Source: an uncultured virus (IMG/VR IMGVR_UViG_3300032272_000004) (lineage: Duplodnaviria; Heunggongvirae; Uroviricota; Caudoviricetes). Taken from it: a DNA stretch of 64,000 nt. The translations under genes were made by a program, and so were the position numbers. Below are positions 1-64,000 of this stretch, piece after piece. Each line of letters opens with the position of its first letter. The stretch's first letter is position 1. The stretch is from the IMG/VR virus record IMGVR_UViG_3300032272_000004; one strand, given 5' to 3'. Below the pieces are notes generated by a model, which had not been told where the DNA came from, did no database searches, and saw only the letters and a program-made list of their open reading frames with translations.

Positions 1-165
1 CTGATCGAAATCGCCAACGATGGGCGCCTCGACGGCTTCTGTCGCTACTGGGCCTACCGGGCCCGCGACCAGCCCGCTCTGGCCAAGCACCCGCTGAAGC
101 TCGAGGACTGTCTGTTGGTCGGCTCCTATCTCCTGCGCTCGTGCCCGAGCCCTGGACGGTCGTGA
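1..165 (+). CDS. 3' end of hypothetical protein (partial)
   Basis: Frame 1 is open from base 1 to TGA at 163-165 (LIEIANDGRLDGFCRYWAYR...). Confidence 0.5.
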   Translation: MIEIANDGRLDGFCRYWAYRARDQPALAKHPLKLEDCLLVGSYLLRSCPSPGRS

Positions 166-596
166 CCAGTCCTTGGAGCGACGAGCAGATGTGGCAGTTT
201 CGCGTGGTCGTGGCGTGCGACTGCGCCGAGCGAGCCCTACGAGCACGGAATATTCGCGACGAGGCGCTCTGGCGGGCGCTCGTCACGTCTCGGGCGGTTC
301 TCCGGCAGGAGGAAACGCGATTCGCGGCCTGGGAGGCGTCGGTTCAGGTGAGCGCCCATTCTCGTGACGCGAGTGGTGCTCCGGGTCGAGCCGTGTTCCA
401 TGCCAGCCAAGCGGCGGCGCTCGGCCCCGGGAATATCGCGGCGGCTGCTTCCGACGAGGCCCTGAGATGGTCCCAAGTCGCCGAGAAATCCGCCACGCCA
501 GACATCAGCTACGTGCAGTCCGTCTACTGGATGAAGCTCCGTCAGTGTTCACCCAAACAATTCGCGCGCAGCGTGGCCTACAAGGGGCTACCCTAG
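141..596 (+). CDS. Hypothetical phage protein, Imm5-like (A-C-D-C-A-E-R-A-L helix)
   Basis: VVACDCAERAL followed by Ala-rich helices resembles the xxADCAER motif of Imm5-like proteins. Confidence 0.5.
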   Translation: MPEPWTVVTSPWSDEQMWQFRVVVACDCAERALRARNIRDEALWRALVTSRAVLRQEETRFAAWEASVQVSAHSRDASGAPGRAVFHASQAAALGPGNIAAAASDEALRWSQVAEKSATPDISYVQSVYWMKLRQCSPKQFARSVAYKGLP

Positions 597-614
597 CACT
601 GGGAGGGAAAAACC

Positions 615-1274
615 ATGTCTGAACGTATCGCCGCGAAGGTCCGAGACCTGCTGCGGCTCGCTGCCAACGCTGGCAGTGAGGCCGAAGCAGCGACCGCGAC
701 CGCGCGAGCTCAAGCACTCGTCGAGCGCTACCGGCTGGCTTCAGTCGAGGCAAACCTCGAGGAAACCGAAGCGATCATCAATCGGGGGGTCATCCCGCCG
801 GGCCGCACGAAGATCTGGGAGCGCGACCTGTTGGGCCTCGTCGCGCAGCTCAACGACTGCGAACTGATCTGGGTGCGCCAGACGAAAGTCATCTGCAACT
901 ACCGGGTGATCGGTCACCGGGGCGACGTCGACCTGGTGCAGGAGATCTTCGAGACGCTTCGTCTCAAGATCGGCGAGCTGGCCGAGCAGGAGTCGTTTAC
1001 CCTCAAGGATGAGCGAGCCTTCCGGCTCGGGGTCGTGCATCGGATCTGCGAGCGGATGAAGGTCGCCAAGCAGGTGGAGCGCGAGAGCGCGAGTTCTCGG
1101 GCGATCGTGCTGGTCAATCGCCGCGCCGAAAAGGTCCGCCGCACCAACCCCTACCGGCTGATCGAGGAGACCCACAAGACCGTGGTCGAGCCCACGGCCT
1201 ACGCCGAGGGGCAGCTCGCCGGTGACAAGATCGCGCTGCCTGAAAACCCACGCCAGAAAGAACTCAATGCCTGA
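615..1274 (+). CDS. DUF2786 domain protein
   Basis: N-terminal KVRDLLRLA...EAEAATATARAQAL and C-terminal AYAEGQLAGDKIAL; GGGAGGG RBS upstream. Confidence 0.8.
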   Translation: MSERIAAKVRDLLRLAANAGSEAEAATATARAQALVERYRLASVEANLEETEAIINRGVIPPGRTKIWERDLLGLVAQLNDCELIWVRQTKVICNYRVIGHRGDVDLVQEIFETLRLKIGELAEQESFTLKDERAFRLGVVHRICERMKVAKQVERESASSRAIVLVNRRAEKVRRTNPYRLIEETHKTVVEPTAYAEGQLAGDKIALPENPRQKELNA

Positions 1275-1770
1275 ACCAAAACGACGCCGCACCCGGATCC
1301 CCCTGTACCGCACTGTGCTGCGCCAAGATGGCGACGTGCTGGTGCAGCTCCCCGCTGGGCGCGTTCGGAAGAGCAAGGATCTGGCCATCGTGGCCCGGGC
1401 GGCCCTGCAGGGGCATTCCGTCGAGGAATGTGTGCTGGTGATCGCCCTCGACGGGGGCGACCCGGCAGCCGTGTGCGGGGTCGAGGAGATTGCCCGGGGG
1501 ACGCCCGGTGAGGTTTGCGTCAACCGGCCCGCGATCATTCGGGCCGCGCTGCTGATGGGCAGCGAGCGGTTCGTGCTCGTGCACACCCACCCGATGGGCG
1601 ACGACTGCCAGCCCTCGCGCTCCGACGAACGAGTCACGCACGAGGTCGCCGACATGGCGATCGAGCTAGACCTCACACTCATCGACCACGTGATCGTGGG
1701 TCCGAGGACACACTTCTCCTTCCGCGACAAGCAGGAGAAAGAGGGGTTCTGGACCGACGGGATGCTGTGA
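1267..1770 (+). CDS. RadC-like JAB/MPN domain protein (copy 1)
   Basis: E..., HTHPMGDDCQPSRSD (HxH-x7-S-x2-D) and LIDHVIVG motifs. Confidence 0.85.
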   Translation: MPEPKRRRTRIPLYRTVLRQDGDVLVQLPAGRVRKSKDLAIVARAALQGHSVEECVLVIALDGGDPAAVCGVEEIARGTPGEVCVNRPAIIRAALLMGSERFVLVHTHPMGDDCQPSRSDERVTHEVADMAIELDLTLIDHVIVGPRTHFSFRDKQEKEGFWTDGML

Positions 1771-1954
1771 GGCCCGCGAGGATTCGCCACGCGGTCTGGC
1801 CCACTCCAGTGCCGCCGGCGATGGGGAATTGGGGCCAGCGAGAGTGGGACAGGTTTGCGGCCGAGTTTCGGCCGCCCTGGTACACCGGGGGCGCCTACGA
1901 CCAGACCGCGTGGGACCACCAGGTGACGAAACGTCGAATCGAACGGAGACAATC

Positions 1955-2449
1955 ATGAAATACGTGAAATACTACTCATTCTTCTGTCTACTTCTCATTC
2001 TCGCGGCTTGCGGTGGCACCGAGGCCAGCTCCTCGGGCGTGTCGGCAGCGGGGACCGACGCTGGCGCTCCAGGGGGAGCTGGCGGCTCCGCCGGCGCGCT
2101 GGGTGCAGGCCGCGGCGGCGCCGCTTCTGGAGGCGCCGGAGGCCTCGCCAGTGGGGGGACAGCCGGTGGGACATCGGCCGGGGGCTCGGGGGGCCTCGGC
2201 GGCATGATTTCCGCTGGAGCAGGGGGACAGCAAGGGGGGACAGCCGGAGTGGCAACTGGGGGCGCCGGCGGAGCTGCAGGAGCTGCAGGAGCGGGAACGG
2301 GCGGCTCCGGAGGCTCTGCTGGGGAGTGCGGCTGCACACCCGTGGGCTGCGAGTTCCAGGGGTTTGACTGCTGTCGAGCGGATCTGGCGTGTCCCGTGTG
2401 CGGAGTCTTCGGAAGTGCCGGTGGTGGGCTCACCTGCGACCCCGCGTAG
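1955..2449 (+). CDS. Lipoprotein with Gly/Ala-rich linker and Cys-rich C-terminal domain
   Basis: Signal peptide with lipobox LAAC, long GGAG-type linker, Cys-rich tail; GGAG RBS. Confidence 0.75.
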   Translation: MKYVKYYSFFCLLLILAACGGTEASSSGVSAAGTDAGAPGGAGGSAGALGAGRGGAASGGAGGLASGGTAGGTSAGGSGGLGGMISAGAGGQQGGTAGVATGGAGGAAGAAGAGTGGSGGSAGECGCTPVGCEFQGFDCCRADLACPVCGVFGSAGGGLTCDPA

Positions 2450-2505
2450 GCAGGGTGCGGGGCGCTCGACACCCGCCGGGCGCCTGTAGTACAAACTACG
2501 AAGCC

Positions 2506-2691
2506 ATGGCGGCCAAAAAAAAACGGGCAGAACCCGCAGCCAAGAAACACAAGGTGGTGCAGTGTCGGATCGATCCCGGCCTGAAGGAGGAGTTCGACGC
2601 GCTGTCGACGTCCCTGCAGACGACTCCGAGCGCTCTGCTGCGGAAGCTCATCGAGGCGAGTGTCGCGGTCAAGCGGCGCGGCAAGGAGTGA
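2506..2691 (+). CDS. Ribbon-helix-helix DNA-binding protein
   Basis: VVQCRID strand plus two helices (EEFDAL, TPSALLRKLIE); 61 aa, basic. Confidence 0.7.
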   Translation: MAAKKKRAEPAAKKHKVVQCRIDPGLKEEFDALSTSLQTTPSALLRKLIEASVAVKRRGKE

Positions 2692-2697
2692 TTTCCC

Positions 2698-3009
2698 ATG
2701 TTTGAATTGATCGCGGTGACCCAGTGCTACGACAGTTGGCTCTTCGCGATGATTCGCAGCCACGATCGCGTCGTAGACGGCAAGACCGAACGGCATTGGA
2801 CTGGCCACAACCTCCAGGTCGACCAGGCCCGCGACGGCACGATCATCGTCTACGCGAGCGACGAGAAGGTCGACCCAGATCCGCAGCAAGAGAGTCCAGC
2901 GTTTGTCGCAGAATGGCTCACGGGGCTCGGCGGCGATTTTCGTATCGTGCTCGACCCCAAGCCAGCTGAGGAATGGCTTCCGAGAAGACGGCGTCGACGC
3001 TCAGCGTAG
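2698..3009 (+). CDS. Hypothetical protein
   Basis: AAGGAG RBS; 103 aa ORF. Confidence 0.6.
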   Translation: MFELIAVTQCYDSWLFAMIRSHDRVVDGKTERHWTGHNLQVDQARDGTIIVYASDEKVDPDPQQESPAFVAEWLTGLGGDFRIVLDPKPAEEWLPRRRRRRSA

Positions 3010-3675
3010 CCAGCGCAGCGTCTCGGGGTGGGTCCCGACGTAGTAGCCGCCACCCACGGCCAAAGCGCCGAGGAACAGCCAGGGGGCCCAGCTCTTGCCG
3101 ACGAGGCCTTCCTCGATGGCGGTGTTGTTCAAGAGGATCGCCAGCCGTGGGTAGCTGATGCCCTCGACTCCGTCGGTGAGCAGATTCCATTCGTTCCTGC
3201 CCGGGCTGCACAGTCGCCCGGAGTTGTACTTGGCCGTGATCGCGGGCAACTCGGGCCCGAGATCTTTGGCGAGCCGTGCGATCAGCTGAGCCCCGACGTC
3301 GGCATTGATCGCCGGGTCCAGGAGCTGCTCGCGTGAGACCCCAAACATGGCTCCGGTGCCAGGCATGATCTGCATGATGCCGATGGCGCCGGCGTGGCTG
3401 CCGATCGAGGCCTGGCGCTCGGGGTTGTCGCTCCAGGCGCCCGTCTCGACGACCTGGATTGCCAGCATCCAGGCCACAGGCACGTCGTGCGCAGCCGCTG
3501 CAGCGCTCAGGACGCCTTTCCAGCTGGCCCAGCTCTGTCGGAGCTGGGTGCGAAACGGACTGTCTGGGGCGAGCGCTGGGGTGCCCTCACCCTCGACTTC
3601 GATGGTGCCGTTCGAGCGCCGCTGCCAACGGAGCCCCCCACATGGATTCGTCCAGGTCACAGGGTAGTGTATCAT
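3001..3675 (-). CDS. SLT-family lytic transglycosylase with C-terminal membrane anchor
   Basis: VETG catalytic Glu, GAIGIMQIMPGT, LLDPAINADVGA, AKYNSG; hydrophobic tail WAPWLFLGALAVGGGYY. Confidence 0.85.
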   Translation of the reverse strand: MIHYPVTWTNPCGGLRWQRRSNGTIEVEGEGTPALAPDSPFRTQLRQSWASWKGVLSAAAAAHDVPVAWMLAIQVVETGAWSDNPERQASIGSHAGAIGIMQIMPGTGAMFGVSREQLLDPAINADVGAQLIARLAKDLGPELPAITAKYNSGRLCSPGRNEWNLLTDGVEGISYPRLAILLNNTAIEEGLVGKSWAPWLFLGALAVGGGYYVGTHPETLRWLR

Positions 3676-3681
3676 CGGATC

Positions 3682-4269
3682 GTGGACCGACGAGTGCGAT
3701 GGGTGGTGGGCGCTACCGTCATGGTGGCGGGAGCTGGCCTCGTGCTGGCTGGGCTCAGTTCGAGCAAATGGGCGAAGCCCGGGGGAAAGATCCTACTCAT
3801 CGGCGATTCGATGGCCGAGGGACTGGCGTCGCCCCTGAAGCAACTCGCCGCTGGCGACGGGGTGATCCTGCACGCGGTCTATCACCGAGGCACCCGGATC
3901 GACCAATGGGCCAGCGATCCGCTGCTCCCGGCGATTCTGGCGGAATTTCAGCCCGATCTGGTACTCGTCGTGCTCGGCACCAACGACGAGTACCTCCCGG
4001 CAAGCGCGGTGCCCAAGCAGCTCCAGGACGCCGAGGCTCTGATCGCCAAGATGGGAGCCCCGGTGGCATGGGTGGGCGTCCCCACGCTGCCAGCTCGGGG
4101 CTCGATTCCCGCCGGCGGCAGCAATGGAATCACTCCGGGGATTGAAGCTCTGGACGTCCCGGTGTTCCCGAGCTCAGCCCTGCAGATCCAGCGGGCCGCG
4201 GACCAGCTCCACCCGACTGCGGCGGGCGCCGTGGGGTGGGCCACCACGATCTGGGAGTGGCTCAGCTAA
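3682..4269 (+). CDS. SGNH/GDSL-family hydrolase with N-terminal TM helix
   Basis: IGDSM, LGTND and DQLHP blocks. Confidence 0.85.
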   Translation: MDRRVRWVVGATVMVAGAGLVLAGLSSSKWAKPGGKILLIGDSMAEGLASPLKQLAAGDGVILHAVYHRGTRIDQWASDPLLPAILAEFQPDLVLVVLGTNDEYLPASAVPKQLQDAEALIAKMGAPVAWVGVPTLPARGSIPAGGSNGITPGIEALDVPVFPSSALQIQRAADQLHPTAAGAVGWATTIWEWLS

Positions 4270-4286
4270 TTTGTGTGGGTGTCGGG

Positions 4287-4315
4287 TTGCCGTCACCGCG
4301 GACTCTCGGTACAGT
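4287..4315 (+). promoter_or_regulatory. Sigma70-type promoter, probably leaderless
   Basis: TTGCCG-17 nt-TACAGT, 6 nt before GTG at 4322. Confidence 0.6.
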
Positions 4316-4321
4316 CCCGCC

Positions 4322-4534
4322 GTGCCAGCAGCAAAAGAACGCCGCCCGATCTCGGCGCGGTTCTATCCCCATCAGCTCGAGAAGCTCAAGGCGATCACGG
4401 TAGCCCGCGCGGCGGAGGGCGGCGAACCGCTCTCCGTCAACGAGGTCATCGTCGCCCTGGTCGAAGAGGAATCCGATCGCATTCAGGCGAAATCCTCGAA
4501 GGCCTCCAAAAAGAGGAAACCCCCGCCGGGCTAG
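4322..4534 (+). CDS. Ribbon-helix-helix DNA-binding protein
   Basis: PISARF strand, helix, LSVNEVIVALVEE helix (Arc-like pattern). Confidence 0.6.
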   Translation: MPAAKERRPISARFYPHQLEKLKAITVARAAEGGEPLSVNEVIVALVEEESDRIQAKSSKASKKRKPPPG

Positions 4535-4597
4535 ATAGAGCCCGACGGGGGTTGCACGAATGAACACACACAAGGCCGAAGCCCAGCACATCGGATC

Positions 4598-5347
4598 CTA
4601 GCGGCTGAGCCGACGTCTGCCAAGGGCCCAGCCGGCCCAGAGGGCGGCGCCGCTCAGAATACCCACGCCTACCCACCACGCGGAGGCCCCAGACCACCGT
4701 GGGAGGAGATAGGCTCCGAGCAGGGGCGCCACGAGCTGGTGCTGTTCCCAGTGCGGCAGTTCGCTGTCGCCGCCGGCGTCCACGAACCGATACCACCAGG
4801 CCGCGGTACCGAGCCGGAAGACGCCCCCCGAAGGGTCTGGGAGCGCAGCTCGTGGGCTAGCGGGAAGAGACGGCTGCCCAGCCAGCTCTGCGGCGCGAGA
4901 CCACGTGGGGGCCCAGCTGGCGTCTCCACCGGTGTTCGCGGAGGTCGCGACGAGCAGAGCAGCTCCCCGCGCAGCTCGCGCCCCGTAGGCCGCGTAGCCC
5001 TCCTTGAGGCCTCCGAAAGCGGAGTCGATGCTGAACACCGCGTCGATGTCCGCTCGCGCCGTCGAGCTCCGGAGGAGCGCGTCGACGAATCCGAAGCCTG
5101 CGGAGTACGAAACGAACGCCACGCGGCCATCGATGCCGTGGCGGCGCCGCAGGGCGGCCACCGCCTGGTCGGCGCCCCCGAGACTGGCCAGGAGCGCGCC
5201 GTAGGCTGTACTGGTGCGCCAGTCCCCCCCAGCTCCCACGTAGCCGCGAGGGGGCTCGAGCCCGATGCGCTTGACCGTGTCGGGCCAATCCAGAGCGCGA
5301 AGTGATCGATCGTCCGCCGGCGTCTTCAGGAAGAAGATCGCATCCAT
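4598..5347 (-). CDS. Alpha/beta-hydrolase-like protein with C-terminal TM anchor
   Basis: VAFVSYSAG nucleophile-elbow-like motif, later Asp and His; hydrophobic tail then RRR; similar to 27082-27726. Confidence 0.55.
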   Translation of the reverse strand: MDAIFFLKTPADDRSLRALDWPDTVKRIGLEPPRGYVGAGGDWRTSTAYGALLASLGGADQAVAALRRRHGIDGRVAFVSYSAGFGFVDALLRSSTARADIDAVFSIDSAFGGLKEGYAAYGARAARGAALLVATSANTGGDASWAPTWSRAAELAGQPSLPASPRAALPDPSGGVFRLGTAAWWYRFVDAGGDSELPHWEQHQLVAPLLGAYLLPRWSGASAWWVGVGILSGAALWAGWALGRRRLSR

Positions 5348-7929
5348 CAGGTGGGCAGTTCGGAGAGATCCCCATGGGCCACCCACTTGAGAGCGCCGGC
5401 CGCCAATCCGTTGACCCGCACCCGAAGTGTGTTGCCGTTGGCATCGATCGTGATGTCTGCCGAGGTGAGTCCGACGATCGTCGCAGTGAGTGTCGTCAGC
5501 GTGACACTTCCGACCAGGTTAGCTGTAGCGGCACCATCAGTACGGATCGATCCCTCGGCCCGCACGTGCAACACGGCACCCGCAGAGTTCGTGGCGACGA
5601 CGCGGATATCGAACGCCCACACCCCGGCAATGGCAGGACGCATGGTCGCGACTTCAGCGGTACCGTCGAGAAAGAGCTCGACCAAACCGGCGGCGGCAGG
5701 AGTCGTTCCAAACCACTGCAAATCGAAGCGCTTCTGATCAACCGAGCTGAGTTGCCCCGTGCTGTGACACACCTCGCCGAAGTTGTCCGCGCGAGCGTTG
5801 ATTCCGGTGGCGACCTGCGCGTCCTTGCTCACGGTGCACGTATCGCCCCACGCCATATTGCTGGTGCCACCCGAGGTGGTGCAGCTGCCAAAGCGATTCA
5901 GGAGGGCGAGGTCGGCGTCGACCCGAATCAGCGCTTCGGTATCCATGTTGGTGATACTGAGCAACGGATCGAAGAAGTTGACCGTACCCTGCTGCACCGT
6001 CAGAGCCTGCTCCACTGTGCCGGTACCGGACACGCTGCCCGTGGCGGTACCCCCGGTGGCCATCAGGCGATTCGCGATCAGAGTGCCACTGGCACCTGCC
6101 GCGAGGGCAATACAAGACGCCGCGGACCCACCACCTGCCGCAAAAGCCGAATAGAAGGCTTCGATCTGCGAGGTCCCGCCAATATCAACCGATCCAGCGA
6201 TGTCCGAGCGGTTGATGGAAACGAAGCTCGCGTCGACCCGGATCGCAAAAAATGTGGCGGTCGAGGCGCGGATCTCGCACTCCTCGAAAGTGGCTCCATG
6301 AGTAGGACCACCGGTCATGTCCAGTCCGTGACTGGTTTCGGAATTCAGACTGCACCGGAAGAAAGACAGGTTGGACGAGGCGCCCGTGTTAGCACTCGCA
6401 AACGCAGTCCCGCCCGTGTTGTCGAAAATGCAATTGTGGAAGATCAGCGAGTAGCTGGTCGTGCCGGTCATGGTGCCGGCAGGTGTGGCTCCTCCCACCG
6501 AAAACGTGATGCCATCGAAGAAGCAGGCATCGCCATCCGCGAAGGCTGCACCTGTCGTAAAGGTGCCCACCACGCGCACCGGCGTGGCTGGGGTTTGCTC
6601 CTCGACCACGAGCGCGGAGACGAAGACTCCAGGGACTGCTGTAATATTTTCGGTGTAGCTGCCCGGGTACACCAGGATCTGCCGAGGGTCGAAGGTCGTA
6701 GCTCCGTTGCCTTGCGCGTCGTCGATCGCCGACTGGATGGTCGTATGGGTGACCCCGGGCTGAAACTGCTGACCCACGACGTACTGGAAGGATGCAGACT
6801 TGCCCAATGTCTCGACGGTCGCCATCGCCGGATCAACGATAGGCACGCGTTTCGGCACAGAGACATTCCCGAGCTCGAGCGTACCACTGCCAGCGATTGC
6901 GACCGTGCCGGGGGTCACTCCTTCAATGGCGAGATCCTCGACAGTGCAGGTGCCAGAGAAGGCGGGAATCGACATCGCCGAGGCGCCTGACGGCATCGTG
7001 ATGCGACATCCCTGGGTCAGCGAAGCGGTGCCACCGCTGACGGTGATGGTCACCTGGCCCTGAAAGCGGACGGTGCGGGCAAAAAGAAAACTCGACACCG
7101 TCATCCGCACACTGGTCGCATCGCCGGCGACCGAACTGCGCTTCAGGAGCAGCGCGAGCCCAGCAGAGGCCATGGTGATTCCGACCGCGCCACTGCCAGG
7201 GGTCAGTTCGCAATCAGACAGCAGCCATTGCCCCCCACCAGTCGAAGTGAGTTCGAGCGCAGGAAATCCGTCGAGGTTCGTGAAAACGCACCGTGTCATG
7301 CGCACCGTGGCGGAAGCGCTGCCCGTATTGGTGACAGCCGCCGCACCGCCAGCGACTGGCCCTTGAAACCAAATGCCGTGACAAACCACCAGGGCGCCAT
7401 CCGCGACCACATGATTGCCGACCACGATCACGTCCGGGTCGCCAGAGAGCGAGCTCAGGAGGATCCCATCCGGGATGACCAGGTCTTCGGTGTAGGTGTC
7501 ACCGTAGACCACGACATTACGGGGATCCAGAGCGGTAGCGCCGTCCGTGACGGCGTCGTCCATGGCAGCCTGAATACTGGTGTGCGTGATACCGGTGCGC
7601 CCCAACGGGCCAACGAGGTATTGGAGAGTGCCAGCTCCGCCACCGCCACCACCACCCACGGCCAAGATCTGAAACCGGCCCGGGTCGGCAAGAGCCACCG
7701 CAGTAGGCCGAATCCAATTCACGCCGTCGTCGACATCCGTCGATGCGGCACGCCAGACGTAGATGGCAGGCTCGGTCGCTGTGACCGGCGACACCTTCAC
7801 CACAACAGCGGCGCCGTCGAGCAGCGACGCAGGCTGCGGCCAGCTGCGTAGGTTTGCGGCCCCTCCAGTACCTACAGTGTCGACTGCGCCGACCAGCGCC
7901 AGATTGTGTTGTGTGGAATCGCCTGCCAT
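5347..7929 (-). CDS. Spike/receptor-binding-like protein with two beta-helix (pectin-lyase-like) modules
   Basis: Two copies of the capping motif (THTSIQAAMDD..VYGDTYTEDL / THTTIQSAIDD..VYPGSYTENI), each followed by G/T/S-rich strand repeats; N-terminus shared with 7944-9407. Confidence 0.7.
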   Translation of the reverse strand: MAGDSTQHNLALVGAVDTVGTGGAANLRSWPQPASLLDGAAVVVKVSPVTATEPAIYVWRAASTDVDDGVNWIRPTAVALADPGRFQILAVGGGGGGGAGTLQYLVGPLGRTGITHTSIQAAMDDAVTDGATALDPRNVVVYGDTYTEDLVIPDGILLSSLSGDPDVIVVGNHVVADGALVVCHGIWFQGPVAGGAAAVTNTGSASATVRMTRCVFTNLDGFPALELTSTGGGQWLLSDCELTPGSGAVGITMASAGLALLLKRSSVAGDATSVRMTVSSFLFARTVRFQGQVTITVSGGTASLTQGCRITMPSGASAMSIPAFSGTCTVEDLAIEGVTPGTVAIAGSGTLELGNVSVPKRVPIVDPAMATVETLGKSASFQYVVGQQFQPGVTHTTIQSAIDDAQGNGATTFDPRQILVYPGSYTENITAVPGVFVSALVVEEQTPATPVRVVGTFTTGAAFADGDACFFDGITFSVGGATPAGTMTGTTSYSLIFHNCIFDNTGGTAFASANTGASSNLSFFRCSLNSETSHGLDMTGGPTHGATFEECEIRASTATFFAIRVDASFVSINRSDIAGSVDIGGTSQIEAFYSAFAAGGGSAASCIALAAGASGTLIANRLMATGGTATGSVSGTGTVEQALTVQQGTVNFFDPLLSITNMDTEALIRVDADLALLNRFGSCTTSGGTSNMAWGDTCTVSKDAQVATGINARADNFGEVCHSTGQLSSVDQKRFDLQWFGTTPAAAGLVELFLDGTAEVATMRPAIAGVWAFDIRVVATNSAGAVLHVRAEGSIRTDGAATANLVGSVTLTTLTATIVGLTSADITIDANGNTLRVRVNGLAAGALKWVAHGDLSELPT

Positions 7930-7943
7930 TGAAAAAAACCTAT

Positions 7944-9407
7944 CTATGAAATGCCCAACGAGAGAGCATAGATGGTACCGGCCCTGTCGGCCGTACTATC
8001 GATCCGCCCAGCAACCGCTCGAATGCGAGCACCGGTACCAAGCGCCACGCCGTTCGCCTGGACGGTTACGTTTCCAGTCGCGAATGACCCATTGTTGAAC
8101 TGAGAGGACGACTGTGCACCCGTGAGATCGACCCAGGCACCCAAGCCCTCCGGGTCGATCTGCAGTTTCACTGCGCCGGAAATGGCACCGCCGCCCGCCG
8201 ACGCGCCGGCCAGCGTAGCAAGCACATCGACGACTGTCGGATCTAGACCGGTGTACTCGACGTACTCCTGGTCGGTGGGATCCAGGATAAACCGCTCGGG
8301 TGCCAGCGGGTCAGGAAGCACAGGTACCGCCAAGAGCGACGGAATGGTCGAGAAACCCGTGGTCGTTCCCGTAAATGTATAAGCGGAGCTGCCGAGGAAT
8401 GACGCATTGACGGTGTTGTTCGAGTTGGGCATCCCGATGTTGCTAAAAAATTGCCACTGGGGGTCGCGCTCGATGCCGCCCGTCGCTACCGTCGCCGGCG
8501 ACAAGACCGCAATGGCGTGCACCAACCCACGGCCTCCGGGATCCAAAAAGTTAGCCGACGCATTGATGAGACTACCTGCGTTGACGCGGCCGTCCGACCA
8601 GTCGAAGCTACCGGCGGCAAAGGCCGGATCAGCATTCACGTTGATCCCAGGTGACGCGAAGTCACAACCGGTGATGGTGACACTTCCGGTCGAGCCTACA
8701 GCGAGGTCGATGCCTCCCGCCGTCCCCTGAAAATTGGAGTGCTCAACAGTTAGAGCGGCCACACCACCAACGCGCACGCCGTAGCCAGCTCCATCGAAAA
8801 GCACGTGCTCGTAGACCACCACCTCGTCTCCAGAGCCGAGGGTCTCCGCCACGTCTCCGCTCAGGTTCGAGAGACGCAGTTTTTCGATGGTTCGATTGCC
8901 AGCTCCGGGCGTGTCTGCGATCAGAGGAGTAGCGGCATCTCCTACCAACGCGTCGACGTATTCCGAGCGACCCTGAAGGCACGAATTGACCGGCCGCAGA
9001 ATCGTCACACCTACCGGTAGGGTGATCACGCCTTGTAGTTCGTAGCAAGCTTCCTCGAGCGTGATGACGTTGGCCACTGGCGCCGGGAGATCCGAGACGG
9101 ACCGCACGATGATGGTGCTCGAGAAGCTCACCCCAGTCACCACGCCCAGAAACCGACCGGGATCTGCCGGGTCGACCGCGTCGGGCCGAATGGTCACGTC
9201 TCCGTCGTCGGGGACTGTGGAGTTCTCGGCCCAGCAGTAGATGACGCTCACATTCGGGTCCGCGGCGCTCTCTCGGACCACGACCAGGGCACGGTCTAGG
9301 AGGGTCGAGGGCTGGGGCCAGCCGCGGAGGCTCGATTCGGCGCCTGCAGCAACCGTCGCCACGACGAAATGCATCGACCCGTTGTACTGAGACAAATCAC
9401 CAGCCAC
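7944..9407 (-). CDS. Second spike-like beta-helix protein
   Basis: N-terminal ~85 aa homologous to the 860-aa neighbour (LRxWPQP..DDG..IRP.AV..ADPGRF); beta-strand repeats follow. Confidence 0.65.
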   Translation of the reverse strand: MAGDLSQYNGSMHFVVATVAAGAESSLRGWPQPSTLLDRALVVVRESAADPNVSVIYCWAENSTVPDDGDVTIRPDAVDPADPGRFLGVVTGVSFSSTIIVRSVSDLPAPVANVITLEEACYELQGVITLPVGVTILRPVNSCLQGRSEYVDALVGDAATPLIADTPGAGNRTIEKLRLSNLSGDVAETLGSGDEVVVYEHVLFDGAGYGVRVGGVAALTVEHSNFQGTAGGIDLAVGSTGSVTITGCDFASPGINVNADPAFAAGSFDWSDGRVNAGSLINASANFLDPGGRGLVHAIAVLSPATVATGGIERDPQWQFFSNIGMPNSNNTVNASFLGSSAYTFTGTTTGFSTIPSLLAVPVLPDPLAPERFILDPTDQEYVEYTGLDPTVVDVLATLAGASAGGGAISGAVKLQIDPEGLGAWVDLTGAQSSSQFNNGSFATGNVTVQANGVALGTGARIRAVAGRIDSTADRAGTIYALSLGIS

Positions 9408-9454
9408 CGAGCCAATCTATCAGTGAGCGCCCTGGAACGCTACGCTTGGAGCGA

Positions 9455-10324
9455 TCACTTCCGAGTCAGCAAGGGGGCGGCCCACTTCGGAGGCTTCGGC
9501 TGGTGCCGAGGCTTCCAGAGTCCCATGAAGTTTTTGTAGGTGTCCGCCCGCTGACCTGCCCAGTCCTTGCGGGCCGCAGTCGCCCCGATGTAGCACCGGC
9601 CCCCGGTACCGTAGATCGCGTACATGCCGTAGATGCTCGATCCGCGACATTTCCCCCGGGCGTGCCTTCGAGCCCGGGCCAGCATCCGGCCCCCGATGGT
9701 GTAACACCGCGTCAAGGCCTTTCGGTCAGCTCCCAGCAGGAGCTGCGCAGCCTTTTCGTCGGTCATTCCCCCTTCCGTCTTGCCGGGAGGGGGCGCCGGA
9801 CGCCGCTGCTCAGGCGTCAGCCAGTGGCTGTACTGCTTGATGTAGGCGGGCATGATCTGCATCACGCAGGCCTCGCCCAGGCTCCCGCGGCCCATGGGCG
9901 GGGCGCCCGTCATGATGTCCTCTCGGTACCCGCTCTCCCAGATGCTCGAGCCCAGGAGCGCCATTGCGAGGCTCCGGGGCCCCTCGGGCCAGTGCACCGG
10001 CTTGCAATCCTCGACCACCCTACCGAGCTCGTCCTTACACCGGGTCAGGTAGACCGATGCGCGCACTGCAGCGTAGGCCGCTTCGCGATATCGCTCCGCC
10101 GCCTGGTCGCGGGTTTCGACCGTCACCCAAGCCTTCCGACCTGCCGACCAACGGGGCGGGGCGCAGCGGAAATCGTGCTTGTTGGCGCACTTTGGCTTCA
10201 CTTCGCAGGTGGCAGCCTTCGGATCGGTGCCGCACTCGGGGAGCGTCTCCATCGAGTAGGGCGAGCCGCCGGGCTTGGTGTGAAGGAGCAACAGGACCCA
10301 GATGAATTTGACCAAGGGTGTCAT
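9455..10324 (-). CDS. Secreted Cys-rich protein with lysozyme/transglycosylase-like motifs
   Basis: Hydrophobic N-terminus; WESGY and GEACVMQIMP echo the SLT E-S and GxMQ motifs. Confidence 0.5.
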   Translation of the reverse strand: MTPLVKFIWVLLLLHTKPGGSPYSMETLPECGTDPKAATCEVKPKCANKHDFRCAPPRWSAGRKAWVTVETRDQAAERYREAAYAAVRASVYLTRCKDELGRVVEDCKPVHWPEGPRSLAMALLGSSIWESGYREDIMTGAPPMGRGSLGEACVMQIMPAYIKQYSHWLTPEQRRPAPPPGKTEGGMTDEKAAQLLLGADRKALTRCYTIGGRMLARARRHARGKCRGSSIYGMYAIYGTGGRCYIGATAARKDWAGQRADTYKNFMGLWKPRHQPKPPKWAAPLLTRK

Positions 10325-10370
10325 GGGCTCGCCACCTATCCTGCTTTGGCAGCGAATGCAAACTCCGCGA

Positions 10371-10685
10371 TCAAGCCGGCGCAGCGGCCGGAATCGGCAC
10401 GGACTCCCAAACCCGCGTTCTGGTTGCGGGATCCAGCAAGTCGAGCACCGAGGCGAGTCCAGTACGGACATAATTCTCATCGGGCATCACATCGGGCCGG
10501 CCGTTCTCTGCGAGCAGGAGCCCGATCTCTTCGTAGAGCTGCTTGTCGGAGCCAATGTACGCCAGCTGGGCCTCTCCGAGGTCTCCGGGGGACCACCAGG
10601 GGTCTACTCGGCGCTGAAACTCGGTGAGATCCAGGGTTTCGGCCAAAAACTGTCGCACGTCGTCCCGGAGGCTACTCTTCTGCAT
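10371..10685 (-). CDS. Hypothetical protein
   Basis: ORF in a co-directional gene run. Confidence 0.5.
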   Translation of the reverse strand: MQKSSLRDDVRQFLAETLDLTEFQRRVDPWWSPGDLGEAQLAYIGSDKQLYEEIGLLLAENGRPDVMPDENYVRTGLASVLDLLDPATRTRVWESVPIPAAAPA

Positions 10686-10696
10686 CGGGCGGACTA

Positions 10697-11068
10697 CTAC
10701 CGACCGCCCTGCACGAAGGCAAGGGCGACGAGAGCCGCGACGCACGTGCCGCCCACCACGAACGGCGCCCAGGCCGGATCGGGCTCGACGCCCGCCAGGG
10801 GGAAGCTCTCCACCGCGCTCGACTGGAAGGGCCCGGTGGGCAGGCGACCCGCCTCCTCGTCGTAGGCCAGCCGCAACCGACTCGTCGTGATCGGCACCGT
10901 CGTGCGGGGCGTTCCGGCAGGCATTCCACGCCGATCGGGACGAGCGAGGTAGACCGGGCGCCCGCCGATAAACGCCATCGGCATCGGGGAGCCCTCCTCG
11001 ATGCGCTGGTCGATCGGCAGATCGTCGTAGAGCTTGACCGGAAAGGCGTGCTGGCTGGACCAGGCCAT
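10697..11068 (-). CDS. Hypothetical protein with C-terminal TM anchor
   Basis: Tail WAPFVVGGTCVAALVALAFV; TGATG coupling to the upstream ORF. Confidence 0.65.
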   Translation of the reverse strand: MAWSSQHAFPVKLYDDLPIDQRIEEGSPMPMAFIGGRPVYLARPDRRGMPAGTPRTTVPITTSRLRLAYDEEAGRLPTGPFQSSAVESFPLAGVEPDPAWAPFVVGGTCVAALVALAFVQGGR

Positions 11069-11451
11069 CAGTATTCTCCGCGATTCAAGTAGGGACCGGT
11101 CGCCGTGCTCTGCGGCACGCGCGGCACGATGGTAGTGGGCCACGGATCCCGCGGATTGAGTTCCTCGCGATCCCACCGCGGAGAGCATCCCTGGTAGGTG
11201 TAGCTGAATCGCAGGTGAGCTCGCTCGATAGCCGTCTCCATCGACACCTCGGGGTGCTGGCTTCGGTGCGACCGCACCCAGGTTTGGGTATCGAAACCCT
11301 CCTCCAGCAGCCTTTCGGCATCCTTCAGCGCCGCCTCGAGCTTCTCAGCTCGGCGCTGCTGGCGGGCGCGAGTGCGAGCGGCGTACTTCTCGGGCCGATT
11401 CTTCCATTTGTCTTGACGGTGGCGTTCGCGTGTGGGGGTAGGCAGAGCCAT
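11068..11451 (-). CDS. Hypothetical basic protein
   Basis: Overlapping stop/start junctions at both ends. Confidence 0.6.
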   Translation of the reverse strand: MALPTPTRERHRQDKWKNRPEKYAARTRARQQRRAEKLEAALKDAERLLEEGFDTQTWVRSHRSQHPEVSMETAIERAHLRFSYTYQGCSPRWDREELNPRDPWPTTIVPRVPQSTATGPYLNRGEY

Positions 11452-11963
11452 CAGCGGTTCCTTCCGAAGTGCCAGCCCAGCCCGAGAGCTGCGGCAGAGC
11501 CCACCAGCACCCAGATCCAGGACGATTTCTGGTTGGCGGCGTAGTGATCTAGGCGGATCTGTTCGCATTCGGCCAGCGTGACCTGCTCCGGACAGATTTC
11601 GAGAGGGACGGCCAGGGCACCGGGACGATCGGGCCACTGAAAATGTCCAGCGTCTCCGCAGGGCCCGAAGCCGGAGAAGCGACCGCCCCAGCTACCGCCG
11701 CGAGCTTCCCACCACTCGCCGAGCGATGTGTAGGCCGGACACCCGCCGTCGACGTCGAAATCGACAGCGCGCCCGAGCACGTGCCAGCTCCTGCAGAAAC
11801 GGGCGAAAGTGCTACCAGAAGACAGGGCGTTCTGGTCAGCGCAGGTGCGGCCGACGCTGCGAATTCGTGGGTTGAGCCCCCGCCGAGTCGCCTCCGCGAT
11901 CAACGCATCGAAATGCCCCCGCACGGTCGGCACCAGGTCGTCGAGAGTACCCGTCGGAGTCAC
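11451..11963 (-). CDS. M15-family peptidoglycan endopeptidase with C-terminal TM anchor
   Basis: RTCADQ, SWHVLGRAVD (SxHxxGxAxD), WGG, DAGHFQ; hydrophobic tail. Confidence 0.85.
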   Translation of the reverse strand: MTPTGTLDDLVPTVRGHFDALIAEATRRGLNPRIRSVGRTCADQNALSSGSTFARFCRSWHVLGRAVDFDVDGGCPAYTSLGEWWEARGGSWGGRFSGFGPCGDAGHFQWPDRPGALAVPLEICPEQVTLAECEQIRLDHYAANQKSSWIWVLVGSAAALGLGWHFGRNR

Positions 11964-11980
11964 TCGGACAGTCTACAGCC

Positions 11981-12009
11981 TTGACAGGTGCCGCGTCGAC
12001 ATGCACCCT
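11981..12009 (+). promoter_or_regulatory. Promoter for the tRNA-like/Pth2 unit
   Basis: TTGACA-17 nt-CACCCT; same arrangement as 63358-63386. Confidence 0.55.
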
Positions 12010-12212
12010 GGGAGCTACATGGATTGACCGTCACCCTACGGGGAACTATCAACCACACGCCCCCCCTGTTGCTTCGGTGGCAGGGTCGAAGCCGTTCGGT
12101 GTTCTTTCCGAGCTTCCCGCGTCTGTGCGGGCGGCGTCTCAGGAAATTGTGCTGCGCGGCTTCTGTCTTCAAGCCCGAGCCCTCGTCGTCGCTGCGACGC
12201 TGTGGCTCTCCA
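12010..12212 (+). ncRNA. Candidate structured RNA/leader ending in CCA
   Basis: CCCTGTTGC-TTCG-GTGGCAGGG hairpin; GAAGCCG/CGGCTTC helix enclosing three hairpins; ends TCTCCA one base before the first tRNA-like gene. Confidence 0.4.
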
Positions 12213-12213
12213 A

Positions 12214-12298
12214 GGGCGTTAGCTCAGAAGTAGAGCGTCGACTCCTCGCGGATGCTGGAGTCGAAGGACGCAGGGTGCAATTCCCAGCACGCCCACCA
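12214..12298 (+). tRNA. Aberrant tRNA-like gene 1 (expanded anticodon arm)
   Basis: GGGCGT/ACGCCC acceptor plus ACCA; D-arm GCTC/GAGC; anticodon arm TCGACTCC-11 nt-GGAGTCGA; T-loop TGCAATT. Confidence 0.7.
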
Positions 12299-12299
12299 A

Positions 12300-12377
12300 G
12301 CATCGGTAGCTCAGTTGGTAGAGCGCCCGGGAGGATCACCCGGGATGTCGCAGGTTCGAGCCCTGCCCGATGCGCCA
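12300..12377 (+). tRNA. tRNA-like gene 2, non-canonical anticodon loop (central GAT)
   Basis: GCATCGG/CCGATGC acceptor, G discriminator, CCA; TAGCTCAGTTGGTAGAGC; CCCGGG-AGGATCA-CCCGGG; GCAGG-TTCGAGC-CCTGC. Confidence 0.85.
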
Positions 12378-12378
12378 C

Positions 12379-12456
12379 GTGTGAGTAGCTCAGTTGGTAG
12401 AGCGCCTGGGGAGATCACCTGGGATGTCGCAGGTTCGAGCCCTGTCTCACACTCCA
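12379..12456 (+). tRNA. tRNA-like gene 3, non-canonical anticodon loop (central GAT)
   Basis: GTGTGAG/CTCACAC acceptor, T discriminator, CCA; D- and T-arms nearly identical to gene 2; CCTGGG-GAGATCA-CCTGGG. Confidence 0.85.
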
Positions 12457-12457
12457 A

Positions 12458-12646
12458 ATGGACCGTTACAAAGCACTGCTGAACGAGTTGCTCGATCAGC
12501 GAAAAGCCAACGGTGGGGAACTGCCCATCGAGACGGAATCCGACTACGTCGCACGACTCGATGCCGTTTGGCGCGAGCTCACATCAGCAGAGCAGGACTC
12601 ACTCGAGTCGCAATTCGCAGAAGGAAAGACAGGACATGCACGATAA
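12458..12646 (+). CDS. Small acidic helical hypothetical protein
   Basis: ATG one base after the last CCA; 62 aa; overlaps the Pth2 start. Confidence 0.55.
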   Translation: MDRYKALLNELLDQRKANGGELPIETESDYVARLDAVWRELTSAEQDSLESQFAEGKTGHAR

Positions 12647-12968
12647 AATCCACGTCGTCATCCGCAAGGACTTGGACTTTGGCCCCCAGCTGGCCCAGGC
12701 CGTCCACGTTGCCATGAAGCTCGAGCGCAATCGCCCCGAAGAAGCCGAGTACTTGGACACCGAAAACGTCGTCGTCCTCCATGCGCAAGACGAGCCCCAC
12801 CTCCAGGAGGTGCTCGACAAGCTCGAAGCGACCCCCACGGCCACGGTCCAGGCCTTCCGGGAGCCGGACTACGACAACCAGCTCACCGCGGTGGCGGCGT
12901 GGCGGGGGGGCCGGCAGCTGAGCCAGCTCCCTTGCGCGGAGCGCAAGCGCAAACGCCACCCGCACTGA
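12636..12968 (+). CDS. Pth2-like peptidyl-tRNA hydrolase
   Basis: HVVIRKDL..GPQLAQAVHVA, VVVLHAQDEPHL and FREPDYDNQLTAVA match the PTH2 family pattern; AGGA RBS. Confidence 0.8.
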   Translation: MHDKIHVVIRKDLDFGPQLAQAVHVAMKLERNRPEEAEYLDTENVVVLHAQDEPHLQEVLDKLEATPTATVQAFREPDYDNQLTAVAAWRGGRQLSQLPCAERKRKRHPH

Positions 12969-13091
12969 GCTGCTCTTGCTTCAGGTCCCGGAGACGGTTG
13001 ATGTACGCATCGGCGCCGCCAGTCTTCACCAGCCACTCCGGGTAGCCCGCGATCAGTTTCTCGAGGTCGAGAATGTGCTCGTCGAGAAGAG

Positions 13092-13793
13092 TCACTGCAG
13101 CGCCGCCACCACGCGGGGGTCCACCCAGGGCTTGCCCTCTTTGATGTCCTGGTAGTCGTTGTCGGCGAGGATCACCCAAACGTGGGGCTCGCCGGCCACG
13201 AGTGACCCGAATGCACGATGGTTGCCGTCCCGGATGGTGACCACCATGGCCCCGAGATCCCCGTCCTTTGCCTCGACCGCAGCAGCGAGCTCGGTCTCGA
13301 AATACGACTTGGCTGCGGCCGGGGAAATGTCCTCCATCTCGGCGCGTTCTTCGATCGCTGCGCCGGGATCGACAATGAACGCGTCGAGGTCATCGTCGCC
13401 GGCGGTGTAGGCCTCGAAGCCTGTGTCGTCCGCGTACTCGACCGACTCCTTGATGTCGTCTGGGTCAATGAACGACACGGTGCCGTAGGGAGCAACAAAC
13501 CCGACGCGCTCCGTCGCGTCCTTGACCCCCGACACGACCGAGGCGAGCTTGTCCGGGTAGAAAATGTTGCCGTCGAGGTGCAGCACGTACTCCGGGTCGA
13601 CCTGCAGCATTCGCCCTTCTGCTCCGATCCAAATGACGTTTTTTCCCGCGTAGTAATCATACACTTCGTCTGAGAACTCATCGAAGATCTCCCCGCTCGC
13701 GCTCAAGGGATAGTGATCCTCGAAATCCCCCTCACCCGAGGCCGCGACCTCTTCGATCGAAGGCAGGTGGCCCGGGTTGGCTTCGTGCGTCAT
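13092..13793 (-). CDS. Acidic protein with ParB/Srx-like DGNHR motif
   Basis: VTIRDGNHRAF near the C-terminus; AAGGAG RBS. Confidence 0.55.
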   Translation of the reverse strand: MTHEANPGHLPSIEEVAASGEGDFEDHYPLSASGEIFDEFSDEVYDYYAGKNVIWIGAEGRMLQVDPEYVLHLDGNIFYPDKLASVVSGVKDATERVGFVAPYGTVSFIDPDDIKESVEYADDTGFEAYTAGDDDLDAFIVDPGAAIEERAEMEDISPAAAKSYFETELAAAVEAKDGDLGAMVVTIRDGNHRAFGSLVAGEPHVWVILADNDYQDIKEGKPWVDPRVVAALQ

Positions 13794-14455
13794 TTGAACC
13801 ACTCCTTCAGATCCTCGCGGTCCTCACCGTGCCACTCCGACAACGAACTCGGCCAGTAGTGGTGCTCGTGAGGGTCCTCCACGGTCGCCCACCCCTCGTG
13901 GGCCACGACCACGTGACCCAGAAACTCGATACCCAGACAATCGGCTATCTGGCGTGCGGCTCGGGTCATTTCCTGGTCCGCACTGCTTGGTGCCGGGCGA
14001 GCGCTCGGGTGGTTGTGACAGAGGTACACCCCAGACGCGCCCGACAGGACCGCCACCTTGAACAGCTGCCGGGCCTCGATCGCGATCGATGATGCCCCAC
14101 CGACCGCCACCTCGTGGATCGCCAGCAGGCGCCGCTCGGCATCGACGCAGAAGGCCATCTGGTGCTCCACGTCGCTGTCGGCGTGGTGGCTGGCCAGGTA
14201 GGCGACCTCGTGGGCCGACGGCAATCGAGGGCGCTCCTGCTCCCCCGTGAAGGCTCTCGGGCGCACGAGCGCGGTCCGCACGAGCAAGAGCTGGGGGACC
14301 GATTCCAAATGCGGAAAATGGCCGCGGGGGTTGGGCTTCATCGCGTCGTCCACCAGTACGATGTCAGGACCCCCGAGTTCGCTGATCGCGACGGCGTACT
14401 CCTGCATGGTCGACGCCTGCTCCACCGCCCGCTCTGCCGCTGCCTCGCTGATCAT
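13790..14455 (-). CDS. RadC-like JAB/MPN protein (copy 2)
   Basis: DVEH, LCHNHPSARPAPSSAD, FLGHVVV. Confidence 0.85.
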   Translation of the reverse strand: MISEAAAERAVEQASTMQEYAVAISELGGPDIVLVDDAMKPNPRGHFPHLESVPQLLLVRTALVRPRAFTGEQERPRLPSAHEVAYLASHHADSDVEHQMAFCVDAERRLLAIHEVAVGGASSIAIEARQLFKVAVLSGASGVYLCHNHPSARPAPSSADQEMTRAARQIADCLGIEFLGHVVVAHEGWATVEDPHEHHYWPSSLSEWHGEDREDLKEWFK

Positions 14456-15168
14456 CGGAGCCTCGTTTCCTTGCCCGCTCCGGTGTACTTGAGGCTTGCC
14501 CAGCTGGTCCAGTCTTCCTCGGGAAGCGAGAAATACCCTTCGGACGTGGTCACGATGACATCGAGCAGCGTAACTGCGGTGCAGCCGACCTTTTTGTGGA
14601 GCCGCTTGATCAGACTGACGGTCCGGGACATCCGGGTGAAACCAGACCCCAGCAGTTCGTCGCCGCCCACCATCACGATCACCGCTTGCGAGCCCCCAGT
14701 CATAATCACTGTCTGGTAGAGTTCGCGGGCCAGGCGGTTCAGATCAAACACCTCGCGCTCGCCGCGACCCACCTCCCGCAAACCCACCACCGTGAGGGCC
14801 GCATTGAAACTGAGCACGTAGGCCACGGGGGGGACCTGCTGTAGCGATTGGGCGATCACGCCCATATCGTAGCGGCCCTCCACGCGAGGAAACTGGTAGG
14901 GCTCGAGACCTTTCGCACGCACGAGAGCAGTCCGCACCAGCAGCCAGCCGTAGCCCAGGTAGGGGTCGTCGAGGTCGAACTCCTCGCTGCTGTTGGAACG
15001 AAAACGCTCGAACAACTCAGCATCGACGATGACCTCGTCCGCGCCGGTCTCGGGACCCGGACCTGCTGACTCCATCCCCATGGCTAGCCCCGCACCCGCT
15101 CCAGCGCCGGCGCGATCAGCAGACCGATACCGATGCCCCCGAGGACTCCGAACATCAGTCCAGCCCAA
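14452..15168 (-). CDS. Degenerate RadC-like protein (copy 3, HxH lost); start uncertain
   Basis: Shares LLVRTALVR with copy 2 and ends TLLDVIV..EGYFS, but VIVMVGG replaces the HNHP motif. Confidence 0.6.
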   Translation of the reverse strand: MGWTDVRSPRGHRYRSADRAGAGAGAGLAMGMESAGPGPETGADEVIVDAELFERFRSNSSEEFDLDDPYLGYGWLLVRTALVRAKGLEPYQFPRVEGRYDMGVIAQSLQQVPPVAYVLSFNAALTVVGLREVGRGEREVFDLNRLARELYQTVIMTGGSQAVIVMVGGDELLGSGFTRMSRTVSLIKRLHKKVGCTAVTLLDVIVTTSEGYFSLPEEDWTSWASLKYTGAGKETRLR

Positions 15169-15201
15169 AAGTTGGCGCGAGCTTCCGTAGTCATCAGCTA
15201 C

Positions 15202-15399
15202 CTAGTCCTCCCATTGCTTTTCCGAAGCGATACCCACCGCGACAAACGCTCCGAGAAAGAATCCGGCGACAATGCCGGTACCCAGGCCGATCACGAGCGG
15301 AATCGCACTTTGTTTGCAAGGCCCGCACTCCACGACTTCCGCCTGTACGCCACTGCCCGCGTTCGATTCAACCCCGAGACCCGCGCTTGTGTATGGCAT
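15202..15399 (-). CDS. Small membrane protein
   Basis: Single long hydrophobic helix. Confidence 0.55.
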   Translation of the reverse strand: MPYTSAGLGVESNAGSGVQAEVVECGPCKQSAIPLVIGLGTGIVAGFFLGAFVAVGIASEKQWED

Positions 15400-15408
15400 C
15401 GGTCAAAT

Positions 15409-16233
15409 CTACGGGATAGGAGCGGGGGAGTCCATCCAGGCAGCCCGAAGCCGGGCAGCCTCTTTGCTCGCCTGCTCCAGGGCCACGGCAAAGCCCCGCG
15501 TTTCGGCGACCGGACCCTCCGGATGGGTGGCCTCGGCGCTGACGACCAGGGCGTTGAGCTCGAGTGTGAGGTTGCCCAGCACGTTCTCGGAGAGCTGCAG
15601 CACGCCGTCGACCGCCGGCGGCGACGACTTGGAGGGCCGGAGCACGTCCAGGTCGACCACGATATTCTGGTCGAGGGGGGGCTCGTAGATGCCCGGGATG
15701 CCCTTCTCGCCCTCGTGCTGCCAGACATCCCAGCGCACGTCCGGCGGATCCGGGCGGTAGGCGGCGATCCACTGCACGAGCTGCTCGAACACCTGGGCCC
15801 GGGAGCCGAAGCGCCGCCATTCCTTCAGGAACGCGAGACCGGTGTAGCCGATGCACCCACCGTACTTGGCGATCGTGCGGCGGCAGAGTTCGATTCCAGC
15901 CTTGTCGAAGCGGTCCCAGTTGGTCTTGGCCTCGAACTGCCACTCCAGATCGATCGTCGGATAGACGTCGATGCCCCCGACCAGCCGAATCTGCTGGTCC
16001 ATCGCCTTGAACTGTGGCTCGGCCTCCTCGCCCTGCCGAAAGAAGCAGTAGGCTCCCGTAGCCATGCCGACCTTGCGAGCGGCTTCGAGGTGCCGATAGA
16101 ACTCGCTGTCCTTGCGGGTGCCGTAGCAGGCCCGGGCGATGCACAGGCCGTAGCCCGCGTCGTAGAGATCCTGCCACGGGAGAAAGCGGGCCTTCTGGTG
16201 GTGGCTGACGTCGATGGCAAAGGTGCGGGCCAT
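15409..16233 (-). CDS. GH25-family lysozyme (endolysin)
   Basis: AIDVSHHQ, GAYCFFR, PTIDLE (DxE), WDVWQH, LDQN. Confidence 0.85.
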   Translation of the reverse strand: MARTFAIDVSHHQKARFLPWQDLYDAGYGLCIARACYGTRKDSEFYRHLEAARKVGMATGAYCFFRQGEEAEPQFKAMDQQIRLVGGIDVYPTIDLEWQFEAKTNWDRFDKAGIELCRRTIAKYGGCIGYTGLAFLKEWRRFGSRAQVFEQLVQWIAAYRPDPPDVRWDVWQHEGEKGIPGIYEPPLDQNIVVDLDVLRPSKSSPPAVDGVLQLSENVLGNLTLELNALVVSAEATHPEGPVAETRGFAVALEQASKEAARLRAAWMDSPAPIP

Positions 16234-16944
16234 CTAGTCCTCAGTGCGCCAGGAGTCGTCCGAGAGGGCCTCGGCGAGCGACTGGTTGAGGGTGAGGGCC
16301 AAGAGGCCTTCGAGTGCGTGCAGCTCCTGCTCGTCCAGGAGACTCACCGCCGGCGCGACGCCCGAAACCGCGTTGAGCATCGGATACCGAATGAAGCCCA
16401 AGAGGCGCGGTGCCGACACGAGGGTGTCCTGCTCGCGCCACTTCTTCGCGACCTCGTTGGCCCCGAGGTTTCCAAAGCCCAGGAAATCCGTCTGCCTCTC
16501 GCTCGTGATGGGGGGCACCTTGTAGGCGAGCCCCGACACTCGATCTACATGCCCCCACCAGTTCGTTTCCGGACGGCCGGGCTTGCTGCGGTCGTAAATC
16601 GCCAAGTCGCCAATATCCGGCATCCCGCGTCCGGCCCGCACATCCGCGATCGACAACCAGGTGCCGCGGCGAATAGCGTCCCGCATCAGCTCCTTGGCCC
16701 CCGCCCGGGGCCGGTGAGGCCAGAGCGGCTCGGGAATCGTCGCGACCATCGCCGCCGAGGCGCCGGCGGCGCAGTGGTTCCAGCTCTCGAGGGCGGAGTC
16801 GGGAGTGTGAGGGCCCACGAGCTTCACCCCGTTGCGCTCGCAGAGCCGAAACCACTTGGCCCGGGTCGCCACCGTGGGCGGGTTCTCGCGAGCCATCTCG
16901 GCCTGGCTCCACTCCAGCGCCTTCACGCCACCGCTCAGGCTCAT
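16234..16944 (-). CDS. CHAP/NlpC-like amidase
   Basis: WNHCAAGAS (Cys), PDIGDLAIYDR, WGHV (His), GANE, LLGFIRYP. Confidence 0.65.
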   Translation of the reverse strand: MSLSGGVKALEWSQAEMARENPPTVATRAKWFRLCERNGVKLVGPHTPDSALESWNHCAAGASAAMVATIPEPLWPHRPRAGAKELMRDAIRRGTWLSIADVRAGRGMPDIGDLAIYDRSKPGRPETNWWGHVDRVSGLAYKVPPITSERQTDFLGFGNLGANEVAKKWREQDTLVSAPRLLGFIRYPMLNAVSGVAPAVSLLDEQELHALEGLLALTLNQSLAEALSDDSWRTED

Positions 16945-17756
16945 CCGACCGTCCTCTCGAAGATCGTGCCGTCGGCGAGCTCGACCTGGTCGACGAACTC
17001 CACGAAGGGCTGGCGGTCGAGCTTCAGCAGTTCGTGGCTCACGAGGTGATAGAGGTCTGGGTCCTGGGCAATTTGGATCGTCGGCAGCGGCTGCAGCACC
17101 TCCCCGTCGATCGCTCCCACCAGCGTGGTGCCGTACATCAGCCGCTCGACCTGCGAATTGTCGATCTGCCAGTACCCGACATGGCCGGCTCCCGGAGGCT
17201 GCCAGAGCTTCAGTCCGGTGACGCTGCGGCTCGGGGCGCCCAGCGCAAACCAGCCGTAGTTGATACTGAACGGCGCCGGGTGCGACTCGAGCAGCCGGTT
17301 GCTGAGCACGAAGTGCTTCCCCACACACGAGACCAGCTTGTTTCGCCAGTCCGGGTCCAGGGCGGTGAGTGCCGCGTCTTCGACTCGGGCGTAGTCACGC
17401 GCGGCTTGCCACAGGGCTTCCTCTTTCGTAGCTCCCGCCCGGGTGTACTTCAACGTCAGCTCCGCGACGATGACACCGTCGACCTGAGTGATCGCATCCA
17501 TCCGCACCTCGGACTGCATATCGATCAGGTCCAGGACGTAGGGGGTCAGCAAACAGCTGTCGAGTACGTCAGCCATCTGCTGGAGCTGCTCGGCGGTGCA
17601 AGCCGGCCGACGGTTCTCGATGTAGAGGGCGTCTTTCCAGACCGGAATGATGGCTCGCCGGCCTTCGTGCGTCGACTCGACCGTGCCCCACTCCCAGCCG
17701 CCGGCAGGGTGCTCGGGGAGGGTCGTGAGCCAGCTTTCGACTTCGCTAGGGTGCAT
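16941..17756 (-). CDS. Hypothetical protein (NYGW..WQP..H..D.SQ motif)
   Basis: ATGA coupling to the next gene; CACACT -10 element 6 nt upstream. Confidence 0.65.
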   Translation of the reverse strand: MHPSEVESWLTTLPEHPAGGWEWGTVESTHEGRRAIIPVWKDALYIENRRPACTAEQLQQMADVLDSCLLTPYVLDLIDMQSEVRMDAITQVDGVIVAELTLKYTRAGATKEEALWQAARDYARVEDAALTALDPDWRNKLVSCVGKHFVLSNRLLESHPAPFSINYGWFALGAPSRSVTGLKLWQPPGAGHVGYWQIDNSQVERLMYGTTLVGAIDGEVLQPLPTIQIAQDPDLYHLVSHELLKLDRQPFVEFVDQVELADGTIFERTVG

Positions 17757-17796
17757 TCCCGCAGTGTGCCACAAACGGGTGTCGCGGGGGAAGCAC

Positions 17797-18054
17797 CTAG
17801 TAGGCTTGGCCGATAGCGCCGTTCGGAGGACGCGCCGATGTCGACAGGTGTTTCCAGGGTCCCATGAGGGAGGGGTTTTCTGCCGTCCCTCCCACCATGG
17901 CGAGATAGTCGTGCTGGACCTGGCCCGTCGGGAGCTGGTAGCGGCGTACCACCCGGCGATTGCCCGGGTCCTTCGCGAAATGCACGATGGTGCCCGCCGT
18001 CAGGCCGCCACTCCACGTCCCGTGTCGGTCACGCTCAAAATTCAGTACTGGCAT
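17797..18054 (-). CDS. Hypothetical protein
   Basis: GAGGG RBS; follows the upstream stop directly. Confidence 0.5.
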   Translation of the reverse strand: MPVLNFERDRHGTWSGGLTAGTIVHFAKDPGNRRVVRRYQLPTGQVQHDYLAMVGGTAENPSLMGPWKHLSTSARPPNGAIGQAY

Positions 18055-18056
18055 CT

Positions 18057-18965
18057 CTATCCCTCGTATACGCGCTCGGAAAGCTCGTCGATCGTCAGGC
18101 ACCCGCCTTGGCCAGCGCGGCCCGGGTTGCCAGTCATCCCCTCGTCATCCCAGGGTGCCGGAGGGGGTGGAGCGTCGTCGTAGGTCTCGTAGGGTTGCTC
18201 CCACTCTCCCGGGGATCCTCCCTGACTTTCCTGGTACTGGCGCCACTCCTCCTCCTGCACATCGGCGATCATGCCGGCCGTAGCCTGCTCGGCGAGGGCC
18301 TCCTGGATTGCATAGATCTCTTCGGGGTTCTTGTGAGCCCACTCCGCAAAGGCCTCGGAGAGGGACATCCGGTCCTTGGGTGGGTACAGGCTGTGTGCAA
18401 CCTGGTCGAAGACTTCGCCCATGCCAGGACCCATCACCTCCGCGTCACGGCGTGCAGCATCGAACATCTCGGAGCGCTTCTCGTGACTCCGACGCCCGGC
18501 GGCGGCATAGGCCGCTCGACGCTGCGGGGACATCTCTCCACGAGCCCGGTCGAGCGCCTCCAACCGGAGACTCTCGGCCTCGTCGATCGATTCGCGAAGG
18601 AGCAGGCGCTGGCGAGCACAGTCCTCCTTCTGCTTGCGCATCGCAGCGCGCCCTTCCGCCCTCACCTGGCGCAGGTTGATCTTGGCGGCGCCGACCGGCC
18701 CGATGTTGGGCTGATACACCTGCGCAAAGGAGCGCCATCCGAGCTGGCGATCGTAGAACTGCACGTTGTCGGGCGCGACACCTTCAGCCAGGACGAATCC
18801 GCCGGGCTGCGCATAGCCGATGATCTCTTCTGCGGGGAGCGCGAGCACGACGCTCTGCGGATACACTTCCGGGACGTCGTACTGCACTCGAGCTCCCGGG
18901 GGGATCCCGTACTCTCGCAGCTCCGAAAGTCGATGCCGACTCGTCAGGTGGTAGAGATACATCAC
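18057..18965 (-). CDS. Hypothetical protein, possible ADP-ribosyltransferase-like N-terminus plus coiled coil
   Basis: YLYHLTSRHRLSELREYGIPP fits the LYHxT..L..I..Gl.P start of ART/Tpt1-like folds. Confidence 0.45.
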   Translation of the reverse strand: MMYLYHLTSRHRLSELREYGIPPGARVQYDVPEVYPQSVVLALPAEEIIGYAQPGGFVLAEGVAPDNVQFYDRQLGWRSFAQVYQPNIGPVGAAKINLRQVRAEGRAAMRKQKEDCARQRLLLRESIDEAESLRLEALDRARGEMSPQRRAAYAAAGRRSHEKRSEMFDAARRDAEVMGPGMGEVFDQVAHSLYPPKDRMSLSEAFAEWAHKNPEEIYAIQEALAEQATAGMIADVQEEEWRQYQESQGGSPGEWEQPYETYDDAPPPPAPWDDEGMTGNPGRAGQGGCLTIDELSERVYEG

Positions 18966-19348
18966 TTCCCCTGGTTGCTGACCGCGCCCATGATGCCGAG
19001 TCCCAGAGGACCGGTGAAGAGCCCGAGCGGAATGCCGACCATGCCCCAGGTCTTGCGAGAGGACGGTCGAGGGGCCATCGCGCTGCCCGCCTGATAGCTC
19101 AGCCAGCCGACGCCAGCGATCAGCCCCACCGCGAGCACGATCCCGAGGGTGGTCGGTGCCGAGGGGTCACCCCCGAAGCCAGGATCACCGATACCGCTCA
19201 GCCGATAGGCCGACTGGGCCGGCTTCTGGACAACGTCCATGATGCCCGGCGCGGGCGCCGGCGGCGCCGTCATCAGATGCCGCGCGGGCGGCAACGAGTA
19301 GGAGGAGACCTGGGAGTAGGCGGACAGCGGCGTATGACGCTCGTGCAT
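18962..19348 (-). CDS. Membrane protein (two C-terminal TM helices)
   Basis: AGGAG RBS; hydrophobic segments. Confidence 0.6.
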   Translation of the reverse strand: MHERHTPLSAYSQVSSYSLPPARHLMTAPPAPAPGIMDVVQKPAQSAYRLSGIGDPGFGGDPSAPTTLGIVLAVGLIAGVGWLSYQAGSAMAPRPSSRKTWGMVGIPLGLFTGPLGLGIMGAVSNQGK

Positions 19349-19362
19349 GATGACAGCTCCTA

Positions 19363-19614
19363 TTAGCGACGAATGAGGCGATTCAGGTAGGCCTGGCGCT
19401 GCTGACACGGAGCGCAGGGCTTGATTCCCAGCGCCCCGGTCACCCGGGCGACCGCATCACCGATCGGATAATGGTGTGGACTGGCACCGGTGGCTTGGGC
19501 ACACTCAGCTTGAAATTGACCTGCGTGATCGGGGTGAAGCCTCACACGCTGGCCAGTTGCGGGGCACGTCGCCGCCAAATAGCCGTCGGGGAGCTGCTGA
19601 AACTGGGCGCCCAT
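19363..19614 (-). CDS. Small phage protein (IGDAV..GIKPCxPC..R..LN)
   Basis: Motif typical of small Cys-containing phage proteins. Confidence 0.6.
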   Translation of the reverse strand: MGAQFQQLPDGYLAATCPATGQRVRLHPDHAGQFQAECAQATGASPHHYPIGDAVARVTGALGIKPCAPCQQRQAYLNRLIRR

Positions 19615-19653
19615 GGTTGGTAGGATCCCCCGAACCACGGTAAGATTCAAGGC

Positions 19654-20274
19654 ATGGGCGTTCCTGGCACCAGCATCTTTTTCGGCGTCGTCGGCGCAGT
19701 ACTCACGATCCGGGGGCTCTGGAACCCTCGGAGGGCTCTCACGGCCAAGGCCCGCCTCGCGGCTTGCCCGGGCCCGGACGGCCACGGTACCTGCAAAAAC
19801 ACGCTCCAACTCGACGTTCCACCGAATTCCCCGGTGCTCAGCGTGGGCGCGGGGCTCGTGGTGAGCTCGGGTCCCACCTGGGTGCACGTGCAGCCCGAAA
19901 ACGAGGCGGTCGTGCTCTACTACGCCGGGATTTCCCCCTCGGTATCCGACGGACAGCATGTTGGACGCGGGCAACCGTTGGGGACCTCGGCCGGGCGCTT
20001 CGAGTTTGGGGTCGAGCAGATCGTGCTCCCCGACGGCGCCGACCCCTACCTCGAGCCCGTCGAGCCCGCGAGCTGGCTGGCCGTGCGGGGCTTCCGGGTC
20101 GCCAGTTCCTTGGAAGAGGACTCGCTTTGGTGCGCTCAGGGCCGCACCATCGGGGTGCCTGCTTCGGCCCATGGCGGATGCGATCTCCAGCAGCCCACCG
20201 CCGGGGGCTTAACCCTGTTGCCGATTGCTGTGAGCCAACTGAGCCCGGCCCATGAGTTGATTCCGGAGCAATAG
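19654..20274 (+). CDS. Degenerate M23-peptidase-fold protein with N-terminal TM
   Basis: PVLSVGAGLV, VSDGQHVGRGQPLGTS and VEPASWL match the M23 scaffold; Zn ligands HxxxD/HxH absent. Confidence 0.6.
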   Translation: MGVPGTSIFFGVVGAVLTIRGLWNPRRALTAKARLAACPGPDGHGTCKNTLQLDVPPNSPVLSVGAGLVVSSGPTWVHVQPENEAVVLYYAGISPSVSDGQHVGRGQPLGTSAGRFEFGVEQIVLPDGADPYLEPVEPASWLAVRGFRVASSLEEDSLWCAQGRTIGVPASAHGGCDLQQPTAGGLTLLPIAVSQLSPAHELIPEQ

Positions 20275-20277
20275 AGG

Positions 20278-20553
20278 ATGAATCGACCCGTCGCCTACGG
20301 CATTCTGACCGTTGCAGCCCTGGTCGGCGGCTGGGCGATCGTGCGAGGAGCCCGGGAGGACTACGCCGACAAGTCTCCGTCCCCCCGCCCGGGCGACTAC
20401 CCCCGACACTTCGGCGAAGAGCTCGGGACCACCCTGCTCGTCAACGCTGCGATGGGAGCCAGCATGCTGCTGACGGCCAAGACGCTCACCATCGGGATTG
20501 GAGAGCGCCGACTCCCGACCGAAGCTGAACTGGCATCGGCTTTTTCCTTCTGA
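20278..20553 (+). CDS. Small membrane protein
   Basis: N-terminal TM helix. Confidence 0.55.
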   Translation: MNRPVAYGILTVAALVGGWAIVRGAREDYADKSPSPRPGDYPRHFGEELGTTLLVNAAMGASMLLTAKTLTIGIGERRLPTEAELASAFSF

Positions 20554-20604
20554 CAGGAAAATCCAGTCGTCGATTATTTGACCATACTCCGTGATTGCGC
20601 GGAC

Positions 20605-21000
20605 TTACGGCAGCCCCTCGTAGTTCTTCAGCACCATGGCCTCGGCCGCAGACGAATAGGGGATCTCTTCCCGCTCGCAGTGGATGCAGCGGATGTGGGC
20701 GCTCCGGTCCGACTCGACAATCAGCTCGATGCCGTACCTGTGGTGCCGACACGCGGAGTGGATGATGCACGAGAAGGGATGGGTGCCCGGAGCGAGGGCG
20801 TTGAGAGAGTCCGCGTCGAGGGCCACGTGACGCGTGCCATGCCGAGGGCGAGCATCAACCTTCCGACGCACCGCCTCGATATGAGCTGCTCTGCGCTGTT
20901 CATCGGTCAGCTTAGGCCGCTTCTTTGCGACAGTTCCCCGGAAGAGCCACAAGAGCAGCAAGACCCCAATGACCGCCGCGACCACCGCACCGCAAGTCAT
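20605..21000 (-). CDS. Membrane protein with C-terminal Cys/His cluster; start uncertain
   Basis: TM helix then CRHH..CIHC. Confidence 0.5.
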   Translation of the reverse strand: MTCGAVVAAVIGVLLLLWLFRGTVAKKRPKLTDEQRRAAHIEAVRRKVDARPRHGTRHVALDADSLNALAPGTHPFSCIIHSACRHHRYGIELIVESDRSAHIRCIHCEREEIPYSSAAEAMVLKNYEGLP

Positions 21001-21005
21001 CTCGA

Positions 21006-21452
21006 TCACGTGCACCCCAGAGCGCTCCAGGGACCGATCTCGACCAAGCGCTCGCTCGGTGCCTTGGCCTCCCCTCGCAGCTCGTTCAGGGCCAGCGCCA
21101 TCGCTTGGTACTCCGCGGTTGTCTGCGGATTTTTGACGCGCTCGATTTTCCAGCCCAGATGCTGAGCGATCTGCTCTTGCTCGAGCCCCAGAGCCGTCCG
21201 AATGAAGCGCAGCGTCCACCGGTACCCGGCATCGGTGGGAGGGCTGTGCGCCAGCACGTCGAGCACATGAAGCGACGCGCTCCGGTCGTACTCCAGAGCG
21301 GTCTCGAGTGTCAGGTCGACATAGCCACAGAGAGGGTCGACGCAGGCGGGAAGAGCGGCTGTCTCCTTCACGAGAAATCGACCGACCCAGGTCAGCACCT
21401 TCTGATTCTTCGGCTTCATTTCTTTGCCACATCGGCAGCATTTCAAGGTCAT
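21006..21452 (-). CDS. MqsA-like antitoxin (Zn ribbon plus HTH)
   Basis: CCRCGKEM..ACVDPLCG zinc ribbon; LRFIRTALGLEQEQIAQHLGW HTH. Confidence 0.7.
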   Translation of the reverse strand: MTLKCCRCGKEMKPKNQKVLTWVGRFLVKETAALPACVDPLCGYVDLTLETALEYDRSASLHVLDVLAHSPPTDAGYRWTLRFIRTALGLEQEQIAQHLGWKIERVKNPQTTAEYQAMALALNELRGEAKAPSERLVEIGPWSALGCT

Positions 21453-22546
21453 CACCACAGCTCCATTTGCTTGTCGATCGGCAGACAGTGTGGGCTCATC
21501 CACAACACCTCCGCGGTCGACGACTTGTCTTGACTTCCGTAACCTTTCGAGCGCCAGGTGTGGCTCGTCCAGTTCGAGGGCATGTCGTGCTCGCCCTCCA
21601 GACCGCACAGCACGATCCTGAGCTCGGGATGGTCGCCGTTCTCACGGGCCCACTCCGCCACGTCTTCGGCGATGTCGCCATCCTCCTCGGCGTAGAGCTT
21701 CTTGCTACGCAAGTCGTGACTGTAGGGCGGGTCGAGAAAAACCCCGCAGGGCCGCATGCCGCCCACACCAGAGCCCATGCCCATCACCGCTGGCGTCACG
21801 ACGCGGCGCCAGTCGCCGCAGCAGACGCGCACGTGGCGCATTCGATCGCGCAGATTCTGAAACCACACCTCACAGGGAGGCTTCGAGAGGCCGTGGACGC
21901 CCTTGTTGTTGCCGAGCGACGGCAGTCGGGTGCGCGTGGTACGCTGATCTTGCGAGACAGGGCCCGTCGCTGACGGTGCATCAGCCTCGCCAAAGTCCCC
22001 CGCTCGTAGCGGGGGCACTCGTTTTGTATGCACCCCCCGCGGTCGACTGTTCGGACGTTTCCTCACTGTCTGAATCCCACGAGACTTGCCCAGGTCAGGG
22101 CGACGCTTCTGCCGCGATATGCCAGGGCCCTTTTCGGCCGAGCACCACTCGCCACCGATCCAGGCCGACAGCCCCCAGACCCACCAGCCGGCGCGCTTCG
22201 TGTCGTAGTAGTGAGGGTCATCTCGCACCTTGCCGCGCAACTCCGCCAGGCCCTCCACCAGCCACGCGTGGCGCGCGTGCAGGTCCATTTCGTTGACCGG
22301 CCAGTCTACGAACTTCGCAACCGCCAAGGGATCGGCGACTGTCGCTCGCCAGAAGTTTACCAAGTGGCAATCCAAGTCGTTGACCGACTCGATCTTGCCC
22401 GGGACGGGGCGACCCAACAGCACAGCTCCCGAACCAAAGAACGGCTCGATGTAGTTGGGCACGTGCCCCAACGCTCGCCACACTGTGCCCGAGACGCGAC
22501 GCTTGCCTCCGTACCAGGGATACGGCGACTGCAACGGGTCCTTCAC
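21452..22546 (-). CDS. DNA adenine methyltransferase (Dam/D12-like, alpha class)
   Basis: YPWYGGK, EPFFGSGAV, NDLD, FLDPPY. Confidence 0.9.
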   Translation of the reverse strand: MKDPLQSPYPWYGGKRRVSGTVWRALGHVPNYIEPFFGSGAVLLGRPVPGKIESVNDLDCHLVNFWRATVADPLAVAKFVDWPVNEMDLHARHAWLVEGLAELRGKVRDDPHYYDTKRAGWWVWGLSAWIGGEWCSAEKGPGISRQKRRPDLGKSRGIQTVRKRPNSRPRGVHTKRVPPLRAGDFGEADAPSATGPVSQDQRTTRTRLPSLGNNKGVHGLSKPPCEVWFQNLRDRMRHVRVCCGDWRRVVTPAVMGMGSGVGGMRPCGVFLDPPYSHDLRSKKLYAEEDGDIAEDVAEWARENGDHPELRIVLCGLEGEHDMPSNWTSHTWRSKGYGSQDKSSTAEVLWMSPHCLPIDKQMELW

Positions 22547-23307
22547 TAAAGCTTGGCCTCTAGCTCCTGCAGCTCCTTGATGCGATCCCGAAGCTTGCTC
22601 TTGACAGAAGCCATCATGGACTGGACCGCGGAGCTGGGGTCAGCACCATCTCCGGAGGTATCCGAGACCAGCTCCACGGGCGACCTGGGAATCACCACTC
22701 GCCATCCCTCGAAGGTCTCTTCCTGGACTCGCACGAAGATGATCTGCTGAGCGTTGTTTCCCGTCACCGAATTGAACGCGTCCAGCGTGGCGTCCAGATC
22801 CAGCGGCGGGTCACGCACCAGTACCGGGGGTTGTGAAATATCGGGGCCGGAGGAAGCATATCGGTTGGGCTTGGGATCTGACTTCGGCATCGTTTCCTCG
22901 ACAGGTGGCGGGCTTGGAGTGGTGGGGTCTATCGCCTCGGTCCTGCGCTTTTCCTCCAGAGAACACTGCAGGGCGGTACTGAGCTTGGGCGTTCTCTTCT
23001 TTTGGGGTGCGTTCTTGAGCGGCCTGAACGCAGGTGGACTTGGAGTGGTGGGTGGCGGAGCCGAAGACTCGACGACCGGTGCGGGATTGGATGGGCAAGA
23101 CGCTCCGGGAGGCTCGAATCCCACCGAGCGAAGCGCGGAAACGATGTTCTTGTAGGCGCGAGGGTCGCGAGAATGCGGCGCCATCGTGATCATCCGAAGG
23201 GTGACGTCCTTGGGATAGACCTTGCAGTGGCCCCGAGCCGAAGTCTCCACTCGGAAACCCTGAGACCGAAGCTCCCGGATCAGCTCCCTCTTACTGAGAA
23301 TCTTCAC
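22546..23307 (-). CDS. HicA-like domain, Pro-rich linker, possible HicB-like domain
   Basis: RELIRELRSQGFRV..GHCKV..SRDPRAYKN..LRSVGF; C-terminal EETFEGWRVVIP..GDGADPSSAVQSM. Confidence 0.65.
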   Translation of the reverse strand: MKILSKRELIRELRSQGFRVETSARGHCKVYPKDVTLRMITMAPHSRDPRAYKNIVSALRSVGFEPPGASCPSNPAPVVESSAPPPTTPSPPAFRPLKNAPQKKRTPKLSTALQCSLEEKRRTEAIDPTTPSPPPVEETMPKSDPKPNRYASSGPDISQPPVLVRDPPLDLDATLDAFNSVTGNNAQQIIFVRVQEETFEGWRVVIPRSPVELVSDTSGDGADPSSAVQSMMASVKSKLRDRIKELQELEAKL

Positions 23308-23536
23308 ACACAGCTCCCGGAGACCGGAATAGTCATACAGTGGCGAACAGGCGAGTCCGCCCGGCGAAGAAGAAGACCTGGGGGCTGAAGGTAGTTGTCA
23401 CTGGCCGGCCCGTAGTTGTGGTCTGGGCATATTGGCCCGGGCACATTGAAGAACGCAAATATCTCGCCTTCGAGCATGCTGCGTTCCCACACCTTCTGGC
23501 AGGCAGCGCAGTCCCAGTCACCGGGCCAGCCCCCAG

Positions 23537-23929
23537 TCATTTGGTGCCGCACAGCTCTGGCGTGAGCTGCTCCTCGATCGACTTCAGCTTTCGGCGAGCA
23601 GCATTGAGCCGCGACTTGACCCGGCGCTCCTCCGCCTTCAGTTGCGCAACCTCGGCGGTGAGCTGCTGGCGCTTCTGTCTCGAGTAGGTCAGCTTGCGCT
23701 CCGCCTGCATGAACTGACGCAGCACCACGTAAGGACTCAGAGGCTCGCGACAGCCCGCGCAGAACACCATCTGAGTCGTAGTGTCGATGACGACCTGAAA
23801 ATGCAGGTGAGAACAAAGCGTCGGCGCTCGCTGCGAAATCGCCTCGCCAGCCTCCAGGGGGCTGAGTAGCGACGGCAGCGGCTTGCCGGTGCGGATGTCG
23901 ACGACGGGGGGCTCAGTATCTTTCGTCAT
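23537..23929 (-). CDS. Zn-finger plus coiled-coil phage protein
   Basis: CSH..VID..VFCAGC..LSPY; paralog at 45334-45843. Confidence 0.65.
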   Translation of the reverse strand: MTKDTEPPVVDIRTGKPLPSLLSPLEAGEAISQRAPTLCSHLHFQVVIDTTTQMVFCAGCREPLSPYVVLRQFMQAERKLTYSRQKRQQLTAEVAQLKAEERRVKSRLNAARRKLKSIEEQLTPELCGTK

Positions 23930-24338
23930 GGCACCCCCAGGGTAGCTCGAGGGTGGCGATCAGAGCTTCGAGGCGGCCTGGCCCAAACGCTATCTTTTTT
24001 TCTCTGGAGACAGCCGCCCAACGTCGGCTGGGCTCGCCGTCGAAGGGTGCGACATAGAGGTTCGGGTTGCCCGCCCAAGAGGCAGCCAACGCAGCCACGC
24101 AGCCTCGGGTGGCGTCGTCCACCAGATCGGGGATGTTGGACCACCACTTGTTCTTCGGGTAGTCGAACGCCAGGTACTTCGGATCGACCAGCTTGCAGCC
24201 GCTCGCGTTGTGGGTCACGAGCTTGTTGTTCTCAAACTTGTACAACACCCGATAGCCGTCGACGTCCACGCTGCCGAGAAGCCAGCGCCAGCCCGGGGCA
24301 GCAACCGCCCGTTTCCCCAGCTTCTGGAAGGGGGTCAT
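23913..24338 (-). CDS. Hypothetical phage protein (PDLxDxATxGC family)
   Basis: WRWLLG..IPDLVDDATRGC..LEALIATLE. Confidence 0.6.
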   Translation of the reverse strand: MTPFQKLGKRAVAAPGWRWLLGSVDVDGYRVLYKFENNKLVTHNASGCKLVDPKYLAFDYPKNKWWSNIPDLVDDATRGCVAALAASWAGNPNLYVAPFDGEPSRRWAAVSREKKIAFGPGRLEALIATLELPWGCHDERY

Positions 24339-24616
24339 TCGGGCACCTTCAGGTCCACAACCGCGACAAACTCCCGCAGCGCGCGATCGTTCACCAAGGG
24401 CTTTCCCTCGATGGGCACGTCCAGGTGCCCACGAGTCCGCAGAGCCTCTTTGGCGTCCGCGTAGGTGACGTCGTAGTGCCACGTCGTACCGTGGGTCGAT
24501 TGCTCCCGCACCTCCATCCGGGCCTGGGCCCGTTCGGTCACCTGCACGTTGTTCCACCAGTACTCGACCTCGAGCTGGTGCACGAAGATGGGCTCCGGGC
24601 GCGTGGTCCCAGTCAT
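24335..24616 (-). CDS. Hypothetical protein
   Basis: GGAGG RBS; ATGA overlaps at both ends. Confidence 0.55.
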   Translation of the reverse strand: MTGTTRPEPIFVHQLEVEYWWNNVQVTERAQARMEVREQSTHGTTWHYDVTYADAKEALRTRGHLDVPIEGKPLVNDRALREFVAVVDLKVPE

Positions 24617-24960
24617 GCGACCTCCGGAGGGGCAGGCTTGCGAATCGGCGCCCAATGGGTGGGGGTCACGATCGAATACCCGTCTCGGTTCTTCCAGCCC
24701 TGCGAAACCCACAGGGTACCGATGAACACCTTGCCACCTGAGCAGACCCAGACCTCGGTGTGAGAGTCGGGCGTATTATCGGGTGTCAATTCCTTCATTT
24801 CCGGGTCGTAGTCGCCGGCGATGTCCGCTGCCAGTTGCGCTGCCCTTCGGTCGTTACTCGTATCACCGGACCGGCTCCCGACAGAGAATGCGGCGGCCAT
24901 CGACGCCTTGATGAGTTCTCCCAACCGCTCCCGCAGCCCGCCCATCAGTTCCAACTCCAC
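24613..24960 (-). CDS. DUF551-like protein
   Basis: C-terminal TPTHWAPI..PP. Confidence 0.55.
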   Translation of the reverse strand: MELELMGGLRERLGELIKASMAAAFSVGSRSGDTSNDRRAAQLAADIAGDYDPEMKELTPDNTPDSHTEVWVCSGGKVFIGTLWVSQGWKNRDGYSIVTPTHWAPIRKPAPPEVA

Positions 24961-25463
24961 GCGTCGAAGGCAATTTCCTCGAACGAAGTCTCGAGGCCAG
25001 CCTCTTCGAGATCACTCGCCACCAAATCCATTCTGGACTCGGAGGGGAGCTGCATCACGCGCGGCAGGGGTGAGCCGAGCCTGAAGCTAAACTGGTGCAG
25101 CTCCAGCATCGAGCACAGCATCGAGGCCCAGCGCGGATCGATGATCTTTCCCTCGGTCCACGGATCGCCCCCCGCGGCAGCTGAGTTGATCGCGACGTCC
25201 AGTACCTTCTGAGGGTCGAGCGCGGACCCCAACTGATTGATGACGAGCAGTTCGGGTTTACCGTACACGTCCTCCATGCCGATCGTGTACGCCCAGCGTG
25301 GCAACATCGCTCGGCCGCGAAACTGGAGCCCAAACCCCACATCCATGGGCGCCGGCACGATCGGGCAGGCGACGTACATCATGTTGACCTTGGCCTCGGA
25401 GATCTGCGCCTGGAAACGCTCCAGCACCTGGCATTTCTCTGCGTGTCGGGCGAGTTCGATCAT
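24945..25463 (-). CDS. DUF4262-like protein
   Basis: WAYTIGM...GKPELLV. Confidence 0.6.
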   Translation of the reverse strand: MIELARHAEKCQVLERFQAQISEAKVNMMYVACPIVPAPMDVGFGLQFRGRAMLPRWAYTIGMEDVYGKPELLVINQLGSALDPQKVLDVAINSAAAGGDPWTEGKIIDPRWASMLCSMLELHQFSFRLGSPLPRVMQLPSESRMDLVASDLEEAGLETSFEEIAFDAWSWN

Positions 25464-26143
25464 CAATTCATATCCTTTGAGGGAACAGAGGGAACCTCGA
25501 TTGCCAGGTTCGAGAGACGCGACCCCTCGAGTGTGGGGTCGCTGAGCAGGGGTTGGTGCGACATCGACGTGTTCGCAAAGCGAATGTCGTCGGGGTAGCG
25601 CTGATTGTGATCCGGCATCAGCAGCTGAAGGACCTCGAAAGGTCGCTTCAGGTCTTGGCAGTAGGTCTCGTGATAGGTGAGCCCGACGCTGCAGAGCAGC
25701 TCGTGCCACCGAGGATCGACGGGAGAGGCCTTGACGATGAATGGAGTGAAAATCTCGGCACGATGCCCGGCCTCGAGCTTCATGCCGCCATTCGACGCCT
25801 CCGTCACCAGCGACACGCAGCGCACGAGCACCGCCGCCATCAGATCAGCCGGCGCCGTGCCGATGATCAGCAGTTCTGGATGATCGAGCATCTGCAGAAA
25901 ACCGGTCGTGTAGCAGTGGGCGTAACCAAACGGGCCGGGCGGATTGAGGAGCTGCAGGCCCTGCGAGGTGGTGGGTCGCGGCGTCGTGTGGATGATCTCG
26001 ATACCGGTCTCCGGGTCGACCGGAGGCACCAGCGTGGTCACCTGAATACCGCCGCCGCTCTCCTGAATGGTCTCGTGAAGCTCTCGGGCGTAAGCAATCC
26101 GACGCCGAGCGGCCTCGCTGGCGTCGCTCCCGCGCTCATCCAT
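25463..26143 (-). CDS. DUF4262-like protein
   Basis: CYTTGF..DHPELLIIG..LQLLMPD..RYPDD..QPLL. Confidence 0.7.
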   Translation of the reverse strand: MDERGSDASEAARRRIAYARELHETIQESGGGIQVTTLVPPVDPETGIEIIHTTPRPTTSQGLQLLNPPGPFGYAHCYTTGFLQMLDHPELLIIGTAPADLMAAVLVRCVSLVTEASNGGMKLEAGHRAEIFTPFIVKASPVDPRWHELLCSVGLTYHETYCQDLKRPFEVLQLLMPDHNQRYPDDIRFANTSMSHQPLLSDPTLEGSRLSNLAIEVPSVPSKDMN

Positions 26144-26384
26144 CAGTGCCCCTCCCCTCGGGGTAGGGACGGCCAGCGACGTCCCGCAGAGCCTCTGGGG
26201 CGCCTGAGTTCTTCGCGTTGGCCCGCTCCCGAGCGGCACGGCGGCGAGCGGCACGACGCTCGCTAGCTGCACGGCGACGATGACTCGTCACCAGGTTGTA
26301 CCAAGCACCGCTCGGGTGGATGCCAAGGGTGCGGCCCTTCACGCGGACCATGGATCGACGGATTCTTCGTGTGACACTTGCCAT
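26136..26384 (-). CDS. Small Arg-rich protein
   Basis: First ORF after the promoter at 26396-26424. Confidence 0.5.
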   Translation of the reverse strand: MASVTRRIRRSMVRVKGRTLGIHPSGAWYNLVTSHRRRAASERRAARRRAARERANAKNSGAPEALRDVAGRPYPEGRGTDG

Positions 26385-26395
26385 AGGTGTCGAGC

Positions 26396-26424
26396 ACGAT
26401 GCACCCTGGTTCGGGGTCTGTCAA
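26396..26424 (-). promoter_or_regulatory. Sigma70-type promoter
   Basis: TTGACA-17 nt-CATCGT in an intergenic gap. Confidence 0.6.
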
Positions 26425-26439
26425 CCGAAGGGGCGCCGA

Positions 26440-27072
26440 TTAGCCGACGATGCCGTCCTTCTCGACGGCCAGGATGTCCCCGGTGATGATCGCCCGGATG
26501 CCCTCGGTCTCGTGATACAGGAACAGAAACGGCAGCTCGGTCTCGGGATGCACGGCCCCCGCAAGCCACATCTCGAAGGTCACACAGTTGAAGACCGAGT
26601 CGCTCGGCGGAAAGACCGGGACGTCATCCCCGAGCTCGAACACCGCGTCTTCGGCGCGAGCTTCGACGCGCTTGCGTTCTGAGCGATTGCGTGGGGTGTC
26701 GTAGCCCTCGAGCAGCTCGTAGTGGAATCCCAGGAGCGGCGCGAGCTTCGCAAAGTGCTGCGGCATCGGTTCGATGGGGCGGAGCTTCTGGCCTGGCAGC
26801 GAGACCGCTCGGGAGGTCTCGCCGTCGAGCAGAAAACCGGGCACCACGTAGAGACGCTGCGGACCCTCCGTCAGGTGCTTGTAGTCCTCGAAGTCGGCCT
26901 TCGCCTTCCACTTGTCGCTCGTGTACTTCTCGCTCAGCACCCGGCCAGCCTCCACAAACTTCGTGGGCCAGCTGAAGTTCATCGTCTCCTCGTCCGAGAC
27001 GTTCTTGGCGTAGAACGCCTTGCGCATCGCAGCAGCGGTGTCGTGGGTATCGACGACGCGAATTCGACTCAT
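26440..27072 (-). CDS. Hypothetical protein
   Basis: 210 aa; TAGATT 6 nt upstream of ATG. Confidence 0.65.
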   Translation of the reverse strand: MSRIRVVDTHDTAAAMRKAFYAKNVSDEETMNFSWPTKFVEAGRVLSEKYTSDKWKAKADFEDYKHLTEGPQRLYVVPGFLLDGETSRAVSLPGQKLRPIEPMPQHFAKLAPLLGFHYELLEGYDTPRNRSERKRVEARAEDAVFELGDDVPVFPPSDSVFNCVTFEMWLAGAVHPETELPFLFLYHETEGIRAIITGDILAVEKDGIVG

Positions 27073-27081
27073 GGTACCAAT

Positions 27082-27726
27082 CTACTTGGCCGACCGGCCC
27101 CAGCGCCAGCCCAAGTAGAGCGCGCCGGCGCCCAGCAGAAACCAAATCCCGGGGATTCCCGGGGATTCCCCCCGCGTCCAGGGCAGGAGCTGGGAGCGGA
27201 GCAGTTCCGGGCCCACACGGGCCACCTGGTCGATGTGCGCCTGGGCGTCATCACCGGGGGACTCGATCACGGTCGCGGCGGGGGCCACCCTTCGGAGGTA
27301 GGCGGCACAGTCTCCGGTGCTGCCGTAAGGGGGTTTGATAGCCGTAGCGGTGACCACCAGGGCGCGGTCGAAGTCAAGAGTCTGACCAAAGCGCACCACA
27401 CCCGACACCAGGCCGGGATCACACTGCCCCAGGGTGCTCCCCCCATGTAGGCCGTCCAGCAGGAGCAAACCGAGACGGGGGATCTCGGCGTCGTCGCCTC
27501 GACGTAGCCACGACCGCAGAGCAAACACACCAGCGCTCCAGGCGACGACCACGAGCGGCTCCTGGCCGTCCCAGCCGAGGTTGCGAGCCCAGTCGGCTAG
27601 CGAGGTCTGGGCCGCGAGGCTCTCGAAGGTCGAGCTCGCCCCGCCAACCGTTCCCTTGCCGACCCGGACGCCTTCGACCGCATAGGGTGTGGTGTTGCCG
27701 ATCTGCAGGGTCGCGACGAAGGTCAC
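27082..27726 (-). CDS. Alpha/beta-hydrolase-like protein with C-terminal TM anchor
   Basis: VVVAWSAG, LLLDGLH, late His; hydrophobic tail; similar to 4598-5347. Confidence 0.55.
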   Translation of the reverse strand: MTFVATLQIGNTTPYAVEGVRVGKGTVGGASSTFESLAAQTSLADWARNLGWDGQEPLVVVAWSAGVFALRSWLRRGDDAEIPRLGLLLLDGLHGGSTLGQCDPGLVSGVVRFGQTLDFDRALVVTATAIKPPYGSTGDCAAYLRRVAPAATVIESPGDDAQAHIDQVARVGPELLRSQLLPWTRGESPGIPGIWFLLGAGALYLGWRWGRSAK

Positions 27727-28064
27727 CGGACGCGGCGCCAGCGATGACCGCGCAGGTAGTCGAAGCCGAGCGCGATCCCGAGCGCTGCCAGGGTGATCGT
27801 AGCTGGGTGCCACGTCATCGGGTTCCAGTCGCCCAAGGCGGACGAGTTCCCCTGCGGCATCACGACGCCCTGCGCGCGCTCCCCGCGGCCGATGTGGCGG
27901 CCGTCGTTCGGCAGGCTGCGCCCCACCTCGACGCTCGGCACGCCCAGCGGCGTGCCCGGCCCCAGCTCGGGTACCGGGAGATCATCGGCCAGGCCGTGCA
28001 CCGAACTCGGCGCGTCGTAGTAGTCGTAGAGACCACTGCTCGGGTCGAAGCGGGAAAAGATCAT
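27723..28064 (-). CDS. Tail-anchored membrane protein
   Basis: C-terminal TM plus basic tail; ATGA coupling. Confidence 0.65.
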   Translation of the reverse strand: MIFSRFDPSSGLYDYYDAPSSVHGLADDLPVPELGPGTPLGVPSVEVGRSLPNDGRHIGRGERAQGVVMPQGNSSALGDWNPMTWHPATITLAALGIALGFDYLRGHRWRRVR

Positions 28065-28972
28065 AGTCGTGCCAGCTCCGTGCGCTTGCGAGCGGAGCGG
28101 GTTGCGCGTCCGCTCTGGGTGATGTTCCAGGCCACGGCCCCGCCCACGAGCACAGCCAGGCCGACAGCCGCCCACTTGAGCCCACTGCCGAGAGCGCGGG
28201 AAAAGTCGGCGAGGGGCGCCAGAGCGGACACCAGCGCCTGATTGGATGCGATGTTGTCCAGGGCCTTTGCGCAACCCGGACGCTCGGCTACGAATTTGCC
28301 ATCTTGGTCGAAGCAGGCCTTGTCCCGGAACTGGGCATCGCGGCTGCTCTGCACGAGCATGTAAATGAGGAAACAGACGATCGCGAGACCGAGCACGGCG
28401 CCGATGATGACTCCGGTGCTCGCCGTGATAGCCGCTCCGAGGCCCGAGGCGGGCGTGGCGGACGGCTTGTAGAGCACCTGCAGCAGTCCGATGCGGTCGG
28501 CTTCGATGACAGCTCCCAGGATCCCGTAGACGCGATCCGCGGCGGCCATGACCTGCTCAGGAGTCGCGAGACCTTCCTCCATCCAGCCCACCCAGATCAA
28601 GCTGGAGTGATCTCGGATGCCGAGCTCGCCGATGGCGTCCGTCATGGCGACCAGGGTCGAAAGCTGCTCCCGCGAAACGGTCAGCACCATCGAGACTGGC
28701 ACCACCGCAAAGGAGGCGTACTGCTCCCAGCTCGGGATCTCGGACCAGATCTCGTGGCCAATCCCCTGGACCACCTCCCGGACCAGGGAGAGATCCAGTT
28801 CCTGGTCGCGGTAGTTGGGTACATCCAGCTTCGAGAAGACCTGCAGAAACCGGACGTACTGCTCGAGCATTGGTTCCACGTAGGCACCGGACTGCACCGG
28901 TCCCAGCGTCGACCAGGGGAGACCCTGGATACCGGAGAGGGCGGCAAACCGCGGCATGCGATCATCGGCCAT
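28061..28972 (-). CDS. Membrane protein (2 TM)
   Basis: Two hydrophobic helices in the C-terminal half. Confidence 0.7.
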   Translation of the reverse strand: MADDRMPRFAALSGIQGLPWSTLGPVQSGAYVEPMLEQYVRFLQVFSKLDVPNYRDQELDLSLVREVVQGIGHEIWSEIPSWEQYASFAVVPVSMVLTVSREQLSTLVAMTDAIGELGIRDHSSLIWVGWMEEGLATPEQVMAAADRVYGILGAVIEADRIGLLQVLYKPSATPASGLGAAITASTGVIIGAVLGLAIVCFLIYMLVQSSRDAQFRDKACFDQDGKFVAERPGCAKALDNIASNQALVSALAPLADFSRALGSGLKWAAVGLAVLVGGAVAWNITQSGRATRSARKRTELARL

Positions 28973-29296
28973 CTACTTCCTTTCGGCCTGGTACCAGGCG
29001 TAGCTCGCCCAGCCCAAGCACAGCACCCCACCGGTGAGATACGCCCACCAGGGCACCTGATTGAACAGCGTCATGATGTTGCGGCTGGTACCCGAGTCCT
29101 GAGCGGACAGGTCCCCACCGAGACGCGCCTGGATCCAACTCGGCCCCGCGTTGACCGGGTCGTAGATCTCGGCGGCCACGAGAGTCGGCGCGTCGACGAC
29201 CCCCGTCGCTGGCAGCCCCTCGCGCTGCTGAAAGGCGCGCAGAGCTGCTGGCGTGGAGCCTCCGACCGCGGCCTGGAGCTGCTCCAGATGGCTCAC
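28973..29296 (-). CDS. Peptidoglycan-binding (PGBD-like) protein with C-terminal TM
   Basis: ALRAFQQREGLPATGVVDAPT. Confidence 0.75.
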   Translation of the reverse strand: MSHLEQLQAAVGGSTPAALRAFQQREGLPATGVVDAPTLVAAEIYDPVNAGPSWIQARLGGDLSAQDSGTSRNIMTLFNQVPWWAYLTGGVLCLGWASYAWYQAERK

Positions 29297-29865
29297 CGAC
29301 GCTTCCTCCACCAGTTGACGGCGAGGTAGCCGGCGGCGCCGGCGGCGCCCACCCACAAGGCCGTCTTCCAACCGGGCGTCCCGACCGAGCCGATCTGCGC
29401 GCAGGCCGGTACCGTCGCGGACAGGCACTCGGTATCGGCCGGAAGGAAACGAGCGACCAGCGACTCGTAAGTCGGCCGCTCACCGTAGGCGTCCACGTAG
29501 GCCGCGCAGAGCGCCTCACTGAAGGTCCCGCTGGCCAAGTGCGGCTCGAGGTAGCCGGTCGTGACGAGCTCGGCTTCGATGGCGTCCGTGAGCGCACTCG
29601 CCGTGAAGTCGCAGACCCCGATGATCTTCACCTCGGGCTGCGTGGTCACCCCCTCGGGCGTGGTTTCGGCGGGTGCCGGGTCGACCGGCGTAGGCGTGCT
29701 CTCGTCCGCGCCCAAGCTCCCCGGGAACGGGTTGAACACCCGCTGATCGTAGGGGGAGAACTGGTCGGAAACGTCCTGCCAGCTGACGCGGCTATACGCA
29801 CCGACGCCCTGGAGCTGGTCGAGCGACTCCTGCGAATTGAGATTGGACATATCGAGCCACTGCAT
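29293..29865 (-). CDS. Tail-anchored protein, possible PGBD-like helix pair
   Basis: IEAELVTTGYL..SGTFSEALCAA; TM then WWRKRR. Confidence 0.6.
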   Translation of the reverse strand: MQWLDMSNLNSQESLDQLQGVGAYSRVSWQDVSDQFSPYDQRVFNPFPGSLGADESTPTPVDPAPAETTPEGVTTQPEVKIIGVCDFTASALTDAIEAELVTTGYLEPHLASGTFSEALCAAYVDAYGERPTYESLVARFLPADTECLSATVPACAQIGSVGTPGWKTALWVGAAGAAGYLAVNWWRKRR

Positions 29866-29872
29866 GGGGACC

Positions 29873-30880
29873 TCAGACTTTCTTGCTCAACCAGTAGCCG
29901 CCACCAACGAGTGCGGCCAAGCCGGCTGCCACGAGCACCCCCTTCATGCCGCCGCTCATGCCGGCCTGGACGACTGGCGGAGGCTCCACGATCGGACCAC
30001 CGCCACCGCCGCCGCCACCGCCGCCGCCGCCCCCCGGGGTCTCACCGCGGGGAGGGTTGGGGACCGGCTTGTTTTCTGCACACCGCCCCGGAAGGGGAGC
30101 GGGATGGCCCGCGCAGGGTCCCGGGATACCGACAGATCCGGTTTCACGCTGGTAGAGCGTCATGGCGCCGCAAGTCTCGCTGCCGAGTTTGCCGTCGACC
30201 GAAATCGGGCACCAGCCCATCGAACGGGCGAACACGTTGTAGTCGGCCTGCAAGACTGCGGTATCGGTCGTTTTGACGCCCCAGATGTACCCCTTGGGGG
30301 TAGCGGGGGTCTCGGCCGGACCGCATTTCTGCGGAGGAGTCGAGCCCTGGCAGGTGCCCGGGTGACCACCGGTCTGAGCCTTGATCGCCCCACAAGTGGC
30401 GGGCCCGAGCTTGCCGTCCTCGGTGATGGTGCACAGGCCTTGGTTGACGGCCCAGACGTTGAAGTTGCGCTGCGCGTGCTCGGTGTTGGGGCTCCACTGT
30501 TTCCAGGGGAATGCGTCTGCAGCGCCCAAGCCCGCGGCGGGACGATGCACCAGCCGAGCATTCCGGAGAGCCCGAGTGCGTCCGCCCGAAGTCACGCGGC
30601 CCCGATGCACCGCAATCGAGGCCGGCGGATGAATCTCCCGGGTGCCCTGGGCGGTCTGCTCGTAGAGCGGGTAGCCCACACCGGAGATCGGAGTGGGACT
30701 CGACTCGGGAGCGCCCTGAAAGTACTCGCCGAGGCCCGCGACAGCGCGCGGAGCGCTCTCGAAGTACTCGCCCATGCCTTGCATCGAGCCGTCGAAGATG
30801 CCGCCGCCCTGACCTTGCGGTCCGAACACGCCACCCATTTCCGGGGTTTTCAACAGCACCTGTCGTCCGTAATTGCTCAT
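29873..30880 (-). CDS. Protein with two PGBD-like repeats, poly-Gly linker and C-terminal TM
   Basis: ITEDGKLGPATCGAI and ISVDGKLGSETCGAM; GGAG RBS. Confidence 0.75.
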   Translation of the reverse strand: MSNYGRQVLLKTPEMGGVFGPQGQGGGIFDGSMQGMGEYFESAPRAVAGLGEYFQGAPESSPTPISGVGYPLYEQTAQGTREIHPPASIAVHRGRVTSGGRTRALRNARLVHRPAAGLGAADAFPWKQWSPNTEHAQRNFNVWAVNQGLCTITEDGKLGPATCGAIKAQTGGHPGTCQGSTPPQKCGPAETPATPKGYIWGVKTTDTAVLQADYNVFARSMGWCPISVDGKLGSETCGAMTLYQRETGSVGIPGPCAGHPAPLPGRCAENKPVPNPPRGETPGGGGGGGGGGGGGPIVEPPPVVQAGMSGGMKGVLVAAGLAALVGGGYWLSKKV

Positions 30881-30929
30881 GGTATTTCTCCGTATCCTGG
30901 CGCGGACGCAGCCGGCCGATGTCTTGCCC

Positions 30930-31805
30930 TTAGAAAACCCTCGTGACGGGGCATCCCGAACTGTCGAGCACGTCCGCCTTGAACTGGGCGCTGTAGGCTC
31001 CAGCGCCCGCGCCGGCGAGAAGCCCCACCGCAGCTCCGACCCAGCCGCCGAGGTAGTAGCCGACCGCGCCGCCGAGCGTCCCCGCCACCCCACCACGCAC
31101 CATCGCGTCGCGCTTGGCGTCGTAGGGGTGGTACGGATCGCGACCCGCGATGCAGGCGCATTTCATCGCCGCCTCGAAGGCCTCCACGGCAGCATCCGCG
31201 TCCGTGTCGACCGAGGCCTCGAGGGAGCGAGTGATCACGTCGTCGGGCACCCCACAGCCTGCGGCTGTTTCGTGCAAATAGGCGACCCGCTCCAGGTGCT
31301 CCGGGGTAACCCGACCGCTCCCGAGCGTGCGGTGCATGCTCGTCGCGGACCGCGTCAGCGGGTTTCCAAGATCATCGTCGTAGGCCTTGATGGCTTGCTC
31401 GTTGCGAGTGTGGTTCGTGGCGGCGCCAGCGACCAGAAGCCGGTCGAGGGCTCGGCGCCGCTCCAGATCGGTGACTCCGTTTTGCCGGGCGGCAGCATCG
31501 AAGGCTGCAACGATCGCGGCTTGGCGCTGCGGACCGGATGCCGAAAGGCCGTTCACCGTAAACCCGTAGCGCTTCAGGTACGCCGTCCCGGCCGCAATCA
31601 CGTCGGTCGCTCCCAGCCCATTGACGGCGCCGCCCCACACCATGGCGGGGTTGCGCACGTTCACCCAGGGGGTCCACATGGGCCGGGTGTAGTCCGGACC
31701 CTTGTAGACGGACGGGTACGGCACCACGGCCGGCACAAACGGGTTGGGGACACCCTCCGGGGTGCTGGCGGGGTCGTAGCCACTGAGACCGATCAGCTTG
31801 CTCAT
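30930..31805 (-). CDS. Membrane protein with glycine-zipper C-terminus
   Basis: GGVAGTLGGAVGYYLGGWVGAAVGLLAG. Confidence 0.65.
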   Translation of the reverse strand: MSKLIGLSGYDPASTPEGVPNPFVPAVVPYPSVYKGPDYTRPMWTPWVNVRNPAMVWGGAVNGLGATDVIAAGTAYLKRYGFTVNGLSASGPQRQAAIVAAFDAAARQNGVTDLERRRALDRLLVAGAATNHTRNEQAIKAYDDDLGNPLTRSATSMHRTLGSGRVTPEHLERVAYLHETAAGCGVPDDVITRSLEASVDTDADAAVEAFEAAMKCACIAGRDPYHPYDAKRDAMVRGGVAGTLGGAVGYYLGGWVGAAVGLLAGAGAGAYSAQFKADVLDSSGCPVTRVF

Positions 31806-32494
31806 CGTCGAGCCCGTTTCGGCGTCTGCAGCGTCGCAAACAGGATCCCGAGCGCCGTGCCCGCGATGGCTGCGGCAGCCACGTACTGTCCCGTGGTGAG
31901 CCCCGGAGGCGACGCCACCGGCGTCTCACCGACCGCCCAGCCACCCTGGTGCGGGATGACGGTGCTCTCGGCTTGGGCCGCTCGACCACCCGTGGTGGGC
32001 ATGCCGGGCTCGTAGAGCTGCAGGGTGTTCAGGACATCGGCCGTGCGCTGGTCCCAGTGCACGGCGTTGCCCGGCACGTAGACGACGGGCTTGCCGGTGT
32101 TGACGTCGATCACCTCGGAGGGCTTGAAGAACTGCTCCCGAGCGAGGTAGCCGGGCTGGGCGTAGCGGCTGGCGAAGACGCCCGCGTCCGGATGGATCGT
32201 GGGGCGGGTGCCCTCGGGGTCGAAAATGCCGTTGCCCACGACGTCGTCGAGGTGCGGCAACACTTCGAGCTCGTTCGCGTAAACCGGGATGTCGTCCATG
32301 CTCGCATCGGCACCCTCGCCGATCGGTTTCGAGGGCGTGGTGTCGGAGCCCAGGCTGCCGAGCGTGCGCCCGCCGACCTGCCCCCACACATCCCAGATGG
32401 TGTTGTGCTGGCCGGGCAGCGTGTCCATCGGACCGAAGTAGGCCGGGACGTTGCCCGAGTTCGGCTGAGACGGGTGAACGGGGTATTTCATCAT
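31802..32494 (-). CDS. Tail-anchored membrane protein
   Basis: AGGAG RBS; C-terminal TM plus basic tail. Confidence 0.7.
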   Translation of the reverse strand: MMKYPVHPSQPNSGNVPAYFGPMDTLPGQHNTIWDVWGQVGGRTLGSLGSDTTPSKPIGEGADASMDDIPVYANELEVLPHLDDVVGNGIFDPEGTRPTIHPDAGVFASRYAQPGYLAREQFFKPSEVIDVNTGKPVVYVPGNAVHWDQRTADVLNTLQLYEPGMPTTGGRAAQAESTVIPHQGGWAVGETPVASPPGLTTGQYVAAAAIAGTALGILFATLQTPKRARR

Positions 32495-33219
32495 CGGATG
32501 GCTCCTCGGCGGAAGTACTGGATGGCCGCCGTGCGCGGCCGACGGGGATCGTAGGTGAGAGGGCCACCCCGAGGGGCAGCGCCATAGGGAGGTGCGGTCG
32601 GCACCCAGTTGCCCACGCCAGCGGTTGGGCTAGCGGCGGGGGCAGCAGCTCGCACGCCTGGAGGGCCCGCGTGCTCGTCGAGTGGCCAGATCTGGTGCGT
32701 CTGGATGCGGCGGGCCATCCCCCCCTCGTCCGACCCAGCGACCGGGTCGCAGATGATCCACTGGCCGGTCTTGGGCTCCTGGAGGCGGGCGAAGACGTGA
32801 GAGAAGTCGCCGGGGCCCCCGAAGCCGACCACGACAAAATCGGCATTCCGGCCAATCTGGAGCCCCATTGTGCCGATCAGCTGCGCAATCTCGTCACAAT
32901 CTGCCGAAGTCGACCCCAAAGTGGCGATTTCCCAGGCCATGCGCTCGGGGTCCTTGATGCGCTCGATATGCAGGGGGTCGTTGACGTAGCGCACCCGGGC
33001 GAGCGCGAAGTTGCGGATCGCCAGGATCTCTCCGAGGTAGTCTTTCGGGCGCAGCCCGGAGGTCACCTGCTCGGTCAGAAACCGGACGGTTTGGCTCTGT
33101 TCGCCCCGCGGACCCCAGGTCTGCTCACGCATACGCTGGAGCGTATCCGGACTGCCCCGGAAGCTCTGCATTCGTGTGGGAGCTGTCGCTCCGACTGACC
33201 AGTCACGGGATGCACGCAT
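32491..33219 (-). CDS. Transglutaminase-like (papain-fold) cysteine protease
   Basis: VRYVNDP..E..DP, ADCDE (Cys), FSHVF (His), WIICDPV (Asp). Confidence 0.8.
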   Translation of the reverse strand: MRASRDWSVGATAPTRMQSFRGSPDTLQRMREQTWGPRGEQSQTVRFLTEQVTSGLRPKDYLGEILAIRNFALARVRYVNDPLHIERIKDPERMAWEIATLGSTSADCDEIAQLIGTMGLQIGRNADFVVVGFGGPGDFSHVFARLQEPKTGQWIICDPVAGSDEGGMARRIQTHQIWPLDEHAGPPGVRAAAPAASPTAGVGNWVPTAPPYGAAPRGGPLTYDPRRPRTAAIQYFRRGAIR

Positions 33220-33330
33220 ACCTATACCCTAGCGGGTACGTCGGGGGCGGCCCTCTGGGAAATGTACTAGGACCCGGGCCTCGACTCAAGCGCCGCGACA
33301 CGCAAGGCTTTTCTGCGCTATCTTCGCCCC

Positions 33331-34728
33331 ATGAAGGAACGGGGCGGCCGAAGTCGATTTGGGGGACCCGAGGGCTCTGCGTGGGTCGAAAATCCTCCCA
33401 CACGGTACGCCGTGGTGGGCGATGACGGAGAAGTACTCGACGTCGAAAGCACTCGGGATGGTGCGGCCAACCGCGCCGAACGGCGAGCCGGGTCTCCGGA
33501 TCGCGTCTGGCTGGATGCTGATTTTCCCGACGAAGTGCTCCAAGGGGCCGATTTTACCCCCAACCCGGTCGATGCCGAGCTCGCCTGGAAGCGAATGGGC
33601 AATCTGCGCATCGAGCAGGCCGAGGTCGACCAGATCAGCCCCGAAGAGGTGGTGCGGGAACTGGCACAGTTTCTTCCGACCGAGCGCCAAGGCAAACCGG
33701 TCACCCGCTACCAGAGCTGGGATGGCATGCGGGAAGCGCTCCTCGGACAGAACTACAAGACCGAAAAGAGCGACCCGGGCCGCGGGCTCCCCGCGATCGA
33801 CGTCAAGGGCCTGAGTCTGCTCCCCAACCACACCTGGCCGATGGTGCTCACCGGAGCCAAGACCCTGGGAGCTGCCCGGCGCAAGCTCGACAGTGAGGAC
33901 GCGATCTGGGAGGACGTCAACACCTGCGTTGGCGCCTCCAAGGAGTGTGCCCAGAGCTGTCTCGTCTACTCCGGGCGCAACACCGCCGACGTCTACAATG
34001 CAGTCATCAAGGCGGGGCGCATGGCAGCTCTGCTGCACCGTCCGGCTCACTTCGGGCGCTGGCTGTTTGCCAACTGCGCGGCTCACGCGGGCCTGTGCGA
34101 GGGCGGGCGAGCTCGCCACCGGCCCATCGGGGGCGCCTGGAGCGACCAGCCCGTGCCGCTCGTGCGGCTCAATGTTTTCTCCGACATTCCCTGGGAGCTG
34201 GTCTATCCGGGACTCTTCGAGCAGATGCCCGGACTGCAGTTCTACGACTACACCAAGGTGCCCGGGCGGGACGTCCCCGAAAACTACGACCTGACCTTCT
34301 CCTACTCGGGCCGCAACCTGCAGGCGACCGCCCAGGAGCTGGAGCGAGGCACACGCTGCGCGGTCGTCTTCCTCACGGGTAAGCACAAGCTCCCCGAGAG
34401 CTGGAGCTTCATGGGGCACGAGTACCCCGTCATCGACGGCGACGTCAGCGACGCGCGACCCTTCGACGAGGGCGGCGTGGTGGTCGGGCTCTCCTACAAG
34501 TTCCCACGGGTCGGCAAGAAAAAGGCCGCGCTCGTGCGCAAGAACGTCTTCGTGGTGCCGGTGCACGAGATCGGCGGCGAGCTGGTCGCACCTGTGATTC
34601 CCCGCGCGGAGCCCGGCGTCGACGACGACCAGGATCTCATCAGCCGCCAGGCTGCCGCCCACGTCTCGCCGGAGTTCCGGATGTACCTGAACGATCTGCG
34701 GCGCTACACGCTGCCGGTCGCGGACTAG
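33331..34728 (+). CDS. GP88-like phage protein
   Basis: NTCVGASKECAQSCL, VRLNVFSDIPWE, QFYDYTK, NYDLTFSYS, VIDGD.SDARPFD, VVGL. Confidence 0.75.
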   Translation: MKERGGRSRFGGPEGSAWVENPPTRYAVVGDDGEVLDVESTRDGAANRAERRAGSPDRVWLDADFPDEVLQGADFTPNPVDAELAWKRMGNLRIEQAEVDQISPEEVVRELAQFLPTERQGKPVTRYQSWDGMREALLGQNYKTEKSDPGRGLPAIDVKGLSLLPNHTWPMVLTGAKTLGAARRKLDSEDAIWEDVNTCVGASKECAQSCLVYSGRNTADVYNAVIKAGRMAALLHRPAHFGRWLFANCAAHAGLCEGGRARHRPIGGAWSDQPVPLVRLNVFSDIPWELVYPGLFEQMPGLQFYDYTKVPGRDVPENYDLTFSYSGRNLQATAQELERGTRCAVVFLTGKHKLPESWSFMGHEYPVIDGDVSDARPFDEGGVVVGLSYKFPRVGKKKAALVRKNVFVVPVHEIGGELVAPVIPRAEPGVDDDQDLISRQAAAHVSPEFRMYLNDLRRYTLPVAD

Positions 34729-35054
34729 GCCGCAACTCGAAGGCGGTATCTGCGCACCGCACCATCGGCCCAGCCGGCGGCCTCGTCACCACTCATGGTC
34801 GCGTAGCCCACCACCATTTTTGTGTAGGTCTTTCCCCACAGCGTCCTCTCGACTTCGTTGTGAGACTGACTAGCCCGAAGGCGGTATCTGCGCACCGCAC
34901 CATCGGCCCAGCCGGCGGCCTCGTCACCAGTGGTGGCTGGATAGCGCACCGCCATTGCAACGTAGATCTCTCGCCACAGCTCGTCCTCGAACTGATTGTC
35001 AAATCCGGTCGGGGCGGCGTTCTCCCGATAGGGTTTCTCAGTGCAGGTCGCCAT
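34725..35054 (-). CDS. Hypothetical protein with internal 46-aa duplication
   Basis: GDEAAGWADGAVRRYRLR occurs twice. Confidence 0.6.
   Translation of the reverse strand: MATCTEKPYRENAAPTGFDNQFEDELWREIYVAMAVRYPATTGDEAAGWADGAVRRYRLRASQSHNEVERTLWGKTYTKMVVGYATMSGDEAAGWADGAVRRYRLRVAA
34738..34929. repeat. 54-bp perfect direct repeat, 138-bp period
   Basis: 34738-34791 is identical to 34876-34929. Confidence 0.9.
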
Positions 35055-35058
35055 TGAG

Positions 35059-35607
35059 CTAGCCGCCTTCGCGGTTGATGAAGTCCTCGCCGGGCCACCC
35101 GGAGCGCTCGCCGAGTTGCTCGGTAAACATGCCGTCGAGGCGTTGCGCTTCCTTGACTCGGTCGTCCCAGTTTTCGAGGAGACCCTCCAGCGCAACCTTT
35201 ACCCGCTCCGGGCGAGCCACTCGAAACAGCGAGCCCACGAACGACGCGAGCATGCCCCTCACGCTGTTGGTGTACAGGGTCTGCCTCACGAACGGACTGT
35301 CCTCCGGATCCTCCTCGGCAAGATGCAGCTCCTTCAGCTGAGCTTCCAAGGCATCGATTTTGCTGCGAGGGGCCCAACCGGCAACCGTCTCATTCAGGAT
35401 GATGACGTACCGGTCCGCCAGGTTGACCGGCACGTTCTGCCCGGGCTCACCCGGGTAGGCCGGATTTGGACGAATGCCTTCGTAGACCCCGTCGTCGACG
35501 TCGGCAAACTCTCCCACCCTGAAGCGACTGGAGAAGTCGCGGCTGCCGGGGGTCTTGATCTGCACGATCACCCCGTCAGCGCACTCTATTTCAGTAAACA
35601 ATCCCAT
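35059..35607 (-). CDS. Hypothetical protein
   Basis: GGAGGAG RBS; TGATG coupling; N-terminus similar to 52919-53230 (MGL.T.I.CADG...QIKT). Confidence 0.65.
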   Translation of the reverse strand: MGLFTEIECADGVIVQIKTPGSRDFSSRFRVGEFADVDDGVYEGIRPNPAYPGEPGQNVPVNLADRYVIILNETVAGWAPRSKIDALEAQLKELHLAEEDPEDSPFVRQTLYTNSVRGMLASFVGSLFRVARPERVKVALEGLLENWDDRVKEAQRLDGMFTEQLGERSGWPGEDFINREGG

Positions 35608-36137
35608 CAGGGCATCTCCTCCCAATCGGTGGCGAAGTAGTCAGCCAGGTTGAGGGTCGGCCCCTCGATCACGCCCCCCGGGGAGGCCTTCAGAAACACG
35701 GCCTTCATCCAGCCGCGTTTCCGTACTCGACGCCCTAGAACCATCCGCTTGGCGGCCCACTCCCAGGTGCCCTCAGTCAGCTTGGACCGCGCCTCGTCGG
35801 AAGACTCGTCGAGCGTCGGCATTTCCTTCCGCCAGTGATCCGCATGGCGGGTAAACAGGTAGTCGCAAAAGGCACGAGTGTCTGCCGCAATGTCCAAGTG
35901 CTTCTGATCCACCAGGTGGATCAGCAAGCGCAGCGCCACCGTGGCGACCTGGGACGCCTCCATGGCGATGGCCGCCGGGGCGCGGTCCTTCGACTTCTTC
36001 TTGATCTCGTCCCAGAGTTCGTCGAGTTCCTCTTTCAGGACACCGTAGGCATGGTGGAGGTTGAGAAGCGGACCGTGCATGCCTTCGACACGTTCCAGCT
36101 CCTGCACCACGAGTGCGAGTGCGTCCTCGCGCTTCAC
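35607..36137 (-). CDS. MazG-like pyrophosphatase domain fused to a DUF2829/Tad2-like domain
   Basis: VLKEELDELWDEIKK..EASQVA (EExxE..E); WEWAAKRMVLGRRVRKRGW..DYFATDWE. Confidence 0.65.
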   Translation of the reverse strand: MKREDALALVVQELERVEGMHGPLLNLHHAYGVLKEELDELWDEIKKKSKDRAPAAIAMEASQVATVALRLLIHLVDQKHLDIAADTRAFCDYLFTRHADHWRKEMPTLDESSDEARSKLTEGTWEWAAKRMVLGRRVRKRGWMKAVFLKASPGGVIEGPTLNLADYFATDWEEMP

Positions 36138-37946
36138 AGCTTCTTCCCCAGCTTCTTCCCCATCTCCTCCCGAACAAACTCCTGGTTCGTCTCCCGCTGA
36201 GCTTCGAGGAGAGCATCGCGCTTCGCCATCCATTCCGCGCAGTGGTCCACAAACTTCTCAGTCGGAGTGATGGTGCTGGTCTTCACATCCCCGTCGTTCT
36301 GTTCGTCGAGGTAGCCGTCAGCAATGAGCTTCAGCAGGTCCGGCTTGTAGAACGGGTTGCTGGCTTCCCGCGGGGTCATCTTGAAACCGAGGAAGGCCAC
36401 GAAGTCCTCGTAAATGATCGGCTGCCACTTGTTGCCGTTCTGCTCGCAGTAACAGATGACGAGGATCGCGGCCCATTCGAGCTCCGCCTTGTTGAAGCCG
36501 TTGGGCATGTTGCGGTTCGGGCCGATGCCCGCGCCGCCCAAATAGGCCGCAACCTCACTCGGTTTCATTTTCCATTCCGTCATCTCGATTTTCCTCTCAC
36601 GCCAACAGGCGGCGCAGGCCCACATCGTGCCTTGGCCAAGCCCACCACCCAGAAACACAGGGACCTTCGACTGCGGGCTGCCCTTGGTCTCCGGACGGTT
36701 GCAGCACTCGCAGATTCCACCGTTGTCGCGTAACGAAGAGCCGCGTTTGGTCACGGGACATCCCGGATCGGAGTCACATCGACCTTTACCCCAGGCGACA
36801 ACGTCACCTTTGAGTTTTTGGGAAGTGACTCGACGACGCCCTCGGCGCCAGCAAGCACATCGTAGAGGTGCTCCTTCAATTCCTCATCCGACATTTCCGT
36901 GGAAACTGCAGTCACGATGTCTACATGCACCATCAAATGGTTTTTCATCAAACCAACCACTCCGAGCAACAGATGACCTCGGGGTCCGTGAAGCGCTTCA
37001 CGTACTCGAACAAGGGCACGTCGACGATCTCGCCGTCCTGCTCGTCCTGCACGGTCGCGTCGCAAGGCGCCGTAACACGCTCGATCTTGTCGGGAGCGGT
37101 CCAGTCCGTGTCCCACATCGAGTCGTGATTTTTCAGCAGACTGACGGCCTGCTTCTGGCAAGGCGCCAAGACGTGGTAAACCACCTCGCCAAATTCGATT
37201 CTGTAGACAAAAAGAGTCATAGCCGGCGAATACCAACTTCGATCGAACGAGGGGTACGGATGCAAGCATCGAGAATGGTCTTCTGCATCTCGAGCGCGAC
37301 CTTGCGGCTGGGAGGTTGCCACGCGATGTCCCGCCAAAGCGTTTCGATGTCCATTCCGGAACCCTGCTTGTACAGTTCGTGTCGGCGACCCAGGGCGCTC
37401 ATCACACGCACTTCGAGCGCCCAATCCGGGGTACCCGAGGATTCATACTGAAACGTCAAGGTGTACATCGGTGCCCTCAGAAGTACATGGTCACGAGGTG
37501 AAATTCAGGCTCGCGGCCCTCGACGGCTTTGAGCAAAGCGACCCGGTCATCGCGCGAAACCTGCGGAAAAAGCAGCAGAGGGTCGAAGGTCGAAGCTTCG
37601 CATTCACCCGTCTCCTGCAGAAGCACACCAGCAAAGAAAATAGGCTGCGAGTCGCTTCCGGCCACGATGTGCTCGCGCCCCCGATTACCTGTTTTGATGT
37701 TCAGACAGACCTGCAGTGCCTCGGCCTCCTCGAAGGAGTCCATCCTCAGTCCGTAGACGATTGCTGCGGTTGCTCGGTAGGCCATTCTTCCTCCAGTTCG
37801 CGTTTCAGCTGCCGCCGCCGGCGACGAGCATTGATACGAGCCCAGCCCCGCCGAGCACGGGCCACGTGGGTGGAGTTGCAACCCTTGCCAGGGTTCGCGT
37901 TCTCCCAACGTGGCCCGTGTTCGGTGCGCTTGGGCTGGGGCCGCAT
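36134..37946 (-). other. Run of six small coupled hypothetical CDSs (36134-36754, 36751-36948, 36948-37220, 37217-37468, 37477-37785, 37746-37946)
   Basis: Abutting or overlapping ORFs with ATGA/TGATG junctions; no recognisable family. Confidence 0.55.
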
Positions 37947-38380
37947 CAGTCCCTCGACAGAGCCAACGGTGCTGGCACCGTGATCTGAGGCTTGTCTGGG
38001 TTCGCTCCGAGAGCGTCCCCAGGCTTGGCCATCAGCCCGTTACTCTGAAGCAACGTGGTGAGGTTGCGGTAGGCCGTCTCGAAGTCGTCGAACGCAGCTC
38101 CCACCTGTTCGTTGTCCACCTTCTCGACCCCCTGGGCGGCGCGCAGCGCCACGTTCAAGGCGTCGGTCGCCTGGGCGTAGCGCTCGTCGTACTCCCGGAG
38201 CTGTTGCTTGGTCCCCTTCAGCATGAAGTAGGGCCGAGCCACCCGGTCGATGGTCTGCAGCACACTCGTGGCGTCCTGCACTGTCGCGATGACCTGCGGG
38301 AGCTTGTCCAGAGCCTGAGCCCCGATGCCGCAGCCCTGCAGGCCAAACACGGTCACGATCACAAAAAACAGATTCTTCAT
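37946..38380 (-). CDS. Lipoprotein (helical)
   Basis: MKNLFFVIVTVFGLQGC lipobox; AAGGA RBS. Confidence 0.75.
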   Translation of the reverse strand: MKNLFFVIVTVFGLQGCGIGAQALDKLPQVIATVQDATSVLQTIDRVARPYFMLKGTKQQLREYDERYAQATDALNVALRAAQGVEKVDNEQVGAAFDDFETAYRNLTTLLQSNGLMAKPGDALGANPDKPQITVPAPLALSRD

Positions 38381-38431
38381 AGCCATTCCTTTACCACAAC
38401 TACCTTGCCGCGCGCCTCCAACGCCCACGAG

Positions 38432-38501
38432 CGGGCTGGGTAGGAATCGAACCCACGCTGGCGGGTTTGGGGCCCGCCTGTCGACCATCGAACACCAACC
38501 C
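38432..38501 (-). tRNA. tRNA-Trp(CCA)-like, C at position 33, no encoded CCA
   Basis: GGGTTGG/CCAGCCC acceptor, G discriminator; GCGGG-CCCCAAA-CCCGC; GTGGG-TTCGATT-CCTAC. Confidence 0.75.
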
Positions 38502-38518
38502 AAAACAACTCCTCACCG

Positions 38519-38601
38519 CCTCCACACACTCCCAACCCTACTCATCGCCACCTCCACTCCTCCCCACACTTCGGCAAAGCGGCAAGCCTCCAGCACTCCC
38601 A
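38519..38601 (-). repeat. GGAG-repeat array, distal block (3 units)
   Basis: Plus-strand CCTCC-N4/5-CTCCC at 38519, 38551, 38587. Confidence 0.8.
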
Positions 38602-38778
38602 TCAACTCGAACGATCCCAGTACTTCTGAAACGGTAGCTTCCCCGCGAGACCCATCCCAAGCAGAGTACCCACCCCGGCCAGCGTCAGGGCGACAGGAAG
38701 CCCCACCGTACACATCACTGCGCCAACCACCCAGGTCTCGGTGGTCAAGCGCTCACTCTGTCGACTCGGATAGCTCAC
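38602..38778 (-). CDS. 58-aa membrane peptide embedded between the repeat blocks
   Basis: AAGGA then GTG; hydrophobic WVVGAVMCTVGLPVALTLAGVGTLLGMGLAG; repeat motif absent inside this ORF. Confidence 0.5.
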   Translation of the reverse strand: MSYPSRQSERLTTETWVVGAVMCTVGLPVALTLAGVGTLLGMGLAGKLPFQKYWDRSS

Positions 38779-38808
38779 GATTTCTTGTCCTTCACAGGTC
38801 GAGCGTTC

Positions 38809-39211
38809 CCTCCGCTCCCACTTTTCAAGACCTTGTCCTCCGCCGCTCCCAGGATCGTTCCGTCTCCTCCGGTCCCACTGCTTTCCATTCCCCTCCTTCG
38901 GAACGCGCCTCCACCCCCAACTCGAACCTCCACGACCTCCAGCGCTCCCACGTCGTCGAGACACTCGGCCTCCACTCCCCGACTTGAACCTCCACGCCTC
39001 CAGCTCCCACAGCCGAAATGAGGTGATAGGATTTCCTCCACTCCCAGCGTCACGTCCAATCCGTCATTGCCTCCACATCGGTCTCATGGCCCTCCCTGTT
39101 CCCACACATCCGCTTGTCGGGACCTCCATCAAAGCTGACCCTCCGTCTCCCACCATGCGGGTCTACGCCCTCCCACTCCCAAACAATCTAGCCGAGTTCC
39201 TCCCACTCCCT
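38809..39211 (-). repeat. GGAG-repeat array, proximal block (~12 bipartite units plus 5 lone GGAGG)
   Basis: Plus-strand CCTCC-N1-5-(C)TCCC(A) at 38809, 38837, 38866, 38908, 38936, 38969, 38997, 39035, 39091, 39140, 39169, 39199, with mostly unique intervening sequence. Confidence 0.85.
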
Positions 39212-40802
39212 ACTTCTTCTTCGGCCGCTTCCCCACCGGCTTCTTCTTCCGCGGCGAGCTCTTCGGAGCCGTGACTCCCTGCAGCTGATTCTCGCACGCC
39301 GCCACGTCCAGGTGCACGGTGTGTTTGCACTCGACGCAGACCAGCTTCCGACGACGGAGCTGGATGTTGTCTTCGGTGACGTGCCCACACTTGGGGCACG
39401 TCTGGGAGATATAGGCCGGGTCGCGCTGCTCGAAGGCGATGCCGTAAGACTCGAGCGCCGACTGGATGTCCTGCTGCAGCCGGTAGTAGGGCCAGGTCTG
39501 GATCTCCTGCCAGGCGTACTCGCCCCCCTGGAGCTTCTCCGGGAGCCCGTCCCGGATGCCAGTGAAGTCTTCGAGCAGGACGACGCCCACCCCGCGGTCG
39601 TCGCACCACTTGGCGAAGCGAGCGGCGATCGTCTTGCAGCGGGTGTCCCGCCAGCGGTCGCTGGCACCGGCCAGGTGATCGATGGGCTTGAGGGTGCGCG
39701 TGCGGCCGTGCCCGACGCGACCCGAGGCCTTGACCTGGTACTGAAACTGGCGCCGCCGGGCCTGCGTGCCCCGCAGGTGGGCGACGATGTCGTCCCCGTC
39801 GTAGAGGAGCTGCTCTCCGGTGTCGGTCACCGCGGCCAGGAAACAGGTGATGCCCCGGTTGATGGCGGCCCGCTTGGTCTCGACGGTCTTGGGGACCTGC
39901 TTGGTGTAGGCCAGGCGCACAAACCACTTGCGTTTCCGCAGACGGTCCTGCGTGAGAGCCGCTTCACCGATCTTGACCACCCCGTCGGCCAAGTCGCCCA
40001 GGAGCTGCCGCTGGTAGCCGTCCCGGGGCTCGATGGGCAGCGTGAACTCGCCGCCCTTGTGGCGACCGGGGCTCAGATTGAAGGTCATCAGAAACCGCCG
40101 GCCGTCACGCACGAAGCGCATGTCGGAGGCGCGGATCGGGATGGGCAACGTGCCGCGGTAGTGAGGGGGCGCTTTCTCGTGCTGCACCAGCACCTTGAAG
40201 CGGTCGGTGCGCCAGCGCTGCATGACCTTGCGGTTGAGGGCACTGGCGATGCCCGAGGACACGTCCGGGGCAATCTGCCGCACCAGCGAAAACAGGTCGA
40301 GCTGCCCCTTCCGGAGACACTTGTCGGTGAGCACCTGGGCGACCGCCGGCGTCACCAGCGGAGCCACCTCGTCGATCGCGTCGCGCAGCTCCTGCTCGGT
40401 CGCCTGCCACTCCTTGGCCTTGGGGGCCCGTTGCTCGTGCACGAGGTACCGCTGCACGATGCGCGCATCCACCCGCCAGTGCACCCGCACCGCAATGTTG
40501 GCCGCCAGGGCCAAGCTTCGGCGCACCTCCAGCAGCCGTTTGCGGAGCGCGTGGCTCTCGTTGTCGGCTAGCAGGCTCGTGTCGACGGCAATTTTGCCGG
40601 TGGCTCGGACGATGCTGAGGGGCTCGAGAGCACGACTCTCGGTCGTGGGAGTTGCCGCGCGCAAATGGGAATTGCGTCGCTGGCTATTGGCGAGCGTCCC
40701 CGAACTGACTTCCCCGCTCGTAGCGGCATGTCCGGAAACTTGTTCGCCTTCGGGACTTGGAGTAGCCCCTGAAACCGAGAGTCGTGCACTAGAACCACTC
40801 AT
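39210..40802 (-). CDS. Cas12f/TnpB-family protein, RuvC-I Asp replaced by Asn (probably nuclease-dead)
   Basis: KWFVRLAY, AAINRGI (normally GxDxG), GHGRTRTLKP, LLEDFTGI, WPYYRLQ, DPAYISQTCPKCG..CVEC..HLDVAACEN; ATG overlaps the TGA of the upstream ATPase. Confidence 0.85.
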   Translation of the reverse strand: MSGSSARLSVSGATPSPEGEQVSGHAATSGEVSSGTLANSQRRNSHLRAATPTTESRALEPLSIVRATGKIAVDTSLLADNESHALRKRLLEVRRSLALAANIAVRVHWRVDARIVQRYLVHEQRAPKAKEWQATEQELRDAIDEVAPLVTPAVAQVLTDKCLRKGQLDLFSLVRQIAPDVSSGIASALNRKVMQRWRTDRFKVLVQHEKAPPHYRGTLPIPIRASDMRFVRDGRRFLMTFNLSPGRHKGGEFTLPIEPRDGYQRQLLGDLADGVVKIGEAALTQDRLRKRKWFVRLAYTKQVPKTVETKRAAINRGITCFLAAVTDTGEQLLYDGDDIVAHLRGTQARRRQFQYQVKASGRVGHGRTRTLKPIDHLAGASDRWRDTRCKTIAARFAKWCDDRGVGVVLLEDFTGIRDGLPEKLQGGEYAWQEIQTWPYYRLQQDIQSALESYGIAFEQRDPAYISQTCPKCGHVTEDNIQLRRRKLVCVECKHTVHLDVAACENQLQGVTAPKSSPRKKKPVGKRPKKK

Positions 40803-41788
40803 GCTGTTTTTTCCTCGTCGTCGCACCCGTAGACGTCTTCGTTGGTGATGACGTCGCCATTGGCAAGCACCACGCGCTTGGCCAACCTCAACGCCCATTG
40901 CTCGATCTCTGCGTGACTCGATCCTTCCAATTTCGCAGACAGCTTCTCCGCCAGCTCGACTGGCAGTTTTCCGTCGCGCACATAGCCGATGGACGCGGCC
41001 CATATCACCCGGTGCCGCGTCCAGACCCGCTCCGCCACCTCCCAAGCCTCGACGCCAGCGGGCAGCGTGTAGGTGATGACTTGGTCGAATCGACGCCGCA
41101 ACGCATGATCCAGCAGCTCGGGTAGGTTGGTGGCGCCGATCAGAATGTTGTCCGACGGGTCGTCCTCCAAAAACATCAGAATCGAGTTCAAGACTCGGCG
41201 CATCTCGGGGAGATCAGTCTTCGAGGCGCGGCTGGCACCGAGGGAGTCGAACTCGTCGAAGAGATAGATGTTTCCAGGATTATCACGAATGTGATCGAAC
41301 ACCATTCGCACGTTGGCGCCCGTCTCGCCCAGATGGCTCTTGATGAGCCCGTCGACCTTGACCCGGTAGCAAGTGCGACCGAGCTCGGTAGCCAGAAGAG
41401 CGGCGGACGCAGTCTTGCCAGTCCCCGGGGGCCCCACGAACAGAAGCTTTCGAGCGGGGCTCAGGTTGTGGGCCGCTAGCCGCTCGGCGGCGCGTTGCTC
41501 GGCCAGGATGTCCTGAATCGCCGTGCGCAGATCCGCGCTCAACACCAGATCATCCATCTTGACCGTGGAACTCACGATGTCGAACAGTTTCCCATCCGAC
41601 AAACTCCGGAGCGGCTGCAATCGACGCACGCCATACGACTGCTGCGTCGCTCCCAGCAATCGCTGTTTCGTCTTATACCGGCCCTGCGCCTCGGCGTGAG
41701 CCGCCATTTGGCGCACTGTGTTCTGAAACCTCTCCTCGTCGCCATCGGTGTGCGATCGGATCAAGGCAAACACCTGGTCCTGCTTCAC
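40799..41788 (-). CDS. AAA+ ATPase, IetA-like
   Basis: ALIRSHTDGDEERF..QMAAH N-terminus, GPPGTGKT, SHLGETG, LFDEFD, GATN..LLDHALRRRFD. Confidence 0.85.
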   Translation of the reverse strand: MKQDQVFALIRSHTDGDEERFQNTVRQMAAHAEAQGRYKTKQRLLGATQQSYGVRRLQPLRSLSDGKLFDIVSSTVKMDDLVLSADLRTAIQDILAEQRAAERLAAHNLSPARKLLFVGPPGTGKTASAALLATELGRTCYRVKVDGLIKSHLGETGANVRMVFDHIRDNPGNIYLFDEFDSLGASRASKTDLPEMRRVLNSILMFLEDDPSDNILIGATNLPELLDHALRRRFDQVITYTLPAGVEAWEVAERVWTRHRVIWAASIGYVRDGKLPVELAEKLSAKLEGSSHAEIEQWALRLAKRVVLANGDVITNEDVYGCDDEEKTA

Positions 41789-42231
41789 AGGTACCTCCCG
41801 TCAGTTTCCTTGCGCCATTGCTCGAAACAGGAGTCAGCGGGCACCGGCTCGAACTCGCCCTCCATGTCGCCGATCAACATGAAGCCGTCCTGGCTCGAGG
41901 ATGGCGTGCCCGCGATGTAGACCGTCGGCCCGTACTCGCCACCCCCCGCCGTGTAGCGGCGCAGAGCCCAGCGGTCTGCCGATTCCTTCGTCACCTCCAC
42001 CCGGTAACAGCTTCGACGAGCCACAAGATCGATGTCGGTGCGACATTCGCCCAGCTGCTCGAGCACGAAATCCTTCTGGAAGTCGTCCTCCCCAAACCAG
42101 GGGAGGGGAAGGTCGGTAGGGACCCGCTTGCCGGCCCCCGAGACCCGCCAGGGCTTACCGGGCGTCGGACACGCAGAAACATAGCGCGCTACCACTACCT
42201 TCTCTTGTCGCTGCCAAATCTCGATTGCCAT
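41785..42231 (-). CDS. Hypothetical protein
   Basis: First ORF after the promoter at 42251-42279. Confidence 0.55.
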   Translation of the reverse strand: MAIEIWQRQEKVVVARYVSACPTPGKPWRVSGAGKRVPTDLPLPWFGEDDFQKDFVLEQLGECRTDIDLVARRSCYRVEVTKESADRWALRRYTAGGGEYGPTVYIAGTPSSSQDGFMLIGDMEGEFEPVPADSCFEQWRKETDGRYL

Positions 42232-42250
42232 GGTGTGCCTCTGAGCCGAC

Positions 42251-42279
42251 ACAATGGCCCCCGGGTGTCGCGCTGTCAA
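42251..42279 (-). promoter_or_regulatory. Promoter for the ATPase/dCas12f-like/array unit
   Basis: TTGACA-17 nt-CATTGT. Confidence 0.65.
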
Positions 42280-42326
42280 CACCCAGGGGTCGCTTTTCTC
42301 AATCCGACGGAGTGTGTGTCAGGGTG

Positions 42327-43577
42327 TCAGGCGCTGGCCGGAATGGCGGGTTCGGAAGACTTCGGGCCCGGGAACGGCGAAACAACATGATGATCCAAAA
42401 CATCCAGCTGCTTCACCTCCGCCTTCGGAGCGTCCGCGTAAACCTGCCCCAGCGGCGTGGGCTCCGTGTACATGTGATTCGATCCGAGCGACTTGGCCAC
42501 AGCCGTTGCCTCGACCGCCGACAGCGGCCCGACCTCCACCCGATGCTTCATGCGGCCCGCTCCGAGGATCGCGGGATCCACGTCGATCGCCTTCAGGTTG
42601 CTCGTCACCATGAACTTGACGTTGAGCATGTCACCGAGAATGCCGTCCGTGAGGTTGAGAAGCTGCGCGACGGGAGACGCGTCGCGCCCACTGCTCCGTT
42701 TCCGCACGAACTCGTCGCCGTCCTCCAGCAGGACCAGCAAGGGCTTCCGGTCCTTCGCGTCACGGTTCAGCAGGAGCTGCAGCATCGCCGGGCCGTCGAT
42801 GTCCGAGACATTGCGACCCGACAGAAGCGCCACCTCCACGTTTTTGCATTCGGAAAGCACAGCCCGCAGGAAAAAGGTCTTGCCCGTGCGAGGCTGTCCC
42901 CGCAGCAGCGTCAAACCCGGATCGGAACTGTCTGCCCACGAGCGCACCGCGGACAGTTGGTCACGAATCGGCTCGCTGTAGTGCCGCGCCTCGTAGGGGG
43001 CGTAACGCGAGAGCCGATGAGGCTTGAGCCTCAAGTTGCCGTTGTGATCCCGCTCCAGCAGATTCACCTGGGGTCGCGGGTCCTCCACGACCTCGGGCAG
43101 CCCATGAGGCCAGACGCTCTTCAGCAAGGCCTCCACGTACTCGGCAACATTCTGATCGCCCTCCAGCGCGTGGAGTGCGTCGGGAGCCGCAGTCCAGTAC
43201 CCCACCACGCCGCGGTCGACCTCGACCACGACCGTCACGCGACCCAACGCGATCGACCAGTACTCGTTCCCATGCGGAACAAACTCTGCCTGCACACGAT
43301 ACTCTTCGGGCACCGAATCGTCCCACCATGTATCAGGGACCTCGAACTTCCGGCCGCGAGACATGACATGATCGCCATCGCAGGTGTTATTCACCACGAC
43401 GCCGTCAATCTGAGGGCGGAGACGAAAGTACCTGCTGTAGCAGTCGAACCGAAGGCCACGGTGCCACGCGTAAACGCGCAGCTGATCCTCCAGATCGTAG
43501 TTGTTGCCAGCCGAGACCAACGACTCCGGCGAGAAGTACCGCTCGAGGTACTCCGTGTAGGTTTGGGCTTTTTTCAT
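42327..43577 (-). CDS. AAA+ ATPase (BCS1/DUF5925-associated type)
   Basis: GQPRTGKT, LLEDGD, LLNLTDGILG, TSN, DPAILGAGR. Confidence 0.8.
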   Translation of the reverse strand: MKKAQTYTEYLERYFSPESLVSAGNNYDLEDQLRVYAWHRGLRFDCYSRYFRLRPQIDGVVVNNTCDGDHVMSRGRKFEVPDTWWDDSVPEEYRVQAEFVPHGNEYWSIALGRVTVVVEVDRGVVGYWTAAPDALHALEGDQNVAEYVEALLKSVWPHGLPEVVEDPRPQVNLLERDHNGNLRLKPHRLSRYAPYEARHYSEPIRDQLSAVRSWADSSDPGLTLLRGQPRTGKTFFLRAVLSECKNVEVALLSGRNVSDIDGPAMLQLLLNRDAKDRKPLLVLLEDGDEFVRKRSSGRDASPVAQLLNLTDGILGDMLNVKFMVTSNLKAIDVDPAILGAGRMKHRVEVGPLSAVEATAVAKSLGSNHMYTEPTPLGQVYADAPKAEVKQLDVLDHHVVSPFPGPKSSEPAIPASA

Positions 43578-43607
43578 GCTGTTTCCTCGTAGTGTGTGTG
43601 TGTGTTG

Positions 43608-44021
43608 TTACTTATCCAACGTCCCGCGCATGGTGCGCCAGAGCATTGCCGAGTTTTTGCAGCGGCGCTCGAGCTCCAACAGAAGCTTCTGCGACTTCTC
43701 CGTGTCCCCGCTGCGGACCGCGTCGTGCAGCTCGCGAGCCATACGCCGATTGTCGGTCTGCTCCAAGCGCTCTTTGAGCCCGTAGAGCAGATCGTCGATC
43801 AGTTCCCGGGTGCGCTCGATCGGGTTCTCGCGGCCGTCGTGGAGCTGCAGGGGACCGTACTCCTTCTGTCCAAACCGCACCCAGCGGCGAGCTGCCATCA
43901 GCATCGCTCGCACCTCGTTCTCGTGGGCCTCGTCGACCAGGTCGTGCAGCTCCTCGCGAAGCTTCTCGGGGTCCTCCGAAAAAAGCCCCCGGACGTCGTC
44001 GTCCTCTTCGAGCTCAGCCAT
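43608..44021 (-). CDS. Hypothetical helical protein
   Basis: GQKEYG..L..DGRE..ELIDDLLY resembles all-alpha NTP-pyrophosphatase-like phage proteins (weak). Confidence 0.55.
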   Translation of the reverse strand: MAELEEDDDVRGLFSEDPEKLREELHDLVDEAHENEVRAMLMAARRWVRFGQKEYGPLQLHDGRENPIERTRELIDDLLYGLKERLEQTDNRRMARELHDAVRSGDTEKSQKLLLELERRCKNSAMLWRTMRGTLDK

Positions 44022-44787
44022 CGAGCGATGATCCCTGCGGGGGGTCCGGGCTATCGAGCGGGTCGAAACCGCTCCGAGCCGAGCGCGCCTTGTCGATCAC
44101 CTCGAGCATCTTGGCCGCTTCGGCGCGGTCTGACTTCTTCTCGGACTCCGGGAGCCCGGCGTAGCGCGTCACCACCTGCCGGGACCAACGCTCGACCAGC
44201 TCCCGAGGGATGACCACCGTACCGTCCTCCTGGTCCTTCGACTTGCTGAACAAGTAGCGCATCCAACCCGACCAGGAGTCGTGAGCGTAGTCGGCCAGGT
44301 TCTCGACGAGTTCAGACTTGCCGGCCACCTTCGCAAACCAGGTCATGTCGGGGGTGGAGGCGAGCAGGGCGGCGATGTTCTGGGCCAAGCAATCGGCTGG
44401 CGGGTAGGAGCTGCTGCGGCGAGGCATCACACCACCCTCCAGCACCCAGCTCAGATCGACGTCCGAGTCGCCGAGGAAGCACCGCCAAGTCGGCTCGTAG
44501 CGACTTTCACCGACGCCGTACCGGTAGTAGCGGCCCGACAAGGCACGCTGCAACACGAGCGCACCGACCGAATCCGGATCGATCATCAGCCAGATCCGAT
44601 AGCGACTGTCCCCGTGGCCACAGCAGCTCTCCGTCGTCCGGATACCCGGCAGCGCGTTGAGAGTGGCGCACAATCGCACGCACTCCGGATCCATCGCCGG
44701 CCCCGGGCCCTCGGGCTTCGGCCATTTGTCGATAAGGTCGAGCTCGAATTCTGTCGGTTCGAGCTGCTCTGCGAAATTCTTGGTCAT
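44014..44787 (-). CDS. Two-domain protein: TYW3-like SCxGH domain plus RyR-like domain
   Basis: MDPEC..LNALPGIRTTESCCGH; LADYAHDSW..YAGLPESEKKSDR. Confidence 0.5.
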   Translation of the reverse strand: MTKNFAEQLEPTEFELDLIDKWPKPEGPGPAMDPECVRLCATLNALPGIRTTESCCGHGDSRYRIWLMIDPDSVGALVLQRALSGRYYRYGVGESRYEPTWRCFLGDSDVDLSWVLEGGVMPRRSSSYPPADCLAQNIAALLASTPDMTWFAKVAGKSELVENLADYAHDSWSGWMRYLFSKSKDQEDGTVVIPRELVERWSRQVVTRYAGLPESEKKSDRAEAAKMLEVIDKARSARSGFDPLDSPDPPQGSSLDG

Positions 44788-45341
44788 GGCTTGCTCCAAA
44801 ATTGTGGTTTCTCGTCTTTCCGCTGGTACAGCGGGTGGATGGGTTGACCGGTCTTCGTGAGCTTCAGCACCCGCAGGTCGATGTGCTCGACCCCCCGGAG
44901 CATCTTGGCGACGACCGCGCCGCGGTTCAGGACGCTGCCGTCGTTGCCCCAGCCGCACATCACCGAAGCGCAACGCTCGGCGGAGCTGCGGATGTAGAAA
45001 TCGTTGAGTGGCCCGACGGGGTCGGCCACCTTGGACAGCACGCTGCGGTCCGTCGAGCGGTAGGCAAACAGGTTGACCACCTGGATGCCGCCGTAGCCCC
45101 ACTGCTTGGCGTAGTTGATGCACCGGTTGACGGTGGGGTCGACCTTGAAGGCATCTGCCGTCGAGGGATTGAGCATCACCCAGAGCAGAAAGGGGGTGGG
45201 TGCAGCGACCCAGCGACGCTCCAGGTGATAGCGGAAAGTGCCACACGGACTGAAGACCGCCGAGGCCTCAAACGGAGCGACCAGCGACAGGTCGTGCTCG
45301 ACCGTGACCACTCCTGGCTTGTTCAGGATCAACTCAGGCAT
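44784..45341 (-). CDS. DUF1643 family protein
   Basis: AVFSPCGTFRYHLERRW, MLNPSTAD, DPT, NLFAYRST, CGWG, GQPIHPLY. Confidence 0.9.
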   Translation of the reverse strand: MPELILNKPGVVTVEHDLSLVAPFEASAVFSPCGTFRYHLERRWVAAPTPFLLWVMLNPSTADAFKVDPTVNRCINYAKQWGYGGIQVVNLFAYRSTDRSVLSKVADPVGPLNDFYIRSSAERCASVMCGWGNDGSVLNRGAVVAKMLRGVEHIDLRVLKLTKTGQPIHPLYQRKDEKPQFWSKP

Positions 45342-45843
45342 CTTTTTCCTCCTGTGCTCGCTTGAGTGCCCGATCCCCCGCTTCGCCGGCGGACGTCTCG
45401 TACTGGTACATGCGCTCGATCGGCTCTTCGCCGCGGTTGGTGCGTTTGTGGTACGTGGTCGACTCCGCGGTGTGCGCGTCCGGATCGTCGGGGGCCACTT
45501 CGGTCAGGCGCTGGCGAGCGTTCTTCAGCCGAGCCTTGATCCGGTCTTCCTCGGCGGCGAGGCCCTCCAGGTACTTGCGCTGATTTATCAGAGACTTCGC
45601 GTCGACGAGCAGGTGCCGCTCCTGGTAGGCAAACGACAACAGCACATCGAACTGGTCGAGCAACGCGTTGCAGCGGCTGCAGCGGATCTCTCGCTTCGCC
45701 TCGGACAGCACGATCTGGCACGGGCTGTAGTGCATGCACCGCTGGCCGCGCTCGCTCTCCAGGATCTGCGTGCCCGCGACGAGCTCGGGCTCGCGTTTGC
45801 GCTCCCGAAACTCGATCAGCGACGCAACCTTCTCGTCAGTCAT
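45334..45843 (-). CDS. Zn-finger plus coiled-coil phage protein
   Basis: CMH..IRCSRCNALLDQF; paralog of 23537-23929. Confidence 0.65.
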   Translation of the reverse strand: MTDEKVASLIEFRERKREPELVAGTQILESERGQRCMHYSPCQIVLSEAKREIRCSRCNALLDQFDVLLSFAYQERHLLVDAKSLINQRKYLEGLAAEEDRIKARLKNARQRLTEVAPDDPDAHTAESTTYHKRTNRGEEPIERMYQYETSAGEAGDRALKRAQEEKDA

Positions 45844-46225
45844 GGTCCACCAGATCCACCCCCGCCGACCAACAGAAGACAGCCGACTGCTCCTCGTTCA
45901 AGGGGAGCCCGTAGTAGACCAAGGCCGCCGGCGGCGAGTCGACCACGCGGCCCCCCTCGGGACGGTCGAGGTTCCAGGAGTGCTCCATCCAGGCGCCACG
46001 GCTCCCCGGATCGGTGCGCAGCACGAACCCGTGCACGATGGGGAGCCCGTCGTGCTTGTAGCGGAGCGCGGCCATCGCGTGGCAGGCGCCCGGAGCGCCC
46101 GGCAGAAGCTTCTCGGCGCCGAGGTCCAGCTTCCACTCCACCTCCGCATCCAGGAGCCACTCGGGCAGCTCCCCGGGCAACGCGACTCGGGCGCCACCGA
46201 CCCGCAAGAGACGCTCCTCGAGCAT
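45836..46225 (-). CDS. Small papain/transglutaminase-like protein
   Basis: GACHAMA..VHGFVL..WMEHSW..VVD pattern. Confidence 0.5.
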   Translation of the reverse strand: MLEERLLRVGGARVALPGELPEWLLDAEVEWKLDLGAEKLLPGAPGACHAMAALRYKHDGLPIVHGFVLRTDPGSRGAWMEHSWNLDRPEGGRVVDSPPAALVYYGLPLNEEQSAVFCWSAGVDLVDHD

Positions 46226-47662
46226 CACAGGCTCCGGTCCGGAATGTCCTTGGTCCACGTGAGCACCGTGGACGAGTCCATCGTCGTCTCGCAAACTGCC
46301 GCGCCCAAGGATGTCAGGCGCCGGTCCCATTCGACCCGCACGGTACACACTTCGATGCCCTCTTGGGCCTCGTGGGCGAGCAAGAGGCCCAACATCATGA
46401 GCACCCCCTTGCAGCTGCCCGCGCTCTGAGAGGGGGCCCACTCCGCTCCGAAAGCTCGTACCTTGTCCTCCCCATCAATCCGGATCGTCCACTCGACGAA
46501 ACAGTCGATGCGACAGCTACGATCGGCGTCCTCTCTCAGGAGACGCTCGAGCCCACGCGCGCTTTGTTGCCACTTCGGCGGATAGGTGGACACGTCTCGG
46601 AAAAACGTGCTCTTCGACTCCGATTCCGCTCTCCTCGATTCCAGTTCCGCGAAGTCGGCATGGATCCGCAGCCACGCACGGCGACAACTGATTCCACAGA
46701 GCAAAATACCCACAGCCAACCCGACGAGCAACATCCAGTTCACGGACCACCCCCGATTCCGATGATGCCATCCCAGAGCTTGTCGGCGAGTTCCTTCAGT
46801 GCAGGGTCACCACTGGCGCGAGCCTTGGCGATCAACTCCTTCTGCACGGGAATGATCCGATACCAGCGAGCGAGCACCTTCCAAGTGATGTCCGTGAAGC
46901 GATGGCGCCAGCAGTCCCGGCGATCAGGCTGCCCCATTCGGGGCCCGGGCTTGCATGAGTTCAGCTGGGGGCCGTAATTGGCCACGAGCCGGGTCTCTTC
47001 CAGAACGGGATCCAGCATGAATCCATACTGATAAACAAAGCAGTCGAACAACGCTTCTGGGATGTCTAGATCGAAGGTCTTCAGCTTGCCGTGAGAGAGT
47101 CCCTCCAGGCGCACGATATAGGTGTCCGATCCGTCCCTCGTTCCTCGCCAGAGACCAAGCACTGCAAACGGAAGCGGGCTCCACGTGGCGACGAGAGGCA
47201 TCTGGGGAAGATTTTTCACTCCACGGATCGCAACGCGCTCGATTACTCCTGTCAGCTCCGCCATCATTCAGTCCCTTCCATGACTTCCTTCGCCTCGTAC
47301 AGCTTCGAGTCCCGCAGCTCCTCGAACTGTTCCCACGTCATTCCACCACCGACTGCCGTGGTCTCGACCCCGTCGGTCTTCCACCCGACGCAGTAGGACG
47401 CTACCAGCCCGTGCGTCGAGGCGCGGCAAAGGCGACGCAACGCCTCACACGTGGAGCGCGCGTAGTCGGCTGGAGTGCCGCGACGAGAAAACCCGCCAGA
47501 CTGTTTCAACCCGTCAGTCGACGTCCACTCCAGAAAGCAGTGATCCACCTGAGAGTACTTCTCCTCGGCGGTCGTGCGGATCGCCGGGTCGAGGATATTG
47601 GCCACGTGCTCGATCATCGAAACATGCGACGAGGGAATCCTGTTGTTTTCGAGCTCGATCAT
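46225..47662 (-). other. Three coupled hypothetical CDSs (46225-46743, 46740-47267, 47264-47662)
   Basis: Overlapping start/stop junctions; the first has an N-terminal TM. Confidence 0.55.
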
Positions 47663-48291
47663 CAGATCGGTGCCTCCCCACCAAACTCCGCCCAGTGTCC
47701 GTCAAAGCTCTCACGATGACCACCCATCATGCAGACCTCGTGCACGTCGGACACGGGCATCGAGACGAAATCCGCCATACCGGGCCAACCCGCGTGGTGA
47801 GCTGCCTTGATCCGCCGGCGCAGACCCAGCGCTCCCTTGATCCGCCAGGGCGTCTTGTAGACGATGACCCGCGACCCCAGGATCCACCACCAGGTGTCCT
47901 CCTCCAGGCTGCAGTACTCCCCGACCGACCCGATGTGCTCACCGGTCGAGCTGAACCGCCGCGCACCCAACCGCCGGTACCGCACCTTGTCGGGCTGCAC
48001 GTGAGCGCAACCGATGATCGTCGCGAGCCCGAGGGCGTAGCCCATCCGCGTCCAGTCGTGGTCCTTGCGGTCCTTGTACTCGGGCAGCTCCCAGGGCACC
48101 GGGGGCTCCTCGGCGACCTCCAGCGACTCGATAGCGTCCTTGGCGGGGTCGTATTCGGCCCTCGGGACGGCCGCGCTCGAGCAGATCATCACCGGGCCGC
48201 GATAATTCGTCGCGAAGCCGCGGTTCTCGATTCGTTTGCTGCCGTGGATAATCGCGGCTCCCCAGGGCTGACGGACGCTCAGAGCTAACAT
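47662..48291 (-). CDS. ASCH domain protein
   Basis: ALSVRQPW..IIHGSKRIENR..YRGP..KGALGL. Confidence 0.85.
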   Translation of the reverse strand: MLALSVRQPWGAAIIHGSKRIENRGFATNYRGPVMICSSAAVPRAEYDPAKDAIESLEVAEEPPVPWELPEYKDRKDHDWTRMGYALGLATIIGCAHVQPDKVRYRRLGARRFSSTGEHIGSVGEYCSLEEDTWWWILGSRVIVYKTPWRIKGALGLRRRIKAAHHAGWPGMADFVSMPVSDVHEVCMMGGHRESFDGHWAEFGGEAPI

Positions 48292-48320
48292 TCTGCCTCG
48301 TTTCTCGGTAGTTTATTGGA

Positions 48321-48749
48321 GTGCATCGCCTACTACTTGTCGACGAAGAGCCGTTTGAGCTGTCTGTGATCCAGGAGATCCTGGCCCGCACCAGCTTCAG
48401 CACATCAGTCTGGTGGGCTCACGCCCTCAACTACGCGACCGCCATGATCGCGCTGCAGCGCAGTGAAATCGATCTGGTGCTCCTCAACCCCAACCAACCC
48501 GACGCCCCGGACGGCAATCTGGCGGGGATGCTGGAAGACATCGAGCGACGGGTCGGCGTGGGCGAGTTCTACATGCCGGGCATCGTGGTCTACACCCATC
48601 GGCCCGAAATCGAACTCATGCGGGAGCTGGCCCTCGACCACCCGATCGAGGACTGGCTGGTGAAGGGTACCGACGTCGCCCTGGGGCAAAACGTGAGCTT
48701 GGCCCGACGCCTCGAAATGGCCGTCATCCGGAGCAAGCGGAATCTGTAA
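48321..48749 (+). CDS. Single-domain receiver (REC)-like protein lacking the phosphoacceptor Asp
   Basis: LLLVDEE, IDLVLLNP (N in place of D), IVVYT, DWLVKG. Confidence 0.7.
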   Translation: MHRLLLVDEEPFELSVIQEILARTSFSTSVWWAHALNYATAMIALQRSEIDLVLLNPNQPDAPDGNLAGMLEDIERRVGVGEFYMPGIVVYTHRPEIELMRELALDHPIEDWLVKGTDVALGQNVSLARRLEMAVIRSKRNL

Positions 48750-48763
48750 CCTGGCTGAGCGCA

Positions 48764-51700
48764 TCAGTCCGGATCCCGCCAGGCGTCGTGGCCGCTCTCG
48801 AAGATCTCACCGATGCGCTCGGCAAGGTGTTCCTCGATCTGACGGATCTGGAACGCTGCGACCCGGTGCATCACAAACGCCGCGAGCCCCGACACGATAC
48901 CCAGTGACACCGTCACGTAGCCCGGGTCCTGCAGGCACAGGATGACAGCGACCAGGGAGAGAAACCCGGAGTCGGTCCGCAGCTGGTAGGCCTTCAGCTT
49001 GCTCTTCACGGCGGTCTGTTCCGCTGCCATCGCCAGACGCTGCTTCTCCGCGCGCACCAACTCGAAGTCGATGTCCTTCAGGGTGAGTTCTTTGGGGGGG
49101 TCGTTACTCACAGCTACCACTTGCCTTCCTCTTGCAGCGGTCCGTTGACGAGCTCGTCGCACTTCTGCAGCGCGGCCGAGTACATGAAGACCGCTGGCTT
49201 GATGCGCATCCCGATGCCAGGCGCCCATTCGCAGGAATCGTTATCCTCCTGAAAAAGGAGTTCGAGGAGATCGGTGTAGGGGTTGATGCAGTCATCGATA
49301 CGATACCCGTGCAGAAAAATCTGCACCTCTTCCATGACCCCCCGGCTGATGTATCCCAGCCGCCGATAGTAGAGCGCCTGGATCCAAGCCAGTTCCGCAT
49401 TGAACTCGCACCACTCATCGCGCTGGCGCCCGGTCGCGATGACGAGCTTCTCCATGAAGTACCCGTTGATGCCACCCACCGATCGAGCCATCCACCGCAG
49501 CCGATTCTTAGGAGGCTTCGGACCGTAGGCCCAGCCGACGGTGTCGAGGTCACCCACCAGGACGAGCTGGCCCATGGTCAGCGCGCTGATGTGGAGCCGC
49601 AGGTTACTGCTCCCGGGCTCGCCGATGATCCAGGCTCCGTACTGTCCCGGGTCAGTCGCACCGAGCTGCCCCCGGGGATCGGTGCCCCAGTAGTGCTCTG
49701 CGAGCAGCTCGTGCTTCTCGAAGCACTCCCGAGCCTTCCGCGACTCCTCGGCGTGGTACTGGCGGCGGCAAGCTTCGAGCGCTCGCTCGTACATCTTCGG
49801 GGACATCATCGTTCGGGGTCCCAGTTCTTGCCGACGGTGACCCGGGGAAGCCCGGGAAAGCCCGCGTGGGGAGCGGCAATATCGCTGTAGAAGCCGTAGC
49901 CCGCCAACAGGCGCCCCTGCAGACGCAGAGCTCCCACCGTGTCGCGCGCGAGCTGCTCGTTGTCCTTCTCGACGTGCTCGGCACGCGACCGGGACTGCAG
50001 GTAGGCGACGCCCAGATCCTCGATGCGCTGCGCCAGCGGCTGACAGGGGGTCCGCTCCGGGAGAAACCGATCCATGTTCTCGTGGTGCTGCTGGTGCTGC
50101 TTCTCGTGGGTCTCCTCACGAGGCAACCGACCTGCGTGCGCGGCCAGACACCCGAGCACGAAATCGATCTTCTCGATTGCCGAATATCCCTGGCGCTCCG
50201 CCGCCACGTCCGGGTCAGTCATTCCGGGGTCGTGGATCCCCAGCTCTGCGTACACGAGATGCGCCAGCTTATCGGCCAACTCCTGCAGATCGGGACCCCT
50301 GCCGGGCCGGGGCTTCAGCTGGCCTACCCAGGCGAGGTACTCCACGAGACGCTCACACGGATCTGACGTCCTAGCGATGAGGCGATTAACGCGAAGAACG
50401 GGATTCGCACCCCAGCTCCCGTCACGCCTCATGTAGTGCACCACCATCTTGTCGATGATCTGGGTGAGGTCATTCTTGTAGACCCGAAGCACACTCTGGC
50501 GGGCATCGTCCACGCCCGCCCCGTCGACACGCTCGAAGATCCCCGGGTGGACCTCCATCGTCTGGCACTCCTCGTCGAGCATCGGGTGCGCCCACACGGT
50601 GTACTGCCAGGCACGCAGGCGCGGGCAGGCGCTGTTCACGCTCGTGGGCGTCGACGGGTCCTCACCCAGACGAAGGCAAAACTGCTTGTTGAAGTCGTCG
50701 AGAAGCTCGCAGCAGCGATCGGTGTACCTGGCGACCAGTTCGCGCGAGTGATCGCTCCAGCAGAACTCCGGATCCTCCGTGAGCTGCTCCAGGGTCCAGG
50801 GGGCGTCGGGTTGCTTCTTCAGATCGGTCATGTTCTTCGTGTCCTCTTCGCGTTTCGCGGCGGTAACGTCCACCGCTTTACTTCTTCTTGTCACACCAGG
50901 AGCAGGGCGCCGAGCACGTCGGAGCGAGCAGCACCCGGCTCGGGTGAGGGGCGTAGGTGATCACGCCCGACTCCTCCCACCACTTGTCCAGGTACGCCTG
51001 GAGCTTCTTGAGGTGCTCCGGGGTGGGCGTAACTCCGGTGGTGATGTCCAGGAAGTCGATTTCCTGGTCGACCAGGTCCGGGGCGTCGGTGGACGGAAAC
51101 ACGGTTTGACACGCCCACCAGTACTCGGGGCCCTCGTGACGAAACGCGAGCGCCCGCACCTCTTTCTCCGTGTAATACCCGCACCCCTCGCTGTCCCCCC
51201 GGTCATCAGGCTTGAACGGAGGCATGAAGAACACCGGCGCAATATCCTTGCGCTTGACGTATTCGTCGAAGGGCGTCTTGTAGAGCGCTGCGTTGTAGAA
51301 CGCGAGCTCGACGCAGGCATCACACTGCGACGCGAAGCAGGCGTAGACGTTTTCGTCGCAAGTGCTGCACTTTACCTTCTGGATGGGGGTCGGCTCGGGT
51401 TGTTCAATTGGCATCATAATCCTCGGGCAAATGGCTTCGGTGTTTGCAGTGGTCTTTGATCTCCGGGTACTTCTCGAAGTCGTAGGGAGGCTTCCCGGGC
51501 TGCTGCATCCCTTGACAAGGCTTGGCGTAGAAGTCGTTGCAGGCCTGGTCGAGCGCCCACTGACAGCGCGTCCGCGATCCCGCACGATGCAGCTCCGGGT
51601 CATCGCGGCGCTCCTGGATGTAGGTCGCCTCGAGCTTCTGCGCGGCCCGGTAGACCCGAGGGTCCATCTTCCCGTCGAGCGTCTTCAGTGCCCCCGAGTC

Positions 51701-54700
51701 GAAGTGGCAGCTGGGACAATCGCTGGGGTCGTGCATGTGGCCGTCGGGCTGATCACGGTACTGCCAGTCCTGCCAGGCCGGGGGAGCTAAAGCGGAGGGT
51801 GCCGCCGAGCCCGCCGACTTGGCATCGAGCCCCGCCTTGATCGTCTCGCCCGTCGCGTAGACCGCAAGCGCAAAGCAGACGACCAGCGCGATGGCCGTCC
51901 CGCCGGCGGAGTCGATGTGCCAATTCTTTTTCGAGTCGTTCATGCTCCCAGCTCCATATCCCGCGCGTAGGAAGAGCCCTCAGCCGCGCGGGCCCACGCG
52001 ATGCGCTTCTCGTCGAGTGTCATCGCGGCCCAAAACTCCTGGGACGCGTCCGAGCGCCGGCCCGTGCGGTCCACCAGGGCGAAGTATTCGTCTACCTTGC
52101 TCATCAATCCGGCTTCAGGGAAGGGTGGGGTCGTTTCTCTTCGAGTTGTTTCTGCCAGGCCACCGTCTCGGGGGTCGCCTTGCCTTGCTTGTCGAGTAGT
52201 GGAGTGACGGAAGTGCCGGGCCTCCAGGTTGGGAGCCACCGCTCCGTCTCGCGCTCTTCCCGAGCTCGATCCACGAGAATATCGAGCGGCACAAGACCGA
52301 TCTCGGAGCCCAATTCCGCAGCTCGCACGTAGAGCGCCCGCTCGTATCTCAGGGTGCCGATCAGCTTGTTGTAGTTGTCCCCGATGTCCTCCAGGGCGAC
52401 CTGGCACTGGGCCAGCTCCGACTCGGCTGCAAACTTTGCCTTGATCAGTTTGGCTTGTTCGCCGACGTTCACCTTTGTCTGCATGGAGAAATTGCGATGA
52501 AATTGGTCAGACTGGTCGCGAAGCTCTTCCTCATGCTTGGCTTCGATCTGGTGTATGGTCTTACGCAGCTTACGGACGAGCGAGGCCTTCTGGCAGAAGT
52601 TGGTTTCCATCGCCAAATAGCGACGCTGGATGGTCTCCATCTGGCGGTCCCGACCCAGCATCTGATCGCGGCCTTTTCGTGCATCGTGCAGCTTGAGGAA
52701 TCCAAAGATCGCGCCTAGCAGCACGCCGACAGCAGTACCCCCGGCAAGGTCGTCGAAAAGAGCGCCGATCACCGCGCAACTGGACAGGAGAAGCGCTGCC
52801 TGCAGCAACGCGAGCACGAGAAACCAGTAGCTAAACAGAAAACCCGGGTTCTCCGGACGCACGAGGTCGTCGACAGCTTCCTGCGGAGAGCGATAGGGGT
52901 GAGGGCGGTCATCAGGCATCAGAGCACCAACGCGCGGAGCGACTCGAGCCACTTCCGGTAGGACTCGTCGGTCTTGTCCACCGGGACGATGCCCACGACC
53001 TTGCCCTCGATAATGAGCACCGACCGGTCCTCCAGGTACTTCTTGTCCCAGTCGTCGCCATCACGAGCCCGGTCGTAGTCCGGGTTGGACCGCGTCCCGA
53101 GCCAGGGGCCGTCGATGCAGCGAGACTCCTCGATCTGATCGCCGACCGAGTAGTCTTTGCAAGCATCGAACCCGGTCTTGATCTGCATGCTCGTGCCGTC
53201 GGCACAGTTGATGGTGGTGTAGAGGCCCATCAGAACCTCCAGTTGAGCATCCGCCAGTCGTGGCGGATGGATTCGATCAGTTTTTTCATGGTCAAACCTT
53301 TTCTAGCTATAAATGGATGGATTCGAGAGCGGCTACTTGACGGCTTTGGCCCGTCAATCCCGCGCTGCCAAGTCCCGCTCGAGAGCCTTGCGCAGCCGAC
53401 TGGCTTCCACGGACAGCTTGGCCAAAGCGACCTTCGACTTCTTCAAGTCTTTGGTGTCCCGTTCCACTTCCTTGCGCAGGTACTCTTTGGCCTCCACGAC
53501 CGCCTGGGCGCGACTTGTCACCACATCCCCGTACCAAGCCGTCTCGCGGCCCGATGACGTGAGCAGCTTGGTGCGACCCTTCTGATGAATGACCTCGAAG
53601 ATGTGCCCGTGCCTATGCACGTACCCACGAATCCACTGGTCGCTGCTCGTGAGGCATTGGCCACGATCGGCATACACCTCCGCGGCGGGAACGATCCGCA
53701 GGCTGCCCCGCGGGTACTCGAGCCACGCCTCCCTGTGTTTGGCATCCACGCCGCTGTCCACAATCTGGATCACGCGGTAGGCCTCACGGGGCTTGCCGCG
53801 GTACCAAAACCATCGACGATCGACGAGCTCGGGGTGCCTCAAACCGAACAGTTTTTGTTTTTCGGCCCGGGTCGTCGGCGGTTCCAGAAAAGCTTCCTTC
53901 TTTTTACTCATGGTTTCTCTTCCTTCGCTTGCACGAGCTGGTGGCAGCGTTCGAGCGCTGCGTGGACGTAGTAGACATCGGATGAAATGAAGTACCCGCA
54001 ACGCCACTCGCCTAAGCCGTTTTCGTAGAGCGCCGTCGACAGAGTGCGCGCGCCTTTACTGATCGAGCCCCGCAGCCGCGCGAACAGATTTGCGTGGTTT
54101 GCACGGTCTGCCGAGTTCTCGAACTCGGCCTGGATATGCTCCTCCAGGTCGAGAGCGGCGAGGCCGGGCTCCCAGTCTTCAGCCTGCAGAGTGCCGCGGC
54201 CATGGCCCCCCGTGAGCTTCTCCACGAAGCGACTCGATTCAGCATAGGTGCCCAGCTCCAGGTCCAGCGCTGCCTTCAAGCGGTCGACGGGGCGACCTGA
54301 AGAGGCAACCCCCTTCATCACCGCGTTGGGCACGTCACCAATCACGACGATGTAGCCCGTGCGAGGCGGCAACATGATCTGCGCGTGGTAGGCGGACGAG
54401 CCGGGGCGGCCGATGTGGTAGATCGCGAACTCGTCGTCGGACCGGCACCACTTCTCGATCAGCTCGTGTTTCGCAAACGCTGCGCGGAAGCGCTCGTGGG
54501 GCTCCGACTGCAGCTCCAGACGACGCTGGTAGGCCTTGGGGGTTTCTTCGGTCATGATGCTTCTTTCTTCAGGAACCATCGGGGCCCCCATCGGTCACAG
54601 CCTCCAGCGGAACGTGCACAGCGCAGTACTCGGTCACCTCGGAGCGATGGTCGTGCTTGCCCGGATAGGCACACGAGACCCCGTAGTAGTCGTGGCAGGC

Positions 54701-55949
54701 CTGGTACATCGACCACACGCAGACCTGAGCCCTCACCTTCCAGCTGTACTCTTCGTCGGGTCGACGCAGGGCCGCATCCTGCAGGCTGGTGCTCGCACGA
54801 TAGACGGCCCGAGCCATCTTTTGCTCCTCCGGCACGGGTGGCGGCGGACAGCGACTGCTCACAGACGGGGCTGCGAGAGCCCGCCGGACGTCTCCCTGGA
54901 GACCTGGGGGCGGAGCCAGAAAGCTCGGAGCGAGCCACAGGAACCGGATCACCAGCAGCAGGGCGACGACTCCCGACAAGGCGCACGCCGCCCAGATCAC
55001 ACGAAAGTGCTTTTCCAACATGCGAATCATAATCCGTGGGCCTTCTCGATGCGCTGGATCTCGGACTCCAGCTTCTCGCGCACGCTCCCGCGCGTGCCTT
55101 TTCGGATGGCCCGGAGACGGTCGCAGGTTTTCTGCGCTTCGTCTGTTACCTCCAGGAATCGAAGCGAATCCCGGGCGTCGACTCGGTCGAGCAGCCGCTG
55201 CAGTTCATCGACCATGTTTTCCTCTCCGAGGTCACCGCACTCCATGATCTTCTCGACCCCGGCGCGCAGCTCCTCGGCCTCTTTCCCAAACATCGTAAAC
55301 TCGGGGGTCACCGTTTCGGAGACCACCAAGATCACCTGCACCGAATGAAGGTCGACGAGGTGTGAGCGCCAACTGCCCAGGTCGAGCGTGAGCTTGCCCG
55401 ATCCGTCCAGCGCGCAGCGCTGCGACCACGTGGTGACGAGTTCGTTGTTCACGTCGACTCTCCTTCCCGCACAGAAAAATCCGGAAGCCTCGTGAGTACT
55501 TCAGTCGCAAGCAGCAGAGAATGATAGGTGGCAGACCAGTCAGGAACGCTCTTGAGCATCCGCCCCAACTCGCACTCCGCGAGCCCCCTTTCGTCGTCAG
55601 AAAGCCCCTGCCATTTGCACACTGCTCGACGGGCAGCTTCCCGGGAATCAGGACTCGGCACAGCCGCTTGGGGCGGAGCCAAGTCGGCCACGAGCTTGTT
55701 CGCGATAGCCAAGCTCTCGGCGGCTGTCTCCTGAGTGACCAGGGCGATCACGGTCATCATCTCCGGGCGACCGAGCTTGGTGGTCATTGCGCACTGGGGA
55801 TGCAGCACGCTTTCAAAGTCGGCTGTTACCGGGAAGAAATCGCCGCCGCAGTGACTCAGCACCGCAGCCCACTTGCCGGGCGCGATGCGCTGCTTGCAGT
55901 CGTCACAGGTCATGGCCTCGGTGAGGTAGCGTGCTCGGGTAACGGTCAT
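48764..55949 (-). other. Leftward run of ~13 hypothetical CDSs (48764-49111, 49114-49809, 49806-50894, 50878-51417, 51404-51943, 51940-52104, 52104-52919, 52919-53230, 53354-53911, 53908-54555, 54569-55030, 55027-55452, 55449-55949)
   Basis: Tightly coupled ORFs typical of phage early regions; 49114-49809 and 53908-54555 are paralogs (F.KHEL..IG.PGSS..GD..EKL). Confidence 0.6.
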
Positions 55950-55988
55950 CGTCTCTCCAGATCCCAGGGTGTCGCGTCGGCAGCACCA

Positions 55989-56052
55989 TTGGTAGCTATG
56001 ACCGTTCCGAGTGTCAAGTCACTTGACGGATGATTGTCCCATGAGTAACTCT
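55989..56052. promoter_or_regulatory. Back-to-back divergent promoters
   Basis: GTCAAGT-C-ACTTGAC inverted repeat made of two -35 boxes: TTGACA-17-TACCAA(T) leftward and TTGACG-17-TAACTC(T) rightward, at the switch in gene orientation. Confidence 0.65.
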
Positions 56053-56058
56053 GGGGTC

Positions 56059-56259
56059 ATGGCCGATGTGACTCGTATCAATCCCGGCTTCGAGCCGGCA
56101 GACGTCAAAAAGCTCGAAGCTATCGCCAAGGTGCTGAGCAAGAAGCTCAAAATCAAGATCAACCGCACCCAGGCGTTGCGGTATCTGGTGCGGGACTTTT
56201 CGATCCCAGCGCTGAAGGATGAATCCACCCCTGAGACCTCGGCCGCGCGTACCGCCTGA
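56059..56259 (+). CDS. Small RHH-like regulator
   Basis: TRINPGF strand, helix, INRTQALRYLVR helix. Confidence 0.6.
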   Translation: MADVTRINPGFEPADVKKLEAIAKVLSKKLKIKINRTQALRYLVRDFSIPALKDESTPETSAARTA

Positions 56260-56270
56260 CCGGGCTCCTG

Positions 56271-57863
56271 ATGCCCTGGACCACTCGCGTCGTCGAGCGG
56301 AGCCCGTGGTTTCACGAGCTGCCGCCGCTGGCCCGTTTCGCGCTGCTCACTTTGGGTGGCGTGAGCGAGCCCGTGGGGTTGCCTGTGTGCCACCAGGTCA
56401 GTCCGCGCAGTCTCGCAGACCACTGTCAGATCGACGTGGGCCTGGTCGAGCAGGCATTTACGCGCGCACAGCTCGCTGGAGCACTCTACTACGAGCCCGA
56501 GCTCAATCTGACGGCCCTGCATCCACTTTGGGTCGGGGTCGACTGGTTTGTGGCCGCCAAGGATCGGACCCTGCGCAGCTGGCTGAACTCGGCAGCCCAG
56601 CTCCCCGACACGCCCTTTCGCCAGGCCGCGGTCTGCATGGTGAGGCGCGGTCTACTGAGCCGTCACCTGGTCGTGCGACCCCTCGGAGCGAAGGCGATCG
56701 AGATCTGGAATGGGCTGGTAAAACAGACTTTCCCGAGGTTTTTCATAGACTTACGCGATGTGTCCTCTTTCGAGGACAAACTCAAGGATCTCGGGGACTT
56801 GCAGCGCTTTAATGATTTCGGGGACTTACGGGACGTACCCAAGAATCTCCAATCCATTCATAGACTTGCGAATCTGGATGCAGCTCGTCCTCTTTCGGGG
56901 ACATCCGTCCTCTTTCGAGGACATCCGTCCTCTTTCGAGGACAAGCCGTCCTCTTTCGAGGACAACGTCCCCTTTCGAGGACAAGCGGTGTCCAATGATT
57001 CCGCGACCTTACACACATTGGCCATTCGACCACGCGCAAGTCTAGGAAATCACTCAGTTCCTGCGCAGTTGGAATTACCCATCTATTCGCAACCATTGAC
57101 GTTTTCGCCGCCCGCCGGCGTCCTCACAGCTGGCACGCATCCTGCTAATTTGTCTATGTCTGTCAGATCTGTCTCTCTTACAAAGACAGAGGAAGCAGTG
57201 AAGCCGGAGGCGAAGCCCGGAGCCGTTGTGGCCTTCGGAACCTGGGCGGCTGACGCAGTGCAGCGACTCGCACCGGAGGGGGAAGCGCTAGGACTACCGG
57301 CCGGGGGTTTGGAGCGCTGCGTGGCGGACCTGGAGCGCAAGCGCAGCGGGATGCGGATGCGCCGCTCGAGCTGGGACCAGTCGCTGCGGGGGTTCATGCG
57401 CCAGGCCGCCAAGCTGGCCGCGCAGGAGCTGGCACCGGCGGCGCCGTCGAGTTCGCCGGCGCGCAGCTCCCGGGCTCCTCGCCGATCCCGGTCCAGCTCC
57501 CCGAGTGCTTACGCTGGCGTGTTCGACGAGGCCGCGGCACGCTCGGCCGCCAAGCACGGGCTCGGCGAGGCGGAACTGGACTGGCTCCGCGCTCACCCGG
57601 CCGACCTGGACCAGGCCGCCCTGGTGCACTTCCGAGCTCGACCGGACACGATTCCGGTCGAGGTCGTCGACTGGATGCGAGCCCACCCCGAGGGGCTGCC
57701 CGAAGAGATTACCCGCTACATCACCGAGAATCCTGGGAGGACTCATGGCACTGAAACACCTGAAACCGGCGACTCTGCCGGATCGGCCGGTCGCGGACCG
57801 GTCGGCCCGCGTCCAAGCGATTCGGGACGCGGGGGGCACCCGCGCGTTTCTCGCTCAGGCTGA
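56271..57863 (+). CDS. Putative replication initiator (lambda O-like arrangement)
   Basis: N-terminal wHTH-like region, internal iterons, located upstream of DnaC-like and DnaB genes. Confidence 0.6.
   Translation: MPWTTRVVERSPWFHELPPLARFALLTLGGVSEPVGLPVCHQVSPRSLADHCQIDVGLVEQAFTRAQLAGALYYEPELNLTALHPLWVGVDWFVAAKDRTLRSWLNSAAQLPDTPFRQAAVCMVRRGLLSRHLVVRPLGAKAIEIWNGLVKQTFPRFFIDLRDVSSFEDKLKDLGDLQRFNDFGDLRDVPKNLQSIHRLANLDAARPLSGTSVLFRGHPSSFEDKPSSFEDNVPFRGQAVSNDSATLHTLAIRPRASLGNHSVPAQLELPIYSQPLTFSPPAGVLTAGTHPANLSMSVRSVSLTKTEEAVKPEAKPGAVVAFGTWAADAVQRLAPEGEALGLPAGGLERCVADLERKRSGMRMRRSSWDQSLRGFMRQAAKLAAQELAPAAPSSSPARSSRAPRRSRSSSPSAYAGVFDEAAARSAAKHGLGEAELDWLRAHPADLDQAALVHFRARPDTIPVEVVDWMRAHPEGLPEEITRYITENPGRTHGTETPETGDSAGSAGRGPVGPRPSDSGRGGHPRVSRSG
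56762..56983. repeat. Iterons / replication origin: GTCCTCTTTCGAGGACA x6
   Basis: Copies at 56762, 56887, 56907, 56927, 56948, 56967 (two have one mismatch); each is a GTCCTC/GAGGAC palindrome; flanks are AT-richer. Confidence 0.85.
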
Positions 57864-58659
57864 CCTGCGCCGACTCGCCCGGGCCTCCGAAGGCGTCACG
57901 CCCGAGGTGTGTGCGCCGTCGCCGGACTGGTGGCTGCGGGTGGCGGACCAGCGACACCAGCAATGCGACAATTGCCCGCAATTTGGCGGCAATTGTGAGA
58001 AATCGCCCGAAGAGGGCAGCCGTTTCGAGTGGACCGATACCGGCCTCGAGACCGTGCCCTGCGATCGGTGGGCCAGCTGGCAGACGCGGAATTTTTTGGA
58101 GCGCCGCGGCGTCGAAAAAGGGTTGCTGCACGCCACGTTAGGCAACTACGAAGCTCGCTCGAAGGGGCACGCGAAAGCTTTGGACTTGTGTCGGCGCTTC
58201 GTGGAGGGCTACGTTGGGCGGACTGATGGCTCGAGCTTGTTCCTCGCTGGCGACACCGGACTCGGCAAGAGTCACTTGGCCACGGGTGTGCTCCGAGCCC
58301 TCTGGAAACGCTACCGGGTGCCCGGGCGCTTCGTGTTCGTGCCGACGCTGCTTTCCATGCAGAAAGAAGCGTTCCGCGATCCGACGGCTGGGAGGCTCTA
58401 CGAGGCTTGCCTCAGCGACGAATTCCTCGTCATCGACGACCTGGGCGTCGAGCAGATCACGGAATGGTCACGCCCCCAGCTCGAAGTGCTCCTGCACGAG
58501 CGAGACGCGCGCAATCTCGCGACTTGCGTCACCACGAACGAAACGCCGGAAACGCTCGCGATCCGGCTTGCGGCTCGTACCGTGCGCCGGATTCTCGACA
58601 AATCGTCGGAGTTTCGAGTCGATCTTCGGGGTGACTATCGGGGGTATCGCCCCGAATGA
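57745..58659 (+). CDS. DnaC/IstB-like helicase loader ATPase
   Basis: Cys cluster, ATLGNY, GDTGLGKSHLA, LVIDDLG, VTTN; GGGAGGA RBS. Confidence 0.85.
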   Translation: MALKHLKPATLPDRPVADRSARVQAIRDAGGTRAFLAQADLRRLARASEGVTPEVCAPSPDWWLRVADQRHQQCDNCPQFGGNCEKSPEEGSRFEWTDTGLETVPCDRWASWQTRNFLERRGVEKGLLHATLGNYEARSKGHAKALDLCRRFVEGYVGRTDGSSLFLAGDTGLGKSHLATGVLRALWKRYRVPGRFVFVPTLLSMQKEAFRDPTAGRLYEACLSDEFLVIDDLGVEQITEWSRPQLEVLLHERDARNLATCVTTNETPETLAIRLAARTVRRILDKSSEFRVDLRGDYRGYRPE

Positions 58660-60188
58660 AGCAGCCCTCCATGCGAGATATGGAGCGGGCTGTCACCAGC
58701 TCGCTGCATGGTCCGGGACGGGTCGCTCCGCACGATCTGGACCTCGAGGCCGGGTGCCTCAGTGCGTCCCTGCTGTCGCCTGATGCGGCCGAGCGGGTAG
58801 CTAGCGCACTCCAGCCGAGCGACTTCTACAGTCGAGCCAATGGCGAGATTCTCGCCGCCATGCAGACCGTGCTGGGCCGCGGAGAGCCGGTAGATCATCT
58901 GACCGTGGTGGGGGAGCTGCGCTCTGTCGACCGCCTGGGCCAGGTCGGCGGCGCCCCCTACATCGCCCAGATCCTGAACACGAGCGCTAGCCACCTCCTG
59001 AACCTGGATCACTACTGCAAGCGGGTGCGGGACCTGGCCGCTCAGCGCCGCATCATTGCCGTTTGTCAGACCCATGCGGCCATGGGCTACGCCACGACCT
59101 TCGAGAACTCGGAGGACTACGCCAGCTCCCTGGAAGAGGCCTTGTTCGAGGCGGGGGCCGTCAGTGCTCGCGAGGGACTGGCGCACCTGGAGGCGCACGC
59201 CGCCTACGCAGAGATCCGGCGTCTCGCCGAGCACGGGGTGCCCGATGGGCACTCGACCGGGATCCGCTCCGTCGACAAACTGGTGATTTCGCTTGCGCCG
59301 GGTGCGCTTTGGGTGATCGCCGGTCGTCCCGGCATGGGCAAGACGCAGTTTGTGCTCAATCTGGCTCGCCACGTGGCCAAGCCTAGCCGCATGACGGTGG
59401 AGGTCGAGGGCTCGCCGGTGACGGTGCCCACCGGTGGCCATGCCGTCGCGGTCTTCTCGCTCGAAATGCCCGAGGACGAGCTCAGCATGCGGCTGCTCTG
59501 CCAGGAGACGCCGACGGACGGCACCCGCATGAAGCGGGGCGAGGTGCGCCCCACGTCGCAACTCTCCCCGGGCACCGGACGCACCGAATGGGATGATCTC
59601 TACGACGGCACGATGCGTCTCGCGCGGATGCCGATCTACGTCGACGACAACAGCCAGATCACCCTGACCCAGATCCGCACCCAGGTGATCCGCCTAAAGC
59701 GCGCGCTGCAGGGCAAGCTCCCCTACGCGGACCCGGACGCCCCGGTCGTGGGGCTTGGCATGATCATCATCGACTACCTGCAGCTGATGCAGGGAGAGGG
59801 TGGACGGAACAGCACTCGCGAGCAGTTTATCAGTAGCGTGACCCGAGGCCTCAAGGGTTTGGCCAAGGAAATGGGGGTACCTGTGGTGGCCCTTTCGCAG
59901 CTCAATCGTGGTGTCGAGAGTCGACCCAACAAGCGCCCGCTGCTATCAGACTTGCGCGAATCGGGAGCCATCGAGCAGGACGCCGACGGGATCATGTTTC
60001 TCTACCGCGACGACTACTACAACGATGACTCGGCGGAGCCTGGGGTCTGTGAGATTGCCATAGCTAAACAGCGTGGCGGCACGACCGGCATGACGAAGGT
60101 GATGTTTCGGGCGGAGACGGGCGAGTTTACCGAGCGGTCCTACGATCAGCCACCAGACGACTACACGGAATTTGATCACGGGGTTTAG
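58656..60188 (+). CDS. dnaB: Replicative DNA helicase
   Basis: AGRPGMGKT, FSLEM, IIDYLQLM, ALSQLNR, LSDLRESGAIEQDAD, AKQRGG. Confidence 0.95.
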   Translation: MKQPSMRDMERAVTSSLHGPGRVAPHDLDLEAGCLSASLLSPDAAERVASALQPSDFYSRANGEILAAMQTVLGRGEPVDHLTVVGELRSVDRLGQVGGAPYIAQILNTSASHLLNLDHYCKRVRDLAAQRRIIAVCQTHAAMGYATTFENSEDYASSLEEALFEAGAVSAREGLAHLEAHAAYAEIRRLAEHGVPDGHSTGIRSVDKLVISLAPGALWVIAGRPGMGKTQFVLNLARHVAKPSRMTVEVEGSPVTVPTGGHAVAVFSLEMPEDELSMRLLCQETPTDGTRMKRGEVRPTSQLSPGTGRTEWDDLYDGTMRLARMPIYVDDNSQITLTQIRTQVIRLKRALQGKLPYADPDAPVVGLGMIIIDYLQLMQGEGGRNSTREQFISSVTRGLKGLAKEMGVPVVALSQLNRGVESRPNKRPLLSDLRESGAIEQDADGIMFLYRDDYYNDDSAEPGVCEIAIAKQRGGTTGMTKVMFRAETGEFTERSYDQPPDDYTEFDHGV

Positions 60189-60214
60189 CCCCGAGGAAAG
60201 AGAAGAGACACACA

Positions 60215-62638
60215 ATGATCGAAGACAAGAAAAATCCCTACGACGCCAACTGGGAGTTTCGACATGGGGGCCCCACGGGATGTAAGGGGGATACTGTGAC
60301 CCGTTCCCCGTGGCATTCCGACGCGAGTCACTCCGAGCACGACTACTACTGCGAAAGGTGCAAACTGCGCCTGTGTTTCGAGGATGTAGAGATTTTGCCA
60401 AAGCTCGTGCCGGTGGTGGGACCGATTGGTGGCTATCAGACGGAAAACTACCTGGAAAACCATCCCCACCTCGCTCGGGTGTTTGATCGAGTCAGCAAGA
60501 CGGGGGATATGCCAGAGGGCGTCCTGGAGCCGTTGAAGTCGCTCCTGAGTAGCTCCCCATCGTACCGGCCGTTGTTTTCTCTTCGCGATGTCTGGGACAT
60601 CGTCGCCGGAGTCGAGCGCTGCCGGTCTGCGGATGACCCCCAGGTGGATCTCACGTTGCTGGCGATCCTGCAGGTCTCGGCGGGTTTTGGGATCGACAAG
60701 CGCGCTGCCGAGGTGCGGGCCGAAGCCAGTCGCGCGGGGGGGATTCAGCATCCCCGGGCGACCGCCGTGGACGAGTTGCTGGTGCAGGCTGCTCGTGACG
60801 CGAAGCACGAAACCGCCACCGTCGAGCTGCTGTTTGGTCCAGACACGGTGACTCTCCGCAACAATTCCGAAGTGGCCGCGGCCGAGCTGTTCGCGTCTCT
60901 GCATGCCAAGGAACACGCGAATGGCGTGCCTGGGTTGTCGAGTCTGACGGATGAAGCAGGCAATCCTCTGCGGCACGTGAAGTGCCACCACGCGATCAAT
61001 CGCACGCCCCGTAGCGCCGCCGTTGCGCACTCCAAGAAACCATCCGACCACGAGTACTTGTGCAGCGCCTGCGAGAAGGTGCCCCAGGAGGAAGTGGAGG
61101 TGTATCTCAACTCGCACGGCTGCCTGGGCTGGTTCCGTTACCAGGCGCTGCCCGGGAAGCCACTCACTGACGAAGTGGCTGCAGCCGCGCAGCTTCAGGG
61201 TGAGCATCCGGAAGGCTGGTACCCCGGGTCCCTGGCTGCGTTTGTGCGCTGGGAGAACGATGCCCATCTGCACAGTGACGGCTACAGCAGGTCGCTGGAG
61301 GAGTCCGGCGAGAAAACACCGTCTCTGACAACTCGCGTCGAGTGTCTTCGGAAAGTGCTGGCGCAGCGGTACGAGGACGCGCGCTTTTCCGCAAATCATG
61401 AGGTCGAACTCGCCTGTGAAGCATTGGACGAGTGGGAGCGTTCTCTCGGTCGTGAGCGCGGGCAACGGAAAGGAATTGGCCACCTGCGGATCGGCGCCTC
61501 GATTACTGAGCGGGTCCGGGATCTGCGAAGCCACATCGAATCGCTCGAGGCGAACAAGACAGAGAGTGAACCGGCGGGGGTCAAGCTGCCCGAGCTCGAG
61601 CAGCGGGTCGCGTCGTGGGTCTCTAGGCTGGTTGCCGTTTCCCACAGCGACTCGCTGTCGGATGTGCACACACTGCCTTTCACCGATCAACTCGATCTGT
61701 TGATGGAGTCAGCCATCGTGCGCACTCGAGAAAACGGCCTCTTGATGTCGATGCTGAAGGCCGGACTCCAGAAGGACGGAGGGCTCTTTGAATACGCCCG
61801 GGACTTCTTTGCCGGCGGTCACCTCGATCTGGTCACCTGGGAAACCGAGCTCGGCCTGGATACTGAGGTGCCGCCGAACACGTCGCTGTCGAAGCGCGTG
61901 ATGGCGCTGCTGGAGAAGCTCAGTGACACCTTGAACCCGATCTACGCACAGCTTGCAGCCTGGGAGAAGGAAATGGCTCTGGCCACGCCCGAGGTTTGGC
62001 AGCTGTCCGACATCGCAAACCGGCTCGGCCGGCTTCGGTACTCACGCCGCCACTCCAAGCTCCATGGCGCAACCGAACGGGATCTCGCAGTCGCCCTCTC
62101 GAAGCAGTTTCCGTCGTACCTGAGCGAAGAAGTGGTGGAGTCTCCAACCCAGCGTGTAGGGCACGAGGGATGCAAGACGGTGAAGAAAGTGACGCTGCTT
62201 CTCATCGACCTGCCAACGGGTCAGGTGGGATGGGATGTGGATGGCAGCCACCCGCGCTACTCGCACCTGAAGGTCCGGCCCGGAAAGCACTACGACGGGC
62301 ATACGGTCGATGAAAAGATCGCTCGGCTCGCCGCGCTGCAGCCCAACTGGCTCGGGAGTGGCTCGCGCCGGATGGCTCGATACCCTCGCGGCCGGACACG
62401 TTCCATCGCACGGAACAATCGCAACGCTTTGAGGGCTACCCGGCGGTTGCTCCACGAGCGCGAGCAATCACTGAGGGCACTGCAGCAGGAGCGGCGCCAG
62501 ATCATGGAGGCATTCCGGCCGGTCCGGGCGGCGCTGGTTGGATTGCCACTCGGTAAACTCTCCGAGTCGGCTCCTCTGGTCGAGATGGTCAACGTCGTCG
62601 CGGGGTGGGTGCAGCACCAGCTGAGGGCGGGTTCGTGA
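60215..62638 (+). CDS. Large mosaic hypothetical protein with a WDGH-like domain
   Basis: 807 aa; IDLPTGQVGWD..YDGHTVDEKIARL; several CxxC motifs. Confidence 0.6.
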   Translation: MIEDKKNPYDANWEFRHGGPTGCKGDTVTRSPWHSDASHSEHDYYCERCKLRLCFEDVEILPKLVPVVGPIGGYQTENYLENHPHLARVFDRVSKTGDMPEGVLEPLKSLLSSSPSYRPLFSLRDVWDIVAGVERCRSADDPQVDLTLLAILQVSAGFGIDKRAAEVRAEASRAGGIQHPRATAVDELLVQAARDAKHETATVELLFGPDTVTLRNNSEVAAAELFASLHAKEHANGVPGLSSLTDEAGNPLRHVKCHHAINRTPRSAAVAHSKKPSDHEYLCSACEKVPQEEVEVYLNSHGCLGWFRYQALPGKPLTDEVAAAAQLQGEHPEGWYPGSLAAFVRWENDAHLHSDGYSRSLEESGEKTPSLTTRVECLRKVLAQRYEDARFSANHEVELACEALDEWERSLGRERGQRKGIGHLRIGASITERVRDLRSHIESLEANKTESEPAGVKLPELEQRVASWVSRLVAVSHSDSLSDVHTLPFTDQLDLLMESAIVRTRENGLLMSMLKAGLQKDGGLFEYARDFFAGGHLDLVTWETELGLDTEVPPNTSLSKRVMALLEKLSDTLNPIYAQLAAWEKEMALATPEVWQLSDIANRLGRLRYSRRHSKLHGATERDLAVALSKQFPSYLSEEVVESPTQRVGHEGCKTVKKVTLLLIDLPTGQVGWDVDGSHPRYSHLKVRPGKHYDGHTVDEKIARLAALQPNWLGSGSRRMARYPRGRTRSIARNNRNALRATRRLLHEREQSLRALQQERRQIMEAFRPVRAALVGLPLGKLSESAPLVEMVNVVAGWVQHQLRAGS

Positions 62639-62851
62639 CGCTGGCGGATCTGCTGGCGGGGGGATGCCGCCATCGCCTGAACAAGACCTATTGCTGTACG
62701 GGTACGCACAAGGTCTGCGTCCAGTACCTGGCTGAGTACATGGCTGTGACTCAGCGGGAGGCCAGCACCAGCTACGCGTTGAAGCTGGCGCTGCAGATTC
62801 TTCCGCTGCAGTTCTACATGTTCTCGTTGGCACCCTTGGGGAGGCGTACTC

Positions 62852-63355
62852 GTGCACGGGCTTGAGGACGTGCTGAGGGGTTGCGTGTTTTGCGACGCGC
62901 AGCCCGCGGTGCTGATTCCTGACGGTCTGTCCAAGATCGAACTCTGGGAACGCCTCGGCGTGCCCGAGTCCCGCGGTCCGAGCCAACTCGATCCGAAGAC
63001 CCCGGTGACGTGCAGCTCCTGCTGGGCGACGGGTCCCGTGATGTTGACCGAGTCGCATCCGGACCGCTCCGCTCTGGAAATTTGGAACGCTGCGGCGCGG
63101 GGCGAGTTGTGTGCTTCAGTGCCCCGAGGCGCCACGCGGGCGTGTCCCTTTTGCAAGACCAGCTCCAGCCTCGTGATGATGACGCATCATCGCCTCTCGG
63201 GCACGCCAATGCACGTCGTGCAATGCGGCTGTTGCGGCGCCCAGGGTCCGCAGATGCTGACCGAGCAAGGTGCGAAAAACTTCTGGAACCGCGGCGCTCG
63301 CTTGCCTGTGGAACTCGAGGAGGATCCACCGTTTGGGTGTGGGATGGGCGGGTAG
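62852..63355 (+). CDS. Lar (restriction-alleviation)-like double Zn-ribbon protein
   Basis: Two units of C.FC..V.C..C.A.GP..A...WN. Confidence 0.7.
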   Translation: MHGLEDVLRGCVFCDAQPAVLIPDGLSKIELWERLGVPESRGPSQLDPKTPVTCSSCWATGPVMLTESHPDRSALEIWNAAARGELCASVPRGATRACPFCKTSSSLVMMTHHRLSGTPMHVVQCGCCGAQGPQMLTEQGAKNFWNRGARLPVELEEDPPFGCGMGG

Positions 63356-63357
63356 AC

Positions 63358-63386
63358 TTGACGAGGTGTCGCTCCGTAGGCACCCT
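63358..63386 (+). promoter_or_regulatory. Promoter, probably leaderless
   Basis: TTGACG-17 nt-CACCCT, 6 nt before ATG at 63393. Confidence 0.65.
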
Positions 63387-63392
63387 ACCCGA

Positions 63393-64000
63393 ATGAAGGA
63401 GAGCGCCATCGAATGGACGACGTCGACCTGGAACCCGGTGCGCGGGTGCTCTCGTATCAGCACCGGGTGTGAGAACTGCTACGCCGAGCGCCAGGCGCAC
63501 CGTTTCTCGGCGATGAGTCAGCCCTATGCGGGTCTCGTGAAGCTGAGCAGGAAGGGCGAGCCGCACTGGACCGGGGAGGTGCGGAAGGTGCCTCACATGC
63601 TTTCGCAGCCGCTGCGGTGGAAAAAGGGTCGGCGCATCTTCGTCAACTCGATGTCGGACCTTTTCCACGAGACCTTGTCGCTTACGGACATCGCAGCGGT
63701 GTTTGGGGTGATGGCGACCGCCGATCATCACCAGTTCCAGGTGTTGACCAAGCGAGCCAAAATCATGAATCGCTTCGTGAGGGCGGCGACGGCTGGGGTC
63801 GATCCGGTGTCGATGTGTTGCGATGCTGCCCGCCATCAGCTCCAGGGCCACGGTGGTGCACCTTTCCGCAAGCATGTCGCACACTCGATTGCACATCAGA
63901 CGGACTGGCCCGTGCCCTGGCCGCTGCCAAACGTCTGGCTCGGCGTTTCCGTCGAGGATCAGCAGGCTGCCGCCGAGCGCATTCCCCAGCTCCTGAATAC
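63393..64000 (+). CDS. DUF5131 (phage Gp37/Gp68) protein, 3' truncated by the window end
   Basis: SAIEWT..TWNPVRGCSRISTGCENCYA, IFVNSMSDLFHE, HQFQVLTKR, PLPNVWLGVSVEDQ. Confidence 0.9.
   Translation, partial: MKESAIEWTTSTWNPVRGCSRISTGCENCYAERQAHRFSAMSQPYAGLVKLSRKGEPHWTGEVRKVPHMLSQPLRWKKGRRIFVNSMSDLFHETLSLTDIAAVFGVMATADHHQFQVLTKRAKIMNRFVRAATAGVDPVSMCCDAARHQLQGHGGAPFRKHVAHSIAHQTDWPVPWPLPNVWLGVSVEDQQAAAERIPQLLN

Follow-up and report, generated by a model that had tools for sequence, protein, structure and literature searches.

A phage-borne locus within the 64-kb stretch analysed here (the window, part of a 118.7-kb contig) encodes a Cas12f1 relative that is predicted to be nuclease-dead from the loss of its RuvC-I aspartate. 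Its gene contains a candidate tracrRNA near the 5' end, and an array of guides behind short repeat-derived handles starts at its stop codon. That dCas12f, tracrRNA and handle guides form one ribonucleoprotein (RNP) is highly probable from comparative sequence analysis. We favor, with moderate confidence, the view that this derivative of type V-F1 is a multiplexed RNA-guided DNA roadblock acting mainly on host loci. ORF calls and the profile search placed all ORFs of the locus on the minus strand and returned the layout of the original prediction: a 148-aa ORF, an AAA ATPase and, through an ATGA overlap, the 530-aa ORF, with a 58-aa membrane ORF, three array units and a tRNA following in that order. 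The features are as follows.

42251..42279, minus strand: probable promoter of the transcription unit, TTGACA-17-CATTGT, within an inverted repeat
41785..42231, minus strand: hypothetical ORF of 148 aa, probably co-transcribed, without family match
40799..41788, minus strand: AAA ATPase (PF00004; resemblance to IteA below cut-off), probably on the same transcript but not a conserved component
39210..40802, minus strand: dcas12f gene, 530 aa, Cas12f1-like by profile, fold and clade alignment
38790..39210, minus strand: guide array units 1-12, with handles 12-15 nt long, the first handle overlapping the dcas12f stop codon
38981..38996, minus strand: spacer 6 match to a tRNA-Leu T-arm, running 2 nt into handle 7
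38920..38935, minus strand: spacer 8, a second tRNA-Leu T-arm-like guide
38602..38778, minus strand: 58-aa ORF inside the array, one hydrophobic segment, without family match
38502..38601, minus strand: guide array units 13-15
38431..38501, minus strand: tRNA-Trp(CCA) lying within the array, not shared as a neighbor by the homologs
38395..38427, minus strand: unit 16 (handle 38415-38427 plus spacer), downstream of the tRNA and absent from the original prediction

The proposed promoter has a perfect -35 element and a spacing of 17 nt, but its -10 element matches at only 3/6 positions and a consensus scan did not call it; the relaxed pattern has only 3 such sites in the 64-kb window. The ATPase matches PF00004 with an E value of 1.4e-27. 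A role as a partner of dCas12f is not supported, since 0/10 homolog neighborhoods contain a PF00004 AAA protein. Nor is the idea that the tRNA serves as an RNase P processing signal for the array: tRNAs occur in 0/10 homolog loci, and the array continues past tRNA-Trp with one more unit; an Rfam search of the window returned only three tRNAs. The 58-aa ORF contains a single hydrophobic 19-mer (Kyte-Doolittle mean 2.0). As originally stated, cas1, cas2 and tnpA are absent among the predicted ORFs of the window (95 searched against PHROGs and 83 against Pfam), and Y1 TnpA is likewise absent from 2/2 homolog phage records. An HTH/sigma-region-4 protein was seen 3 kb from one homolog (L038), a single case.

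The RuvC-I motif of the 530-aa protein reads AINRG. Asn315 replaces the aspartate and aligns with the first catalytic Asp of SpCas12f1, an enzyme whose described nuclease-dead mutant is D228A (PMC12255294). E411 of RuvC-II, D499 of RuvC-III and the Zn ribbon (C469/472/489/492) are intact, as had been noted. A score of 105 against the NF040570 cut-off of 100 establishes membership of the TnpB superfamily only. Comparison with Cas12f1 structures (Foldseek E 1e-27, TM 0.62/0.76) gave AsCas12f1 as the best fold match, with AsCas12f1, OsCas12f and SpCas12f1 nearest in fold and sequence. The suggested HMM and structure searches thus identified a Cas12f1 relative by fold, closer to Cas12f1 than to TnpB, but not a protein of TldR/TnpB type. 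In a relative 97% identical, 9/9 differences in the gene core are synonymous.

Loss of the aspartate extends across the clade, where 0/89 members retain it, in line with the dead Cas12f-like protein originally proposed. The RuvC-III Asp is kept in 85/89 clade proteins and the RuvC-II Glu in 66/89. This broad retention, together with the rearranged and probably active RuvC sites described in TnpB (PMC10691335), would suit an enzyme that is not dead but nicks or cuts DNA or RNA through an Asn-Glu-Asp triad or an acidic residue that has changed position. We regard this as very unlikely, given that position 315 is occupied by N, H, T, R, C or Q, that RuvC-II has another residue in 23/89, and that 124/138 proteins in the tree are without the RuvC-I Asp.

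Residues 1-50 of dCas12f are disordered and are encoded by the region of the predicted tracrRNA. Here, comparison across loci indicates a structured 5'-coding scaffold with two anti-repeats that covary with the repeat of each locus. Its parts are as follows.

40631..40769, minus strand: predicted tracrRNA scaffold, within codons 12-57 of dcas12f
40752..40769, minus strand: stem 1, with loop pentamer CTCCA at 40758-40762
40689..40748, minus strand: stem 2, GGCGA...TCGCC with a long inner stem; conservation within the scaffold is highest here
40654..40684, minus strand: stem 3, a variable hairpin (single-sequence fold)
40641..40653, minus strand: long anti-repeat, pairing with TGGGAG in each handle (covariation, duplex prediction)

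The CTCCA loop is the short anti-repeat and is predicted to pair, as a pseudoknot, with the (T)GGAG end of every handle; the 3' half of the long anti-repeat is capped by a cis hairpin (40631-40647). The two-part handle of the window is the portion that pairs with the tracrRNA, and a long duplex plus a short one of 5-7 bp between repeat and anti-repeat is the known layout of type V-F (PMC11246509). Repeat patterns and scaffold windows were picked by eye ahead of the cognate test, in which the cognate long duplex ranked first in 9/10 loci (6th in L004). Within the scaffold, 13/19 pairs change on both sides, a count reached in 0/500 shuffles. The scaffold model recovers the held-out L046 (63.6 bits) and the permuted L004 (24.4), and it also matches sites before the CRISPR arrays of D-E-D Cas12f loci at 27-30 bits. 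Stem 2 is common to the window scaffold and these nuclease-intact loci, to whose scaffolds the window tracrRNA is, by this comparison, homologous. In 3/11 loci the scaffold is non-coding, so that embedding in coding sequence is not required. A TnpB-type guide at the 3' end of the gene, the precedent first invoked, does not describe a system that needs a separate tracrRNA in the 5' coding region. Literature searches found no description of a tracrRNA embedded in coding sequence; an RNA so placed would be overlooked by tracr searches confined to intergenic DNA.

The short duplex is paired at 5/5 positions in 10/11 loci, with both sides changed in 4. GGAGG is also the Shine-Dalgarno core and contains the GGA of CsrA sites, and 21 copies lie within 0.8 kb, as might befit a decoy RNA (a Shine-Dalgarno mimic or a CsrA/RsmA sponge) unrelated to guiding. 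At L036, L039, L040 and L042, however, this position reads TGCAG, GACAG, TGCGG or GGCAG, with a matching change in the loop of the scaffold, and the array lacks a stable overall RNA fold (z +1.0); a decoy thus seems extremely improbable.

The motif TGGGAN{1,6}GGAGG has 11 matches in the 64 kb, every one within 38519-39181, against a chance expectation of 1.55 +/- 1.18, and 0/100 shuffles gave 11. The parsed array has 16 units, 12 running from the stop codon, 3 past the 58-aa ORF and 1 past tRNA-Trp, with three probable half-handles within long spacers 3, 4 and 9 of the first stretch. Handles are irregular and 12-16 nt long, the period is 28-33 nt in 8/13 adjacent pairs, and spacers measure 14-25 nt in 10/13, with a mean pairwise identity of 24%. 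The bipartite repeats and unique spacers first described are therefore real, and the suggestion of many guides arrayed behind a minimal repeat agrees with 16 units whose handles appear reduced to pairing segments. Both proposed comparisons had the expected outcome: repeats occur at 10/11 homolog loci with downstream DNA, and the spacers vary much more than the handles do. At L044, no array was seen over the ~420 nt covered. The label 'non-CRISPR' did not survive, as six homolog loci contain ordinary full-length CRISPR repeats of ~35 nt, although no such regular array is found in the window. These comparisons make the window array a type V-F CRISPR array that has eroded to its two pairing segments.

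Erosion might have gone further, leaving a decayed relic while protein and scaffold work with guides encoded at other sites in the phage or have no function. The handles are irregular and probably shorter than ordinary Cas1-Cas2 integration would allow, the array is interrupted by an ORF and a tRNA, three mini-arrays are scattered at L038, and 54 kb of the contig lie outside the window. We nevertheless give this little credence. In each of the 16 handles, 4-5 pairs of the short duplex are retained and the long duplex comes to between -10.4 and -16.5 kcal/mol; pairing at -10 or better is found at 17/21 GGAGG sites in the array versus 6/160 outside it, none of these clustered as remote handles in the window; and the 97%-identical relative (one low-depth contig) has handles 1, 2 and 5 unchanged while the adjoining spacers differ.

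With type V-F1 Cas12f1 (AsCas12f1 8J12, SpCas12f1 9I8Y, OsCas12f 9NZQ), the system shares its fold, a RuvC domain and Zn ribbon in a protein of 400-550 aa, a tracrRNA with stem 1, pseudoknot and long and short anti-repeat duplexes (from covariation and homology to the D-E-D loci), and a spacer 3' of the repeat. It differs in its broken D-E-D triad, about 100 additional residues, phage location, lack of a cas1 in the window, coding tracrRNA, and an array that starts at the stop codon with repeats eroded to 12-16 nt. A similar system is the rpoE-less cluster of array-associated dCas12f (Hoffmann et al., Extended Data Fig. 1a,b; PMC13472631), in which a Cas12f likewise predicted to be dead is found next to CRISPR arrays, an RNA covaries, and repression of host genes is proposed. 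As described there, its putative gRNAs lie between genes, ahead of the arrays, the example is a Chitinophagaceae genome and the proteins have C-terminal truncations; compared by description, the window protein instead has intact RuvC-III and Zn ribbon, a coding scaffold and phage-like loci. The dCas12f-sigmaE activators (PMC13472631; structure 9N9C) share the dead Cas12f scaffold and short guides (14-16 nt in the activators), and their arrays, like that of the window, are minimized toward the tracr-pairing part (PMC10691335). They have an rpoE and HTH operon, C-terminal truncation and fused single guides without tracrRNA, whereas here the tracrRNA is separate, dCas12f is not truncated, and rpoE was found neither at the window nor next to 10 homolog genes. 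TldR proteins are likewise nuclease-dead RNA-guided DNA binders, and one prophage-borne clade is reported to repress a host gene, but they derive from TnpB and use one scaffold-guide RNA at the 3' end of the gene, as opposed to Cas12f1 with a 5' scaffold and 16 or more array guides (10.1101/2023.11.30.569447). Nor is there a tnpA among the window ORFs, as might be expected for mobile TnpB. Cas12m (type V-M) similarly pairs array-guided binding without cutting (predicted here) with mobile elements; it is more distant in fold (E 5e-12) and tracrRNA-independent, and the account of its one reported phage example gives no tracrRNA (10.64898/2026.09.14.751636).

By analogy with Cas12f1, the transcript would yield a tracrRNA of ~140 nt and short crRNAs (handle plus a 14-20-nt guide), and a dCas12f dimer would bind one tracr:crRNA pair, locate a 5' PAM, open an R-loop and remain bound without cutting, thereby blocking RNA polymerase or other DNA-binding machines as a natural form of CRISPRi. 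Targets might be host gene starts, including those of defense genes, and tRNA-Leu genes. As the dcas12f mRNA itself contains the scaffold, loading or processing of this RNA might use up the message and so limit the level of the protein. New spacers might come from host Cas1-Cas2 acting in trans at full-repeat loci, and from deletion or recombination in eroded arrays. Since the short anti-repeat resembles an anti-Shine-Dalgarno sequence in 7/11 loci, and the AsCas12f1 tracrRNA can be made to convert mRNAs into guides (PMC11246509), the complex may also take up guides from some ordinary transcripts.

A host-repression role is somewhat favored, at slightly lower confidence than the roadblock itself. 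An ATG falls in the first 9 nt of 21/116 spacers against 10.7 expected (p 0.002, post hoc), a count that is not significant for the window alone (4/18, p 0.13), and long spacers have no coding-strand bias (19/42 sense). One spacer of a homolog locus (L003), not of the window, resembles a DUF2188 gene start and translates like its N terminus; this family is predicted to act in defense (10.1101/2022.04.27.489752). A 15/16 match in L043 was rejected as a DUF2188 start, the site being inside a DUF3307 gene.

The RNP might instead be aimed at rival mobile elements, blocking genes or origins of phages, plasmids or satellites, or occluding tRNA-Leu att sites. tRNA 3' halves are classic attB sites, and 100/127 examined matches of spacers 6 and 8, which differ at a purine that varies in T-loops, are in called tRNAs, 85 of those Leu. 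Against 130 unselected tRNAs, the best match was 13/15, reached by about 2% of shuffles and not above shuffle. Precedents are Cas12m, which blocks plasmid transcription without cutting (PMC11656645), and a Thermus phage Cas12r with spacers reported to target tRNA-integrating elements (10.64898/2026.04.20.719267). We consider this reading rather unlikely: old spacers behind eroded handles would suit stable targets better than fast-changing ones, and INPHARED, PLSDB and IMG/VR, which contain few relatives, gave no convincing phage or plasmid match. The proposed spacer search thus returned no protospacer, PAM or host in the window, homolog loci or these collections. The window, L003, L035 and L042 arrays gave a best E of 0.1 or worse in PLSDB or INPHARED; one exact scan of IMG/VR returned the array itself only and a second nothing; a degenerate scan with the gene-start-like L003 spacer gave 25 loci, the array itself plus others at <=30/36 identical; and 126 spacer starts had no convincing self-target in the window, two whole homolog phage records and 11 loci. 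A single-protein scan of IMG/VR and an A3 scan found no relative, and 30 GTDB loci (23-35% identity) included no clade member, so no host is assigned.

The roadblock model can be extended, tentatively, to a single transcript serving as mRNA, tracrRNA and guide array with feedback, in which recombination, in place of Cas1-Cas2, would re-program the 12-nt handles, and the guides would silence host defense-gene starts and occupy tRNA-Leu att sites. Inactivated phage effectors are reportedly mentioned by Al-Shayeb et al. (2022) in their study of virus-encoded CRISPR systems, and the lineage of naturally dead Cas12f1 in phage-like contigs, large at ~90 clusters at 50% identity, is apparently so far undescribed. 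Its guide scaffold is defined by covariation well enough to be built and tested directly, and a coding-embedded tracrRNA suggests simple autoregulation. The natural handles of 12-16 nt, units of 28-33 nt and circularly permuted scaffolds indicate how small multiplex Cas12f guiding gets, and bear on compact CRISPRi tools. If the guides do hit host defense genes or tRNA att sites, the system would be a programmable form of phage counter-defense.

The gene order set out in the original prediction is correct. On the minus strand, a 148-aa ORF and an AAA ATPase are followed, through an ATGA overlap, by dcas12f, an ORF encoding a Cas12f1-like protein. The window, which comes from a 118.7-kb contig, is identified as phage by an endolysin, DnaB, a DnaC-like loader, and tail lysins. 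The elements of the locus discussed here are as follows.

42251-42291: probable promoter within an inverted repeat, which could be an operator or a terminator.
40799-41788, minus strand: AAA ATPase.
39210-40802, minus strand: dcas12f, 530 aa.
40631-40769, minus strand: predicted RNA (the scaffold) inside the 5' coding region of dcas12f.
38519-39181: all matches to the bipartite repeat.

The bipartite array is real: TGGGAN{1,6}GGAGG occurs 11 times in the 64 kb, against 1.55 by chance. It can be parsed into 16 units, each a short bipartite repeat (handle) plus a spacer, of which 12 run from the dcas12f stop codon and are followed by a 58-aa ORF, three units, a tRNA-Trp, and one unit past the tRNA. 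The spacers are as unlike one another as random sequence (mean pairwise identity 24%), in keeping with their description as mostly unique. Elsewhere in the window, two tandem tRNA-Ile(GAT) genes (12300-12456) follow a promoter-like TTGACA at 11981, and other likely counter-defense genes (1267-1767, 13793-14455, 62852-63352, and 21455-22546) comprise two RadC-like JAB proteins, a Lar-like restriction-alleviation protein, and a DNA methyltransferase.

Thirteen loci from the same clade were fetched; two end within the gene and 11 have downstream DNA. In eight of these 11 (L003, L004, L035, L036, L037, L040, L042, and L043), an array begins close to the stop codon or at it, in many cases with an overlap. 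L039 has one unit only, at the stop-codon position, and L038, a 108-kb contig, has three dispersed mini-arrays (200-360 (+), 5750-5900 (+), and 9900-10400 (-)) served by one scaffold; there is no array in the ∼420 nt downstream of the gene in L044. Full repeats of ∼35 nt, with spacers mostly of 35-40 nt, are found in six homolog loci. Those of L003 and L035 grade into short handles, and only handles are present in L004, L038, L043, and the window. Because full, graded, and handle-only arrays all occur across these loci, the window array, predicted to be non-CRISPR, is better regarded as a member of a CRISPR array family seen at several stages of erosion. The phage record that contains L003 (G001) also has a lone handle-like unit at C1:53984-54010 (+), ∼47 kb from the array.

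Neither Cas1 nor Y1 TnpA was found in two whole phage records, estimated to be 64% and 41% complete, one of them with terminal repeats. The original prediction placed the AAA ATPase in the same transcription unit and suggested the downstream tRNA as an RNase P processing signal. The former is absent from all 10 homolog neighborhoods and the latter from all 10 homolog loci, and both are local passengers. The ATPase is IteA-like, matching NF042959 at E 6.5e-45 (below cut-off); no protease that could be its partner was seen. A second AAA ATPase lies nearby at 42327-43577. No clade member, and hence no host, was present among the GTDB matches, all 30 of which were distant (23-35% identity).

The proposed Cas12f kinship of the protein holds by both sequence and fold. 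PF07282 is matched at E 4.5e-13. Among solved structures, the closest in sequence are OsCas12f, SpCas12f1, and AsCas12f1 (E 1e-24 to 1e-19), and AsCas12f1 is also the nearest fold to the predicted model of the protein (E 1e-27; model pLDDT 88), in which residues 1-50 are disordered. A full HMMER search recovered 110 representatives at E < 1e-30. The close relatives compared here are 89 near-full-length proteins of 33-45% identity. Loss of the RuvC-I Asp, noted originally for the window protein, extends across this clade: the position is occupied by N (65), H (13), T (7), R (2), C (1), or Q (1), and never by Asp. In a tree of 138 proteins of at least 380 aa, the midpoint root separates the 124 without this Asp from the 14 that have it, with modest support (0.69) for an inner 91-member clade. 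Further sister groups (P0099-P0148, 470-650 aa; 33 in the tree) carry N, H, or R at RuvC-I. The window protein has N315 at the RuvC-I position; the aligned residue in SpCas12f1 is its first catalytic Asp, mutation of which (D228A) gives a nuclease-dead protein (PMC12255294). Residual nuclease activity, to be weighed with the retention of the RuvC-II Glu in 66 and the RuvC-III Asp in 85 of the 89 relatives, is a minor alternative to a dead protein. A close relative in sequencing run X2 is ∼97% identical across 277 nt of dcas12f, and all nine differences are synonymous, a small sample that points to purifying selection on the dead protein.

The disordered N termini of the homologs share odd peptides (P-EGE...LAN), and the DNA that encodes them is a conserved RNA in all 11 sequences with 5' DNA, aligned or inspected. 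Changes on both sides were found at 13 of 19 predicted pairs in a ten-sequence alignment, from which the tested structure was itself derived; none of 500 shuffles scored as high, and in slid controls the paired share drops from 87% to 29-46%. In 10 of 11 loci, the stem 1 loop and the modal repeat end form five of five pairs (the short duplex), and the two change together in L036, L039, L040, and L042. A segment past stem 3 forms the long duplex with the upstream portion of the repeat. This arrangement corresponds to the V-F layout of a long duplex and a 5-7-bp short duplex outlined in PMC11246509. In a 10 × 10 matrix of scaffolds and repeats, with patterns and windows picked by eye, a locus's own scaffold ranks top for nine; that of L004 ranks 6th.

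A covariance model built from the dead clade only recovers the held-out L046 (63.6 bits) and L004 (24.4 bits), together with sites at 27.5-29.9 bits in 10 of 30 distant control loci. In the four of these inspected (L006, L007, L008, and L052; e.g. L008:6850-9173), the site precedes a regular CRISPR array and a Cas12f gene with the intact catalytic triad (D-E-D), and these are probably active V-F1 systems. All four are gut Firmicutes loci. The match to such loci argues that the scaffold is a Cas12f1-type tracrRNA. All 16 window handles retain four to five short-duplex pairs and a long duplex, so that the bipartite repeat consists of exactly the two segments that dock to the tracrRNA. That the array is a relic is, by comparison, a minor possibility.

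The scaffold is in frame, stop-free, and inside the ORF in eight of 11 loci, among them the window, where it takes up codons 12-57 of dcas12f; in L035, L042, and L043 it lies upstream of the ORF and contains in-frame stops. Ahead of the folded domain, the window gene has just two standard starts: ATG 40802, coupled to the ATPase stop and with GAGG 9 nt upstream, and a TTG within stem 3 that has no visible ribosome site; we infer that ribosomes translate through the scaffold. By a strict peptide signature, the embedded scaffold is recognized in 20 of the 89 proteins; in others the signature was seen by eye in shifted frames. In L004 (5945-6110) and the genes for P0033, P0060, and P0087, the scaffold halves are swapped, a natural circular permutation. 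At L046:2058-2634, a scaffold (63.6 bits) is joined directly to the gene's C-terminal third; this copy has an internal deletion and retains the tracrRNA.

No two spacers from different loci are alike beyond 10 of 12 bases. In the run X2 contig (depth 2.2), handles 1, 2, and 5 and spacers 1 and 4 are identical to those of the window, the stretch from spacer 2 to handle 4 differs, and spacer 5 (window 39033) is replaced by unrelated AT-rich sequence with TATAAT, like a foreign promoter. This one low-depth contig suggests that spacers turn over even among minimal handles. A protospacer search with the spacers of the window and homolog arrays found none, and long spacers have no strand bias (19 of 42). 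The spacers offer three leads to possible targets. Spacers 6 and 8 match the tRNA T-arm in the sense orientation and are distinguished from each other at the T-loop purine. Of 127 matches examined, 100 fall within called tRNAs (85 Leu), and one is exact, in a bacterial tRNA-Leu(TAG). The match includes the handle's own GGAGG, and against 130 unselected tRNAs it reaches only 13/15, a score attained by ∼2% of shuffles; we lean toward its being real. Among 116 spacers (126 minus 10 doubtful units), ATG falls within the first 9 nt of 21, with 10.7 expected (p 0.002, post hoc), and CAT in 8; the window spacers alone give 4 of 18 (p 0.13). One L003 spacer translates as MAKGKNQHVVP, resembling the start MAKKGQHVVP of a DUF2188 protein in L311, a family with a predicted defense role (10.1101/2022.04.27.489752). 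Host-gene repression is the somewhat favored role for the system. Blockage of rival elements or att sites instead is unlikely, and use of the array as decoy RNA is a minor alternative to its supplying guides.

The guide architecture is like that of V-F1 Cas12f1, from which the window system differs in its catalytic triad and irregular array. Its output would resemble that of TldR and Cas12m (10.1101/2023.11.30.569447; 10.64898/2026.09.14.751636; PMC11656645), in which DNA is blocked without cutting, although it is not a TldR; nor is it a dCas12f-σE system, as it has no rpoE, no truncation, and a separate tracrRNA. Array-associated dCas12f is briefly mentioned by Hoffmann et al. (PMC13472631), and Altae-Tran et al. 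(PMC10691335) describe inactivated Cas12f branches and array minimization; related work includes PMC12607003 and a study of Thermus phage Cas12r (10.64898/2026.04.20.719267). The tracr search described in PMC10090079 was confined to non-coding DNA between gene and array. In the literature covered, which included few subscription papers, no phage dead Cas12f with a coding-embedded tracrRNA was found, and supplements may name the clade.

That the window locus is a genuine RNA-guided system is well supported. A transcript from the promoter at 42279 would yield dCas12f, a tracrRNA of ∼140 nt, and at least 16 short crRNAs, and it is very probable, judging from sequence, that these make up the ribonucleoprotein. 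The complex would bind PAM-flanked DNA and block it without cutting, and dCas12f might limit its own level by drawing on its mRNA for the scaffold. The permuted scaffolds offer a natural lead for guide engineering, and the combination of an embedded and permuted scaffold with minimal handles is both surprising and directly testable.
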